Positions 1-64,000 of a stretch of DNA of 64,000 nucleotides are shown in pieces. Origin of the DNA: an uncultured Alphaproteobacteria bacterium. GTDB taxonomy: Bacteria; Pseudomonadota; Alphaproteobacteria; ATCC43930; CGMCC-115725. The notes under the pieces are model-generated. The model did not search any database. It had not been told where the DNA came from and was given only the letters and a program-made list of their open reading frames with translations. Position 1 is the first letter of the stretch, and each line of letters opens with the position of its first letter. The translations under genes and the position numbers were made by a program. The stretch is from contig CAVTLC010000048.1 in assembly GCA_963735445.1 (NCBI GenBank), forward strand, positions 5,721-69,720. The letters run 5' to 3'.

Positions 1-101
1 GATGAAGTTGTGGTCACCGATTACCCGGACAGCAGCCGCTGACTTCGCCGCTTGTGACGCCAATAGCTACTGGCGGGACCACAGTGGCTGCTCGGTTGGG
101 T

Positions 102-1259
102 TTACCGGCGCTGCCAGGTAAAGACGGAGGAAACTGCGTAGTTCCACACGACGCCGACCGCAGCACCCGCGAGGCCCGACGCCCACCAGGTGTAGTGCTG
201 TGCAAAAGCCGCCGAGGCGATACCGACATTGGCGACCGCGCCGAGGCTGCATACCGCATAAAATGACAGCAGCCCGGTGATAAAGCGCCGGCCGGTAAGA
301 CGCCGGTCGCGATAGGTCAGCGTGTTGTTCAGGACAAAGTTGCTCGTCATCGCAACAAAGGTTGCGAGCGCTTGCGCCGCTGGGAACGAGACGAGCTTTA
401 AGCCGAGATAGAGCGTCGTAAAGTGGACGACCACGCCCGAACCGCCGATCGCGGCAAACGAAACAAAGCGGGCTGGGACATAGCGACCGACCAGCTTGTC
501 GGTCAGCAGCATCAAGTATTCCCAGACGACAAGGCTGTCGAGCTTGCTCTCGCCATGCTGGCGCTGGCCAAACACGTAGGGGATCTCCTTGAAGCGATAG
601 GTGGTGGGGGTCGAGGCAAAGAGATCGAGCAATATCTTGAACCCCTGCCCCGAAAGACGTCTGACCGCCTGCTCGAAAGCCGGCCGGGTCAGCATAAAGA
701 ACCCGCTCATCGGATCGGCCAGATGGGCGGCGACAACCAGCCGTGCGAGGCGCGTCGCGACATCGCTAATCGTCGCCCGGCGGCGATCCCACTCGACGAT
801 CCCGCCACCGAGGGTATGTCGGCTGCCGATCACCACATCGAGGTTCTCTGTCTTGAGCGCCGCGAGCATCCGCGGCAGCAGGGTCTCGTCGTGCTGCAGA
901 TCGGCGTCGATCACCGCGAGATAAGGGGCGCTACTCGCAAGCATTCCCTCGATGACCGCGGTCGACAGGCCGCGGCGGCCAATCCGCTGTAAACAGCGGA
1001 TTCGCGCGTTCTCCGCGGCGAGGGCGCGCACGATCTCGGCGGTGCCGTCGGGCGAATCATCGTCGACAAAGACCACCTCCCAATCGATCCCGCACAAAGC
1101 CGCGTCGAGGCGTGCAAGCAGCGGCTCGATATTGTCGCGCTCGTTAAAGGTCGGCACCACGACCGTGAGTTCGGCGCCCCGTCGCGACAGCTGCGGCTCG
1201 GGAGCCGCGGCCTCGGCCAGCGCCGCGGTCTCGTCATTGAATAGCGATTGCGAGTGCAT
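102..1259 (-). CDS. GT2 polyprenol-phosphate glycosyltransferase (DPM1/GtrB/ArnC-like) fused to a C-terminal GtrA-like membrane domain
   Basis: 385-aa ORF. GT-A motifs VVVPTFNERDNIEPLL, VVFVDDDSPDGT and AVIDADLQHD. The last ~120 aa form about 4 hydrophobic helices typical of GtrA-family domains. Confidence 0.85.
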   Translation of the reverse strand: MHSQSLFNDETAALAEAAAPEPQLSRRGAELTVVVPTFNERDNIEPLLARLDAALCGIDWEVVFVDDDSPDGTAEIVRALAAENARIRCLQRIGRRGLSTAVIEGMLASSAPYLAVIDADLQHDETLLPRMLAALKTENLDVVIGSRHTLGGGIVEWDRRRATISDVATRLARLVVAAHLADPMSGFFMLTRPAFEQAVRRLSGQGFKILLDLFASTPTTYRFKEIPYVFGQRQHGESKLDSLVVWEYLMLLTDKLVGRYVPARFVSFAAIGGSGVVVHFTTLYLGLKLVSFPAAQALATFVAMTSNFVLNNTLTYRDRRLTGRRFITGLLSFYAVCSLGAVANVGIASAAFAQHYTWWASGLAGAAVGVVWNYAVSSVFTWQRR

Positions 1260-2023
1260 CGGCCCCTGCGAAGGTAATCAACTGGGATTGGCTAGCGTCA
1301 GCCGACCAATTTGGTCCCCGATAAGGTATCGTGCCGGAAGGTGGCGCCGACTAGAAGCACTTATAGCCGGCACACTTTAAGCCTTTCTGCAAAGATAGCT
1401 GAGGCGAGCATGGATCGCAGCGAGCCCGCTCGTGGTTGTCGCGCTCCGTCTTATCCCGGGAATTGCCGCCAACGGCGAATCGGGTCCACGTGGTAGAATG
1501 GCCCACGCTCTAAAAAACTGCGAACTGGTTCCTGATCTGGGTGAAGCCGCTGGTTTCGGGCCTCGGATCACGTTGAGCCGCCTCTTTCGACGCCTCCCGC
1601 CCACTCCAGAGCGCGACCAGCATTGCAGAACGTCGATTATCGCCGCGCTTCAAGCCTACGGCCTGGAGGTCAGGGCATGTCAGCTTCAGCAAAACTCAGC
1701 TTAACAGTGGAGCCACGGATCAAAGGACTTCAACTGGGAAATTATATAGTTTAATGAGGAGGTGCGTCCGGCTAGCGGCCGGCCTTGTCTTGCGTTGACT
1801 GCACTTCGACCACTCCAACCTCTTCGCCCGGTACCGAACCCTTTCTGCAAGGATTGACTTCTCAGCTTTGTCCGCTGCGGCACCTACGGTAGCCCGACCG
1901 CGACGACTGAGGGCGTATTCGAATATCCCGATGAGCAGCTTCTGCACGGGAACGGAGCAGCGCAACGGGTCTGGAACTGAGACGCCAAAATTGCTCGGGC
2001 ACCTCTCGTAAAGTGAGCAAATC

Positions 2024-3313
2024 ATGACAGTCATTGATGCGGCCAGGCCGAAATTAACGAGCGCCAAGCTCTATACGTTTATGCTCGTGGCCTACGCCAT
2101 GGCGGTGCTCGTCCGCATGCCGGATATCTTGATTAAACGCCGCTTCTGGGCTGAAGAAGGTACGGTCCATTTCTATACCTCCTGGAATAAACCCTGGTAT
2201 GATGCGCTGTTTTCCGTTCATTTCGATAATCTAAATCTTACGGCTAACCTCGCCACAGTGCTGGCGGTCCATCTCGTTCCATTGGAGTTCGCGCCGTTAG
2301 TCACCACCGGCGTGGCTTTATTAGTCCAACTTTGTCCCGCCTTTCTGCTCATGACGGCGAACGTTGAATGGTTGCGGCATCGAATAACTCTTGCGCTCGC
2401 GCTGCTCCTCTTGCTCGCCTGCAACAACACTGGTGAGGTCTGGCTAACCTCGATCCACACCCAGTTTCTTTTCGGTCTCTGTACGGCTCTCATCCTGGCC
2501 CTCCCTACCGTCGACGGATGGTTGGGCGCGTTCCGGGGAGGGCTTGTGGTGCTGGGAGGACTAACCGGGTTGGCGAGTATTCCGCTCACACCATTGTTCT
2601 TTGTCCGCGCATGGTTCGACCGTTCACGTGCTCGCCTCATCCAAGGCGGCCTCCTCGCTGCTTTTGGCGGAGTGCAAGTGGCGATGCTCGAGCTACATTC
2701 TGACCCCGCCCGCTATGTCGGGATTGGACCGAAATTGCTCATTCTTGTGGTGTACATTAAGCACTTGATTGAACCGCTATTCGGGCGCGGCCAAACAGCC
2801 AGAATAGCCGGCACGCTGGCCGAAAGGGTCGCCAGCGGCGGACCCCTATGGCCGGAAATCACGATTACTTTGATCGCCGTGCTCGTGATCGTGGTCGCGG
2901 CCTGGAAAACAGCCGACCCCGTTGTACGTTGGTTGCTGGTGGGTGGGGCAATGCTGGTGGTCTTCTCCTATTTTGGATCAACGGGAGGTCCCCGTATTTA
3001 CCTGCTGGGAGTTGGCTTTGGTGGCCGCTACGAATACGCGCCTGGCGTGCTGTTCGGGCTAACCGTGCTGGGGATCTCGAAACGAAGCGAGGGATGGCTC
3101 AAGACTATCTCAACGGCATTAGTAATCTGGGTCATCGCCATTGGGGTGCGCGACTATTTTTGGGTGGATCGGGGCCTCCGCACGGGTTCGACGTGGACGA
3201 CAGAAATCAGTCGATGGCGAGCTGATCCAACTTATCGCGTGCAATTTTGGCCAGAAGGCCCTGGTTCTCGCTCGCAACTCGGCAACCCGCATTTGCATGA
3301 CGCCGGAAATTGA
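2024..3313 (+). CDS. polytopic inner-membrane protein, possibly a GT-C-like or Gtr-type periplasmic glycosyltransferase
   Basis: 429-aa ORF made almost entirely of hydrophobic segments, with one N-terminal loop (RRFWAEEGTVHFY). Divergent from the GT2-GtrA gene. I recognise no soluble domain. Confidence 0.6.
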   Translation: MTVIDAARPKLTSAKLYTFMLVAYAMAVLVRMPDILIKRRFWAEEGTVHFYTSWNKPWYDALFSVHFDNLNLTANLATVLAVHLVPLEFAPLVTTGVALLVQLCPAFLLMTANVEWLRHRITLALALLLLLACNNTGEVWLTSIHTQFLFGLCTALILALPTVDGWLGAFRGGLVVLGGLTGLASIPLTPLFFVRAWFDRSRARLIQGGLLAAFGGVQVAMLELHSDPARYVGIGPKLLILVVYIKHLIEPLFGRGQTARIAGTLAERVASGGPLWPEITITLIAVLVIVVAAWKTADPVVRWLLVGGAMLVVFSYFGSTGGPRIYLLGVGFGGRYEYAPGVLFGLTVLGISKRSEGWLKTISTALVIWVIAIGVRDYFWVDRGLRTGSTWTTEISRWRADPTYRVQFWPEGPGSRSQLGNPHLHDAGN

Positions 3314-3442
3314 AGTTCGAACCGCTCGGGGCCTCTTGTCGTTCCCCCCACAGTTAGCAGGTTTGAGCCTTATACCAAGCTGATTAATTGCTGATCCCTT
3401 CAAGCCAGGGATAGCAGCACAGCGAGTCAAGCGGCTATCCCT

Positions 3443-3760
3443 ATGACTGGGAACATTGACCCAGTTGAGGTGATCACGTCGGTTCAGCGGCGGAGGCGCT
3501 GGTCGGCGGAAGAGAAGGCGCGGCGTCAAAGAGACCTATCAGCAGTGGGCGCTGGCGAAGAGATTATGGCGGCCGCAGGCTGGTATAATGCTCCCCACTA
3601 AACCGACGCAGGTCCCGGCGTTGCGATTGTTTGCAAAACGGGCCGAGAATCGAGCCGCAGTAGCGCAACTTTGTTCCCTGATGGGCAAACGTCGTGCACA
3701 GCCAGCCCTGTCATACTCCTTCGAGAAGGTCTCGTGCGGGCGGCCGTCGCGCGGCTCGAC
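3443..3760 (+). mobile_element. degenerate remnant of an IS3/IS66-type OrfA (HTH_Tnp_1) transposase gene
   Basis: The ATG at 3443 gives MTGNIDPVEVITSVQRRRRWSAEEKAR, and a shifted frame continues VKETYQ. This is characteristic of IS66 TnpA / IS3 OrfA N-termini. A later shifted frame reads ILLREGLVRAA (compare ILKEALE). Multiple frame breaks, and no catalytic transposase ORF or inverted repeats were seen. Confidence 0.55.
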
Positions 3761-3788
3761 CGCGCCGTCATTTGCGTCCGCCCGGATG

Positions 3789-4934
3789 TCAATAGTCGCC
3801 TCCGAGGCCATCATGATCCCGCCACTTGTTGTGCCCGCATTCTCGCCTTCGTATGCTGGCCGCATCGCGTTCTTGTAGAATCACCGTCTGACGAGCCCGC
3901 GGATGAGCTGCGCGAGTTCGGGGTGCGAGAACAGCGACGCTGTATTTCAGTTCCACGAGGCCGCGGCCACCGGCGCCGAGCTTTTCGGCCCCACAGCGAT
4001 CGTCCAGGATACTCGACAGAGCCTCAACCCATTCGGTGTGCGTCGTTGCTGCGAGGCCGAATTCGGCTTGCGCCAGAATGTCTTTGTTCATTCCCACCGG
4101 CGACGCCACGCAGGGACGTCCGGCAGCCATGTATTGCAGCATCTTAAAGCTGCACTTGCCGCGCTCCCACGGGCCGTCCGCGAGCGGCATGACGCCAATC
4201 GTGAGCGAGCCCAGAAACTCGTCCTCGACGGCAGCCGACCACGGAACGTAACGGACCGGCAAACCGGGAAGCCGCGGCGGTCGCTCGCTGCACACGGCGA
4301 TTGACACCGCGGGGAAGCGGCGGGTCACCTCGGCCAGCGCTGGTGCTATATGCTCGAGATACCGCAAGTTGCCAAAGGAGCCGATCCAGCCGATGCATGG
4401 CAGTTCAGGAAGCGGTTGAACATGATACGATTCGGTGTCAACCGGCGTCGGCAAAACCTCGACCCTTGTGTTCCATTTCTGCCACGCCTCGGCAAGCCAA
4501 TTGTTCCCGACGACGACAAGATCGGCTCGCTCCGCGAGGTGTTTGGCGGCCCACCCATCGCGGAACAAATGGATGGCATCGTCGACGTCGATCAGCCGCG
4601 GGCGGCGTGTCAAACCTTCGAGGGTGTACAGGGTCGAGACCATCTCGCGGTGCAAGAGGGTGATATCGGCGGCCCATCCGGCGTAGATCTGAGGCAGGCG
4701 CTGCGTCAGCGACCCGAGCAGCCAAGCCGGGCGTGCCCATTGCTTTTCGGGAGGATAGGAGCCGAGGCTCGGGCTGAGCTCGACGACATCAATGCCCCTT
4801 TGCGCCAACAGCGGGATGTATTGCCGCACGCGGAAGCGCGCCGAAGGGGCTTTGGCGCCGCCGGTAAAGGCCGCCAACCGCAACCCCGGCAATGCGGCGG
4901 GAGGTTTGCCGATCCCCGCGGATGGTCGCGGCAT
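3789..4934 (-). CDS. glycosyltransferase family 4 (GT-B, group 1)
   Basis: 381-aa ORF with GT4-like architecture and a C-terminal sugar-donor motif region (GVMPLADGPWERGKCSFKMLQYMAAGRPCVASPVG). The last ~40 codons run antisense into the IS remnant, so the native C-terminus may be altered. Confidence 0.8.
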   Translation of the reverse strand: MPRPSAGIGKPPAALPGLRLAAFTGGAKAPSARFRVRQYIPLLAQRGIDVVELSPSLGSYPPEKQWARPAWLLGSLTQRLPQIYAGWAADITLLHREMVSTLYTLEGLTRRPRLIDVDDAIHLFRDGWAAKHLAERADLVVVGNNWLAEAWQKWNTRVEVLPTPVDTESYHVQPLPELPCIGWIGSFGNLRYLEHIAPALAEVTRRFPAVSIAVCSERPPRLPGLPVRYVPWSAAVEDEFLGSLTIGVMPLADGPWERGKCSFKMLQYMAAGRPCVASPVGMNKDILAQAEFGLAATTHTEWVEALSSILDDRCGAEKLGAGGRGLVELKYSVAVLAPRTRAAHPRARQTVILQERDAASIRRRECGHNKWRDHDGLGGDY

Positions 4935-5173
4935 TTGCCCTTACCGTTGCTGCTTGTGTTCAGCGAGACCGATAGCAGCCGGAAAGGATTCTGTTAAGCC
5001 GGTTGCGGCGGCAACCGGGATCTTTAGCCGCGCGTGACAACAGCGACATCACCGCGAATACGCGGGACGGCGTTAAGGGCAAATCAACCGGCGCTGCAAC
5101 GGGCGCCGACCGATGCTTACGAGAGCGTCGGCCGGTTCTGGTCTCAACAATCGGCCGGCGCGTCGTGCTGCTG

Positions 5174-6562
5174 TCAATCGTTGGAGACGTCCGGGTCCCA
5201 GCGGCCGAACACCCCGATGCATCCGAACGGGCAGCCAACGATCGCGTTGTTCGCCGGCATCGGCACAAACACCCAATTATTGGCCGCATTGGCGGCGACC
5301 GAGTGCGATGTTCCGCTCGGGTGCCCCGGCGGCGGGCCGAGCAGCGGCGAGACCCCCGGCACATTGAAGGTGGGCACGATCTGGTCGAGGTACTGGCTCG
5401 AGGCATCGATCACGCCGAGCAGTCCGGCGCCTTGATCGGTCGTCGAGAGCGCGCCGGTCGTCCCCTTTATCGGGTGGGGCGAGTAGGGCGCGTTCGAGGA
5501 GCCGGTATAGAAGTGATTGTCGCCGGAATTGTACCAAACTTCGTCCGACGATCCGACGCCCGGCACGAATGTATACGCGCCGTTGGTGGCCATGATGACC
5601 TGCGCGGGGCTGGCGGTATAATAATCGGTAGGCGTCCAGACATTCCCGATTTGGTCGTAAACGGTGTTGCAGCCGATCAGGAACGTCTCGTTCGGACCCA
5701 AGGAGAGCCCGGCTGGCCCGCAAACCGGCACTAGGAACTCGGCATCGGCGAGACCGGTTTTCGGATTGAGACGATAGATCGCTCCGGTCGGGCCCGGCGC
5801 CGCGGTCGTGCCTGAAACCGAGGGGACGGCGACGTAAAAGCGTTGGGTTCCCGGATCCCAAATCGGCTGCTCGATGCCATTGGTGACATAGCTAAAGACG
5901 ATCTGGCTGCCTTTTGTCAGCGTGCAATTGGTTCCGACATTAATAAAGGTGACGAACGGGGGATCGTCGGCGTTGTTTGCGACGGCCAGAATCCGGTCTT
6001 GCGGGTCGAAAGCCATTTCGTCAGCCCGGTTTACACCACCGGTCTTGAGATCGCTGACCTGCGCACCCGATGGCAGCGCGAAAGAGACAACGCGGCTCGG
6101 CCCGTCGCCGGCAAAGAGACAGGTTCCCGATCCGTCGGTCGTAACCCCGTTTGGACCAGAAATATTGTTGTTGACGGCGGTCCCGGCTGCGTTGAGCTTC
6201 ACCCCGGCAAAACGCGGCGATGCGGTGATCTGCCTGACAAAGACCCCGGTACTGGCATCGACATCGTCGACCGCGGCGTTCGACCGATCGCCGAGGTAGT
6301 AATGGTGGTTCGTTTGGTCGACCCAGCTGATATCAAACCCGTACATGCCATTGGTCGCGTTTGTGGGGGCTACCGGGACCGGGACCGTAAACAGCAGTCG
6401 CACCGGACCCGTGGTTTCCTGAGTAGCGCCCTGCGCCCAGGCGCTGGCCGCACCGAGCAGCAAGACCGGGGCGGCCGCCGCGATCGCCGCCCGCGCGCGG
6501 CCCTGCTTTTTGACGAAACTGCATAAATGCTTTAAGCGCCGAAACATCGATCGTCCTCCCAC
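5174..6562 (-). CDS. exported beta-propeller-like protein of unknown function
   Basis: 462-aa ORF. N-terminal signal peptide (AAAPVLLLGAASAWAQG). Gly/Asn/Thr/Val-rich repeats consistent with a beta-propeller. Family not recognised. Confidence 0.65.
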   Translation of the reverse strand: MGGRSMFRRLKHLCSFVKKQGRARAAIAAAAPVLLLGAASAWAQGATQETTGPVRLLFTVPVPVAPTNATNGMYGFDISWVDQTNHHYYLGDRSNAAVDDVDASTGVFVRQITASPRFAGVKLNAAGTAVNNNISGPNGVTTDGSGTCLFAGDGPSRVVSFALPSGAQVSDLKTGGVNRADEMAFDPQDRILAVANNADDPPFVTFINVGTNCTLTKGSQIVFSYVTNGIEQPIWDPGTQRFYVAVPSVSGTTAAPGPTGAIYRLNPKTGLADAEFLVPVCGPAGLSLGPNETFLIGCNTVYDQIGNVWTPTDYYTASPAQVIMATNGAYTFVPGVGSSDEVWYNSGDNHFYTGSSNAPYSPHPIKGTTGALSTTDQGAGLLGVIDASSQYLDQIVPTFNVPGVSPLLGPPPGHPSGTSHSVAANAANNWVFVPMPANNAIVGCPFGCIGVFGRWDPDVSND

Positions 6563-7047
6563 CCTTCCTTCATTTGCCGCGCTGGTTGACCAGCCGACCT
6601 TGAACCATTCCCAGGCCGCGAGATGTTGTCAAACTAAATTTCTACCGCCGATAGGGCTCAAGCCGGTCCAAGGTCGGCCGATCCACCCAATGACCGGGCG
6701 CTCGGGGGGGGGTGGGGGACCCGTCGGTAAACGCGGCACGCTGCACCGCCGCGGGCGTCCCCTCAGATCTCGTCGGCCGAAGCTGGGCGTGATCCACGGT
6801 TGCGGCCGTTTTAAAAAAGACCCAAGCGGGCCAATAGCGCGCGTGGCGAATACAGCCACCACAGCGTCCCCCCGAGGGGAAATACGCCAATATCTCTTTG
6901 AGTTGCTGCGCGTCTTCGCCCACCCATTGACCGAGAACCGGTTCGATCTGTGTCTTGGAGATGACGCAGCCGCGGCCGAGGCGACGCGGGCAGTGCCGGC
7001 GATACGGCAAGATCGCCCCCCGCGATTGCGATCGGGCGTTGCCGGAG

Positions 7048-9153
7048 TTATTTGGCTAAATGCTCGCTGCTCTCTGTCTGCTGGTTCAGACGATGCGTTG
7101 CGAACGTGGGAAGACGTCGCAACTCGGTGGTGACTTTTCTTATCGGGGCCGTGAGGCGCCAACTTCTCGAACATTTGAGCTCGTCTATCGCCCGCGTCAA
7201 CGACGCTACCTCTTTCTCGCGCTCGGCGAGCCGCAACGCAAATTCGGCCCGTTCTTTCACGATCGTCTCGATCTCGCGCTCGCGCTCGGACAGCCGCTCG
7301 GCGCGGAAACGCGCGTTGCCTGCGGCGCGAATGCTGTCGGCTGCCTCACACAGCAAATTGAGCGCCATTCGAGCCTCAGCCGAGGGCAGCAGCGGCTTCG
7401 CGTCCAACGCGCGGGCAAAATCCGCCACCGCCCCCACCGGGTTGTCCTGGCGGGACCGCGCCACGCCGCGCTGGGCAAACGCACGTGCCACGGTCGCGGG
7501 TTCTAGCTCGGTAAATTCAAGTTCGGGCGGCAGTTTGTTGGTCGCGGCGAGAATTCGATCAAATACCGCCTCGGCGCCGGCGCTGTCACCCGCGATTAGC
7601 GCGGCGATGCCGTCGTTCAGCACGGCCTGCCAGTAAATCGCGGTTTGCGCCACGACCCCTAACCGCATCGCCCCGGCGATCGCGACGTATGCCGCGCGAT
7701 AAAGACGGCGCGCGCCAGCTGGGTCGCCGCGCCCGTTCAGCTGCAGCATGCCGACAAAGTGCAAGCTGAAGGGCAGCCAGTAAGGAAGCTTGACAGGCCA
7801 ATCGGCGAGATCAGTGACCTCTGCGAGGAGGGCCGGGACCCGTTCCGGCTCGGCAAAACTCAACCTGTAGTCTTGCTGCAACAGCTCCTCGGCGGTCGCA
7901 AACACCGCTTCTGCGCGCGGCCAATCTCCCCGTGATACGTAGTGATCGAGCAGGCGGTAGACGGCGCCGTGCCGGACATCGGAGCGCAAAGGCTCGCGAT
8001 CCGCCGCCAGCGCTTCGAGATACGTGGCGTAGGCCGCATAATCCGGTTCGAGGGTCGCCTCCGTTACAATCGGATCATCGCTCGCAAACGCGATCAGCCG
8101 ATGCCCGAAGGGGATAATTTTTGTATGCGCAAAACCCGCCCCGTGAAGTGCGGCGCGCAACGCATCAGCGCTGAAGATCTGCCGATGAAACCCGGGACAA
8201 AGCGCCGACATGATCACAATCGCCGGAGCGCTGTGGCCGGGCGCAACGCACCCGGCATCCGGAGTGGTCAGGGCCAACACACCGCACGGCTGCAGATGAC
8301 CGCGCAACATGCGCAGAAAGCGCGCCGGATCTTCGACGTGCTCGATCACCTCGGAACAATAGAGCAGATCTGCGCGCATATTTTCAGGTAGCGGCGCATC
8401 GCTCAGATAGGCCGGCAGGATCTCGACACCGAGGGCGCGCGCTCCGTCCTGCGCATACGCCGACGGATCGAGCCCGAGCGATCGCGCTCCAAATATGCGG
8501 CGTGCGAAGTCGACCGTGTAACCAAAGCCGCATCCAGCATCGACAAAACTCTGAACGGGTCGCAATCGATGCACCGCCACCAGCGGCCGTATCATGAATT
8601 CGATCCCGGCCCAGAACTGGGCGTGCAGGCGGGCGTAATTGGCGTTTCCGAAATCTTCTTCGTATCTCGGTTGAATGAAGGGATGCGGGAACACGCAGCC
8701 GCAATCCGGGCAACCGTAAAAATTGAGAGCCTGACTGACGCTCGCACCGCCATCGGATGCGTCGAGATCCCAAGAACATCTGACCTTGAAGGGTTTCGGC
8801 CCGAAGGCATCGCAGACCGGGCAGACGGTCTCGACCGGCTCCTTGAGCCCCCAGCGCAACAGTCCCGGAGCGGCGGGAGCTGCTTCGGCGACCGAGGGTG
8901 TTGCCGCCGCCGGACGCTCGCCGGCGTACATGACGGTTGCGGCCTCCATCAGCAGCCGGTGAGCATGATTGCGGGCACCCTCGGTTGCGCTCGGCTTTGC
9001 CATGAAATCGGCAAAGGCGCCGATCGCCTCCGGATAATGACCGAGCTGCAGCATCGCCACTGCCCGTTCAAACGCGACGCGCGCCGCGATCAAAGGAGGC
9101 GCGAACTCCCAAATCGCCGCCAATCTCGCGCGGGCGCGCGGAAATCGTGTCAA
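7048..9153 (-). CDS. class I SAM-dependent methyltransferase with Cys4 zinc ribbon, helical (TPR-like) region and C-terminal coiled coil
   Basis: Zinc ribbon CPVCDAFG...CPDCGCVF. SAM motif I VDAGCGFGYT, then LLYCSEVIEHVEDP. C-terminal heptad-rich stretch REREIETIVKERAEFALRLAEREKEVASLTRAIDELK followed by SRSWRLTAPIRK. The ORF start overlaps the upstream paralog by 86 nt; an internal ATG at 9054 would remove the overlap. Confidence 0.8.
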   Translation of the reverse strand: MTRFPRARARLAAIWEFAPPLIAARVAFERAVAMLQLGHYPEAIGAFADFMAKPSATEGARNHAHRLLMEAATVMYAGERPAAATPSVAEAAPAAPGLLRWGLKEPVETVCPVCDAFGPKPFKVRCSWDLDASDGGASVSQALNFYGCPDCGCVFPHPFIQPRYEEDFGNANYARLHAQFWAGIEFMIRPLVAVHRLRPVQSFVDAGCGFGYTVDFARRIFGARSLGLDPSAYAQDGARALGVEILPAYLSDAPLPENMRADLLYCSEVIEHVEDPARFLRMLRGHLQPCGVLALTTPDAGCVAPGHSAPAIVIMSALCPGFHRQIFSADALRAALHGAGFAHTKIIPFGHRLIAFASDDPIVTEATLEPDYAAYATYLEALAADREPLRSDVRHGAVYRLLDHYVSRGDWPRAEAVFATAEELLQQDYRLSFAEPERVPALLAEVTDLADWPVKLPYWLPFSLHFVGMLQLNGRGDPAGARRLYRAAYVAIAGAMRLGVVAQTAIYWQAVLNDGIAALIAGDSAGAEAVFDRILAATNKLPPELEFTELEPATVARAFAQRGVARSRQDNPVGAVADFARALDAKPLLPSAEARMALNLLCEAADSIRAAGNARFRAERLSEREREIETIVKERAEFALRLAEREKEVASLTRAIDELKCSRSWRLTAPIRKVTTELRRLPTFATHRLNQQTESSEHLAK

Positions 9154-10459
9154 AGACCGCGATGGCCTCTTCCCGTCGCGCGGCCGCCAAGAGCGCGCAG
9201 CCGTGTTCCATAGCGGCGCGCCATACCAGCGAGGCAGCCTCTTGGCTGTGCTCCGGGGCGATGGCTACCGCGTGCTTCAGCACCTCTAAGGACGAAGCGA
9301 AAAGATCAACGGGATCGCGTGACCCGTCACCGTTGGCGCGCTCAGCCATGGCCCAGTAAAACAAAAATGGCCCGAGGCAAAAGGGTGCTGTGTCGCAATA
9401 CTCCGAGAGGTCGCGTGCAGCCAATACGCGCTCGGCGACGGCAGCGGTGTCGAGCGGGTCGTAGCCGTAGGCCTGTTGGACGAGCGTCGCGAACGCCTCC
9501 GCGTGCGGCAATGCCTGCTGCGTTTGGCCGGCATTGACCAGCTCCTTGGCCGCCCGGAACCGGAAACCCAGCGCAAGGTCGATCGGCTGATCCCGCAGTT
9601 CGGCACGCTGCAAGACATAATCACGATATCGCCTGCTCGGCACCTCCCTGGCGGGCCAGACGCGCAGCACCGCTTCGGTGGCAAACGCAACCAGACGCTC
9701 ATTTTCCGCCTCCACCGATACATCGGTAAACCCGGCCGCGCGGAGCAAAGTGTCCAGGGCAGCTGCGGAAAAGATGAGCTTGTGACCCCCCGGCGAAAGG
9801 GCCGCGAGCAACAATGTCGGATCGCTCTCGGGGCGCACGAATTCCGCCCGCGGGGTTGTCAGGACGAGCGTCCCTCCGGGCGTTAGATGAGCGCGCAGTT
9901 CAGCGATGAAAGCGGCCGGATCAGGCACATGCTCAACGACTTCGGAGGACAGTACGATGTCAAAGCGCTTGTCGCCCAGTTCGGCGACATCGGTCAGCAA
10001 CGCCGTGTAAATCGGCGCTGCGAGTAGATCACGTCCCAAGCGGCCATACAGGGAGGGCTCGACCCCGGCGACGGCGGCCCCGGTCATTCTCCGCCAATAA
10101 TCGAGCGTAAACCCGAAACCACAGCGGACATCGAGGAGACTGGGGGTGACGCCATCGGTTCGAACCCGTTCGATCGGCAGCACCATCGAGTCGATGCTGG
10201 CGCCGACGTGCAGGTAGTGGCGCCAGTGGTAAGGGTCGAGTTCGTCCTGGTCGGCATATTCGTTAAAGTGTTCGGTCATCACGTTCAGACTACCGCAGGC
10301 ATTGCAGCGGGAATAGCTGACAAGCTCACCGAGGTCGTAAGGGTTCGGAGCGGTGAGCACGCGTTCTTGGTGGCCGACGACACCGCATGCCCGACAATAC
10401 GCCTCGCTCACAATTTCCTTATTGCGGTACCAGGTCACCAGCGATCGGAATGTGTCCAC
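9068..10459 (-). CDS. class I SAM-dependent methyltransferase with N-terminal zinc ribbon and C-terminal helical domain (paralog of 7048..9153)
   Basis: Zinc ribbon CRACG...CNACGS. SAM motif I LDVRCGFGFT, then IVLSSEVVEHVPDP and GGTLVLTTP. Domain order matches the downstream paralog, but the coiled-coil tail is missing. Confidence 0.8.
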   Translation of the reverse strand: MDTFRSLVTWYRNKEIVSEAYCRACGVVGHQERVLTAPNPYDLGELVSYSRCNACGSLNVMTEHFNEYADQDELDPYHWRHYLHVGASIDSMVLPIERVRTDGVTPSLLDVRCGFGFTLDYWRRMTGAAVAGVEPSLYGRLGRDLLAAPIYTALLTDVAELGDKRFDIVLSSEVVEHVPDPAAFIAELRAHLTPGGTLVLTTPRAEFVRPESDPTLLLAALSPGGHKLIFSAAALDTLLRAAGFTDVSVEAENERLVAFATEAVLRVWPAREVPSRRYRDYVLQRAELRDQPIDLALGFRFRAAKELVNAGQTQQALPHAEAFATLVQQAYGYDPLDTAAVAERVLAARDLSEYCDTAPFCLGPFLFYWAMAERANGDGSRDPVDLFASSLEVLKHAVAIAPEHSQEAASLVWRAAMEHGCALLAAARREEAIAVFDTISARPREIGGDLGVRASFDRGARRV

Positions 10460-10606
10460 TTTGCCTGCCTTCTCGACCGGGGCTACGCTTTGGCTAATGA
10501 ATTAACAGGGATAGTCCGGCTTGGTAGAAGCAGAGAGCCAAGGCCGAAGCGCTGCGCCGGGAAGCAGCATGCTTGCGCGTGTGCAACTCTGGACTAGCCG
10601 TTGCAT

Positions 10607-10760
10607 TCATTCCGGAAAGTGTACGCGCCCCGGCAGATAAGAGCCGAGGCGCGGCGCCAACTCGACGAGATCACACCGCACGTGAAGGCGCGCCGGGGGC
10701 GCCTTGGTCCCGCCGGTCAAGGCCGCCACACGCAGCGCCGGCGCGTCGGCCGCACCCTCT
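10607..10760 (-). pseudogene. relic 5' end of a second GT4 gene, paralogous to 3789..4934
   Basis: Translation ALRVAALTGGTKAPPARLHVRCDLVELAPRLGSYLPGRV aligns with the GT4 N-terminus GLRLAAFTGGAKAPSARFRVRQ[YIPLLAQRGI]DVVELSPSLGSYPPEK. The DNA is clearly similar to 4750-4900 apart from an internal deletion of about 30 nt. The relic stops after about 45 codons. Confidence 0.6.
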
Positions 10761-10866
10761 CCGCCTGCCCGTCGCCGGGTATCGCCCAGGACGAATCCGC
10801 GCACCAAATTCAAGCCTTCGTTCGCCGCCTCGTTTCGGTCAGCCAACCGCGCTTGGCAAAGCTTAA

Positions 10867-12024
10867 TTATATCACGCCGATTCTGGCAAGCATCGCCGTG
10901 GGCGAACGCAGGTCGCGCAGCGACCCGCGCGCCCGAAAATATCCGAGGATCTCGCGTTCGTACGCCGCGTCCTCGCCGACCCATTCGCCGACAACCTCGT
11001 CGATCTGCGTGACAAGATATTGGCCGCGATAAACCAAGTCCTTCTTCAAGAACGGAAAACCGGTCTCTCGCAGCAGAATCAGGTTGGCGGCGTTCATCGT
11101 GTTCGATCTGCCGAGGCTTTCAGTAACGTAATGCCGCAGAAAACTGCGCATCGGCGCATTCTCGCCGGCTTCTGCAAACGTAATCTGCTGAATCTTGTCG
11201 CGCAAGGTTTCGTATTCGAGCGGACCCAACGCGCCCAGCAACCGGTCGACGGTCTCGCTCAGCGACCCGTGGAGCATGATGTCGATGACGCCGCCCTGGG
11301 TGTACAAAAGGCGCGGCGTGATGCCCATTCCGATACAATAGCGAGAGAGCCCGATTTCTCCGTGCTTGATGCAATGCAGGCGATAGGAGAGCGGCCGATA
11401 ATTTTGCCAGTATTCCTGGAAGGCGGGGTCGGCAAAGAGCCGGCCGGAGACCGCGAAAAACCAGCTCTGCAGATGGTAAACCGGGGAAAAGGTCTCGGTG
11501 ACGCCGATAAAGTCGTCATCGAGCTGCCTGAGGCGTTCGAGCGATTGCCGCAGCGCCGATGGCCGGACAAAAATGCTGTCGTTACAATATATGACTTGTC
11601 CGATGTCGTGGTCTTCACCATCCATTTTAGAGAGCGTTTGGGTCCCCCATTTGTAGCCGCCGAAATCACGCCCGCCGCGCGGCCGCTCGATCACGCTGTG
11701 ACAGTAAGGCAAAAAATTGCTGGAGATTTCGGGTGATAAATCACCGTTGTTGACCAGGATCACATTATAGCCGGCTTCTTTCAGACACGACAGGAATGCG
11801 AGCAAGTTCTGAGAGACGCGCCTTCCCTGGGCAATCGCAAAGATGCACCACAGCCCGGTCGGCTGGGTCGCAGCGAGATGAACCCGAGAGCTAGCCGCCG
11901 ATTTCCACCGCGGCCTTTCAATCAGAAGGAAGACAAGCAGATAATATATCAGAAGGATGCCCCTCAACGGCAATTCGACACCAAGCCTCAGACAGAAGTA
12001 GACAACGCGTAGGAACGCCGTCAT
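10867..12024 (-). CDS. rhamnan-synthesis-F (RgpF) family glycosyltransferase-like protein
   Basis: 385-aa ORF with an N-terminal TM region. Motifs RGGRDFGGYKWG, IYCNDSIFVRPS, FIGVTETFSPVYHLQSWFFAVS and HGEIGLSRY match my recollection of RgpF-family conserved blocks. Confidence 0.7.
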   Translation of the reverse strand: MTAFLRVVYFCLRLGVELPLRGILLIYYLLVFLLIERPRWKSAASSRVHLAATQPTGLWCIFAIAQGRRVSQNLLAFLSCLKEAGYNVILVNNGDLSPEISSNFLPYCHSVIERPRGGRDFGGYKWGTQTLSKMDGEDHDIGQVIYCNDSIFVRPSALRQSLERLRQLDDDFIGVTETFSPVYHLQSWFFAVSGRLFADPAFQEYWQNYRPLSYRLHCIKHGEIGLSRYCIGMGITPRLLYTQGGVIDIMLHGSLSETVDRLLGALGPLEYETLRDKIQQITFAEAGENAPMRSFLRHYVTESLGRSNTMNAANLILLRETGFPFLKKDLVYRGQYLVTQIDEVVGEWVGEDAAYEREILGYFRARGSLRDLRSPTAMLARIGVI

Positions 12025-12065
12025 GCACGAAGCCGTCGCAAGGCTGCTAGTTCTGACCCTGGACG

Positions 12066-12467
12066 TTATGGCCGTACGATGGTCGTGTGAATGTTCCCAC
12101 TTGATAACTCCGGATCACGCCCAGCGTGGTTGCCAACAAGCCGCGGTAATCGAGCTGCAAGCTGGCTGACCTCAAGCCACCCCGCGAACCCCGTCTCCCA
12201 GCCCTCGTCGTTGGTGCGCGCCGTCAACTCCGAGACATTGTCGACCGGCGAGTAGGCCTCGATCCCGCAGAGCTTGCGGAAGTCATTGACGGCATGGCTG
12301 CAATTCCGGGCGCTCCTGCCGACCCCCAATAGAAACAACCGCCCGCGGCGTGCCCGTAATCCGGCTAGTTCCGTCGCGAGCTTTTCGATCGCAACAACAT
12401 CGATCTCGGTCGCTATCCGCTCGACAGAGGCAAAGAGTTGCTTCGCATGTCCGTTCATCGTGATCAC
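12066..12467 (-). pseudogene. truncated SIS-domain sugar isomerase (GmhA-like) gene fragment
   Basis: LFLLGVGRSARNCSHAVNDFRKLCGIEAYSPVDNVSELTARTNDEGWETGFAGWLEVSQL matches the N-terminal half of SIS proteins. The conserved GGSA is changed to GRSA, the second half (VFSVGGG...) is absent in all frames, and the tail is unrelated sequence. Confidence 0.6.
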
Positions 12468-12993
12468 TATCGTTGCGGAACCGCTAGGCAGCGATACCGC
12501 ATGTTTGATGGTGATGCAATCGCGGCCCCCGCTTTCCCCGCCGGCATCTTGGGCGAATCGCGCCGCGACGGCGGCGTACTTGACGCGACCCTAGCTCTTC
12601 GGGGATGGAGGGCCGGTTTGATTTGCACCCGGTAAACCGACCGCATCGGGTCGCGGCAATACGGAACATCGATGCCGGTTATCGGATTTCCGGGTTGACA
12701 CATCTCGGCCTCATATCGCCGCTCGCGGTTTCAAGGTCATCGGCTATGATTCGGATCGTGGGCTGAGCAACGTCGAGAAGCGCAGGTTCTGCCTGTGCGC
12801 TGCACAAGCATGACGATCGCGATAGATCTGCCGTGAGGTATCGTAGCCTGCGCGGTTGCTTCCCAAAATCGCAGGAGTGAGCCGACAAGGCGCGGTGGAC
12901 GCACCATAGCGGCTATGTTATAGCGCCGAGGCGCCGCGGTTCGACGGCCGTAACAAGACCGAGACGCACCATGATGATCAGGGCAGTAGCCGA
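12468..12993. promoter_or_regulatory. divergent intergenic region separating the leftward glycan genes from wzm-wzt
   Basis: About 525 bp with no convincing ORF between divergently oriented gene blocks. Promoters are inferred from position only; I identified no motif. Confidence 0.3.
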
Positions 12994-13848
12994 GTGACAC
13001 AACTGGAAGCTGTTTCTGAGCCTGCACCCGAGACAATTATTGATTTCCCGGCACCGCCAACCCGCGTCGGTTCCGCTGTGGCAGACCTCCGCGATGGTTT
13101 TGAGCAGAATTGGCTGTGGATTCGGCTGGCGCACCAGGATATGCGGCTGCGCTATCGTGGTTCGATGCTCGGACCGTTTTGGCAGACGATCACGACCGTT
13201 GTTTTGATCGGCTCGATGGGTTTCATCTACGCCAAGCTGTTCCATGTCGAACTCAAAGACTACATGCCGCTGCTGACTGTCGGGCTGATACTGTGGAATT
13301 TCGTTGCCGGAATGATCACCGAAGGCTGCGGCACTTTCGACGCAGTGCGCGGGCTAATCCAGCAGGTCAAGCTGCCGTATTCGCTGCACGCCTTTCGCCT
13401 CGTCTATCGCAATTTCCTAATCCTGGCTCACAGCTTTGTCATCATCCCGATCGTACTGATCATCTTCCCGCACCCGATCCAATGGCTTCGGCTGGTTGAG
13501 ATCGTCCCCGGTATGGTGTTGGCAATGATCAATGGGGTTGCCATCAGCCTACTGTTGGGCTCGATTTGCGCGCGCTTCCGCGACGTCCCGCCGATCGTCG
13601 CCAGTATCGTTCAGGTCGTGTTCTTTGTGACGCCGATCGTCTGGCCGCCTAGCGCGCTGGGCTCCAACCAGTGGTGGGCGGTGCTGAACCCGCTTTATAC
13701 AGTGATCGACGTGATGCGCTCGCCGATGCTCGGGATGCCGACAGCGCCGCATTCCTGGGCAATCCTGATAATCGTCACACTGGTCAATTGTGCGGTCAGT
13801 TTCATGTTCTTCAGTCGCTTCCGCTCGCGCATCGCCTTTTGGGTTTGA
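12994..13848 (+). CDS. wzm: ABC-2 type polysaccharide export permease (Wzm/TagG/KpsM family)
   Basis: 284-aa ORF with a GTG start. Family N-terminal signature LAHQDMRLRYRGSMLGPFWQTI and about 6 TM segments. Lies directly upstream of the ATPase gene. Confidence 0.85.
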   Translation: MTQLEAVSEPAPETIIDFPAPPTRVGSAVADLRDGFEQNWLWIRLAHQDMRLRYRGSMLGPFWQTITTVVLIGSMGFIYAKLFHVELKDYMPLLTVGLILWNFVAGMITEGCGTFDAVRGLIQQVKLPYSLHAFRLVYRNFLILAHSFVIIPIVLIIFPHPIQWLRLVEIVPGMVLAMINGVAISLLLGSICARFRDVPPIVASIVQVVFFVTPIVWPPSALGSNQWWAVLNPLYTVIDVMRSPMLGMPTAPHSWAILIIVTLVNCAVSFMFFSRFRSRIAFWV

Positions 13849-13869
13849 TCACAGTTTGGGTTTAACGTC

Positions 13870-14655
13870 GTGTCGTTTGTGCGTCTAGAAGACGTATCGG
13901 TGGAGTTTCCGATATATCAGGGCAGCAGCCGCTCGCTGAAAAAAGTGCTGCTTGCCTCATCCACTCGCGGGAATTTGGCGCGCGATGCCCGAGACCGCGT
14001 AAACGTCCGCGCCCTGAGCGGGATCAACTTTGAACTGCGCAGTGGTGATCGGTTTGGCCTCGTCGGTGCAAACGGCGCCGGGAAGACGACATTACTCAAA
14101 GTGCTCGCCGGCGTATTCGAGCCCACCGGCGGTAGGATAATTTCGTTCGGCCAAGTCACATCTCTGCTCGATACCAGCGTCGGGTTGAACATCGATGCGA
14201 CCGGGCACGAGAATATCATTCTGCGTGGCATGTACATGGGGATACACCCGCGCGAAATGGCGGAGCGCGCGGCATCGATCGCCGAGTTTACCGAGCTTGG
14301 CGACTACCTTGACATGCCGGTGCGAACATATTCCGCGGGTATGATGATTCGCTTGGCCTTTGCTATTTCAACGTGCGTTGCCCCCGATATCCTGATCATG
14401 GACGAGTGGCTCACCGCCGGCGATGCTCGGTTCCTCGCTAAGGCGCAGCGCCGCATCGAAGAGTTCGTTCGCTATTCGAGCATCCTGGTGCTCGCCTCCC
14501 ATTCGATGCAGCTGGTGGAACAATGGTGCAGTCGCGGGGTGTTGCTGCATCACGGCCGAATATTGACGATTGGCCCGATCAAGGAGATTGTCGCTGCCTA
14601 TCAAGAGTTGACCCAGGAGCTCACCGCTATGGAGGCTGTGGCGGCGGCCGAGTGA
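13870..14655 (+). CDS. wzt: polysaccharide export ABC transporter ATP-binding protein (Wzt/TagH/KpsT family), NBD only
   Basis: 261 aa. Walker A GANGAGKTTLLKVLAG, signature YSAGMMIRLAF, Walker B ILIMDEW. No C-terminal carbohydrate-binding extension. Confidence 0.9.
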   Translation: MSFVRLEDVSVEFPIYQGSSRSLKKVLLASSTRGNLARDARDRVNVRALSGINFELRSGDRFGLVGANGAGKTTLLKVLAGVFEPTGGRIISFGQVTSLLDTSVGLNIDATGHENIILRGMYMGIHPREMAERAASIAEFTELGDYLDMPVRTYSAGMMIRLAFAISTCVAPDILIMDEWLTAGDARFLAKAQRRIEEFVRYSSILVLASHSMQLVEQWCSRGVLLHHGRILTIGPIKEIVAAYQELTQELTAMEAVAAAE

Positions 14656-15173
14656 CCGGTTGGGCGCAACGAAACCATCGCGTGCCGACGCGCTTCAAGA
14701 ATTGGTGACCTCTGATACTCAGCAGCGGCAGAACCGGCATCGGCTGAAACCAGCTCTCGCGTAACCAGACACCAATGATCAGTCAGCCAGTTAACTGCAG
14801 TTGCGCAAAGCGACGAATCACCGGCAATTTTGTCGGCTGGATCTGCAACATGACTGTGGCGCGGCCGATCCCCCGCGTGGGATTCTGAAAATTTTTGACA
14901 CGCGGCGGACGGCGACCCCGGACCCGGGATATTCGCGATCGATCAAGGCCGACCACAGCCAGGCACCTGTACCTTTTAGGCTGCCGATCGCTGCCGAGCG
15001 GCGATGCGGCTCAAGCCGGATTGCACATATTGACATGGCCACAACCGCACCGGATGTTATCCGAGCTCCGCGGCCGCTGATGTGCCTGTGGAGTAAGGGG
15101 GTCGATTATCGCCGCCGCGTTCCCGAGGCGGTCGCTATCAACCCAATCAGGTGAGACTTGCGAAGGCACCGGC

Positions 15174-15832
15174 TTGGCTGAAATCAACCTGCTGCGCCGA
15201 TATCCGCGCGCAAAGCGCAACATCGGAATGCGAACAGTCGCACAAAGCGCTGAGAACATCCGTATCGCTCGTGAGTATGGACGCGAATATTTCGACGGGT
15301 CGCGCGACACCGGATACGGCGGTTACCGTTATGATGGGCGATGGATCCCGATTGCCGAGGATATAATCGAGCACTTCCGGCTCAAACCGGGCGATCGGGT
15401 GCTCGAGTCGGCTGCGGCAAAGGTTTTCTCGTCAAAGACCTGCTTAAGGTGAGCCAAGGAATTGAGGCTTTCGGGCTCGATATTTCCGAATACGCGTTGA
15501 TGCATTGCGAACCTGAGGTCATCGGCCGGCTGCACCTTGGCGACTGTGTCAAGCTGCCGTTTCCAGACAACAGCTTTGCCGCGACCATCGCGATCAACGT
15601 CGTCCACAATCTTGAACGCGCCGATTGCATTGCGGCTGTCAAGGAGATCGAACGGCTGTCGCCTGGAAGGGCCTACATTCAAGTCGATTCCTATCGCACG
15701 CCGGAGGAAAGGCAGCTTTTTCTCAGTTGGGTTCTAACCGCAAAGACGCATCACGATCCCGTAGGCTGGCGCCAACTGTACGAGGAAGCGGGTTACACGG
15801 GCGATTACTATTGGACAATTATCGAGGCATGA
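15174..15832 (+). pseudogene. class I SAM-dependent methyltransferase with one frameshift (possibly a sequencing artefact)
   Basis: ORFs 15174..15452 and 15341..15832 join as ...KPGDRVLE|VGCGKGFLVKDL... The DNA reads ctcgag-tcggctgc where gag gtc ggc tgc is expected, so one G is missing near 15406. Confidence 0.8.
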
Positions 15833-15845
15833 GAGGCTCGGAGCG

Positions 15846-16667
15846 ATGACGCCAACCGGCAACCGGTTCGATACGATACAGGCGCGCGAGCGATGCCGGC
15901 GCTATCGTCGCCGCATCCTCGACATCTCGCAGCAGGTGCAGGCGCTCCATATCGGATCGGCTTATTCCTGCACCGAGATCGTAGACTCCTTTTATCATGG
16001 GCTGATGCGACGTAATCCGGACGGCTCCTCGCCCGACACTTTTTGATGTCGAAAGGGCATGGCTGCATGATCCAGTACGTCATCCTCGAGGAGGACGGGA
16101 TCCTGAGCCGCGCAGATCTCGATGGCTACTGCAAACCGGAAGGACATCTCGGCGTCCACCCCACTATGGCATTCCCGGCATCGCGGCAGCCACCGGATCG
16201 CTCGGCCATGGGCTCTCGATGGCGTGCGGCATGGCACTCGCAGAGCGCGGCCGCAGGACCGGCGGCACAATCTATGCCGTGCTCAGCGATGGCGAAGTAC
16301 AAGAAGGCTCAACCTGGGAAGCCGTACTGATGGCGTCGTCGCTGCGTCTCGACAATCTCGTCGCCGCAATCGACAACAACGATCTGCAGAGCCTCGGTCG
16401 GACGTCGGTAACTCATCCGAGCCTCTATCCGTTGCTCGATAAATTTGCGGCGTTTGGCTGGGAAACAGCAGAGGTCGCGGCCACGACTCGGACGCAATCT
16501 TTTCCGCTGTCGCGAACCGGCGCGGCGGCCGCCCCTTCATGTTGGTTGCAAAGACCACCAAGGGCAAGGGCGTCAGCTATATGGAAAACGTGTCGATCTG
16601 GCATTACCGCTCGCCAACTCCGGACGAATACCGCCGTGCGATTGACGAGTTGGAGACGGCGCGATGA
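15846..16667 (+). pseudogene. transketolase N-terminal (TPP-binding) subunit with three frameshifts
   Basis: The pieces read HIGSAYSCTEIV..., LMSKGHGCMIQYV..., HYGIPGIAAATGSLGHGLSMACGMA...LSDGEVQEGSTWEA... and GHDSDAIFSAV...LVAKTTKGKGVSYMEN. Frame switches lie at a T5 run (about 16040), a C4 run (about 16160) and about 16475. The stop overlaps the next start (ATGA at 16664). Confidence 0.8.
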
Positions 16668-17581
16668 GAAACATGTTCGCCGAAGCGCTGTATCGCGAAG
16701 CGACCCGAAACCCGGACATCTATGTGGTCGTCGCCGACATCTCGCCGGTCGGCAATATGGCGAAGTTTAGTTCGGAGTACCCCGAGCGCTTTATCAATGT
16801 GGGAGTTGCCGAACAGAGCATGATTGGTATCTGCGCCGGGCTCGCCCTCAAAGGCTGCCAGCCCTTCGCCTACACGATTGCCACCTTCTCGCTCTATCGA
16901 CCGTTCGAGATGGTGCGCGACGATCTGTGTTACCAGAACCTGCCGGTGACGGTTGTCGGCATGGGCGCCGGGGTGATTTATTCGGACCATGGCGGGACCC
17001 ATCATGCGATGGAGGACGTCGCAATCGCCGGCGCTATCCCGAATATGCAGATTATTGCGCCATGCGATCCAGCGGAGGTCGCCGAGGCTACGCGATGGTG
17101 CGCCCGTCAAAAAAACGGGCCGGTCTATCTCCGCCTTGGCAAGTCGAACGAACCCGACCTGACCAAGAATGCCGAACCGTGGGTGTTTGGCAAATTGCGC
17201 CGCTTGCGGAGCCGGTAGAGATGTCGCAATCATGTCCTATGGCGTCTTGACCAGCATCGCAACCGATCTTGCCGATCGCTTTGCAGCGGCGGGAAAATCG
17301 GCATCGGTATTCTCCTGCCACACCGTGAAGCCGCTCGACCGTGACGGGATTATCGCCGCAATGAAAGATCATGACCACGTCGTCGTGATCGAGGAGCATG
17401 TGCCGCAGGGCGGTCTCGCGGCGCAGACGAAGCAGTTGGCCTGGGACATCGGGGCACATTGCCGGCTCGACACCTTCACGCTGCAGGACCGCTTTACCAT
17501 AATTTCGGCCGTCATCCCGACATGCTGGCGGCGCACGGGCTCAGCCTCTCGGAGATTGTGAAGCGGGTCGGGCTGGACTAG
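16664..17581 (+). pseudogene. transketolase C-terminal (pyrimidine-binding) subunit with two frameshifts
   Basis: FINVGVAEQSMIGICAGLALKG...YSDHGGTHHAMEDVAI..., then AGRDVAIMSYGVLT..., then HNFGRHPDMLAAHGLSLSEIVKRVGLD*. Frame switches near 17205 and 17500. Confidence 0.8.
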
Positions 17582-17586
17582 CGGCG

Positions 17587-18956
17587 ATGGGAGAGGGGCA
17601 CAACGATAGGCTTGCGATCCACGGCGGCGAGCCCGTTCGCCGAAAGCGGATGCCGCCGCGTTTGGCGCTCGGCGACGACGAAGTGGGCATGATCCAGCGG
17701 GTTATCGCATACTACCGCGATAACGAGATCGACCCGGGTTACCAGGGGCCGTTCGAAAGCTCTACACTGACGGTTTTGTCGGAATGATGGGAGGCGGCTA
17801 TGCCGATGCCGTCGCCACCGGAACCGCTTCGCTGTTTGTAGCCTTGGCCGCGCTCGATCTTCCCAAAGGCAGCCAAGTGCTGATCTCGCCGATTACCGAT
17901 CCGGGTTCGCTGAGCGCCATCATCCCAAACGGGTTAACGCCAAAGCTGTGCGACAGCAAGCCCGGTAGCTACAACATCGGAGTCGAGCAGGTAGTGGCGC
18001 GGCTGACACCCGAGGTGTCGGCGATTTGTCTGGTGCATGCCGCCGGGCAGGCGGCCGAGGCTGACAAGATTGTGGAGGCGGCCCATGCCCGCGGGGTGCG
18101 GGTGCTCGACGACCCGAGTCAGGCGCACGGCGCCAAGATAATGGGCCGCCCGGTCGGCACCTTCGGCGACATTGCCGCGTTCTCGACGATGTATCGCAAG
18201 GCGCACATGATCGGCCCATCAGGGGGTGTGGTCTATTGCCGCGATCTCGACCTTTTTCGCCGGGTGCTTGCCCATGCCGACCGGGGCAAGCCGCGCTGGC
18301 GTGATGATTTCAGTGATCGCGACCCATCGACCTATCTGTTCCCGGCACTTAATCACCATACCGACGAGATTTCGTGCGCGATCGGGGTCGCCTCGTTGGG
18401 GCGTCTCGAAAATACGATTACCCGGCGGCTCTCTTACGTGTCGGATGTTGTAGCCGGTCTCGCCGAAAGTGCTCGGATCTGCCGACCCTATCCGATGAGC
18501 CCAAACAATTCTCCATTCTTCTTTCCAATCATCGTCGACCTTGACCGCATCAGCTGCAGCAAGATCGAGTTCACCGAAGCGGTTCTGAAGGAGGGAATCG
18601 ATCTTAACCCGCACTACCGCTTTGTCGTGGACGAGTGGCCCTGGGTGCAGCCCTATCTTGCCGATGAATTTAAGACCGACAATGCCCGCAATATTCGCGA
18701 TCGTTCCTTTTGCCTTTATCTGAATGAGAACTACGGCGAGGCTGAAGCCAACGACACCGTCGAAGCGATTCTTAAGGTCGAGCGCCATTTCGGTCTTGAT
18801 TGGCGGGTTAATTCGGTCCTCTCGCTCTCGAGGATTCAGTCAACGTTAAGCTCCCGAGCCTGGGCGGGGAGCCTGGACGTCGAGGGTATGCCCTCGCGTC
18901 TGGCGCTCGGAATGTCGAAGCGCGCATGGCGCAGCCACGGTGGTTTACCGCGATAG
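17587..18956 (+). pseudogene. DegT/DnrJ/EryC1/StrS-family sugar aminotransferase with one frameshift; the 3' end runs into a relic
   Basis: IHGGEPVRRKRMPPRLALGDDEV...DPGYQGPFE then (K)LYTDGFVGMMGGGYADAVATGTASL... The shift lies at the run ttcgaaagctc (AAA where AAAA is expected, about 17757). The last ~30 codons belong to the duplicated 5' relic. Confidence 0.8.
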
Positions 18957-18990
18957 CGAGATCGACCCGGGTTTACCTACAGAGGTAAAC
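18856..18990 (+). pseudogene. relic 5' end of a second degT-like gene
   Basis: DNA at 18860-18985 resembles 17625-17745, for example taccgcgata(a/g)cgagatcgacccgggtt. Translation with shifts gives LGGEP..MPSRLALG...VVYRDSEIDPGLP, against HGGEPVRRKRMPPRLALG...AYYRDNEIDPGYQ. Confidence 0.55.
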
Positions 18991-19056
18991 TGCGACAGAT
19001 GAAAAAACGCACCTTAAGCACCAGCGCCACCAGGCAGGACGGAAAAAGGTAAGGGC

Positions 19057-20934
19057 ATGAACCGGCAGCCGGCAAGAGTTATTGTGTATGCGTGGGGCAA
19101 GTCCTACGTCGATCGAATGCTCAATAATGCGGTGGCCTCACTCCTTGCGCCTGGTAATCTGCCTGCTCTAGCCGGGTTCTTTGATTGCACATTGATTGTG
19201 GTGACAGAAGAAAAGCTGTTTGGCTATGTCAATTCACATCATTTGATTCGATGGACTAAATCTCTGTGCCCGGTTCGGCTGATTTCGCTTGACGATCTTA
19301 TCGGCGAGCCTTGGCAATATGGAATTTCGCTGGCCCATGCTCTGTTTCGCGGCTTCTCCGAGCTCGGGGCCGCAATGACCGAGACGTATCTGTTGTTTCT
19401 GAATGCCGATTTTGTTTTAGCCGATGGCTGCTACGAGCGTCTAATCCCGCATATGGAACGCGGCGAATCGGTCCTGCTGTCGCCAAGCTATTGCGTGGTC
19501 GAGGAGGAGGTTGAGCCAATCCTCAGGGAGATAAGCGACAGCAGAAGGCGCGCTTTGGTGCTCCCGCCACGCCAACTCGCTCGCGTCATCATCGATCATC
19601 AGCACAACACTATTCGCGCCAAAACAATCAATCAACAACAAGTCCATTTCGAATATATGGACCAAGCATATTGGAGGATCGATGACGATACGATCATCGC
19701 TCATCAGATGCCAATATCTGTGGTAGCGATGCGGCCGGAAACGGCGCTTACCGATATTAATACCTTTTGGGATTGGGGCATTGTCTATGAGTTCTGCCCG
19801 TCGCGGCGGCTCACAGTGCTCAACGATTCCGATGAATTCCTGATGCTGGAACTGCGGAACGAGGCCGCACATCGCGACCTCGTGCGGCCCGGGCCGACCA
19901 ATCCGCAGGCCGCCGCTGCGGGAATGCGCGGCTATATCACGCAATACCAGCTCGACAACGCTCGCTTTGGCCTGACCTTGCATGCCCAGACGCTGCCGTC
20001 TGCGATCGACGAGGCGCGAGCGAGTTTGCGTTTGTTTTCTGATGAGCTCCTGCGGCAACTGCAGGGCCATGTGCCCGACCACCTTAATCACCCGCAATGG
20101 ATTTACCATCGCTGGCATCTGTCGCGACACATCGCGGCGAGCAAGTTGCGCAACGAGATCGCCTCGCTCGTGGAGAGCAGCTACAAAGCGCAGGCCCGGA
20201 CCGCAAAGATGCAGACCGGCGCGCTGATGATGCTAGCCGCGACGAAGGCCTCGCGGTTTGCCGCGATCCGCGGCCAACGCGGCGATGGTATCGCCGATAT
20301 GCCCGCTGCTGCTGCCGTCGAGCAAGGCCGGGGAGCCGCTGACGCAGTGCTCGCGATTGCCAAGGAATTCGTCCGTGATGCGGAGCTTCTAGAGCCGACT
20401 TTCGAGGAATGGGCCCGATCGACGGGCCATTATCAGGTGCACGAGGCGTCACTGCGCCGGCAACTCCGCCGGATCGAACAGCGCCGAGTTCTGACCTGGG
20501 CTGATTTGGGGTTTTGCGGGGTGCCTGGGACTCGACCCACGAGCGGCGAATCCGAGGGACCGGAACCGGCAATTTGGACGCGCAGGCGATGGATCAAGAT
20601 TCTAAAGGCAGCCCGTGCGTGGACGCTCGGCTCCGTCCCACATACCCGTCGGTGGCATCCCTTGCACTTTATCTGTAAGGACATCTCCAGGGTGCTCGAC
20701 GGCGCCGTTCACGCCAGCGGACCGCTTCTTTTCGTAAGCGGAGACAACAGCATCGCCACCCGCTGGGTAGATCCCGCGCGGCGCCGGCATTTACGCGTCT
20801 CCGCGGCCGGTGTACTGGAGGGGGCGTTGGATGGGCTCGCCAGCTCGGTTCAGTTGATTTCTGCTTTGTCGAGCTTGATAGCGAGAGCTTCCCGCGCATC
20901 CGCGATGTTCATGGCATTTTGGCTGACCGTGTAA
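19057..20934 (+). CDS. large protein with an uncharacterised GT-A-like N-terminal module (paralog of the N-terminus of 23311..26274) and a helical C-terminal half
   Basis: 625-aa ORF. Blocks shared with the paralog: WG.SY...SLLAPGNLP, LFLNADFVLADG, RGESVLLSPSYCVVEEE, HNTIRAKTIN, YWRI, EFCPSRRLTVLNDSDEFLMLEL. I recognise no characterised family. Confidence 0.7.
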   Translation: MNRQPARVIVYAWGKSYVDRMLNNAVASLLAPGNLPALAGFFDCTLIVVTEEKLFGYVNSHHLIRWTKSLCPVRLISLDDLIGEPWQYGISLAHALFRGFSELGAAMTETYLLFLNADFVLADGCYERLIPHMERGESVLLSPSYCVVEEEVEPILREISDSRRRALVLPPRQLARVIIDHQHNTIRAKTINQQQVHFEYMDQAYWRIDDDTIIAHQMPISVVAMRPETALTDINTFWDWGIVYEFCPSRRLTVLNDSDEFLMLELRNEAAHRDLVRPGPTNPQAAAAGMRGYITQYQLDNARFGLTLHAQTLPSAIDEARASLRLFSDELLRQLQGHVPDHLNHPQWIYHRWHLSRHIAASKLRNEIASLVESSYKAQARTAKMQTGALMMLAATKASRFAAIRGQRGDGIADMPAAAAVEQGRGAADAVLAIAKEFVRDAELLEPTFEEWARSTGHYQVHEASLRRQLRRIEQRRVLTWADLGFCGVPGTRPTSGESEGPEPAIWTRRRWIKILKAARAWTLGSVPHTRRWHPLHFICKDISRVLDGAVHASGPLLFVSGDNSIATRWVDPARRRHLRVSAAGVLEGALDGLASSVQLISALSSLIARASRASAMFMAFWLTV

Positions 20935-21486
20935 TACCGGGCGGCGGCATCGTGATCTGTTGGATCAATTCTGCGTGCCAATCGGCCGAGACCCTACAGC
21001 AAGCCTTCGGCGATTGCGCCGCGATGCAGAGCCAGGGCGCGGCGGTACGGTTTTATTCCTCTGTCTCAGGCTGGGGCGGCCTCGCAGCGGCGCGAGCTGC
21101 ATCCGAACAAACTCGGCTACGTCGACTTACCCGGCTGGGCGCCGGCCTAATGACCAATATTGTCGATTTTGGTCGGCACCGCCCGATTGAAGGTCCTACC
21201 CCGCTGCCCTATTGCTGGGGCGCTATTATCGAGATCGGGGTCTACGGTCGCGCTGGCATAGCCTCGCAGCATCTGTCGCCTGCCGTGATGGTAAATCCCT
21301 CGACCCAGTCGGCCCAGATGGGCGCGTCGCTCTGATGAAGAGGTCGGCGCGCTGTTTCGATCGCCGGAGCCGACGAAGGCGCCTTAGTGTCACCGCACCA
21401 AACGGCGGCGCTGCTGCAGCCGCATGCGGATTGGGATGTTTGCGTCTAGCGGCGGGTCTCGGCGATAGTGTCATCGATGGCCCGCG

Positions 21487-21888
21487 TTAAGCTGGCCCGT
21501 TCCTGAACGACCGATCCAGTTGTGGTTCGGCCGCGGTGACTTGCTCGCTATTTATGCGATCGCTGTCGGCCTCTTGCCGCGGCAGCACCGCGGCGAGCTG
21601 TCGCTGCAACTCGGCGGCGCGCATCCTCTGCTCCCACGTCTCCACACGCGCGGCTTCGAGTTCGCTGGCGTCGCGGGCTCGGCCCAGGCGAAATGCGTGA
21701 TCGGCTTCGGAAAGCTTGCGCGCAGCTTCGCGCGCTCGGCCACGCTCCAGGTCAAGTTCTTTAGCTAACTTCGCCCGCTCGGCGACTAACTGCTCACGGT
21801 GGCGATGATCGGCAACCTTAATGACGACATATCCGGCGGATTCGATTATCCGCAAAATGCGCCCCTTTATAGCCGTAGTCAGATGCAT
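21487..21888 (-). CDS. hypothetical coiled-coil protein
   Basis: 133-aa ORF rich in heptad-like E/R/A/L (AERAKLAKELDLERGRAREAARKL...). A shifted frame would extend it to 21446 with QERASLTRAIDDTIAETRR. Confidence 0.45.
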   Translation of the reverse strand: MHLTTAIKGRILRIIESAGYVVIKVADHRHREQLVAERAKLAKELDLERGRAREAARKLSEADHAFRLGRARDASELEAARVETWEQRMRAAELQRQLAAVLPRQEADSDRINSEQVTAAEPQLDRSFRNGPA

Positions 21889-22313
21889 TTCCGACGTGCG
21901 CTCCCGCTAGATGGCTCGCGGCGAGTAATCGGGCAGAGGACCAACAAGATTCTCCTTATCCTAAACGTACTCGCATCAACCTCGTGACCTAAACAGTGCT
22001 CGCCATTTGCGACCGAGTAAGGAGTGGTTGACGAGCCGATTAGCTCACGCTAGCCCCTGGGACAAGAGTTCCGAAATCCCATTCGCTCTGAACTATCACT
22101 TCGGCTGGCACTTGTAAAATACTGTGAGCTTCACGTGCCGGCACCAAAGGCATAGATTAATTCAACGCGCAAAATCGTTTTCAATAATGCAAGTTAGCGA
22201 TACACTGGATGATCGCATTGCCGAAAATCGGCGATGACGCACTGGAGTAAGGCCAGCACGGGCGCGGATGGCGGCAGGAGCCGAAGCGGCCAAGGTGGTA
22301 GGCGGGCATCGCG
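21889..22313. promoter_or_regulatory. visibly AT-richer intergenic region upstream of the rmlD-like / large-GT operon
   Basis: No credible ORF. Composition is clearly less GC-rich than the flanks (for example ttcaataatgcaagttagcgatacactgg). Sits between divergent genes. Promoter inferred only. Confidence 0.3.
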
Positions 22314-23273
22314 ATGGCCGATAGGAAATTGCTGATCTTGGGAGCCTCTGGACTTATCGGCTCGACGCTCATCCAAGCTTGGCACCCGCGGCCGCTGGTC
22401 GCCACTTATCTAACGCGACCGATACCCGATGGGGTATTCTTCGACCTCTCGCGAGAACGTCTGAAAGATCGCATTCTCCGGCGCGGTCACGGCTTCACCC
22501 ATGCAGTTTTGGCTCAGGGCATCTCCAAGCTCGAAACCTGTGCCCGCTTGCGCGCGACCACGACCGCGATCAACGTCACCGCTTCTTTGCAGGCGATTGA
22601 TGATCTGCTCGAAGCGGGTGTGCATCCGATCTTCCTGTCGAGCGATGCCGTCTTTGATGGTAGCTCGGGGCTGCGGACCGAGGCGGAGAAACCACGCCCA
22701 ATTCTGTCCTACGGCCGTGACAAATACGTAGTTGAGACTTACCTGACCGGGCAGGCCGCGCCGTCGACGATTCTGCGCCTGACCAAGGTCATCGCCGGGT
22801 TCCCCGATTATCGCAACCCGCTGAGCCAGTGGTTGAGCGATATCGAATCTGGTCGGACGATCCGATGCGCGATCGATCAGATGCTTACACCGGTCGATGC
22901 CGACTATGTCACGCAGGCGATCCTATTTTTTATCGCGACTGGAATAGAGGGCGTATTTCACATATCGGGACCCGAGATGATCACGCGTTATGCACTGTTG
23001 CAGCGGCTTTTAGAACAGATGCCGCCGCCTCTGCGACGCGGTGCCATCGTGCGGCCCTGTCCGCTCGATGAGTTTGCTACATTTGGCAAACTGCCGCTCA
23101 ATTGTGCTCTGTCCAATGCCAAATTTGTTGCATTATCGGGCCTGATACCGCGCTCGATCGACCAGGTCTGCGACGAACTCTGCGCCCGCGTATTTTCGCG
23201 GCCCGATTGCCTGGCCGGTGAGATGCCCGGCGTCGGAGATGTTTCCAGTGAGGCAGGCCCGTTCACCGACTAG
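22314..23273 (+). CDS. NAD(P)-dependent sugar-nucleotide reductase/epimerase (RmlD-like substrate-binding family)
   Basis: 319 aa. N-terminal Rossmann motif KLLILGASGLIGSTL. The SYGRDKY segment fits the SDR catalytic Y-x3-K. Length and context fit dTDP-4-dehydrorhamnose reductase-like enzymes. Confidence 0.75.
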   Translation: MADRKLLILGASGLIGSTLIQAWHPRPLVATYLTRPIPDGVFFDLSRERLKDRILRRGHGFTHAVLAQGISKLETCARLRATTTAINVTASLQAIDDLLEAGVHPIFLSSDAVFDGSSGLRTEAEKPRPILSYGRDKYVVETYLTGQAAPSTILRLTKVIAGFPDYRNPLSQWLSDIESGRTIRCAIDQMLTPVDADYVTQAILFFIATGIEGVFHISGPEMITRYALLQRLLEQMPPPLRRGAIVRPCPLDEFATFGKLPLNCALSNAKFVALSGLIPRSIDQVCDELCARVFSRPDCLAGEMPGVGDVSSEAGPFTD

Positions 23274-23310
23274 CGGGACATATTTCAATCAGGGCCTAGA
23301 ACGAAGCGCG

Positions 23311-26274
23311 ATGGGATTTTCGAAAGCGACCGCAAGGCATCGTATTCGCATGCTGATTCCCCTTTGGGGAGCGCGTTATTACGAACAATGGTTTAGCCTT
23401 GCCGGCCCGTCGCTACTCGCCCCCGGCAACATCCCCTACCTCAATGAGCATGCCGAATTTGAACTCGTGTTCCTGTGCAAGAGCCAGGATCATCAGTTGT
23501 TTCAAACAAATCCAATGCTGCGTGAGCTAAGTGCTCAATTTCACGTAAAAACGATAACAATCGACGAGTTTTTTCCGCAGCGACAATCGGTTTCCTACAG
23601 CGTGCCGCTGACGCTCGCCTTCGCGAAAGGCATTCATGATCTTGGGCCAAATGGGCTTGGCACCTTCATAATCGAGATGAATGCCGATTTTGTGCTGTCT
23701 GCAGGCTCTCTGGCAGCGGTATTGGAGCGCATCGATCGGGGCTACCACATCATTTCGGCGCCGAGCCTGCGGGTGGTGGAGCACGAGGCGCGGCCGCTTT
23801 TCGAACGGCATTTGCGGGAGCATGGCAACGACAGCTTTTCCGCTCGCGCAATGATGGCGATCGCCGAGGGTCATCTTCATCAGACAGTGCGCGGCCGCAC
23901 AATCAATCGCGACCAGCTTGTCGAAGCTTGGTATTACCATATTGTGTATTGGCGGCTGACCCCAACCTGCCTTGCCGCACGATCTTTTTTGCTGCAGCCG
24001 CTGTGCTTCCAGGTGCGCCGGCAAGCCGAAGCCGTGGTCTGCTCGCACGATTACGGTTTCCTGCAGGAATATTGCCCCGGCGGACGCTATACCGCGATCG
24101 GCGACTCTGATGAGTTGCTGATGATCGAACTTCAGGCGCGCGATTCGGAGGCGGAATTGCTCGAGCCGGCGCTGCATTTTGCCTCATCCTCGGACGCGCT
24201 CGAAAATCGCATTTCGAAGATTATTGCGAATGCTGCAGAATGGAGTACTGCCGAGCATCGCCGTGCGTTTAGCTACCCATTGCTCTTCCACTCTGTAGAC
24301 CTGCCGGCGGATGTTGGGGAGCGACTGGGCGAATTCGATTGGCAGATGGCCCGCGTTGCGGAGAGTCTTCCACCGCCGGCTTCGGCAATATGTCATTTCC
24401 AGTGGCTCGCCGGTCTGCACGTTTACCGCGCCGCGATGTCTGAGGACGGGATAACCGATTATCCCGATATGATCGACGCCGACGCCAATAGAATAATTTC
24501 TAGTCTCTTTGAAATTGATGCTGCGACAGCGGCCAATCTGCGGCCACAATGGATTGCTACCGCCACCGCGGATCGGCCGGACATTCTTGTTGAAACTCTG
24601 TCACGGAGCTCTGCTGTCGTCACATTGGACGGGCTAATCAATGAAGTGTGGGAGATGGCTCCGTCGGCGCGAATTTTCTCGATCGCGATCGAGGAGCTTC
24701 ATAGTCCGGATCGCGCAACGACATTCGAGTTGCCGAAACACGAGTATGAGCCGGGGCGCAGGCTGTGCATATATCTACTGATCGCTTCGCTCCCGCATTG
24801 GGGTAAGCTGCGGAACATCTGTGATACGTGCTTGGCAGCCGGCGGACTGGTGCAGGTTGTATTCCGTGAGCAAGACTGGGCGCTTGTTCAACTGCGTCAG
24901 GGTGCAAATGCGTGGATGTTGTCTGAGCTCGAACGCAATTTCCCGACGGAGCAATATACGGCATCGATCGCGCTAGTCCCTGCGACGCCGAATTGCGGAC
25001 ACCCTTTAGAGCCGGCTTCGCACTCAGGGCCATTCACGTGTCGAGGGTTTATTGTCAGTCTCGGGAGTCGCGAAAACGGCTCTGCGGCCGTCCGCCCGCA
25101 GCCGAAACCCGCGGTAAGCAATCGGACCAAGGATTTGACGGCGGTGGTCCCGACGCTCAATCGCGTCGGTTCGTGCGTTGCGCTGGTCCGATTTCTGCAC
25201 TATTGTGGGTTTGAGCATCGCATTGTTGTTGCCGATTCGAGCTCTCCGGAGCAGGCTGATATATTGCGCAGCCGGCTCGCAGGCTTGGCTGATTATCAAT
25301 CATACGATTACGGTTTGCCGCAATATCAAAAAATGGCGCAGATCGCGCGCTCGGTGGATACTCCCTATATCGTCCTACTGCCCGATGACGACATCCTGTT
25401 TCCGCACGCGATCGCTGCCGCGCTCTCTCATCTGCAACAGCACCCAACCCACGCGGCCGCTCATGGATACAGTTTGCGCTTTGGATTAGAGCGAGGCGAT
25501 TTCGACATTTATCAAGTCGAACATTTCATCCCAACGATCGACGATGACGACCCGATGTGGCGATACGCTTACCTGATGCAGCGTTACCAGCCGCATATTT
25601 GGGCGGTATTTCGCACCGAAGTGTATGCCGAGGCGATGACGGCAGCAGCGAGGATGCCGGGTACGTTATTTCAGGAATTGATGTTTCAGATAGTTTCAAT
25701 CCTTAGGGGACCGGTGGCGCGGCTCCCCTTGATCTATGCGATGCGCGGGATGGAGACGTCCCATGCCGAGTACAGCGAGGTCGATCCGTTTCAGTGGCTG
25801 CTCAAAGACGCCCAATCCTTTGGTCGAAGCTATGGCATATTTCGTGAAGCAGTTGCTGCTTATCTCGATAAGCAAAAGATCGGACTGAACGCGGGGCCCG
25901 GCGCTAGACTTGAGCTGCCCCTGCCTGATCAGCCGGCATCGATGAAAAGCGCGCCAAAGGTTTCGCTGGAACAGGTACTTGATCTGATAAACGCGAGTTA
26001 CCTGGCGCGCATGGTCGATCTTGGTAAAATCAATCACGCGGTAGGTTATCATCTCGGACGCGTCGCCGAGCCGGTAAGGTTTCCCGGACCGTGGGCCGGC
26101 TGGAGCGAGCCGCGACCAGGCGATCTGGTGCGTCCTTCCGGACGCCTTGATCGACGTTACATCTGGCGGGAGGCGGTGCAACAAGCAGAGCCGAAAAGCG
26201 AGATCATGATCAGATTGGAGGAGATTGAGCGGGTCGAAACCGAACTCGACGGCTATGTCTTGGAAAGACCATGA
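23311..26274 (+). CDS. multidomain putative glycosyltransferase: uncharacterised GT-A-like N-terminal module, central region of unknown function, C-terminal GT2-like domain
   Basis: The ORF opens at 23218, but the ATG at 23311 (MGFSKATARHRIRMLIPLWG) avoids overlap with the upstream gene. The N-terminal module is paralogous to 19057..20934 (SLLAPGNIP, EMNADFVLSAG, HIISAPSLRVVEHE, HQTVRGRTIN, EYCPGGRYTAIGDSDELLMIEL). The C-terminal domain reads LTAVVPTLNR...IVVADSS...YIVLLPDDDILF (DxD-type GT-A). Confidence 0.75.
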   Translation: MGFSKATARHRIRMLIPLWGARYYEQWFSLAGPSLLAPGNIPYLNEHAEFELVFLCKSQDHQLFQTNPMLRELSAQFHVKTITIDEFFPQRQSVSYSVPLTLAFAKGIHDLGPNGLGTFIIEMNADFVLSAGSLAAVLERIDRGYHIISAPSLRVVEHEARPLFERHLREHGNDSFSARAMMAIAEGHLHQTVRGRTINRDQLVEAWYYHIVYWRLTPTCLAARSFLLQPLCFQVRRQAEAVVCSHDYGFLQEYCPGGRYTAIGDSDELLMIELQARDSEAELLEPALHFASSSDALENRISKIIANAAEWSTAEHRRAFSYPLLFHSVDLPADVGERLGEFDWQMARVAESLPPPASAICHFQWLAGLHVYRAAMSEDGITDYPDMIDADANRIISSLFEIDAATAANLRPQWIATATADRPDILVETLSRSSAVVTLDGLINEVWEMAPSARIFSIAIEELHSPDRATTFELPKHEYEPGRRLCIYLLIASLPHWGKLRNICDTCLAAGGLVQVVFREQDWALVQLRQGANAWMLSELERNFPTEQYTASIALVPATPNCGHPLEPASHSGPFTCRGFIVSLGSRENGSAAVRPQPKPAVSNRTKDLTAVVPTLNRVGSCVALVRFLHYCGFEHRIVVADSSSPEQADILRSRLAGLADYQSYDYGLPQYQKMAQIARSVDTPYIVLLPDDDILFPHAIAAALSHLQQHPTHAAAHGYSLRFGLERGDFDIYQVEHFIPTIDDDDPMWRYAYLMQRYQPHIWAVFRTEVYAEAMTAAARMPGTLFQELMFQIVSILRGPVARLPLIYAMRGMETSHAEYSEVDPFQWLLKDAQSFGRSYGIFREAVAAYLDKQKIGLNAGPGARLELPLPDQPASMKSAPKVSLEQVLDLINASYLARMVDLGKINHAVGYHLGRVAEPVRFPGPWAGWSEPRPGDLVRPSGRLDRRYIWREAVQQAEPKSEIMIRLEEIERVETELDGYVLERP

Positions 26275-26469
26275 GCGTTCCGAACAGCAACCTGGATCGC
26301 GACGATCAATCGGCCAGAGCCCAAGCCAAAAACGCTAGCTCACTCGACCCGAAAACACGGTTATTGGAGTCTGACCGGGCCACCCATCTCCGGCTGGTCA
26401 AGACCTGTATGTGCCGATCAAGAACGGGCGGAGGACTTTTTGGTTCGCCGTCGAACCAGAGGAGATGGT

Positions 26470-27725
26470 CTAAAGTGGGCGGACTAATGCATGGCGCTTG
26501 CGGCCGGCGCTGAGCTTCACGGCGCCATCCGGGCCGAGATCGGCGAGGCCAACGAGTCCGCTTCTCATCCTTGATGACCGTATCGTTGATGCGGGCACCG
26601 CCGCCGCGGATCAGCCGCCGCGCCTCGCTGTTCGATGCGGCAAGCCCAGCGCGGCTAAGCAATTCAAAGATCGCAATTCCGCGTTCGAACAAGTCGCGCG
26701 GCAACGCGGTTTGCGGCAGGTCTTCGCCGCTGCCCGCCTTGCTCGAAAACGGCGCGAGCGGTCTCTGCTGCAGCCTCGGCCGCCTCGCGGCCGTGAGCCA
26801 GCGCGGTCGCCTCGGTGGCGAGTACCTTTTTCGCCTCGTTGATGTCGCCGCCTGTCAACGCCTCAAGGCGCGATATCACCTCCAGCGGCAGCTCAGTGAA
26901 CAGGCGCAAAAAACGGCCGACATCGGCGTCTTCGGTGTTGCGCCAGAATTGCCAGTATTCGTAGGGGGACAATCGCTCGGCGTTGAGCCATACCGCACCC
27001 TGCGCGGTCTTTCCCATCTTGTCGCCGGATGCGGTCGTCAAAAGCGGTGTCGTCAGCCCGTAGAGAGTGCGCCCGTCCAACCGCCGCCCGAGTTCGACGC
27101 CGCCGACAATGTTGCCCCACTGGTCAGAACCGCCGATCTGCACTTCGCAACCAAAGCGCCTCCCGAGCTCGACAAAGTCGTAGGCCTGCAGAATCGGATA
27201 ATTGAATTCGAGAAACGAGAGCGGCTGTTCACGCTCAAGCCGCAAGCGAATGCTGTCCTGCGTCAGCATGCGGTTGACCGAAAAATAGCGGCCGACCTCC
27301 CGAAGCAGCGGAATATAGCGCAGCTCATCAAGCCAGTCGGCATTGTTGACCATGACGGCGTCGGTCGGACCGTCGCCGAAGACTATGAATTTGGCGAAGA
27401 CTTTCCGGATGCCTGCCATGTTACGAGCAATCTCGGCATCGTCGAGCAAAGGCCGCGCGGTGTCGCGGAAAGACGGATCGCCGATCCTGGTTGTGCCGCC
27501 GCCCATTAGCACAATGGGCTTATGCCCGCAGCGCTGCCATAGGCGCAACAGCATGATCGACACGAGGCTGCCGACGTGCAGACTGTCGGCGGTGCAGTCA
27601 TAACCGACATATGCGGTGACGCGATCTTCGTTAAGCCGCTCGTCAAGCGCCTCCAAATCGGTGCATTGATGGACAAAGCCGCGCTCGATCGCAGCCTTAA
27701 GAAATGGGGAGCGAGGGGTGGACAT
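26470..27725 (-). pseudogene. tyrS: tyrosine--tRNA ligase with two apparent +1 frameshifts (probably sequence errors)
   Basis: [15 protein letters not shown] (HIGH-type motif), DKMGKTAQG (KMSKS-type motif) and YPILQAYDF...[11 protein letters not shown]. The C-terminal S4 domain (SNSEARRLIRGGGARINDTVI) and the final GLADLGPDGAVKLSAGRKRHALVRPL* lie in other frames. One shift is at ggcgggcagc (an extra G). Confidence 0.9.
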
Positions 27726-28885
27726 AGTGGCGTCATCTAGCACGGCAGCACCCAGCGGGTCACCACCATCCGAACGGCACGCGGCTCGGCCTGTCACGTC
27801 GGCGGAGGTAGGGGCATTGAGGCGCGCGATCGGGTTGATGAGCGGCACCTCGCTCGATGGCATCGACGTCGCGATGATCGAAACCGATGGTTGCGCCGAC
27901 ATCATACCAGGACCGGCGATGACCATCGCCTACCCCGATGCCTTTCGTGAAAAGCTTCGGGGCGTGTTGGGTGGGATCGGCGCGATTGAAGCGGTAGAAG
28001 GCGAACTGACGCAGTTGCACGCCGAAGCCATCGAACTGTTCCGAAAGTCCTATAAGGGGATCACGGCTGATATTGTCGGCATGCACGGGCACACAATCCT
28101 GCATCGCCCCGCCGAACGGCGCACGTGGCAATTGGGCGATGGCGCCGCACTCGCGGAGCGGCTTGGCGTTGACGTGGTCGCGGATTTTCGCTCCGCCGAT
28201 GTCGCGGCGGGCGGCGAGGGCGCGCCATTGGCGCCGCTGTTTCACGCCGCTCTCGCCGCCGCGCTGCCAAAGCCGGTCGCCGTCCTCAATCTTGGCGGCG
28301 TTGCAAACGTGACCTGGATCGGTGAAGCAGGTGCGGTGCTAGCCTTCGACACCGGTCCCGGCAATGCGTTGATCGACGACTGGGTCCGGCGGCACACTGG
28401 CGCTTCTGCCGACTTCGATGGCGCGCTGGCCAGCGTCGGCCGGGCTTCCGAGCCGCATGTCGGACGGTTTCTCGAGCATCCGTATTTTGCAGCGGCTGCC
28501 GCCCAAATCGCTCGATCGCGACGATTTCCAGGAGTGCACGCCCGTAGGACTATCGGTCGAAGACGGTGCAGCGACCCTGACCGAGATGACAGCTGCCGCC
28601 GTCGCCGCCGCGAGGTGCTATTTCCCGGCTCCGGTCCACGAATGGTTAGTTACCGGCGGGGGCCGGCACAACCCGGCTCTAATGGCCGCGCTCGCCCGCC
28701 GCGTTAACGCACCGGTTCGCGCGGTCGAGAGAGTTGGCTGGAATGGCGACGCACTCGAAGCGCAGGCTTTCGCGTACCTCGCGGTGCGCTCGGCTGCGGG
28801 TTTGCCGCTCACCTTGCCGACCACAACCGGCGTCCCGCGGCCAATGCCCGGCGGCCGACTATTTCGCTCCCGGGCCCGTAGCTGA
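27718..28885 (+). pseudogene. anmK: anhydro-N-acetylmuramic acid kinase with one apparent frameshift; the true start is probably downstream of 27718
   Basis: [20 protein letters not shown] ... FDTGPGNALIDDW ... HPYF| then PPKSLDRDDF ... LVTGGGRHNPALMAAL in a second frame (shift near 28495). Confidence 0.85.
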
Positions 28886-30075
28886 TTATTGAGCCGGAAC
28901 CAGTTCGGGTGTCTGAGCCTTGGTGAACGCCGGCATCACCTCCTTGCCAAAGCGTTCGAGCTGCTCGAGGCAAGCGGATTTAGGGACACCCACGCTAAGG
29001 CTGACGGAGACGCGATCGAGTCCGGGGTAACGTTTTTCGAGGGCCTTGAGATGCTCGACTATCTGCTCGGGCGAACCACACAACACGCCACCATTTGCGA
29101 TTGCATCCTCGATGCGCGGCAACTTCGCGCTCGGTGCACGTTTTGGGTCCCGCATGATCTCTATCTGCTCATCGGTTAAAGCGCGGACCAGCCGCAACTC
29201 GCCAAACATCTTCATGTTCTCTTCGTAGTACTTTCCTGCCTCACGGATTCCTTCTTCGCGACTATTCGCGATAAAGAAATGGAAACCGAAGCATAGGCGT
29301 TCGCCCAATTCGAGGTGCTTGCCGACTCGTGCATGCGCTTCCTGCCATGCCAGCACGGTCTTGTGCATTGCTCCGCCTTCGGCTGAACCGCCCCCGATCA
29401 ATCCCTTGATCCCATGCTTTGCCATGAAATCGAGCGCGCGCTCGCTACCACCCTGGATCGGCTGCCAGCATTCGACCGGCAACCGCAGCGGCCGCGGTAC
29501 CAGGGTTAATTCTTCAAGTTCGTAGCCGCGATAAGGGACTTGTGGCGGCAACGTGTAATGCTTGCCCTTGTGCGAAAGGACTCGTTGTTGAACGCCTTAA
29601 AAATAATGTCGACTTGTTCCTCAAACAGCTCGCGATTGGCCGCCTGATCAAGCAAGGGCGAACCAAAGGTCTCGACCTCGCGGGTATGGTAACCGCGTCC
29701 AACACCAAAGGTGATACGACCGCCGCTCAGAATGTCGGCTGTCGCGTAATCCTCCGCGAGCCGCAGCGGGTGCCACATCGGGGTGATGTTAAAGCCGCAG
29801 CCAAGCCTGAGGCGTTTGGTAAGGTGCGCGAGATGCAGAGCCGTCATCAGGACGTTCGGAATGCACTCATAGCCTTCGCGCTGGAAATGGTGCTCGGCCA
29901 TCCAGAACGTATCGTAGCCGAGCTGATCCATCAGTTTCGCCATTGCCTCTGCCTTGTCGAAGACGGTGGCGAGATGTTCGTTGGGAAAACGGCGGTCATT
30001 CACCGGGATACCAGCGTAGCCGACGTTGTCCATATCGACATGGCCAGCAAACAGGCTGTCGAATTTGGTAATCAT
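28886..30075 (-). pseudogene. LLM-class (luciferase-like) flavin-dependent oxidoreductase with one frameshift
   Basis: FWMAEHHFQREGYECIPN...GVGRGYHTREVETFG...FNNESF| then SHKGKHYTLPPQVPYRGYE... The shift is at a T-run (tcctttcgcac, about 29577). Confidence 0.85.
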
Positions 30076-30270
30076 TTCAGATCTCCCCGGAGCGACCGCC
30101 GATTATGGGGCATGGATTGTACGCCATAGAGCGGTGCTGGCAATCAGCTATGCTCAAGTCGATCCATGCTCGTAACTTGCGGATGGCTCCGGCTCACCCG
30201 ATAGTAAGTTGGGCCGAGGGGAGTTCGCAGTTCTTGCCGAAGACGGCAAACCATCCGCGGAGCCAGCTAA

Positions 30271-30591
30271 ATGAGATATTACCGGAGTTCGATCAATACG
30301 ATTGCAATTGCGAGCGTTTTTTTGGCCGGCATTACCGCGTCAGCCCAGCAATCGGGCGGAGGGCTTAGCGCCGAGCAGCGTGACATCGGCCGGGTGGAAA
30401 CCCGGATTCAGAAATATAATCAAGCGCTCGGGGTGGTGACGCGGCTCAATCGCCCTCTGGGTGCCGAGACCGAATGTAGCGGAATTTGTTATTTTCCGAG
30501 CAGCAGCCGGCCGGTGGCGTGGCATTGCGCGCCAAACGAAACCTGCGATCTGCATTGCGATGTCAATCCGCCGGTAGGCGGCTGTCACTGA
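30271..30591 (+). CDS. small secreted Cys-rich hypothetical protein
   Basis: 106 aa. Signal peptide IAIASVFLAGITASAQQ. Six Cys in the C-terminal half (ECSGICYF...WHCAPNETCDLHCDVNPPVGGC). Confidence 0.5.
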   Translation: MRYYRSSINTIAIASVFLAGITASAQQSGGGLSAEQRDIGRVETRIQKYNQALGVVTRLNRPLGAETECSGICYFPSSSRPVAWHCAPNETCDLHCDVNPPVGGCH

Positions 30592-30613
30592 CGCGTATTC
30601 GCGCTTTAGTCGA

Positions 30614-30637
30614 GCCGAGGGCAAAAGCACCCTCGGC
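30614..30637. terminator. hairpin between convergent genes (candidate bidirectional terminator)
   Basis: gccgaggg-caaaagca-ccctcggc: a perfect 8-bp GC-rich stem with an 8-nt loop, 23 nt after the stop at 30591 and 21 nt from the stop at 30658. There is no strong U-tract. Confidence 0.4.
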
Positions 30638-30657
30638 CACCTAATTTAAGATACTTG

Positions 30658-31146
30658 TTATGGTCCGGGGGCGCATTGCAGGGTCATCGACGCAATCCCC
30701 GCAGCAACGTTGAGACCTGTCGTGCCCTCGATGCTGACCGGCTGCAGCGAAATCGAGTTAGCATTGCCGCCAATTAGGACATTCGCCGCGGCCCCGACGC
30801 CAACGGTAGCTTGCGCGGTGGCCCCGCCATAATTGCCCGCGAGTGCACAAGGGGCAGGCGTTATTGTCGGAGCAAGAACCGACCATATCAGCACACCACC
30901 CTTAATGTACCCAATATCAACCCCGAAACGGTTGATCGTTCCGACATAATGCTCGAAATGACCGCCCGCTCCCGAGAAGGTGCAGTTCAGCGACCGCGAC
31001 GAACCGAACACAAAACCGAAGCCGCTGGAGACGTTGCAGGTGAGCACGCCGACCCTGGCACCTTGCGCGTAGGCCGGCGCCGCTAGAATGAAAGCGCCCA
31101 AGACAAGGGTGAGCGCGCTAATCGCAACCGATAGCCTTCTACACAT
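30658..31146 (-). CDS. DUF992-family exported protein
   Basis: 162 aa. Signal peptide ...LAAPAYAQG. GVLTCNVSSGFGFVFGSSRSLNCTF...YVGTINRFGVDIGY...LIWSVLAP matches the DUF992 pattern common in Rhizobiales. Confidence 0.7.
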   Translation of the reverse strand: MCRRLSVAISALTLVLGAFILAAPAYAQGARVGVLTCNVSSGFGFVFGSSRSLNCTFSGAGGHFEHYVGTINRFGVDIGYIKGGVLIWSVLAPTITPAPCALAGNYGGATAQATVGVGAAANVLIGGNANSISLQPVSIEGTTGLNVAAGIASMTLQCAPGP

Positions 31147-31575
31147 CCGATATACCTCCTCGCAAACGAACCTGACCTAAGGCACCAGCGGCAAACACGC
31201 CGAGGTATAGGTTCGTTCCTGCTCGCTTGCGTTTTGGTTTTGTTCGGCTCGATAGGATTGTTAGGTGGATACGATCCGCGACGTACCTTCCACCGGACTA
31301 TTTGGCCGTGGAAACATCGAGCCAACCGCCGATGTTTGGCTGGCATCGGAGAATAGGTACACCCAAACGCTGGCGAAAAGGCACGGCGATATAGGAAGCG
31401 AGGCCCCGCGAGCGCGGCGCAAGGCCCATTCAGGAGCCCAAAATTCTAGCGAGTGCGGGCACATTTTGATCGGATGCATGGCCCAAATTAAGCACTCGCG
31501 TCCGCGGCGATTTTTTGGAACAATCAAGTTCCGCGGTCGCGACCGGGCCGCGAACCAACTCGACAGGAAACCGAC

Positions 31576-32199
31576 TTGATCAGAGACAGGAATTTTCGTC
31601 AGCCGCGCCGCCGCGACTTTGACGATGATAGTTACGATCCGCATATGCGGGAATTCGGCGGGGCACCGCGTTTCACTCCGCCGCGGTTCGAAGTACCCTC
31701 AGGACCGGCGGTTCGCGCCGTCGTGAAATGGTTCAAGCCCGAAAGGGGATTCGGGTTTGTCGAACTATCCGACGGCTCAGGCGACGCTTTTCTCCATGCC
31801 AGCGTTTTGGAGCGGAACGGCATTCCCGCCGTGCAGCCTGGGGAGACCCTTGAAATCCGGGTAGCGCCCGGCCAAAAGGGCCCACAGGTAACCGAAATCA
31901 TCAGCGTCGACAGCAGCACGGCAGCACCGCCAACGGCGCGGCGGTCACCTTATCCGGGTGGCACGGCGCGGCCGACCTACGAAGGGGCCTCCGTCGAAGA
32001 GACTGGCACGGTAAAGTGGTTCAACGCCCAGAAGGGTTTTGGCTTCATCGTCCGTGAGGGTGGCGGCAAAGACGCCTTTGTCCATGCTTCAGTGCTCGAA
32101 CGCTCGGGTATCGACACCTTGAACGAAGGACAACGTGTCCTGATCGACATCGCCGAAGGCCGCAAGGGTCCGGAAGCCGTCCGGGTACGCCTCGCCTAA
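31576..32199 (+). CDS. cold-shock-domain protein with two CSDs and an Arg-rich N-terminal extension
   Basis: Two copies of the CSD with RNP-1-like motifs: VKWFKPERGFGFVEL...DAFLHASVL and VKWFNAQKGFGFIVR...DAFVHASVL. The start is uncertain (non-ATG at 31576, internal ATG further in). Confidence 0.85.
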   Translation: MIRDRNFRQPRRRDFDDDSYDPHMREFGGAPRFTPPRFEVPSGPAVRAVVKWFKPERGFGFVELSDGSGDAFLHASVLERNGIPAVQPGETLEIRVAPGQKGPQVTEIISVDSSTAAPPTARRSPYPGGTARPTYEGASVEETGTVKWFNAQKGFGFIVREGGGKDAFVHASVLERSGIDTLNEGQRVLIDIAEGRKGPEAVRVRLA

Positions 32200-32236
32200 C
32201 ACACGACTAAGCGCCGCCGGCGCCGACGGGGGGAAG

Positions 32237-33088
32237 ATGGATTTCGGCGCTGCGATGTTCTTTACCGATTATTCGATGAGTCCGGCCGATCTCGGTCGGG
32301 CGCTGGAGGATCGTGGGTTCGAATCCATCTGGGCGCCCGAGCATTCGCACATCCCGAGTTCCCGCGCGACGCCATTTCCGCAAGGGGGCGAACTGCCTCA
32401 GAAATATTACGACGCGATGGATCCCTTCGTAACCCTGACCGCGGCGGCCATGGTCACGAAAAAATTGCGGATCGGCACCGGTGTCTGTCTTGTGACGCAA
32501 CGCGATCCGATCCAGACAGCCAAGCTGGTCGCGTCAATCGATCAAGTCTCGAGCGGACGGTTTCTATTCGGGGTCGGGGGAGGGTGGAACGCTGAGGAGA
32601 TGGCCGATCACGGCACTGCGTTTCAAACCCGTTTCAAGCTGATGCGCGAGCGGGTCGAAGCAATGAAGGCCATCTGGACCGAAGACGAGCCCGAGTACCA
32701 CGGCGAACTGGTCGCTTTTCCAAAGATGAAAAGTTGGCCGAAGCCGGTGCAAAAACCGCACCCGCCGGTGATTGTCGGCGGCGCTTTCCCGCATGCGGCG
32801 CGGCGCGCAATTCGCTATGGCGACGGCTGGGTTCCACATGCCGGCCGACCGCAATATTCGGATGTGACCGATTTTCTACCAAAGTTCCGCGAGATGATGA
32901 CCGAAGCAGGCCGCAGTCTTGCCGAGGTCCCGATTACAGTATTCGGCGTCCCCGAAAGTCTCGACCGGCTGAAGCATTACCGTGACCGTGGCGTGGCGCG
33001 CGTTGTGGTTAGCTTGCCTTCGGCGTTAGCCGAGGAGATTCTGCCCGCACTCGACCGATGGGCTGAACTGATCCGGCAAGCCACCTGA
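32237..33088 (+). CDS. LLM-class oxidoreductase (resembles the probable F420-dependent Rv2161c-type subfamily)
   Basis: 283 aa. MDFGAAMFFTDYSM...FESIWAPEHSHIP...GVGGGWNAEEM...HPPVIVGG. The subfamily and cofactor assignment comes from recollection of family signatures only. Confidence 0.75.
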   Translation: MDFGAAMFFTDYSMSPADLGRALEDRGFESIWAPEHSHIPSSRATPFPQGGELPQKYYDAMDPFVTLTAAAMVTKKLRIGTGVCLVTQRDPIQTAKLVASIDQVSSGRFLFGVGGGWNAEEMADHGTAFQTRFKLMRERVEAMKAIWTEDEPEYHGELVAFPKMKSWPKPVQKPHPPVIVGGAFPHAARRAIRYGDGWVPHAGRPQYSDVTDFLPKFREMMTEAGRSLAEVPITVFGVPESLDRLKHYRDRGVARVVVSLPSALAEEILPALDRWAELIRQAT

Positions 33089-33196
33089 GCGCGATCGTCT
33101 CAAGGACCAACCGTGTCGCTTGGCCGAGCCGGCGAAAATGGCAATTCGACCCAGCGCCGAGGACAAGCTTACCCCTTCTCGGAACCCGCCGTATCC

Positions 33197-33589
33197 TTAA
33201 GCGACGTTGCGATCGAGCAGTTCGATATGGATGTTTTGCGGCCCGCGCAAAAAGGCAATTCGTACGCCGGGCCGGATGGTTTTCGGCTCGACCGTGAACT
33301 CGACGCCCTTTTGTTTCAGTTCGGCGACGACCGCGTCAATGCCCTCGACTCGAAGCCCGATGTGCTCGAGGCCGAGATAGGGGGGCTCCGGCGGGTCGCC
33401 GACCACCTGCTCTTGCGAGACTTGCGCGATAAATACCGCGATGCCGCCGAGATTGAGGTCGATCCGCGGCCTTCCATCGGACTGGATCGAGCGGATCACC
33501 TCGGCGCCGAACATTCGCTCGTACCATTGGGCGGTTTCTTCGGCGTTGGGACTGCGCAGGTGAATATGATCATAAGCGAACTTGGCCAC
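33197..33589 (-). CDS. VOC-family (glyoxalase/bleomycin-resistance/dioxygenase fold) protein
   Basis: 130 aa. HIHLRSPN...HIGLRVEGIDA...IHIELL, typical of paired beta-alpha-beta-beta-beta modules. Confidence 0.8.
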   Translation of the reverse strand: MAKFAYDHIHLRSPNAEETAQWYERMFGAEVIRSIQSDGRPRIDLNLGGIAVFIAQVSQEQVVGDPPEPPYLGLEHIGLRVEGIDAVVAELKQKGVEFTVEPKTIRPGVRIAFLRGPQNIHIELLDRNVA

Positions 33590-33765
33590 TGCATGTTCTC
33601 CCGGCTGGGCGGTCTCCGAACCAACTCTAAGCGCCCGACGCTACCCTCGCCAGCGTGATCATTCTTTGGCCCATAATTGCCGGCGCACTCTGCACGTCGC
33701 TGCCGATCGGCCTGCGAGCCCGAATTGCACGGCCAGTCGAGTTCGTAATAGTACTGCACGAACGC

Positions 33766-35067
33766 ATGCGCAAACGCCCACAGAAACGTGGCGATATGAC
33801 GGACTCACGAGCGCTCGGAACACCGGCCCAGGCCTCCGGCCGCCGCTTTCCGGACAGCGTGGAGACACGTGGTTCATGGATCGCTGCGACCTTGGCAATC
33901 GCTATCTTGTCGATTTCTTACGGGGCGCCGCTGATCGTCGTGATCGGGTTGAAACCGATTGCGGCGGCACTCGATGCCGATCGCTCGGTCGTGGCGCTCG
34001 CCGCTGCCTTGGTCTGGGTCGGGACCGGGACCGGCGGCATCCTGATGGGGTGGGTTGCGGACCGCGTCGGGGTGCGGCGAACGGTGATTTTCGGCGCGGT
34101 TATGACAGCAATCGGCCTCGCCGTTTCGGCCACTGGCCGGGTCTCCACGCTTTATCTCGGACACGCGCTGCTGATCGGATTTCTCGGCGGCGGTGCGCTG
34201 TACCCGCCGCTGCTGATCTATATCAGCCGCTGGTTCGACCGACGCCGCGGCACAGCGCTCGCCCTGATTTCGTCGGGACAATACATCGCCGGCGTCATCT
34301 GGCCTTCGGTATTCGAGCGCGCGTTGATCTGGTTTGGCTGGCGTGGGTTGATGCTCGGGTTCAGCCTTATCGTCCTGTTGATTGTGCCGTTGGCCGCCTG
34401 GTTGCGACCGGCCCCACAGCCCGGTCGCGCTTCAGGCCTCGCCGGCATCGGTTTTCTTGGGACAAAAGCGCTGGGCCTCAGCGCTAACACCGTGCAGCTG
34501 CTGCTGTGTGCGGCGTCATTTCTGTGCTGTGTGCCGATGGCGATGCCGTCGAGCCACCTCGTCGCCTTTTGCAGCGATCTCGGCATCGCCCCTGCCCAAG
34601 GCGCGGCGATGCTCTCGGTATTGCTCGGCTGCGCTTTTGTCAGCCGCCAGTTTTGGGGATGGGCCGCCGACCGGATTGGTGGGCTGGGCACGGTCTTCGC
34701 CGGCTCAGCCTGTCAGGCGTTGGCGATCGCCGCCTTCGCGGTAACGCGCAACGAGGCCGGGCTGTTCGCGATTTCTGCCGCTTACGGGCTCGGCTTTAGT
34801 GGAATAATCCCGGCCTATGTCGTCGCCATCCGGGAACTTTTCCCGTCAATGGACGCGTCATGGCGGGTGCCGACACTGTTGTTTTCGGGCATGTCGGGAA
34901 TGGCGTTCGGCAGCTGGTTTGCCGGCGCGCTGTACGATTATTTCGGTTTTTACGCGCCGGCCTTTGCCGCCGGCGCGCTATTCAACCTTGGTAATCTGAT
35001 CGTGGTGGGCTTTCTCGTCCTTCGCCAAATGCAGGGCAGCCGCCTTGCCGGCGCGCCGGCTGCGTGA
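33766..35067 (+). CDS. MFS transporter
   Basis: About 12 TM segments. MFS loop motif GWVADRVGVRRTV. The start is ambiguous (ATG at 33766 or 33796; the ORF opens at 33655). Confidence 0.8.
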   Translation: MRKRPQKRGDMTDSRALGTPAQASGRRFPDSVETRGSWIAATLAIAILSISYGAPLIVVIGLKPIAAALDADRSVVALAAALVWVGTGTGGILMGWVADRVGVRRTVIFGAVMTAIGLAVSATGRVSTLYLGHALLIGFLGGGALYPPLLIYISRWFDRRRGTALALISSGQYIAGVIWPSVFERALIWFGWRGLMLGFSLIVLLIVPLAAWLRPAPQPGRASGLAGIGFLGTKALGLSANTVQLLLCAASFLCCVPMAMPSSHLVAFCSDLGIAPAQGAAMLSVLLGCAFVSRQFWGWAADRIGGLGTVFAGSACQALAIAAFAVTRNEAGLFAISAAYGLGFSGIIPAYVVAIRELFPSMDASWRVPTLLFSGMSGMAFGSWFAGALYDYFGFYAPAFAAGALFNLGNLIVVGFLVLRQMQGSRLAGAPAA

Positions 35068-35101
35068 ATCGCGGATTCAGCTTGCGATAGGCATGGTTTG
35101 T

Positions 35102-36062
35102 CTAGGCCGGCACCTTTTCGAGCTTGTGCAGGACGCGGATGCGCTTTGGCGGTGGACCTTTTGAAAACCGTCCCCAGCTGCGGCCGGACAGCTCGCCAAC
35201 AAAGATGTTGCCGTGCTGGTCGACCGCGATGCCATGCGGTGAGGTGAAGTGACCGGGCTCCAGTCCGGCATGCATCTTGCCGAGCCGCGCCAGAACCTCA
35301 CCCTTATGCGTGTGGATGCTGACCCGCGGGCCGATATTCGGCCAGTCTCGGTTGATTTCGCCGGAAGGGCCACCCTCACCGATATAGAAGAGAGGGTTCG
35401 GCCCTAATGCCATGCACATCCCGTTCGGGCCGGTGGAGATTGTTCCACTGGGTCTCGAACTTGCCGTTACTGTCAAAGATCTGAACCCGGTGATTTTCGC
35501 GATCGGCGACATAGACCCAGCCGTCGGGATCGCAACAAATATTGTGTGGCACATTGAACTGGCCGGGATCGGTGCCGGGCTCACCCCATGACATTAGCAA
35601 CTTCCCGTCTGCGGTAAATTTATGGATACGGGCATTGCCGTAGCCGTCCGAGACGTAGAGGTCGCCGCGTGGCGACAATGCGGTATGGGTGCAGCGGTGA
35701 AACGGTTCGCCGCTCATATAGGGTTTGGGTTCACCTGGAACGCCGAGCGTCATCAGCACCTTGCCGTCGAGCGTGCAATGCCGCACCGTGTGGTCGCCGT
35801 CGTCGGTCAGCCAGATCGTATCGTCTGGACCCATATGAACACCGTGCGGTCGGGTGAATACGCCCTCGCCCCACGTGCGCAACAGGTTGCCCTCTGCATC
35901 GAACACCGCGATCGGGTGTTCACCACGGTTGAACGCGTATACCCGGTCCTGGCGGTCGACCCCGACCGCCGCGACATCGCCCAACACGATCTCATCCGGC
36001 AATTTTGCCCAAGTATCGCGCACGGCAAACGTGTACTTGCCGCCTCCGAGCTCTACCGTCAT
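35102..36062 (-). pseudogene. NHL-repeat six-bladed beta-propeller protein (peptidyl-alpha-hydroxyglycine lyase-like) with one frameshift
   Basis: Repeats of the type VAVDRQDRVYAFNRGEHP, IWLTDDGDHTV, LYVSDGYGNARI, VYVADRENHRVQIF and IFVGELS. The frame changes near 35420 (WNNLHRP|NGMCMALGPNPLFYIGE). Confidence 0.75.
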
Positions 36063-36267
36063 GCGTCCTCTCCCGGTATGTCTCTGCTGAGGGGATCATA
36101 GGACGGCTCCGCTGCTGCGAGCGAGCGAAGATTGGTCATGCACTTTGCACAACCCAGATAAGAGGTAAATTCGTGCTTATCTATAGCGGAGATCGCGTGC
36201 CGAACGTACGATGCGAGCCCTCAGACGTCTCGTCCGAACTCCAGCGGAGGAGCAAGAGGAGCCCGAC

Positions 36268-37419
36268 ATGCCAGAAAAGCTGATATCCGGCGATAACCAC
36301 ATCGACCTGACCTACCTGCCGCCCGATCTGTGGTCGTCGGAGGCGCCGCAGAAATGGAAGCAGCTGGCGCCGCGCGTCGTGGAAAAGGACGATGGGCTGC
36401 ACTGGTTTGTCGACGACCAGGACAGGGGCATGTGGAACGGCGTCGGCCCGGGATTCCTGCCTTACCAAAAGGGTATGTTCAACCATATCGACGAGATGAA
36501 GGATCTTGGCTTCGAATGGAGCTCAAGGCCGGGCGCAAAGCCGCGACCGACCACGCCGGAATTGCGCCTCTCCGATCTCGACCGCGACGGCCAGGACGCC
36601 GAAATCATCTATGGCTGCCTGATGGTCAACGATCTGATCGACGATGCATCGCTGCGCGCCTGGACCGACAAGACCTATAATGACTGGGTGGCCGATTTCG
36701 CCAAGCGCTCCGACCCGAACCGGGTTTATCCGCTGGCGATCATCCCCAACACCGACCCGGCCGAAGCCGCAGCCGAGGTGCGGCGCTGCGCCAAGATGGG
36801 ATTGCGGGGCGGCGATCTCGCCTTTAAGCGGATGACCCCGCCCCTCTATACCGATTTATGGTTTCCGCTGTGGGAAGCCGCGGCCGAATGTCGTTTCCCG
36901 ATCTCGTTCCATTCGACCGGGTTCAAGGCATTGCGGGCCCCCGACAGTCCCGAGCAGGAGCAAAAATATTTCACCCAGTGGCGGTTGGTGCGCTCGGCGT
37001 TATTCCAGCTCGACACGATGGAAGTGCTGGTGTCGTTGCTGGCATCGGGCGCGTGCGAAAAATATCCCGACTTCAACTTTGTGCTCGGTGAATCCGGAGT
37101 GACCTGGCTGCCCTATGTGTTCGACCGGCTCGACACCGAATACGCCGACCGCGCCAAAAGCCTTAATTTCAAGTTAAAGCCGAGCGATTACTTCCGTCGT
37201 CAGGGCTACGTCACTTATCAGCAGGATCAATTTCTCGAACCGATCATCCCACTAATCGGCGAGGACAATATCATTTGGGGTGCTGATTATCCGCACCCCG
37301 ACTGCATCTGGCCCGGGTCGCGTGCGACCCTCGACAAGAATATGGTGAATATCTCGCCCGACGTGCGGCGCAAGATCACCTCAGAGAATGTGACCCGCCT
37401 CTACCAACTGCACCAGTAA
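36268..37419 (+). CDS. amidohydrolase-2 family (ACMSD-like metal-dependent hydrolase/decarboxylase)
   Basis: The ATG at 36268 is preceded by aagagga. ISGDNHIDL (metal-binding H-x-H/D region) ... FHS ... WGADYPHPD at the C-terminus. Confidence 0.8.
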   Translation: MPEKLISGDNHIDLTYLPPDLWSSEAPQKWKQLAPRVVEKDDGLHWFVDDQDRGMWNGVGPGFLPYQKGMFNHIDEMKDLGFEWSSRPGAKPRPTTPELRLSDLDRDGQDAEIIYGCLMVNDLIDDASLRAWTDKTYNDWVADFAKRSDPNRVYPLAIIPNTDPAEAAAEVRRCAKMGLRGGDLAFKRMTPPLYTDLWFPLWEAAAECRFPISFHSTGFKALRAPDSPEQEQKYFTQWRLVRSALFQLDTMEVLVSLLASGACEKYPDFNFVLGESGVTWLPYVFDRLDTEYADRAKSLNFKLKPSDYFRRQGYVTYQQDQFLEPIIPLIGEDNIIWGADYPHPDCIWPGSRATLDKNMVNISPDVRRKITSENVTRLYQLHQ

Positions 37420-37435
37420 TCGGTAAGGCCCTAGA

Positions 37436-37461
37436 GAAGGCCGCGCGTAGCGTCGGCCTTC
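37436..37461. terminator. hairpin after the amidohydrolase gene, between convergent genes
   Basis: gaaggccg-cgcgtagcgt-cggccttc followed by ttcc: an 8-bp stem located 17 nt after the stop. Confidence 0.4.
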
Positions 37462-37530
37462 TTCCACATCCAGCTGGCTCACGAGAGCCTCCAATTTGCG
37501 CGCTATACGCGACTGATCTGGAGGACGCGG

Positions 37531-37809
37531 CTACGCTTCGGTTGCGGTGGTTGGGTCGATCATGCGGCGGACTTCGGTGATCTTGTTGGCTGGGAAACCG
37601 CTGCGGCGGGAATGTTCGCGGATGATTTCCTCGTTCTGTGCAAGATATACGCAGAAAGTCTTGTCGCCGGCGACGTAGCTTTCGACCCATTGGATATCCG
37701 GGCCAAGCTCCTTCAATACCGAATTCGATTTTTGCGCCGCTTCCTTAAGCGCTTGCCGTTCGGCGCTGCCGATCGCCGGCAATTCACGCTCGATGATGTA
37801 TTTGCGCAT
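37531..37809 (-). CDS. DUF4242-family small protein
   Basis: MRKYIIERELPAIGSAERQALKEAAQKSNSVLKELGPDIQWVESYVAGDKTFCVYLAQNEEIIREHSRRSGFPANKITEVRRMIDPTTA matches the DUF4242 pattern. GGAGG lies upstream of the ATG at 37809. Confidence 0.7.
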   Translation of the reverse strand: MRKYIIERELPAIGSAERQALKEAAQKSNSVLKELGPDIQWVESYVAGDKTFCVYLAQNEEIIREHSRRSGFPANKITEVRRMIDPTTATEA

Positions 37810-38329
37810 TGTTGACCTCCCATTGTGAACTGGGGCGATCGTCGCAGATCGGGCAGCGCGCGTAAAGTGAACCAGATCACACCCTCTGCACCACTGCAGC
37901 GGCCCCAAGGGCCGTCGATCATCAAAGATCCAACGGTTTTCATATTCAGCGCGCTAACCCGATAGTGGCTGGGTCATCAGGGGCAGCTAAAAACCGAAAA
38001 CGAGAAGGCAGGGAAATACGGCTTACCGGCCGGGTTGCAGTCATCACGGCGGCGGCAAGTGCGTCGGAGAGGCCACTGCCGACCTCATGACCCGCGAAGC
38101 GGCGGTCGTGAATGCAATCAACAGCGATCAGGGCCGCCTCGACGAGGCGGTCCTCAAATTACGCGCAACCGGCGCCCCACGCCAATGCAAAGCGCGAATG
38201 TGCTGGGCCCGGCCCAGGTCGACGCGGCCGTTGCTCGCATTCGTATGGAGGCCGGTCGGTCTTTGGCTGGTCAGTTCCCAATCCGCCAGGCCGACCTTGC
38301 GGGCGATATCAATCGGCGAGTGGCGACGG

Positions 38330-38683
38330 CTAAGGGGTGGGATAGAGGCGCGTCTTGATCGCCTCCAGTTGGGCGATCACGTCGGGGTCGATAATTCGGG
38401 TGAACCGCGGCACCTCTTTGCCCTTCCACTTGGCCGGTTGGTAAAACATGTGGAGCGGCCGGAGGTCGAACAGCCCGCCGTTGCGGTAAGCATACGCCTC
38501 CTCGTAAAGCGGGCGATATACTTGCATAAAAACGTCTTCGGGTCGGCAGTCATCTTCAGTGTGATGGCCGACCCCGTAAATATAATACGCGTAATTATTC
38601 AACGGCCCATTCGGGTCATGTTTGAAATGGTAATAATAACCGGGCTCGGGCAGCTCCTTCGGCGGTTGAATATCGTAAGCCAT
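38330..38683 (-). CDS. DUF1653-family protein
   Basis: The ATG at 38683 has an upstream GGGAGG. YYHFKHDPNG...YYIYGVGHHTED...VYRPLY...RPLHMF...VPRFTRI resembles DUF1653. Confidence 0.65.
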   Translation of the reverse strand: MAYDIQPPKELPEPGYYYHFKHDPNGPLNNYAYYIYGVGHHTEDDCRPEDVFMQVYRPLYEEAYAYRNGGLFDLRPLHMFYQPAKWKGKEVPRFTRIIDPDVIAQLEAIKTRLYPTP

Positions 38684-38932
38684 ATCGTCGTCCTCCCGGC
38701 TGCGTTGCAAAGAGTAGCGTATGAGGTGGCTAGAGGCGCTGCCTAGATGAAGGGGCGGGCAGCTCGGCAAGCGAGAGCTGTCGTTCGACAGTGAGCTCGC
38801 GCCCCGGCCGGTGGCACTCCTCCGCAGCGATCTTGTTCCGAGCGCTCGGAGCCCAGCGGCGCGATAACCGCGCGCGGCTGATGCCCAAAATTGCGCCATC
38901 AACAGGCGATCATCTTCGGGTATCTGCCTCTC

Positions 38933-40390
38933 ATGCAGGGCGCGCGCACAACGACGGTCGGAGGCGGCACCGCCAAGGGCTCGTGGAGCGAGATTTTTCG
39001 CGACGGGCTCGGGCTTTATTCGGCGCTGATCATTGGCGGCATCGCGATGAACGCGACCCAGATGCTGGTCATCGCGATCATCATGCCGACCATTGTTCGC
39101 GATATCGGCGGGGCGAGCTTCTACACCTGGGCGGCGATGCTTTACACGATCGGCGCGATCGTCGGCGGCGCTTCGACCGCGATGGTGTGGTCGCGTCTCG
39201 GCGCCCGGCGCGCTTATACGCTCGGCGCCGGGGTGTTCGCGCTTGGCACGGTGTGCTGTGCCCTGGCGCCGGATATCGGCTCACTGATCGCCGCGCGCAG
39301 CGTCCAGGGATGGGCCGGGGGCCTCGTCTCGGGGAGCGGTATGGCGCTGATCGCGAGCCTGTACGACGCGCGCCTGCGGACCCGCATCATCGCGATCTCC
39401 CAGGGCACCTTCACCGCCTGTCATCTCAGCGGACCGATTGTCGGCGGGATGTTTGCGGCGATGCATTGGTGGCGTGGCTCGTTCTGGATGATGGCGCCGC
39501 TGATGCTGGTATTTGCCGGTCTCGCCTATTGGAAGATCCCCGACCGGCTCGACCGCGAGAGCGAAGGCAAGCGCTTCGCCCGAGTGCCGTTTCTCCGGTT
39601 CGGGACCTTGGCCGCCGGGGTGCTGTGCGTCGCGGCCAGCGGATCGGTGTCGGGTACTGCAGCGCGCATCCTGTTGATTACCGCTGCGATAGCACTCGTC
39701 GGCGTGACCTTCTGGCTCGACCGGCGGGCGGCCAATAATCTGTTTCCGCGTGGCGCTCTGTCGCTCACCGCGCCGATCGGGTTGGCCTTATGGATCCTGG
39801 CGTTGCACGGGATGACCCAGACCTCGGTGACGTTGTTTTTACCGTTGTTGCTGCAGGTCGTGCATCACGTGTCGCCGCTTGTGATCAACTTTCTCAGCAT
39901 CGTCATTTCGCTGGGTTGGACTACCGGCACCTTCACCGTTTCGGGGTGGTCGGGAAAACGTGAGCGTCTGGCGCTCGTCTCGGGGCCGGTCCTTGCTACG
40001 ACCGGGCTCGCCTGTCTGACCGCGGTAGCCTTACTGCCGGGACTGGCGCTGATGACGATAAGCGCTTTCGCGATGGGGATCGGCATCGGCATTTACAACG
40101 TGCATCTCGTTGCGCGCGCGATGGACAGCGTGACCGCCGACGAACATCGCAGCACCGCATCGGCCCTGGCTTCTATACGCGCGATCGGTACCGCCTTTGG
40201 CGCGGCGATTGCGGGGGTGGTGGCGAATGTTGCGGGGCTCGGCAACGCCACCCAACCGGCGGCGGTCGGCCATGCCGTGACCGCGGTCTATATGTTCTGC
40301 TGCATCCCGTTCGGGCTCGCCGCACTCTTAATGTTCCGCTTTGTCCGCATCACCCTCGGCAAGCCGGAGATGCGGCTCCCGCGGGATTAG
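38933..40390 (+). CDS. MFS transporter (14-TMS DHA2/EmrB-like)
   Basis: About 14 hydrophobic segments. Motifs GASTAMVWSRLGARRAY and ARSVQGWAGG. The ORF opens at 38891 (TTG); ATG at 38933. Confidence 0.8.
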   Translation: MQGARTTTVGGGTAKGSWSEIFRDGLGLYSALIIGGIAMNATQMLVIAIIMPTIVRDIGGASFYTWAAMLYTIGAIVGGASTAMVWSRLGARRAYTLGAGVFALGTVCCALAPDIGSLIAARSVQGWAGGLVSGSGMALIASLYDARLRTRIIAISQGTFTACHLSGPIVGGMFAAMHWWRGSFWMMAPLMLVFAGLAYWKIPDRLDRESEGKRFARVPFLRFGTLAAGVLCVAASGSVSGTAARILLITAAIALVGVTFWLDRRAANNLFPRGALSLTAPIGLALWILALHGMTQTSVTLFLPLLLQVVHHVSPLVINFLSIVISLGWTTGTFTVSGWSGKRERLALVSGPVLATTGLACLTAVALLPGLALMTISAFAMGIGIGIYNVHLVARAMDSVTADEHRSTASALASIRAIGTAFGAAIAGVVANVAGLGNATQPAAVGHAVTAVYMFCCIPFGLAALLMFRFVRITLGKPEMRLPRD

Positions 40391-40773
40391 AGCGGCGTGC
40401 GCATTAGGCGGGTGAGCCCGTAATTCGATTACCTTGCTCGCCTGTACCGACCCCACTGAGCGCGGCTGTAGGAGTCTCAGCATGTTCTTGGCGCCAAAGC
40501 CGCGCGGGTCAGATGCGGAGCGGCACCGAAGTCCCGGTGCTCGGTTATTGCCCGCGGCCTGATCTCTGGGCGCAAATAGACCGGCCACACGCCAAACCAC
40601 CCCATCACGCAGTCGCTCGCGCGATGCCTGAGGTTGATTTGGATCAATTCGTCGGGATTTAAGATCGCTAGCTTAGGGACCAGACGGTCCGAACTCTACT
40701 CACTCAGATCGTCCCTACTATCGAACCCGGTTCCCACTGGGGTCGCTTTTTCACCAAATGGCGCAAATTCCGC

Positions 40774-41136
40774 ATGCCGAGTGCCAGTCTTAAAACGGTG
40801 ATCCTGCCGGTCGCTCTCTTGGCCACTATCGCGTTCGCGGCCAATGCCGAGGAGGGTGCCGGGGATGCGCAGACCGGGCGTGTCTTTGCTAAGCGTGTGT
40901 GTTCCCCATGCCACGCCGTCGAACCCGACCCGCACGCGCCGCGGATGTTCGACATCGGTCCGGATTTCGAGACTGTCGCCAACACGCCCGGCATGACCGC
41001 GACAGCGCTCAACGCCTTCTTGCTGACCTCACACCCGAAGATGCCGAATTTGATCTTGTCGCCCGAGCAATCGGCAGATGTAATCGCCTATATCCTCACC
41101 TTGCGCGGCCGCCCGGACAGTCAGAAACCGAAATAA
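40774..41136 (+). CDS. monohaem c-type cytochrome (class I)
   Basis: 120 aa. Signal peptide (LLATIAFAANA), haem-binding CSPCHAV, and a distal Met candidate in SHPKMPN. Confidence 0.8.
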   Translation: MPSASLKTVILPVALLATIAFAANAEEGAGDAQTGRVFAKRVCSPCHAVEPDPHAPRMFDIGPDFETVANTPGMTATALNAFLLTSHPKMPNLILSPEQSADVIAYILTLRGRPDSQKPK

Positions 41137-41173
41137 AACGCACTCTCTCGCATGTTCCGCCGTGAACCGCGGG

Positions 41174-42337
41174 TCAGAAGGCGCCGAATCCGAGGATGCC
41201 GTCGATGGGGTCAAAACCGGCAATGACGCGCTTGCCGATCAGATCGCGCAGGGTCTCGCTGGTGCCGCCGCCCAAGGTCCCGTAGCGAGCGCCGCGATAA
41301 AAGCGCGACACCGGGAATTCGTCGGTAAAGCCATAACCGCCGTGAACCTGGATTGCCTCGCTCGTCACCTTCAGCGCCATTTCATTGCAGGTGACCTTGG
41401 CGACCGCGGCCAATAGCGGGTCAGGGAATGGGTCGGCGGTGGCGCATGCGCGATAAAGCACGCTGCGCGCCGCCTCGATCTCGCGGTACATTTCGGCAAT
41501 CTTCCAGCGCATCCCTTGGAAGTCGCCGATTGCACGGCCAAACGCCGTGCGCTCCTTGACGTATTTGACCGCCTCTTCAAACGCCCCCTCGGCGAGACCC
41601 AACGATATGCTGGGGTTCAGGCAGCGCTGGGTGTTGAACGCGGACAACAATTTTCGAAAGCCGTCCTCAAGCACGAGATTTTCGGGCGGCAGTTCACAAT
41701 CCTCAAACCGGATTTCATGCAGGTTTTCGCCGCCCATCGTGTGATAGGTGCCGGTGACCGAAAACCCGGGCGTGCCCTTTTCGACGAGAACGCAGCCGAT
41801 GCCTTCCCGCCCCGGCTTCTTGTCGATGCGGGTGAAGACGACGAACATACCGGCTTCCTCCGCGCGGCTGATCAAGGTCTTGACCCCGTTAAGCCGCAGC
41901 CGATTGCCCACCCGGTCGACATTGGTCTTGTAATTGGCGACGTCGGTGCCGGCGTCGGGCTCGGTCATACAGATCGCGAGCAGGCAATCGCCGCTAGCGA
42001 CTGCCGGTAGGATGCGCTGTTTGATCGGTTCCGGCGCGTAAACCGAGATGATCCGGGTCTGGACCCCGACCTCGCCGAGCACCGCCATCGCCGTCACGTA
42101 ACAGACCTTGGCGATCTCTTCGAGCACCAGTGCGGTGTCGAACACCGGCAGCCCGAGGCCGCCATATTCCTCGGGCACCGCCATGCCAAGCACGCCCAAC
42201 TCGGCGAGCCGTCGCATGTTCTCCCACGGAAAAGCGCCGTTCATGTAATCCTGCGCGCGGGCGCGGAATTCGCCCTGCGCCAGCTCGCGCACGGTGCCGA
42301 TAAATTGGCGCTGCTCGTCGGACAAGCTCGTGAACAC
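41174..42337 (-). CDS. acyl-CoA dehydrogenase
   Basis: 387 aa with canonical ACAD layout. CMTEPDAGTD, QVHGGYGFTDEFPVSRFYRGARYGTLGGGTSE. Confidence 0.9.
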   Translation of the reverse strand: MFTSLSDEQRQFIGTVRELAQGEFRARAQDYMNGAFPWENMRRLAELGVLGMAVPEEYGGLGLPVFDTALVLEEIAKVCYVTAMAVLGEVGVQTRIISVYAPEPIKQRILPAVASGDCLLAICMTEPDAGTDVANYKTNVDRVGNRLRLNGVKTLISRAEEAGMFVVFTRIDKKPGREGIGCVLVEKGTPGFSVTGTYHTMGGENLHEIRFEDCELPPENLVLEDGFRKLLSAFNTQRCLNPSISLGLAEGAFEEAVKYVKERTAFGRAIGDFQGMRWKIAEMYREIEAARSVLYRACATADPFPDPLLAAVAKVTCNEMALKVTSEAIQVHGGYGFTDEFPVSRFYRGARYGTLGGGTSETLRDLIGKRVIAGFDPIDGILGFGAF

Positions 42338-42353
42338 GGGTTCCCCCTGGCTT

Positions 42354-43076
42354 TTAGATCAGGCCGAGATCGCGCAGGCTGGTGTGGCGGTTGCGGCCGA
42401 TAATTAGATGATCGTGGAGGACAACACCAAGCGGGGCGGCGGCCTTTTTGATGTCCTGGGTCACGGCGATATCGGCCTTAGATGGAGTGGGATCACCCGA
42501 CGGGTGGTTGTGCACCAGGATCAATGCCGAGGCACCGAGATCGAGCGCCCGCTTGACGACCTCGCGCGGGTAGACCGGAGTGTGATCGACTGTGCCGCGC
42601 TGCTGGCGCTCATGTTTAATCAGCACGTTCTTGCGGTCGAGAAATAGGATATGGAATTCCTCGATCTTGCCGTGCGCGACGTGGGCGCTGCAATAATCGA
42701 TCAGTTGATCCCAGGAGCTGACGACCGGCCGATCCTGCAATTCGCCACGCATCAGCCGTAATGCTGCCTCGCGCACCGACTTGATTGCTGCGACGCCGGC
42801 CGATCCGAGCCCGGCCGCGAACAGCGCGTCCGGTTCAGCGCTGACCACCGCGGCAAAACCGCCGAAATGGTCGAGAAGTTCTTTCGCGAGAGGCTTGACG
42901 TCGCCGCGCGGGTTGCTCGCGAACAAAATGACTTCCAACAATTCGTAATCGGGCAGCGCTTCTGCCCCGGCCTCGATCAAGCGCTGACGCAGCCTTTCGC
43001 GGTGGCCGACGTAATGGGGCGCATCGGTTGCCGCTTCTCCGAGCTGCTTTGGCTTGCGCCGGCGGGCGGTCGCCAT
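42354..43076 (-). CDS. radC: RadC-family JAB/MPN-domain protein
   Basis: 240 aa. HRERLRQRL...ELLEVIL N-terminal HhH region and the JAMM motif LILVHNHPSGDPTPSKADI. Confidence 0.9.
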   Translation of the reverse strand: MATARRRKPKQLGEAATDAPHYVGHRERLRQRLIEAGAEALPDYELLEVILFASNPRGDVKPLAKELLDHFGGFAAVVSAEPDALFAAGLGSAGVAAIKSVREAALRLMRGELQDRPVVSSWDQLIDYCSAHVAHGKIEEFHILFLDRKNVLIKHERQQRGTVDHTPVYPREVVKRALDLGASALILVHNHPSGDPTPSKADIAVTQDIKKAAAPLGVVLHDHLIIGRNRHTSLRDLGLI

Positions 43077-43879
43077 TATCCGGGACTACCGCTGCGCCGG
43101 CGGTCGCGCAGCCGGGCGAGCGCCATCCCCGCCATGCGCGCCGGCTCGTCGCTATCGAAGGCGCTGACAAAGGCGTCGATCCCGCGCGTGATCGCCGCTT
43201 CGGCCGGCAATTCTTCCCATTCGAGGATCAACGACTTTTGCAACCGGATCGCGAGCGGTCCGGCGGCGAGGATCGGCTGCGCCAAGCGCGCTACCGCCTC
43301 GTCGAGGCCGTCAGCCGGGGCAACACTATCGATCAGCCCCCAGGCCAATGCCTCGGCGGCACCGATCGTCTCGCCTGATAGTAATAGTCGGCGGGCGCGG
43401 CCTTGGCCGATCAATTTCGGCAACAGCGCTGCTTCGACGACTGAGGGAATGCCGATCGCCACCTCCGGCATGCCAAAGGCCGAAGTCTCGCTTGCGACGC
43501 GCAAATCGCAGGCAGCGGCGAGTTCGAGACCGGCGCCCAGCGCGTAGCCATCGATGCGCGCGATCACCGGCGCCGGCAGATGACGGAACGCGGCGCAGCA
43601 GTGATGGACGAGGGTGATGAAACGGCGGGCGCTGGCGTGATCGAGCGCGGCGATCTCGGCAATGTCGGCGCCGCCGACAAAGGCGCGACCGCCGGCGCCG
43701 GTCAGGATCGCGAGCCGCAAATCAGGGTCGGCCGCCACCCCGGTCATCTTGTCGATGATCTCTTGCATCAGCCCCGAATTGAGGCTGTTGAGCTTGGCGG
43801 CGTTATCGATCGTCAGCCGGGCGACCTGGCCGCCCTCGGGTCGTTCCTCGTATTCGACGCGAAAATGACCGGCCGCCAT
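43076..43879 (-). CDS. enoyl-CoA hydratase/isomerase (crotonase) family protein
   Basis: FVGGADIAEI...IDGYALGAGLELAAACDLRVAS. The ATG at 43879 (MAAGHF...) avoids overlap with the upstream gene; the ORF opens at 43942. Confidence 0.85.
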   Translation of the reverse strand: MAAGHFRVEYEERPEGGQVARLTIDNAAKLNSLNSGLMQEIIDKMTGVAADPDLRLAILTGAGGRAFVGGADIAEIAALDHASARRFITLVHHCCAAFRHLPAPVIARIDGYALGAGLELAAACDLRVASETSAFGMPEVAIGIPSVVEAALLPKLIGQGRARRLLLSGETIGAAEALAWGLIDSVAPADGLDEAVARLAQPILAAGPLAIRLQKSLILEWEELPAEAAITRGIDAFVSAFDSDEPARMAGMALARLRDRRRSGSPG

Positions 43880-43881
43880 CT

Positions 43882-44829
43882 TTAGCCTGCCAATTGGTTT
43901 GAACGCCCGCGCTCCAGCCCGGCGCAGGCGAGTTGCAGGCATTTGTGCATGACGGTGCCGGCGAGATACGCGGTCATCCCGGCGCTGTCATGCGGCGGGC
44001 TCACGGTGTTGACATCGAAGGCGACAAGGTCGAGTTCGGCGAGCCCGTCGAGGATCGCCAAACCCTCTTTGGCGCTGAGCCCGCCCCAACTCGGGGTGCA
44101 AACTCCCGGCGCCACCGACGGGTCGAACACATCCATGTCAAAGCAAAGGTAAACCGGGCGCCGCGCGAGCCGCTGGCGGATATGCGCGAGAACCGCCGGT
44201 ATCCCAAGGCTTTCGAGCTCGACCCCGGGGATCAGTTCATAGCCCCAATTGCGGGTGTATTCGAACAGGCCGGGCAGCGCCACCGCACCGCGCGCGCCGA
44301 GATGGATCGAGTTCTTGGCGTCAACGACGCCCTCCTCGGCGGCGCGGGTAAAGGTGGTCGCGTTGGTGAACTTGCTCTCGCCGTCATCGGGATAGGTGTC
44401 GGTATGCGCGTCGATGTGCAACACGACAAGATCGGATTGATACCGATGCAAGGCGCGCAATTGCGGCAGGGTCACCGCACCGTCGCCACCCATCGTCACC
44501 GGAACGGCGCCGGCTTCGACGATTTCCGCGACCGCCTCCTCGATGTTTTCGAACGCCTCGGTAACATAGCCAGAGCGCAATTTTACATTGCCGTAATCGA
44601 CGAGGCCGAGCCGTGCGACGGGATCGTAATCACGAACTGGCGGCTCGTAGCGCCGGATCAGGCCTGAGTGCTCGCGGATCGAATTCGGCCCGAGCCGCGC
44701 CCCAATGCGCGTCGGGTGAAACCCGCAATCGAACGGAATGCCGAGCACGGCCGCTTTGCTCGCCGACAGATCGCGCGAGGCGGGCACGCCCATGAAGGTC
44801 CCAACCGCTTCGACCGCGCGAGCCTCCAT
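43882..44829 (-). CDS. ureohydrolase-family enzyme (agmatinase/guanidino-acid hydrolase-like)
   Basis: Mn-binding signatures GGDGAVTLP, HIDAHTDTY and CFDMDVFDPSVAPGV. Confidence 0.85.
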   Translation of the reverse strand: MEARAVEAVGTFMGVPASRDLSASKAAVLGIPFDCGFHPTRIGARLGPNSIREHSGLIRRYEPPVRDYDPVARLGLVDYGNVKLRSGYVTEAFENIEEAVAEIVEAGAVPVTMGGDGAVTLPQLRALHRYQSDLVVLHIDAHTDTYPDDGESKFTNATTFTRAAEEGVVDAKNSIHLGARGAVALPGLFEYTRNWGYELIPGVELESLGIPAVLAHIRQRLARRPVYLCFDMDVFDPSVAPGVCTPSWGGLSAKEGLAILDGLAELDLVAFDVNTVSPPHDSAGMTAYLAGTVMHKCLQLACAGLERGRSNQLAG

Positions 44830-44925
44830 GCCCCAGCCTCATCCCACTAATTTCCGACTGATACTCGTGCTGGAGGCCAATGCCAATGGCGCTTTCACCT
44901 TTGCTCCCGCATACTAGCGCGTGCG

Positions 44926-45555
44926 TTGCAAAGGAGACGGCTGGTGGACACGATCGAGAGCCCGCAGCAACTACGCGAAATCTATGGTGAGCCGATGGAG
45001 CGGGCCGTCAAAAAGCAATTGACCCGGCTCGACCGGCATTGCCGCAATTTCATCGCCATGTCGCCCTTTCTGGTGATCGCGTCATCGGACCCATCGGGGC
45101 GCTGCGACGCGTCACCCAAAGGCGACGCCCCGGGCTTTGTCCGGGTTATCGACGACACGACCTTGTTAATCCCCGATCGCCTCGGGAACAACCGCGTCGA
45201 CACCTTAGGCAATCTGCTAACGCGGCCCGGCGTCGGGCTGATCTTTTTTGTACCGGGGATCAACGAGACCCTGCGCGTCAACGGTCGCGCTACCGTGACG
45301 ACCGATTTCGCGATCCTCGAACCGCTCGCGGTCAATGGCAAGGCGCCGCGCAGTGGCATCCTGGTCGCCGCCGAGGAGATTTATTTTCACTGCGGCAAGG
45401 CGCTGATCCGCTCCGATTTATGGAACCCGGAGAAGCATGTCGCGCGCGGTGAATGGCCATCGCTCGGCCGCATTATCGCCGAGCAAGTCGGCGGCATGGA
45501 CCCCGACGAAGCCGAGCGCCAAACCGCCGAAAGCTACCGAACGCGCCTCTACTGA
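44926..45555 (+). CDS. pyridoxamine 5'-phosphate oxidase-related FMN-binding protein
   Basis: 209 aa with a TTG start. SPKGDAPGFVRVID...NRVDTLGNLL...GVGLIFFVPG..ETLRVNGRA is typical of PPOX-class split-barrel proteins. Confidence 0.7.
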   Translation: MQRRRLVDTIESPQQLREIYGEPMERAVKKQLTRLDRHCRNFIAMSPFLVIASSDPSGRCDASPKGDAPGFVRVIDDTTLLIPDRLGNNRVDTLGNLLTRPGVGLIFFVPGINETLRVNGRATVTTDFAILEPLAVNGKAPRSGILVAAEEIYFHCGKALIRSDLWNPEKHVARGEWPSLGRIIAEQVGGMDPDEAERQTAESYRTRLY

Positions 45556-45721
45556 CCCTCCCTGCCCGCGTCGGAATTCACAATGCTATTTACCGCGGAC
45601 TGAGGTCGCAGCGCGCTTTCGACGGCTCCGCGCCGGTCGGAGTGGGAATGCGGCCCTCGGCGTGCGCCGCTGGCGACCGGATGCTGCTCAACTACCGGTT
45701 CGGCAAACGGTCGATTTGCTG

Positions 45722-46579
45722 CTAGGGGCGGACGACCGGGCCGCGTGAATCGGGGACGGTGGCCGCCTTCTCCTTCCAGTCCTTCGACCAAGGTGTCACC
45801 GGCTTTGGCACGGTCTTGCCATCGACCCGAATTTCGTCGACATGCTCGTTGTAGAAACAGAGATAGCCCTTGATTTTGGGACATTCCGGGATCGGGTCGG
45901 GATAGCTCCAGACGATGTCCTCATAGAGCCGGTCGCCGATCTTGGCCGAGTAATACCGCGCCTTGCCTTTGTAAGGGCAGGCCGTCGTCTTGTCGCTCGG
46001 GATCAGTAGATCCATGCGCACGTCTTCAGGCGGGATGTAGTAGCGGGTCGGCAACCGCGTTTCGAACAGAAACCGGGCGCGCCGTGTCTCGGCAAGAACT
46101 TCACCGCCGAGAATAACCTGCACCGGCCGTGAGGACTGGATCACGTCGACGCGCTTGTAAGGGTCGCGAGGGTGAACAAAGATCTCTTCATCCTCCTCGT
46201 ACCAATGATCAACTCGATCCCAGTAGAACGCGACGAAATCACCGATCTCGGCGACCTCCTCGAACGGGTCGGGATAACCCCAGACAGCGTTTTCTGAGGC
46301 CTTGTCGCCGACTTTTATCGTCCAGTATGACGCAGTCCCCTTATACGGACAGAAAGTGTGGTGGTCGGTTGGCGTCATCAGATCGAGCCGCACATCCGAC
46401 CGAGGAAAATAATACACCGGCAGGTGCCGGGTTTCGAACAGCAGACGAGCATTGGTGCTGTCGGCGATGGTTTCGCCGTTGAATGTGACCCGCACGCGAC
46501 GGGGCGAAGGCTCGAAGGTTATCTTGTAGTCGGGATTGGTCTTGAACCCGGATTCGCGCGTCTGCGGTGCGGCTGACAT
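45722..46579 (-). CDS. tandem DUF427-domain protein
   Basis: Two repeats of the pattern VRVTFNGETIADS...YYFPRSDV...FCPYKGTASYW / VILGGEVLAET...YYIPPEDV...ACPYKGKARYY, each followed by (N/D)(A/I)VWxYPDP. AGGAGG lies upstream of the ATG at 46579. Confidence 0.75.
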   Translation of the reverse strand: MSAAPQTRESGFKTNPDYKITFEPSPRRVRVTFNGETIADSTNARLLFETRHLPVYYFPRSDVRLDLMTPTDHHTFCPYKGTASYWTIKVGDKASENAVWGYPDPFEEVAEIGDFVAFYWDRVDHWYEEDEEIFVHPRDPYKRVDVIQSSRPVQVILGGEVLAETRRARFLFETRLPTRYYIPPEDVRMDLLIPSDKTTACPYKGKARYYSAKIGDRLYEDIVWSYPDPIPECPKIKGYLCFYNEHVDEIRVDGKTVPKPVTPWSKDWKEKAATVPDSRGPVVRP

Positions 46580-46697
46580 GATCGGGGCCTCCTTGTTCGC
46601 CTCGCCGGCCGAAATAGTGCGGTCGCGCAAACTTCCGCGCCGCTCTCGCCGGCCGCTCCCATTATATAAGCCGCGCTCTCGCGATGAAACCGAAGCG

Positions 46698-47189
46698 TCA
46701 GTCGGCGCCCTCGGCCGGGTCTGTCGAGTTTACACCCTCGGCTTCCGCTGCTTGTTCGATCAAATTGGCCTTCATCGCGATCATCATATCGAGAAGCAGG
46801 TCGCGGTCAGGCTCCGGGATGCCGGCAAGCGCATCTTCGCGGACCTCGGCAGCAAGCGCGAAAATCCGGTCGAGCAGTGGGTAAGCGGCTTCGGTCAGAT
46901 AAAGCAGGTGGGCGCGTCGATCCTTCGGATCGGGGCGGCGCTCGATAAGGCTGGCCGCCTGTAACCGATCGAGCAGCCGGGCTAGTGTGATCGGCTCCAA
47001 TTCCAGGATTTGCGCCAGGCTGACTTGATTGATGCCCTCCTGGCGCGCGAGGTTGGCGAGCACCGCGGCTTGCGCCCGGGTCAAGCCCAGCGAGGCGGCG
47101 CGCGCGCGCTGCTCGAACCGTTTGCGCATCAGACGCGCGACGTCGTTAAGGACAAAACCCAGGGTGCGGCTCGGGATTTCCTGGATCAT
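46698..47189 (-). CDS. MarR-family transcriptional regulator
   Basis: 163 aa. Winged-HTH region LTRAQAAVLANLARQEGINQVSLAQILELEPITLARLLDRLQAASLIERRPDPKDRR. Confidence 0.9.
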   Translation of the reverse strand: MIQEIPSRTLGFVLNDVARLMRKRFEQRARAASLGLTRAQAAVLANLARQEGINQVSLAQILELEPITLARLLDRLQAASLIERRPDPKDRRAHLLYLTEAAYPLLDRIFALAAEVREDALAGIPEPDRDLLLDMMIAMKANLIEQAAEAEGVNSTDPAEGAD

Positions 47190-47203
47190 CGCGATCCCCG
47201 CAG

Positions 47204-47537
47204 TTGATCTCGGATATTAATCACATCCTGGCCATGGGCGGTTGTTATACTGGTCTCTTAGAGTTTTCCCTTGCAGGACGTGCTGATCCCGCTGTTTTCC
47301 TGGACGTGGCGATCACGCTCTCTGAATCCGCTGATGAGCGTTATGCGTGGCCAAAACCCACCGTGGGACGTGCACTGCCTCTACAATCAGGAGACTGAGG
47401 AGCAGCCGCAGCTCTACTTCTCGCACCAGCTCAAGATCGGCACCGACCCCTATGAGCTGGCGCGCGAGGTTCGGGCCGGTCTCGATCAGACCAATTCGCA
47501 AGGGAGCCCATATCCCCCGCGCAACAGCCAACGCTAA
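47204..47537 (+). pseudogene. possible small hypothetical gene divergent from marR, split by one frameshift
   Basis: ORFs 47204..47398 and 47271..47537 both read protein-like (..ILAMGGCYTGLLEF..ERYAWPKP / PPWDVHCLYNQETEEQPQLYFSHQLKIGTDPYELAREVRAG). No family recognised. Confidence 0.3.
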
Positions 47538-47996
47538 CATAAAGCAGCCAGATGGCTGATGCCTGGACCGCAGACCGAAGGCAGCGGCAGCATAGGCTCG
47601 GGCTCTGGTCGATGCCGGTGGTGCAGGGGCAGACTGCACCCCGGCGCACAATCAGGCTGAACATACCTCGTATGTAAGCCGCGCGGCCGACAAGTTGCGG
47701 CGCGCCTAGCAAGCTCGGCCAGATACCGGGACTCATCAGGTCACCGTCAGCCCGCACATCATAGATGATGCCCCGGCGCGCGAAGCGGCGGCTCGAAGCG
47801 CGATCTGAGGTGACCACCAGATAGAAGTAAAAGCTTCTTCGAAGGCCGCCAACGTTGTCGAGTTGACCCGTCACTTTGTCGTGACCGGACCTTCCCTAAC
47901 GACCTGACTCGATACAAAATCTGACGCGATCGACACTCGGTCTGCATTGCACGCATACTCGTGCAATCGCTGGACTGTACGACTACGGAAGTCGAC

Positions 47997-48833
47997 ATGG
48001 GTATGCTACTGTCACAGGTAAGGCGGTATGTCGTATCTCTCGAGGTTCTCGTCTGTCCGGTCTTGGCTCTGTTGGCGTTAGGGTCATTGCTTGGCCTCGC
48101 CTCTCCGGCGCACGCCGATTACCCGGTGGCGCCCGATGTGGTCGTGTTTTGCGAGCCGACACTGCAGCACGTGGTCGCCGATATCGGGGCATTGTGGCGC
48201 GCGCGGACCGGCATCAAAGTCCGCGTCTTCACCTCGCCGACCCCGGCTTTGCTGCAGCAGATCGCGCATCATGCCCGCGATGACGTCGTTATCGGCGAGG
48301 GTGATGCGGAAGCTGATGCTGCCGCCGACCAACATCTGATCAAGAAGGAGACCGTCGAGCGCGTCTGGAGCAATCATCTCGTCGTCGCGTCGCTTTCCGG
48401 CGGCTCAGATGGTGCCGATGGTGGGTCACCCTCAGCCGACAAACTGGCAGCAGTCGCCGGCAAGGAACCGATTGCCGTTGTCGATCCGTGGGCGGCAACA
48501 GCCGGCGCCGATAGTCAAAAGGCGTTGCAATCGCTCGGCCTGTGGCAGGCGGTCAGCGCCAAGTCGATGGGCGTCGTCGGTACTGCGGACGCGGCCTACC
48601 TCTTGGCGCAGGGTAAGGTGAAGCTCGCGATTATCTATGCCACCGATGTCGCCGCCAACCCGGCATTCACGGTTGCCGAGCCCTTGCCGGCGGCGGGCTA
48701 TCCGCCAGTCGTCTATTGGGTCGCGCAGACCGAACACGCGTTGAGCCCGAATGCTTCGAAGTTTGTCACATTTTTGCGGTCCGCCGACGCGCAGCAAAGG
48801 GCCCGCGCCGACGGATTGGAGATTTTGCCGTGA
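47997..48833 (+). CDS. periplasmic substrate-binding protein, ModA (molybdate/tungstate-binding) family-like
   Basis: Signal peptide ...LLGLASPAHA. VVVFCEPTLQHVVADIGALWRARTGIKVRVFTSPTPALLQQI ... KLAIIYATDV follows the ModA fold pattern. The start is uncertain (ORF opens at 47961). Confidence 0.7.
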   Translation: MGMLLSQVRRYVVSLEVLVCPVLALLALGSLLGLASPAHADYPVAPDVVVFCEPTLQHVVADIGALWRARTGIKVRVFTSPTPALLQQIAHHARDDVVIGEGDAEADAAADQHLIKKETVERVWSNHLVVASLSGGSDGADGGSPSADKLAAVAGKEPIAVVDPWAATAGADSQKALQSLGLWQAVSAKSMGVVGTADAAYLLAQGKVKLAIIYATDVAANPAFTVAEPLPAAGYPPVVYWVAQTEHALSPNASKFVTFLRSADAQQRARADGLEILP

Positions 48834-49525
48834 CCGCTCCTGCCCAAACTCAGATCGTCTCACAGCGGAATGTGCAGCTGCATCCGCTGAGCCGCCGCAT
48901 CATGCACTGGATCAACGCTGGAGCGATCCTCGTGATGATCGGCAGCGGCTGGCGCATCTACAATTATTATCCGGCATTGCCGATCCATTTTGGCTTTCCG
49001 TTGAGCTGGACTTTAGGCGGCGATTTCCGGATCGACGAGGCAGTCAGCAACGAGGATGGTCTGGCAAACGCTCTGTTATGGCACTTCGCCGCGATGTGGG
49101 TTCTGGTATTGAATTTCCTCGCCTATGTCGTCATCGGTTTGGTTTCGGGGCATTTCCGCCGGGATTTTCTGCCGATTTCGGTGGGAGCTTTTTCTCGCGA
49201 CTTTTTTGCGGCACTGCGCGGACACCTCGGCCATCAGCTCGGCGAATACAATGCCGTGCAGAAGGTCTTTTACTGGGGTGTTCTGGCGGCCATTTTGGTT
49301 ACGATCCTCTCCGGGCTCAGTATCTGGAAGCCGGTGCAACTGCAGTGGCTGACCTGGTTGTTCGGAGGCTACGAATTTGCCCGGGTCGTGCACTTCTTTG
49401 GCATGGCGGCGATCGTCGGGTTTCTTGTCGTGCATCTGGCGCTGACGGCATTGGTGCCAAAGACTCTGGTCGCGATGGTCGTGGGTCGCGCCTCTGACAC
49501 GCCGCATCCGCGCGAGGGAGAATAG
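48830..49525 (+). CDS. membrane dihaem cytochrome b (cytochrome b561 / PhsC / Ni-Fe hydrogenase b-type family)
   Basis: The GTG at 48830 overlaps the upstream stop (GTGA). HPLSRRIMHWINAGAILVMIGSGWRIY, four TM helices with conserved His residues (HW, WHF, HFF..VVH). Confidence 0.8.
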   Translation: MTAPAQTQIVSQRNVQLHPLSRRIMHWINAGAILVMIGSGWRIYNYYPALPIHFGFPLSWTLGGDFRIDEAVSNEDGLANALLWHFAAMWVLVLNFLAYVVIGLVSGHFRRDFLPISVGAFSRDFFAALRGHLGHQLGEYNAVQKVFYWGVLAAILVTILSGLSIWKPVQLQWLTWLFGGYEFARVVHFFGMAAIVGFLVVHLALTALVPKTLVAMVVGRASDTPHPREGE

Positions 49526-49527
49526 CG

Positions 49528-50270
49528 ATGAGCCGTCTGGTCCTCGAGCGCAAACCGGTCGTGAACGCGATCGAGAGGCGAGTGTTTTTGCGCCAGACAT
49601 TAAGCCTCGGAGCGCTGACGTTGTTGACCGGTTGCGACGTATCCAATCACCGCAGCGTCCAAAATGTCCTGAAGGCGATGTCGCGGTGGAATGACCGCGC
49701 GCAGGCATTTCTGTTTAGCGATAAGAGGCTGGCGCCGACCTACTCGGAGAGCGATGTCGTTCGCGATTTCCGTTACAACGCCTTCTTCCCTGCTAGCGAT
49801 GCGCCGAAGCTTTTCTGCCGCCGATTATCGCCTCGAATTGTCCGGCCTGATTGCCGACAAGCGACCCTGGTCGGTCGAGCAGCTCTACACTCTGCCGCAA
49901 GAAAGCCAGATCACGCGCCACGTGTGCATCGAAGGGTGGAGCATGATCGGCAAGTGGAGCGGCCCGAAGCTGAGCGACTTTCTTGCAGCGGGTCGGGGCC
50001 GACCTTACCGCGAAATATGTCGGCTTTCAGTGCGCCGACGGCTATTATGGCAGTATCGACATGCCAACCGCCCTGCATCCCCAAACCATCATGGCCGTCA
50101 AATTCGCCGACGAGATACTGCCGGCTAAATACGGCTATCCGTTCAAGGTGCGCATCCCGACAAAACTCGGCTTTAAGAACCCGAAATGGGTGACGACAAT
50201 CTATGTCACCAATCGCTATCCGGGCGGGTTTTGGGAAGATCGCGGCTACAACTGGTTCAGCGGATCGTGA
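49528..50270 (+). pseudogene. molybdopterin-dependent oxidoreductase (sulfite-oxidase fold, YedY/MsrP-like), Tat-lipoprotein signal, two frameshifts
   Basis: ERRVFLRQTLSLGALTLLTGC (twin-Arg plus lipobox). HVCIEGWSMIGKWSGPKLSDFL. YVGFQCADGYYGSIDM...GYPFKVRIPTKLGFKNPKWVT. Frame changes at a T-run near 49812 and near 49985. Confidence 0.8.
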
Positions 50271-51082
50271 AGCCGAACGGTATTTCGCGTAAGGGCGGCT
50301 GCGCGATCGCGGTAATGGCCAAGGCTCCGGTGCCTGGCCAGGTCAAGACCCGGCTCGTCCCACCATTGACGCCAAGCATCGCCGCCGCGCTGAGTGCGGC
50401 GTTTCTGCGCGACGTCACCCGAAACATCACGCTCGCCGCTCGCGGCGCGAAAATATCCGGCTATGTCGCCTATGCACCGGCTGGCTCCGAAGCGTTGTTT
50501 GACGGAATGCTTGCCCAGGACACCCGTTTTGTCCTCGCGGACGGGGCAGCGGTAAGCGCGCCGCGTGTTCAGGGCTTTGGTCGGTGTTTGTTGCACGCAG
50601 CACAATCCTTGTTCGCCGATGGTCATCATTCGGTTTGCCTGTTGAACTCGGATAGTCCGAATTTGCCGACATCTCTGTTGTCGGAAGCGGCTCAGGTGCT
50701 TGCATTCGCGGGAGATCGCGTCGTCCTCGGTCCGGCCGAGGATGGCGGCTATTACCTGCTCGGGATGAAAGCGCCGCACCTGCACCTGTTTGAAGACATC
50801 GCCTGGAGCACGAGCAAGGTCGCCGCGCAGACCCGCGAACGGGCGGGAGCGCTCGGCCTGCCGGTCGTCGAGCTCGCCCCCTGGTATGATGTCGACGACG
50901 CGGTGGCGTTGCGTCGACTATGCCACGAACTGAACGCGCCATCGCGAGCCGGCCTCGATCCGTTTCGCGCGCCGGCGACGGCGGAATGCGTCGAGCGGCT
51001 GCGAATTCGCGAGCTGCTGACGGCGGAGCCAGGCGACAAATCGAGCGCATCCTGTCGGATCGAGGGAGCCAGTATTGCCTGA
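50267..51082 (+). CDS. DUF2064 (TIGR04282-type, CofC/MobA-like nucleotidyltransferase fold) protein
   Basis: The GTG at 50267 overlaps the upstream stop (GTGA). AVMAKAPVPGQVKTRL, LLNSDSPNLP, VLGPAEDGGYYLLG, IAWSTSKV, WYDVDD. Confidence 0.8.
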   Translation: MKPNGISRKGGCAIAVMAKAPVPGQVKTRLVPPLTPSIAAALSAAFLRDVTRNITLAARGAKISGYVAYAPAGSEALFDGMLAQDTRFVLADGAAVSAPRVQGFGRCLLHAAQSLFADGHHSVCLLNSDSPNLPTSLLSEAAQVLAFAGDRVVLGPAEDGGYYLLGMKAPHLHLFEDIAWSTSKVAAQTRERAGALGLPVVELAPWYDVDDAVALRRLCHELNAPSRAGLDPFRAPATAECVERLRIRELLTAEPGDKSSASCRIEGASIA

Positions 51083-52127
51083 GATCACACCAATCGTGGC
51101 CCGCCGCTATTTCGAGTTAGTAGACGAAAAGCGTTCGCCGATCGCCGAGGCGCCGCCGGTCTGCGTCTACCTCGAGGTCACCAACCGCTGCAATTTATTG
51201 TGCGAGACCTGCCCGCGCACATTCGAGGAATTGGAGCCGCCGGCGGATATGAGCTGGGAGCTCTTCACGTCGATCGTCGACCAGCTACCCGGCCTCACCC
51301 GCGCAGTCCTGCACGGCGTCGGCGAGCCGATGATGGTCAAAAATTTGCCGCGCATGATCCGCTATCTGAAACAGCGCGGTGTTTACGTTCTGTTTAACAC
51401 CAATGGCACATTGCTGGCGCCGCGCAAGCGTGGCGAGATCATCGATACCGGTCTCGACGAGTTGCGGGTGTCGCTCGATGCTGCCGAGGCGCAAAGCTTC
51501 TTCAAGGTCCGGGGCAAGAATTTCTTCGACCGCATTGTCCGCAACGTCGGCGAGTTCATAGCACTGCAGAAAGAGATCGGAGCCTCGACCCCGCGGGTTT
51601 CATTGTGGCTGACCGGCCTCAAGGAAACGGTAGAGCAACTGCCGGATTTTGTCAGGCTCGCGGCTCGGATCGGGGTTGGTGAAGTCTATTTACAGCGCCT
51701 GGTCTTTGACGATCTCGGCCGCGGGCTGGCGCGCGAAGAGTCGTCGTTGTTCGCCAAAACCCAGCGCGAGGAAGAGGAGGCAATCGCCGCGGCACAGGCG
51801 CTCGGACGCGAGCTTGGCGTCACGATCGATGCCTCGGGCGCGACCGAGCCCGGCGCCAGTCTGAAGCGCGCAGAGGAAAACGCGCCATGGTCGGGCTGTC
51901 GCCGCCCGTGGTCGCTGATGTACTTCACCGCACATGGCCGCGCGTTGCCATGCTGCATTGCGCCGTTTTCCGCGCGCGGCTACGAGACCTACACCCTCGG
52001 CAATGCAACCCAAGAGACCTTGCGCGAGATCTGGAACGGCAGCGCGTACCAGGATTTTCGCGCCGCTTTGGTGGGCGATACGCCGCCGAAACCGTGCCAG
52101 AATTGCGGTTTGCGATGGAGCCTGTAG
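51075..52127 (+). CDS. radical SAM enzyme with a C-terminal SPASM-type Cys-rich domain
   Basis: CX3CX2C in VTNRCNLLCETCPR. GEPMM (GGE-like) and NTNGTLL. C-terminal CRRPW...LPCCIAPF...CQNCG. TTG start with upstream GGGAG, overlapping the upstream gene by 8 nt. Confidence 0.85.
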   Translation: MPEITPIVARRYFELVDEKRSPIAEAPPVCVYLEVTNRCNLLCETCPRTFEELEPPADMSWELFTSIVDQLPGLTRAVLHGVGEPMMVKNLPRMIRYLKQRGVYVLFNTNGTLLAPRKRGEIIDTGLDELRVSLDAAEAQSFFKVRGKNFFDRIVRNVGEFIALQKEIGASTPRVSLWLTGLKETVEQLPDFVRLAARIGVGEVYLQRLVFDDLGRGLAREESSLFAKTQREEEEAIAAAQALGRELGVTIDASGATEPGASLKRAEENAPWSGCRRPWSLMYFTAHGRALPCCIAPFSARGYETYTLGNATQETLREIWNGSAYQDFRAALVGDTPPKPCQNCGLRWSL

Positions 52128-52855
52128 CCGCTGCTGTCGTCATCCCGACCTTCAACGAAGCTCAATCAATCAAAGGAGTCGTTGCGGAGATCCCGCGCGA
52201 GTTGGCGAGCGAGATCATCGTCGTCGATGGCGGCAGCGATGACGGCACCCAATCAATAGCGGCGAGCGCCGGCGCACGTGTCATCTCGGTGGGCGCTCGG
52301 GGATATGGCCGCGCCTGCATGGCCGGCGTCGCGGCAGCATCCTCCGAATGCGGCATCATCGTGTTTATGGATGGCGATGGCGCCGATCGCGGTGATCTGA
52401 TGATGCGGCTCGTCGAGCCGATCCGGCGCGGCGAATATGATTTCGTTATCGCTTCGCGCGCCCGCGGCGAACGCGAGCCAGGCGCCATGAGCTGGCACCA
52501 GCTATTGGCCGGTTATCTCGCCGGGCTCGGCACCAAGGCGCTATACGGCGTGCGCTACACCGATATGTGCGCTTATCGCGCGATCCGCCGCGACTGTCTC
52601 GAACGCCTGGGTATGCGCGAAATGACCTACGGCTGGAACATCGAGATGCAGATGCGAGCGGCGCGCGCCGGATTGCGTATTCTCGAACTGCCGATGCCAT
52701 ATCGCCGGCGCAGCGGCGGCGCCTCTAAGGTTGCGGGCTCATTGCGCGGTTCGCTGCGAGCTGCGGTGCGGATCGTCGCTACTTTTGCTCGAGTCGCCAC
52801 GGCCCCAAGCGATAATGATCAATTGCGGTCGCGCACACCGTCCGCTGCTCGATAA
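52115..52855 (+). CDS. GT2 glycosyltransferase (soluble DPM1/Ppm1-like polyprenyl-phosphate sugar synthase type)
   Basis: VVIPTFNEAQSI, IIVVDGGSDDGT, VFMDGDGADRGD, YGWNIEMQ. The ATG at 52115 overlaps the rSAM gene by 13 nt. Confidence 0.85.
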   Translation: MEPVAAAVVIPTFNEAQSIKGVVAEIPRELASEIIVVDGGSDDGTQSIAASAGARVISVGARGYGRACMAGVAAASSECGIIVFMDGDGADRGDLMMRLVEPIRRGEYDFVIASRARGEREPGAMSWHQLLAGYLAGLGTKALYGVRYTDMCAYRAIRRDCLERLGMREMTYGWNIEMQMRAARAGLRILELPMPYRRRSGGASKVAGSLRGSLRAAVRIVATFARVATAPSDNDQLRSRTPSAAR

Positions 52856-54812
52856 ATCCGCCAGCGCCCTGCCCTCTCTTCGACCAGGCGGAAATAGCCG
52901 CTCATTGCGAAGACGTCACGGCGCCATGCGCCGTCGCTCGGGGTCACCACAACAACACGGCAATCGAAGCGAGCAACAAGATCCCTGACTTCCTCCGGCG
53001 AGGCGTCGCCGGCGAATATGCGTTTGAACAAGGCGCTGATCCGGTCGATCTCGGGACCCGGCAATGGCACAAAGGCGCGCGCCAAATTCCAGCCGGCGTA
53101 GCAGGAGCGGCGATCCGCCAGTAATGCCCAGGAAAGATTGACGGGCCAGCGCACGCTGTCGGCGAGGAATGAGGGATTGTTGGCGACGCGCTCTGCTGGT
53201 GCAGTGTGGCGGCGGACGGCGGCCCAGAGTTCCGGAGCGCCGGCAAAGATTGGCGCTGACGGCGAGTGCAGGCCGGTCGCATTCTCTTGGATTATCCGCA
53301 GACCGCCGGGAATACCAAGTACCCAGAATGCGACGCCTGCGATGGCGAGGCTGCGCCTGGTCGGAATCCAGCACGCGAGGCCCGCGGCGGCGAAGATCGT
53401 CAGGACGAGGATACCGGGCAGCACGCCCCGCCAGCCGAGATCATTGTTCGCAATTGTGCTGGCGAAGAGCCAGGGAACCGCGAAGCTCGCAAGAGCGAGC
53501 AGGGCAAGCCCGACAGCAAATCTCTGTTCGGCGAGCGCCCTTCCCTTCTCGGCAATTCTTTCGGAAATGGCCCAGAGCCCCGGTGAAATAAATTGCCGGA
53601 AACTCGATCACCGTAAGGATCAGCCAAAAGGCAAGCAGGTTCAGATATGGCCGGACCGCTGCCGGAATGATCGGACCCAGCACCGCGAATGGGTGAAAGG
53701 CAATCGGAGCCCCCGCCCCCCGGGCCGCGGTTGCGAAAAACTGGTCGCGCAAGAAAGGAAACGCGATTGCCACCGCAAGAACGACCGCCAGCGTCCCCTT
53801 AAAGAGGAGGTCGACCCGAGCTCGACCGTCTTCGGCCATGACCAGGAGAGCGATGGTAATCGGCAGCGCCGCCGCGGCAAAGATGACGCCGCCCACCCAG
53901 GCAGAGCTTTCGAACGCAGCGGCTGCGACGACCGCCAGCAGCGGCGCGATCAGCCAATCGCGTGAGACGGCTAGTCGGGACAAGAGTAGCACCGCCACCA
54001 CGACGCAGCCTGCCGAAGCCAAGTGCTGTGGCGCCCAGCTCGCCTGAAATATCCAGCTTTCCGGCCATTGAGTTTGGGCCAGCACGCGGTCGAGGACGGT
54101 GGCGGGAAGTGCCCAGCCGAGCGCGGGTTTCAGCGATGCGGAGAGGCTGAGCAACACCACCAAGAATGCCGCGATTGTCCGTCCTGCGAACCAGACCGCG
54201 AGCCCGATCATCAGGCACAGCGAGGCGAAAGCGGTGAACCAGGTCAGCGCGATATCGGCTTCCCACCCGCTGGCGCCAAACAATAGTGGCCGGGATCGCA
54301 GCGCTGAAGTGCCACAGGTAGTAGTAAACGAGGCGCGGCCCACTGCCGGCAAAAAACGGATTGCCCGGTGGTAGTCCCAAGCGGATGATGTCGTCGATAA
54401 TGGCCGCTTTCGAGTGGTCGAACATCGCTTCGCTGAGAACTATTCCCCCGGCGCCGAATTTCGGCCAAACCGCAAGCGCCGGTACGACGGCGAGTAATGC
54501 CGCAGCGGCGAGGACCAACACCGAAACACCAACCGGACGGGGTTCCACCACTGGCGGCCGCTGCCGCCGAGATACCGCGAGGCCTCCAAGGACCGCAGCG
54601 CCGGAAAGCATCGCCACGGTGGCGCGCGTAAAGCTGGTCGCTGTCAGGATCGGCAACGCCAGTGCATTAAAGACGGCCCATCCCGCGGCTGGCGCCAGCA
54701 CCAGAGCCACGACGCGAGGCGCAGCGATGCGGCGCATTACCGCCCATCCCACGCAAAAGCTGATCACCAGCTCCGCAACAGCGCAGAGCAACACAACAGG
54801 AAAGGATGGCAT
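52819..54812 (-). pseudogene. large polytopic membrane protein, GT-C-like putative glycosyltransferase, two frameshifts
   Basis: Three ORF pieces (53799..54812, 53441..54352, 52819..53424 plus upstream) join into about 660 aa with more than 12 TM segments, a PPGNPFFAG...LVYYYLWHF loop motif and a soluble C-terminal domain of about 130 aa. Shifts lie near 54285 and at a C4/G4 run at 53578-53581. The 3' end overlaps the GT2 gene by 37 nt. Confidence 0.65.
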
Positions 54813-55097
54813 GAGAAATAGAAAGAACCTGGAATGGGGATGAGCTCGAAATCACCTCTTTCGTCGCAGGGCGCAGGCCGGCATATCGCTGTGGTCGTCC
54901 GGTGCGGTCGCCGACCTCGTGAAACGCCCGCTACTCGCGCCGGTTGTTTAGTGAAGGGTGTTCGCTCGCGGTGACAGGCGAACGCGCGATTAAGCCTCGA
55001 TTCGCACGCGCGGACATGTCTATTATTAGTTTGCCGCGAGCGTTCACCGATGCGCCGCGACGACTCGTGAAACTAGTTCAGGTGAAGAGCATCCGAA

Positions 55098-59768
<4,671 letters not shown>

Positions 59769-60007
59769 GGCGGCGAGGACCTCATCGCTGTAGGCCGCTC
59801 CGGCGCGCCAAGTCGGAAAGATCTTTGTCGAGGAGCGTGGCCCTCCCCGACAACGCTCCGCGCCGATGAAATTATTGAATAAGTCTGGAGTGGGTGTCGG
59901 TGACACCTGTCATGCTCGCGGTTGATCCGGTGGCGAAATCGGACAATATTGCGATATGTCAGCAATGTTGACCGGCCCGCCTGGGACGGAATGCCAAGGA
60001 CTAACCG

Positions 60008-61459
60008 ATGGGTAGACCGACGGGCTTTCTCGAAATCGAGCGCCGCGACCGGCCTTACGACAAGCCGGAGCTTCGCCGCAGCAACTGGAACGAGTTCGTC
60101 AAGCCGCTACCCGAGCCCGAAACGCGCAAACAGGCTGCCCGCTGCATGGATTGCGGCATCCCGTTCTGCCACGACGGCTGCCCGGTCAACAATCTAATCC
60201 CAAACTGGAACGATCTGGTCTATCGCGACCAATGGCAGACCGCACTGAAGGCGCTGCATTCGACCAATAATTTCCCGGAATTCACCGGCCGCATCTGCCC
60301 GGCGCCGTGCGAGGCGGCGTGCACGCTCAATATCGATGACAACCCGGTGACGATCAAGACTATCGAATGCGCGATTGTCGATCGCGGCTGGCAGGAGGGC
60401 TGGATCGAGCCATTGCTCCCAGCGCGGCGAACCGGCAAGAGCGTTGCGGTTGTCGGTTCGGGTCCGGCTGGCCTCGCCTGCGCCCAGCAATTGGCTCGGG
60501 CCGGGCACGCCGTTACTCTATTTGAAAAGGCTGACCGCATTGGTGGGCTGCTGCGCTATGGCATTCCCGATTTCAAGATGGACAAATCGCTTATTGACCG
60601 CCGCATCGCGCAAATGACCGCGGAAGGGGTTGCGTTTCGCACCGAAACTGAAATCGGCGCCGATGTCGCAATGGCAGCGCTGTTGGAGCAATTTGATGCA
60701 GTGGCGATGACCGGCGGCGCTGAGGCCGCCCGCGATCTCGGCGTGCCGGGCAGTGATCTCGACGGCGTCCATTTCGCAATGGATTATCTGCCGCAGCAAA
60801 ACAAGCGGAATGCCGGTGACGACGAGAGCCGCGCTGCCCCCAACGGCACGATCTCCGCCACCGGAAAGCACGTCATCGTTATTGGAGGCGGCGATACCGG
60901 TTCGGACTGCATCGGCACTGCAGTGCGCCAGCGCGCTGCCTCGATTACCCAGCTCGAAATCCTGCCAAAGCCGCCGGAACGTGAGAATAAGGCGCTCACT
61001 TGGCCCGACTGGCCGATGAAATTGCGCACCTCATCGTCGCAGGAAGAGGGCTGCGATCGGGACTGGGCAGTACTGACAAAGCGGGCATTGGGCGAAAATG
61101 GCCGCGTCACGGCTCTCGAATGCGTACGGGTCGATTGGGTTAAGAACCCCGACGGCCGCTTTGTGATGCATGAGATACCCGGCAGCGGCTTCACGTTGAA
61201 AGCCGATTTGGTGTTATTGGCGATGGGCTTTGTCGGTCCGGTCAAAACCGGCATGATCGAGCAATCAGGTGTCGCATTGGATCCACGCGGCAATGTTCTC
61301 GCCAATACGGTCGACTACCGCACTTCAACGCCCAAATTATTTGCCGCCGGCGATATGCGGCGTGGCCAGTCGCTCGTCGTCTGGGCCATCCGCGAAGGCC
61401 GCCAGTGCGCCCGCGCTATCGACGAATTTCTGATGGGTTCGAGTCTGCTGCCACGCTGA
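60008..61459 (+). CDS. gltD: glutamate synthase small subunit (NADPH)
   Basis: 483 aa. Fe-S Cys clusters (CMDCGIPFC...CPVNN; CPAPCEAAC) and the dinucleotide fold [29 protein letters not shown]. Confidence 0.95.
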
Positions 61460-61617
61460 GGTTATTGTGGCATTCGGCTTGAAAAATCTGGTTGAAAACA
61501 TACCGGATCAAGCGGATCTCCGTACGGCGCGCTCCTAGCGGTGGGACAACCGGCATTTATCAGTGATGCACGTGACCCCGACAAGCCTCCGGTCGCGGGC
61601 TTAAGCCACCCTGAGAG

Positions 61618-61870
61618 TCAGATGTTGTCTTCGTCGCCGGTCCATCCCGCGTCTTCGATCGGGCTGACGAGGTCACCGCAAATCGTGGCCGTTCCGGCCA
61701 TGCGCCCAAAGATGTCTATGCCCTCCTCCATCGGCGATCGGCTTGTCCTGTTTGGTTATGATGATCACACGGCGCTGCCGTACTATTTGATCAGGTAATC
61801 GCAGGCAATCGGCCTCGCAGTCGGCTATTGAAATCCGCTCGATTTTCTCCTCGATGTGCTTGATCCATGC
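61618..61870 (-). pseudogene. decayed orphan Phd/YefM-type antitoxin gene
   Basis: Minus-strand reading gives ..ERISIADCEADCLRLPDQIVRQRRVIIITKQDKPIA. After a frame change it reads MEEGIDIFGRMAGTATICGDLVSPIEDAGWTGDEDNI*, which resembles antitoxin cores (ITK.GKPVA ... G.i.i.GDIvsP...W). There is no clear start codon and no toxin ORF downstream. Confidence 0.4.
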
Positions 61871-61960
61871 CCAGTTTCCCGTCCATGTAGTCACGACGTG
61901 ATGTGCCGGCGAGCACAGCAGCGGTGGGACCATCAGCGGCGAGCTCGGCAGGAGAAACGG

Positions 61961-64000
61961 ATGCGGGCGACGGTAAGCAGAACGGGTATCGGGCAGCCGG
62001 TGCGGCGCAAGGAAGATTTTCGGCTGCTGACCGGCAGAGGCTGCTTTGCCGACGACATCGCACTGCGCGGGATGGCGCACGCGGTGCTCGTACGCTCGCC
62101 ACACGCGCATGCGCGCCTCGTCTCGGTCGACAGGAGAGCAGCACTCGCCGCACCCGGTGCGCTCGCAGTGCTGACCGGGGCCGACTATATCGCCGACGGG
62201 CTCGGGCCGATCCCGCACAATCCCGCGCTCTCGGCGCCGCCCGATGTGCAGGCGCGAACCTGCGGCTTCCCTCCGATCGCGACCACCCACTTCCCTCTGC
62301 CAACCGACAAAACCCGCTATGTCGGCGAACCTGTTGCTCTCGTGGTCGCCGAGAGCATCGCCGCCGCCAAGGACGCCGCGGAACTGGTCGACATCGCCTA
62401 TGAGCCGCTGCCGGCGGTGGCGCGCGCCGCCGAGGCGGTGGCGTCCACAGCGCCGCTGCTGTGGAACACCGCACCCGGCAATTTGTGCATCGATATCGAA
62501 GTCGGCGACGAAGCCGCCACTGCCGCGGCATTTGCCGGCGCGGCACATGTCGTGCGGCTCGAAACCTGGGCGCAGCGCGTCACTGGCGTACCGATGGAGC
62601 CGCGTACCAACCTCGCCGATTACGATCCGGCGACGGGCCAATACACCCTTTACACCGGCAGCGGCCGCGGCGTCGCCAAGGTTCGGCTCGACCTCGCCCA
62701 GATGCTCGCCGTCTCGCCGGAGCAGGTGCGGGTTGTCTGCCACGACATGGGCGGCAATTTCGGGACGCGGAACCTCTTCTACCCCGAATATGCGCTGCTC
62801 GCCTGGGCGGCGCGCCGGCTCGAACGACCGGTCAAATGGACTTGCGAGCGCCACGAATCGTTTCTGAGCGACTATCAGGGCCGCGACTTGACCGTGTGGG
62901 CCGAACTGGCGCTCGACGCCGAAGGCAATTTCCTCGCAATCCGCGGCGTCAATCTGAGCAATCTCGGGGGTCACGCCATCGCCTTTGGGCCATTGCAGAA
63001 AGGCCTCGGGCTGATGTCGAGCGTCTATCGCATCCCGGTCGGCTACTTCCGCGGCCAAGGTGCGGTCAGCAACACGGTGTCGACCACACCCTACCGCAGC
63101 TCCGGCCGGCCCGAGGCGATGTTTGTCGTCGAGCGACTTGTCGATCTGGCGGCAGATCGGCTCGGGCTCGACCGGGTTGAGCTGCGCCGCCGCAATCTGA
63201 TCCCGCCCTCGGCGCAACCCTATGCCAACCCGCTCGGCGTCACCTATGACAGCGGCCACTACCAAGAGGCGATGGACGCCGCATTGGCGCTCGCTGATTG
63301 GGACGGCTTTCCGGTGCGCCGCGCCGAAGCCAGGCGGCGCGGCAAAATGCGCGGGATCGGTATTGCCAATTATGTCGAGATCACCTCGGGCGCCCCGCGC
63401 GAGCGCGGCGAAATCACCGTGCTGCCCGAAGGCAAGGTCGAGCTGGTCATGGGCACGATGGCCTCGGGGCAAGGCCACGAGACGAGTTTTGCGCAGCTTG
63501 CCAGCGAATGGCTCGGCGTCCCGTTCGACAGCATTGTCTACGTCGCCCACGATACGGCGCGCGTCGCCGCGGGCGGCGGCTCGCATTCCGGCCGCTCGAT
63601 GAAATTGGCGACCTCGATCATCGGCGCCGCGACCGACGAGATCATCGACAAGGGCCGGAAGATCGCGAGCTTTCTGCTCGAAACCGGCGAGGTCGACATC
63701 GAGTTCGCGCATGGGCGCTTTCGAATAACAGGCACCGACCGCGAGATCGGCTTGTTCGAGGTTGCTGCTGCCGCGGCTACCCGGCCGGATCTGCCGGAAG
63801 AATTGCAGGGGCCGCTTGCCGCGGTCTCCGACCAGACCCTGCCGGTCGCGAGTTTTCCCTATGGCACGCAGGTCTGCGAGGTCGAGGTCGATCCCGATAC
63901 CGGCGAGGTCGAGATTGTCGGCTATGCCGCGGTGGACGATGTCGGCCGTGCGATCAATCCGCTGATCCTGCACGGCCAGACGCATGGCGGCCTCGCCCAG
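61961..64000 (+). CDS. xanthine dehydrogenase/aldehyde oxidase family molybdopterin-binding subunit (CoxL-like), 3' partial at window edge
   Basis: Missing from the ORF track because no stop falls within the window. The ATG at 61961 follows ggag. My translation reads MRATVSRTGIGQPVRRKEDFRLLTGRGCFADDI...YVGEPVALVVAES...PMEPR...GGNFG...YRSSGRPEA...GQGHETSFAQL...AVDDVGRAINPLILHGQTHGGLAQ, and the frame stays open for 680 codons. Confidence 0.9.
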   Translation, partial: MRATVSRTGIGQPVRRKEDFRLLTGRGCFADDIALRGMAHAVLVRSPHAHARLVSVDRRAALAAPGALAVLTGADYIADGLGPIPHNPALSAPPDVQARTCGFPPIATTHFPLPTDKTRYVGEPVALVVAESIAAAKDAAELVDIAYEPLPAVARAAEAVASTAPLLWNTAPGNLCIDIEVGDEAATAAAFAGAAHVVRLETWAQRVTGVPMEPRTNLADYDPATGQYTLYTGSGRGVAKVRLDLAQMLAVSPEQVRVVCHDMGGNFGTRNLFYPEYALLAWAARRLERPVKWTCERHESFLSDYQGRDLTVWAELALDAEGNFLAIRGVNLSNLGGHAIAFGPLQKGLGLMSSVYRIPVGYFRGQGAVSNTVSTTPYRSSGRPEAMFVVERLVDLAADRLGLDRVELRRRNLIPPSAQPYANPLGVTYDSGHYQEAMDAALALADWDGFPVRRAEARRRGKMRGIGIANYVEITSGAPRERGEITVLPEGKVELVMGTMASGQGHETSFAQLASEWLGVPFDSIVYVAHDTARVAAGGGSHSGRSMKLATSIIGAATDEIIDKGRKIASFLLETGEVDIEFAHGRFRITGTDREIGLFEVAAAAATRPDLPEELQGPLAAVSDQTLPVASFPYGTQVCEVEVDPDTGEVEIVGYAAVDDVGRAINPLILHGQTHGGLAQ

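Follow-up and report, generated by a model that had tools for sequence, protein, structure and literature searches.

Several described systems share parts with the locus analysed here. The TIGR04282/TIGR04283/ArsS cassette is composed of a DUF2064 protein, a GT2 glycosyltransferase and an ArsS-type radical SAM enzyme; formerly termed 'rSAM/selenodomain-associated', it is now assigned to arsenosugar biosynthesis in NCBIfam. HygY and AprD4 are further sugar-modifying radical SAM enzymes beside DesII and BlsE, and to our knowledge none of these, nor BtrN, belongs to a polyprenyl-phosphate or GT-C pathway. Enzymes with a SPASM domain are mostly peptide maturases. The related twitch domain holds one cluster; among known twitch enzymes, BtrN and MoaA have small-molecule substrates (PMC9012708). 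Three-component glycosylation through polyprenyl-phosphate sugars is described for the pentofuranose systems (PMC11127046). Lastly, the hopanoid side-chain enzymes (HpnH/HpnG and HpnI/HpnJ/HpnK) and the calditol synthase of archaea (Cds) provide examples of radical SAM chemistry on a lipid-attached, GT2-made sugar head group and of a radical SAM enzyme that has a PNP-family phosphorylase as its partner (PMC13459092).

Within the window (the whole 64-kb stretch of DNA that was analysed), three overlapping genes on the forward strand (50267-52855) encode a DUF2064/TIGR04282 protein, a radical SAM enzyme with a SPASM-type C-terminal domain and a DPM1/AglJ-like GT2 (Table 1). The original prediction of a tightly packed trio was borne out: the first and second genes overlap by 8 nt, the second and third by 13 nt, and a membrane-protein gene converges on them with a 37 nt overlap at the 3′ end of the GT2 gene, which is repeated identically in the orthologous locus L002. 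The TTG start of the radical SAM gene is supported by its orthologues, which begin MPE. All motifs listed in the prediction were found (AVMAKAPVPGQVKTRL, GPAEDGGYYLLG, CNLLCETC, CRRPW, CCIAPF, CQNCG, VVDGGSDDGT, FMDGDGAD and YYYLWHF), and profile HMM matches confirmed the family calls for the trio (PF09837/TIGR04282, PF04055 with PF13186, and PF00535). The converging membrane protein of about 660 aa does overlap the GT2 gene as described, but is obtained as a single reading only after repair of two +1 frameshifts, at about 53579 and 54284. The frameshifts in this gene may mean that the system does not function here, or they may reflect an error-prone assembly.

Table 1. Coordinates of the cassette genes and of the genes upstream of them in the window.
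Feature	Coordinates	Strand	Start codon	Basis
ModA-like periplasmic solute-binding protein, signal peptide	47997..48833	+		tblastn vs L002 orthologue, 68% identity
Cytochrome b561-type membrane protein	48830..49525	+	GTG	tblastn vs L002 orthologue, 81% identity; PF01292
Small sulfite-oxidase-fold Mo oxidoreductase, MsrP-like	49528..50270	+		tblastn in three frames
DUF2064/TIGR04282 protein, CofC/FbiD-like putative nucleotidyltransferase	50267..51082	+	GTG	PF09837, TIGR04282
Radical SAM enzyme, SPASM-family C-terminal domain	51075..52127	+	TTG	PF04055, PF13186
Soluble 246 aa GT2, putative polyprenyl-phosphate sugar synthase, DPM1/AglJ type	52115..52855	+	ATG	PF00535
Polytopic membrane protein of ~660 aa, predicted GT-C fold	52819..54812	-		tblastn in three frames vs intact L002 orthologue

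The operon is longer than first described and does not begin with the DUF2064 gene. The GTG of that gene overlaps the stop codon of the Mo-oxidoreductase gene as GTGA, and the operon also takes in three upstream genes, encoding a ModA-like protein, a cytochrome b and a Mo oxidoreductase lipoprotein, all translationally coupled to the trio in the window. The ModA-like gene is probably the first of the operon; its start is uncertain (the ORF opens with GTG at 47961, with the first Met at 47997), and its L002 orthologue matches PF13531 and scores above the cut-off for TIGR01256 modA (74 against 62.5 bits). A promoter-like site, for which the evidence is weak, is located 5′ of this gene at 47930-47959. 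The cytochrome b gene overlaps the stop codon of the ModA-like gene, again as GTGA. The Mo oxidoreductase carries a Tat motif (ERRVFLR) and a lipobox (LLTGC), and its orthologue matches PF00174 and, weakly, MsrP; its gene also contains two +1 frameshifts in the window (at ~49811 and ~49979), with the indels relative to locus L005 located in T runs.

Co-occurrence was assessed across 52 species-level loci flanked by 6 kb or more on each side, spanning Stellaceae, Acetobacteraceae and Methylobacterium, in which the radical SAM enzyme is 72-99% identical to the window protein. The expected co-conservation is tight: DUF2064, radical SAM, GT2 and GT-C genes are all present in 45/52 loci, with DUF2064 found in 51, GT2 in 46 and a GT-C in 47. 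Occasional fusions occur in distant lineages, comprising five DUF2064::rSAM/SPASM proteins and one GT2::rSAM protein. The best 80 loci are nearly all from Alphaproteobacteria, so part of the synteny is inherited, and one might suppose that these genes are mere neighbours held together by shared ancestry without a common function. We regard this as almost certainly wrong, since it is contradicted by the fusions and by the persistence of the gene set, in another order, at ~40% identity in a distant lineage, where two of three fusion operons examined keep a GT87 gene, a small AglJ-like GT2 and a DUF2064::rSAM fusion (no GT87 gene was called in the third). Moreover, gene order is rearranged with content kept in L011, L071 and L079, and the flanking genes of L001 and L002 differ. 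The cassette genes are a real functional unit, and the cassette is widespread among bacteria, yet uncharacterised.

The membrane protein had no sequence match in Pfam, NCBIfam or PDB. Its invariant features are an FDHSK loop and YYYLWH. The AF2 model of an intact orthologue, P0121 (pLDDT 79, pTM 0.86), was compared by Foldseek, and the top 12 matches were all GT-C proteins (DPY19, STT3, AftA, PglB and Pmt4; E down to 7e-7, probability 1.00); through this orthologue the protein models as a GT-C glycosyltransferase fold, in agreement with the prediction. The GT-C was, however, no local addition, as had been proposed, but is an integral and ancient member of the cassette. Two families occupy its slot: the Stellaceae type seen in this window, which is restricted to Stellaceae and two other loci, and a GT87-like type (PF09594) found in most lineages, whose profile matches the Dol-P-Man-dependent PIG-M. 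No sequence similarity between the two was detectable (hhalign probability 0.3%). Both types occur linked to the cassette, in more than one gene arrangement each, and this speaks for a requirement for GT-C activity as such.

The best NCBIfam matches of the GT2 were AglJ (120 bits), dolichyl-P-hexose transferase and PpgS, and its best PDB match was the Dol-P-Man synthase of P. furiosus (5mlz, E 1e-9, residues 5-209). Polyprenyl phosphate remains a putative acceptor, because the protein lacks a membrane domain and, in its N-terminal half, is also similar to the soluble GpgS/MpgS enzymes. The pairing of a DPM1-like GT2 with a GT-C points to a donor in the form of a lipid-linked monosaccharide that is consumed outside the cytoplasm. 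We propose, giving it roughly an even chance of being correct, that the cassette makes an unusual, radical-modified sugar, attaches it to a lipid carrier and uses it to glycosylate an envelope acceptor in the periplasm.

The radical SAM enzyme carries CNLLCETC at residues 39-46. The SPASM-like C-terminus that had been predicted was recovered as a PF13186 match, but the domain is poor in cysteine (C275-X12-G-X4-C293-C294, then C341-X2-C344). Alignments show four of these cysteines to be invariant and one near-invariant, and this count of just five suggests one auxiliary cluster, probably in a twitch-like domain. The enzyme lies outside the well-characterised clades, as anticipated: it reached no NCBIfam equivalog, with the best matches being to the 'metalloenzyme maturase' models TIGR04317 (137 bits against a cut-off of 380) and TIGR04311, also far under its cut-off, and its best PDB sequence match was PqqE (E 2e-10). 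In Foldseek searches with an AF2 model (pLDDT 86), DesII and BlsE came first (E 3e-14 to 3e-13, TM 0.59-0.70), followed at similar scores by the RiPP maturases SkfB, PqqE and SuiB (E ~1e-12 to 1e-11), and therefore the fold does not separate substrate classes. MoaA was among both the sequence and fold matches, and BtrN was also matched.

These maturase matches, together with the prevailing role of SPASM enzymes, would accord with modification of a ribosomal peptide or protein, for example the Mo-oxidoreductase lipoprotein, with the GT2 and GT-C glycosylating the same target. The GT-C, too, is closest in structure to protein glycosyltransferases (DPY19, STT3/PglB and Pmt), and a lipoprotein gene adjoins the cassette in both alphaproteobacterial and fused-lineage operons. 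However, as the original prediction had it, no precursor peptide was found: the surroundings of the cassette contain no conserved family of small ORFs, the strongest candidate occurring in 9/81 loci and resembling out-of-frame noise, and the overlapping genes of the window leave no space for a precursor ORF. A one-cluster arrangement is, moreover, typical of small-molecule enzymes, the fusion to a nucleotidyltransferase-like domain better fits small-molecule chemistry, and the Mo enzyme is missing from many loci (see below). We consider such maturation distinctly unlikely.

The DUF2064 protein matches PF09837 (88 bits) and exceeds the TIGR04282 cut-off (146 against 134 bits). The motifs KTRL, DxP and DGGY are invariant in an alignment of its orthologues. 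It matches PDB 3cgx (E 8e-18, or 8e-36 with a profile) and FbiD (6bwg, E 1e-4), and FbiD/CofC is its nearest characterised relative. With the MoaA matches and the coupling of the trio to the Mo module, which is linked in 33/52 loci (63%) in three different arrangements with rearranged orders, this raises the question of whether the DUF2064 protein (MobA/CofC-related) and the radical SAM enzyme (MoaA/tungsten-cofactor-maturase-related) act in the synthesis or modification of a cofactor of the Mo oxidoreductase, be it a pterin, molybdenum or another redox cofactor. We judge this to be very unlikely. The DPM1-like GT2 and GT-C are near-universal in the cassette, and we know of no role for that pairing in any cofactor pathway; the Mo oxidoreductase is missing from 19/52 loci (37%) and from the distant fused operons; the cofactor of sulfite-oxidase-fold enzymes is plain Mo-MPT; and no Moco riboswitch or other Rfam element was found.

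A PNP_UDP_1 gene, distantly DeoD-, AMP-nucleosidase- or HpnG-like, adjoins the cassette in at least 17/81 loci and in at least five different positions and orientations. It hints at nucleoside chemistry, which is superfluous to the proposed scheme. By a route through adenosylation, the radical SAM enzyme would add the 5′-deoxyadenosyl radical to a substrate X, as in the arsenosugar, hopanoid (HpnH/HpnG) and futalosine (MqnE/MqnB) pathways; the PNP-family phosphorylase would then strip adenine to leave a 5-substituted ribose-1-phosphate, the DUF2064 protein would convert this to an NDP-sugar, and the GT2 and GT-C would deliver the sugar, by way of polyprenyl phosphate, to an acceptor in the periplasm. 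A candidate for X is a metalloid species, or one derived from an oxyanion, that the linked ModA-like/Mo-oxidoreductase/cytochrome b module would handle; the linkage of this module in rearranged orders would fit, as would the NCBI naming of TIGR04282 for arsenosugar biosynthesis and the precedent of HpnH with HpnG (PMC13459092). Set against this, the radical SAM enzyme is of neither ArsS, HpnH nor MqnE type, with none of these among its best 25 NCBIfam matches; the GT2 scores 50 bits with TIGR04283, short of the cut-off of 182; and neither the 64-kb window nor the distant fused operons contain the PNP gene, which most loci also lack. A PNP/MTAN-type enzyme near any radical SAM enzyme can remove the inhibitory by-product 5′-deoxyadenosine, and the neighbour may simply do this. 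We therefore hold this route to be unlikely.

For the favoured pathway of sugar modification and envelope glycosylation, we infer the substrate, the sequence of reactions and the acceptor. The CofC/FbiD-like DUF2064 protein would activate a phosphorylated sugar or sugar-like unit to an NDP derivative, which the radical SAM enzyme, probably with one auxiliary Fe-S cluster like BtrN, would modify by H-atom abstraction (e.g. oxidation, epimerisation, deamination/dehydration or decarboxylation). The GT2 would move the unit onto polyprenyl phosphate on the inner side of the membrane and, after flipping, the GT-C would pass it to a periplasmic envelope acceptor, for which LPS, a glycan, a lipid or a lipoprotein are candidates. 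In this genome the cassette is co-transcribed with the periplasmic Mo-oxidoreductase, cytochrome b and ModA-like module.

Compared with known systems, the cassette resembles HpnH/HpnG in the link, in some genera, of a PNP-family phosphorylase to a radical SAM enzyme, although the cassette-linked PNP proteins score only 22-26 bits against HpnG (cut-off 187). HpnJ and Cds belong to radical SAM subfamilies other than the SPASM/twitch clade found here, and the hopanoid side-chain system and Cds each lack a GT-C and a DUF2064 protein. DesII and BlsE are the closest structural matches of the radical SAM enzyme, whose identity to sugar-modifying radical SAM enzymes is 13-21%, and its CX12GX4C with a distant CX2C is similar to the cysteine pattern of BtrN, a twitch enzyme with one cluster; no equivalog model is reached. 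With the ArsS-type cassette, as composed according to family descriptions, the present cassette shares the DUF2064 protein, a GT2 and a radical SAM enzyme, but here the last is of SPASM/twitch type, the GT2 is AglJ/DPM1-like and a GT-C is integral. Finally, a DPM1-like GT2 is combined with a GT-C transferase in GtrA/GtrB/GtrC, ArnC/ArnT, Dpm1/PMT, RgtE/RgtD and the pentofuranose systems, as it is in the cassette. No flippase is evident in the window, of GtrA type or otherwise, the GT2 has no counterpart of the C-terminal membrane helices found in GtrB and ArnC, and the Stellaceae GT-C falls outside the described sequence families. Relative to the three-component systems, the cassette always has two further members, a radical SAM enzyme and a nucleotidyltransferase-like DUF2064 protein.

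Inspection of the ORF listing and translations gave the arrangement listed in the table below. Three overlapping genes on the + strand with a membrane-protein gene converging on them were found as the original prediction had described, and every motif that it had quoted was present in the translations. The gene starts in the window are consistent with those of intact orthologues and, in an orthologous locus from another genome (L002), the 13-nt and 37-nt overlaps both recur. The operon, moreover, extends beyond this gene set. At 50267 the sequence GTGA combines the GTG start of the DUF2064 gene with the stop codon of a Mo-oxidoreductase gene, 5′ of which lies a cytochrome b561-type gene whose own GTG shares bases with the stop codon of a ModA-like SBP gene. 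As these start/stop overlaps chain the three genes of the Mo module to the trio, the six genes are translationally coupled. The Mo-oxidoreductase is a small protein of sulfite-oxidase fold (PF00174) that distantly resembles MsrP and contains both a Tat motif and a lipobox. Upstream of the six genes is an intergenic region of ~800 bp, beyond which a MarR-family regulator gene and a gene for a DUF427/NTP_transf_9 protein diverge from the operon. This arrangement is shared by locus L001 and is not found in L002, therefore a regulatory link to the operon is unproven. An Rfam search of the whole window returned no riboswitch (including the Moco riboswitch) nor any other RNA family.

Positions of the cassette, its neighbours and linked genes (window, or homologous loci designated L)
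Feature	Sequence	Position	Strand	Remarks
DUF427/NTP_transf_9 gene	window	45722-46630	-	
MarR-family regulator gene	window	46698-47189	-	
Six-gene operon	window	about 47997-52855	+	
Mo module	window	47997-50270	+	ModA-like SBP, cytochrome b561, Mo-oxidoreductase
+1 insertions, Mo-oxidoreductase gene	window	49811, 49979		both in T runs
DUF2064 gene	window	50267-51082	+	GTG start; ORF listing and translation
Radical SAM (rSAM) gene	window	51075-52127	+	TTG start; 8-nt overlap with DUF2064
GT2 gene	window	52115-52855	+	ATG start; 13-nt overlap with rSAM
Membrane-protein (GT-C) gene	window	54812-52819	-	converging; 3′ end overlaps GT2 by 37 nt
+1 insertion, GT-C gene	window	near 53579		in C run
+1 insertion, GT-C gene	window	near 54284		
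gltB split	window	near 57740		
PNP/DoxX-like gene sites (among others)	L033	11745-13198		
	L071	431-1225		
	L079	9036-9755		
	L011	8915-9697		
	L072	6962-7831		

The trio is intact in the window. The GT-C gene is read in three frames, containing two uncompensated +1 insertions relative to intact orthologues, two more occur in the Mo-oxidoreductase gene, and gltB is split. Long-read homopolymer errors are a more likely cause than pseudogene formation, since three of the four mapped indels fall in homopolymer runs and the cytochrome b and GT-C genes are also broken in a second MAG from this project (L001/L006).

One genome per species was then scanned using an alignment of seven rSAM sequences as the query. 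At least 600 candidate stretches were recovered from species-representative genomes, at least 576 of which encode a relative of the rSAM. The best 80 of these loci (72-99% identity) belong to Stellaceae, Acetobacteraceae (Rhodopila, Acidisphaera, Acidocella, Lichenicoccus) and Methylobacterium/Methylorubrum, and include cultured strains. With such identities across three alphaproteobacterial families, conservation of the rSAM is unusually high. Close homologues number in the thousands; the top 120 are 81-100% identical, soil metagenomes and Stellaceae MAGs being the main sources. When the exact sequences of the window rSAM and of P0001, a 100%-identical cluster representative, were looked up, no record was returned.

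Co-occurrence was counted in the 52 loci flanked by 6 kb or more on either side (full-flank loci), to which the L002 proteins were mapped. DUF2064 was present in 51 of these, GT2 in 46 and a GT-C of any type in 47; all four genes were found in 45, so the co-conservation on which the original prediction depended does exist. Three loci (L011, L071, L079) have a changed gene order and have kept the gene content. Among 1.8 billion cluster representatives searched, five DUF2064::rSAM/SPASM fusions and one GT2::rSAM/SPASM fusion were found. Two of three fusion operons examined, at ~40% identity to the window rSAM, encode, in this order, a GT87, a CelA/PgaC-like GT2, a small AglJ-like GT2 and the DUF2064::rSAM protein; the third (L086/L087) has the same remaining genes but no GT87 gene was called. 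The co-occurrence counts, the fusions and these distant operons of the same content show that the four-part composition is old and selected. The four genes are a functional unit, and mere neighbourhood without a common function is extremely improbable.

The fused-lineage operons (L085-L089), all on metagenomic contigs, also encode a 480 aa CelA/PgaC/MftF-like GT2, and their neighbours include multihaem cytochromes. Just downstream in L086/L087 and L088/L089 lies a gene for a lipoprotein of ~245 aa without family assignment (48% identity between the two). Elsewhere, contig CAWBUL010000006.1 carries two DUF2064-rSAM pairs (L064 and L067) ~750 kb apart, with neither GT2 nor GT-C detected within 10 kb, and in L060 the rSAM adjoins cytochrome b and Mo-oxidoreductase genes only. 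These three loci are incomplete or remodelled cassettes.

Profile searches upheld the DUF2064 assignment (PF09837, 88 bits). The protein also exceeds the cut-off of TIGR04282 (‘arsenosugar biosynthesis glycosyltransferase’; 146.1 bits versus 134), matching positions 1-186 of the 189 in the profile. Against the PDB, the family profile matched 3cgx, a ‘putative nucleotide-diphospho-sugar transferase’ (E 8e-36), followed by the FbiD/CofC guanylyltransferase 6bwg (E 1e-4). The motifs KTRL, DxP and DGGY are invariant, and we take them to resemble those of CofC/MobA-type nucleotidyltransferases. In-frame TGA codons in tblastn matches raised the possibility of selenocysteine in DUF2064; this was rejected, the TGAs being true stop codons overrun by the alignment.

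The rSAM (PF04055, 47 bits) carries its CX3CX2C motif as CNLLCETC at residues 39-46, the cysteines of which are invariant in 20 homologues. SPASM domains hold two auxiliary clusters and have the motif CX9-15GX4C ... CX2CX5CX3C ... C. The SPASM-like C-terminus of the original prediction stands as a family match (PF13186, 56 bits), but not as the seven-cysteine, two-cluster motif: the only cysteines of this domain are C275-X12-G-X4-C293-C294 and C341-X2-C344, and the CX5CX3C part is missing. Going by this spacing, the five cysteines would suffice for a single auxiliary cluster, the number bound by twitch domains. None of the NCBIfam equivalog cut-offs inspected (PqqE, MoaA, anSME, MftC, NirJ/AhbD, W-cofactor maturase, Tes) was reached. 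The best match was the W-cofactor maturase TIGR04317 (137 bits versus a cut-off of 380), with PqqE at 65 bits versus 381 and MoaA at 46 versus 284; anSME-like and other families also scored much lower than TIGR04317. The enzyme thus lies outside characterised clades such as MoaA and anSME, as the original prediction required, and belongs to a clade without a known reaction. Its predicted structure (pLDDT 86) has as closest Foldseek matches DesII (E 3e-14, TM 0.64-0.70) and BlsE, two enzymes that modify sugars linked to a nucleotide or nucleoside. SkfB, PqqE, SuiB, GDGT-MAS, BtrN, MoaA and viperin match slightly less well. Enzymes of RiPP and other pathways therefore score nearly as highly, and the fold alone leaves the substrate class unsettled.

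To look for a precursor peptide, every ORF of 20-110 aa outside known genes in 81 loci was clustered. No small-ORF family occurred in more than 9 of the 81, and the most frequent families resemble out-of-frame noise, in agreement with the earlier view that the operon holds no precursor ORF. Moreover, the overlapping genes of the window leave no space for one, the C-terminal domain is probably of the one-cluster type and the rSAM is found fused to a nucleotidyltransferase-like domain, DUF2064. For these reasons maturation of a protein or peptide (RiPP) is quite unlikely.

The GT2 (PF00535) resembles DPM1, as originally proposed, at the level of similarity: the nearest solved relative is the Dol-P-Man synthase of P. 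furiosus (5mlz, E 1e-9, residues 5-209), of which it lacks the membrane helices. Its N-terminal half is also GpgS/MpgS-like. The best NCBIfam matches were AglJ (120 bits versus a cut-off of 325), dolichyl-P-hexose transferase and PpgS, none of them at equivalog cut-off.

The fold of the membrane protein was examined in P0121, an intact orthologue, using AlphaFold2 with 30 homologues in the alignment (pLDDT 79, pTM 0.86). The top 12 Foldseek matches in the PDB were all GT-C enzymes (DPY19, STT3, AftA, PglB, Pmt4; probability 1.00, E 7e-7 to 1e-2, TM 0.34-0.53). The predicted fold thus bears out the suspected GT-C nature of the window protein. Invariant residues include D132 in FDHSK and the YYYLWH motif; conservation of D141 is 90% or higher. 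The two aspartates are located in the loop 115-164, after four helices rather than one, and this loop is probably periplasmic by the positive-inside rule (R26/R27, R82-R87). Among 30 family members no Pfam match was found below E 0.02, known GT-C sequence families (GT87, PMT_2, DUF2298/Chlor_Arch_YYY and others) included. A match of an N-terminal fragment to Chlor_Arch_YYY (TIGR03662; E 0.0024) was discarded, its 16.6 bits being far below the cut-off of 300. Neither an NCBIfam match at cut-off nor a PDB match was obtained for this Stellaceae-type GT-C, even with a profile, and a search of 5.8 billion proteins found 1280 homologues at E<=1e-3. It is a sequence family without an existing profile, recognisable as a GT-C only by its predicted fold.

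This type, of 660 aa, is found in Stellaceae and two other loci (L071, L079). An alternative GT-C of ~450 aa, encoded between DUF2064 and the rSAM, is GT87-like (PF09594) and occurs in 41 of the 52 full-flank loci; its profile matches PIG-M, which is Dol-P-Man-dependent. Homology of the two types was rejected, with an hhalign probability of 0.3% and no detectable sequence relationship.

Linkage of the Mo-oxidoreductase gene to the cassette was seen in 33/52 full-flank loci and takes three different forms; the corresponding figures for cytochrome b and the SBP are 30 and 22. The module is usually upstream, but it follows the cassette in L049, L060 and L077 and has an inverted orientation in L079; in the fused lineage it is not present. 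That the cassette makes a cofactor for the Mo enzyme is very unlikely, slightly more so than a peptide product.

Clustering of all other ORFs of the loci revealed two further linked families: a PNP_UDP_1-family phosphorylase gene (PNP), which distantly resembles DeoD, AMP-nucleosidase or HpnG and was found in at least 17 of 81 loci, and a gene for a small DoxX/DoxD-like membrane protein in at least 20. Their position and orientation vary: for example, they immediately precede the rSAM in L071 and L079, follow GT2 in L033, L047 and L081, and follow GT87 in L011. The 64-kb window has neither of them. The DoxX-like protein is a possible candidate for the missing flippase. In MqnE/MqnB and arsenosugar chemistry an adenosyl group is added and adenine is then removed. 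The PNP link likewise recalls HpnH/HpnG, in which the rSAM adds the adenosyl group and a nucleosidase/phosphorylase removes adenine (PMC13459092). PNP may accordingly remove adenine from an adenosylated intermediate, but it may equally dispose of 5′-deoxyadenosine, and an arsenosugar-like adenosylation route is an unlikely one.

The scheme that we infer, with its order of steps, its substrate and its acceptor, has in our estimate an even chance of being correct. DUF2064 would activate a sugar as its NDP derivative, the rSAM would carry out a radical modification of the sugar, GT2 would transfer it onto polyprenyl phosphate, and the GT-C would transfer it in the periplasm to some envelope acceptor. 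A bolder and rather doubtful proposal is that the cassette represents a new class of envelope glycosylation. Here the sugar made by the one-cluster rSAM would be non-canonical, perhaps a ribose substituted at position 5 whose source is the SAM adenosyl group, as in arsenosugars and hopanoids; the CofC-like DUF2064 would activate it with a nucleotide, GT2 would pass it to polyprenyl phosphate, and its attachment by the GT-C would take place in the periplasm. A co-encoded lipoprotein might be the target (the Mo-oxidoreductase here, the 245 aa lipoprotein in the fused lineage). If true, a Pren-P/GT-C pathway would depend on radical SAM chemistry, and of such a pathway we found no description.

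The standard bacterial route for the extracytoplasmic decoration of LPS, teichoic acids, arabinan and proteins is a Pren-P sugar synthase paired with a GT-C. In the literature we found no description of the cassette, nor of an rSAM and a CofC-like nucleotidyltransferase as fixed parts of a Pren-P/GT-C system, and no polyprenyl-linked substrate is mentioned in a 2026 review of rSAM enzymes that modify lipids (PMC13459092). The cassette is common, strongly conserved and directly testable, and among its carriers are methylotrophs that are both cultured and tractable, for instance Methylorubrum rhodinum DSM 2163 and Methylobacterium indicum. Working out what it does would provide a function for DUF2064, a new sugar-modifying rSAM reaction and a new GT-C sequence family, and possibly an envelope modification hitherto unknown in acid-soil and plant-associated bacteria.

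Lastly, the cassette can be set against two kinds of known system. With the ArsS cassette (TIGR04282/TIGR04283) it has DUF2064 in common. However, the window GT2 reaches only 50.1 bits against TIGR04283 (cut-off 182), with only its N-terminal 83 residues aligning, and the rSAM matches PF13186, with no ArsS/DUF3641 in Pfam or among its 25 best NCBIfam matches. The usual ArsS-type partner appears replaced by a SPASM-family rSAM, as the original prediction held. With the three-component Pren-P-sugar/GT-C systems (Gtr, Arn, Rgt, Dpm1/PMT), of which the pentofuranose systems are a further example (PMC11127046), the cassette shares the general scheme, but differs from them in having two extra obligatory enzymes.
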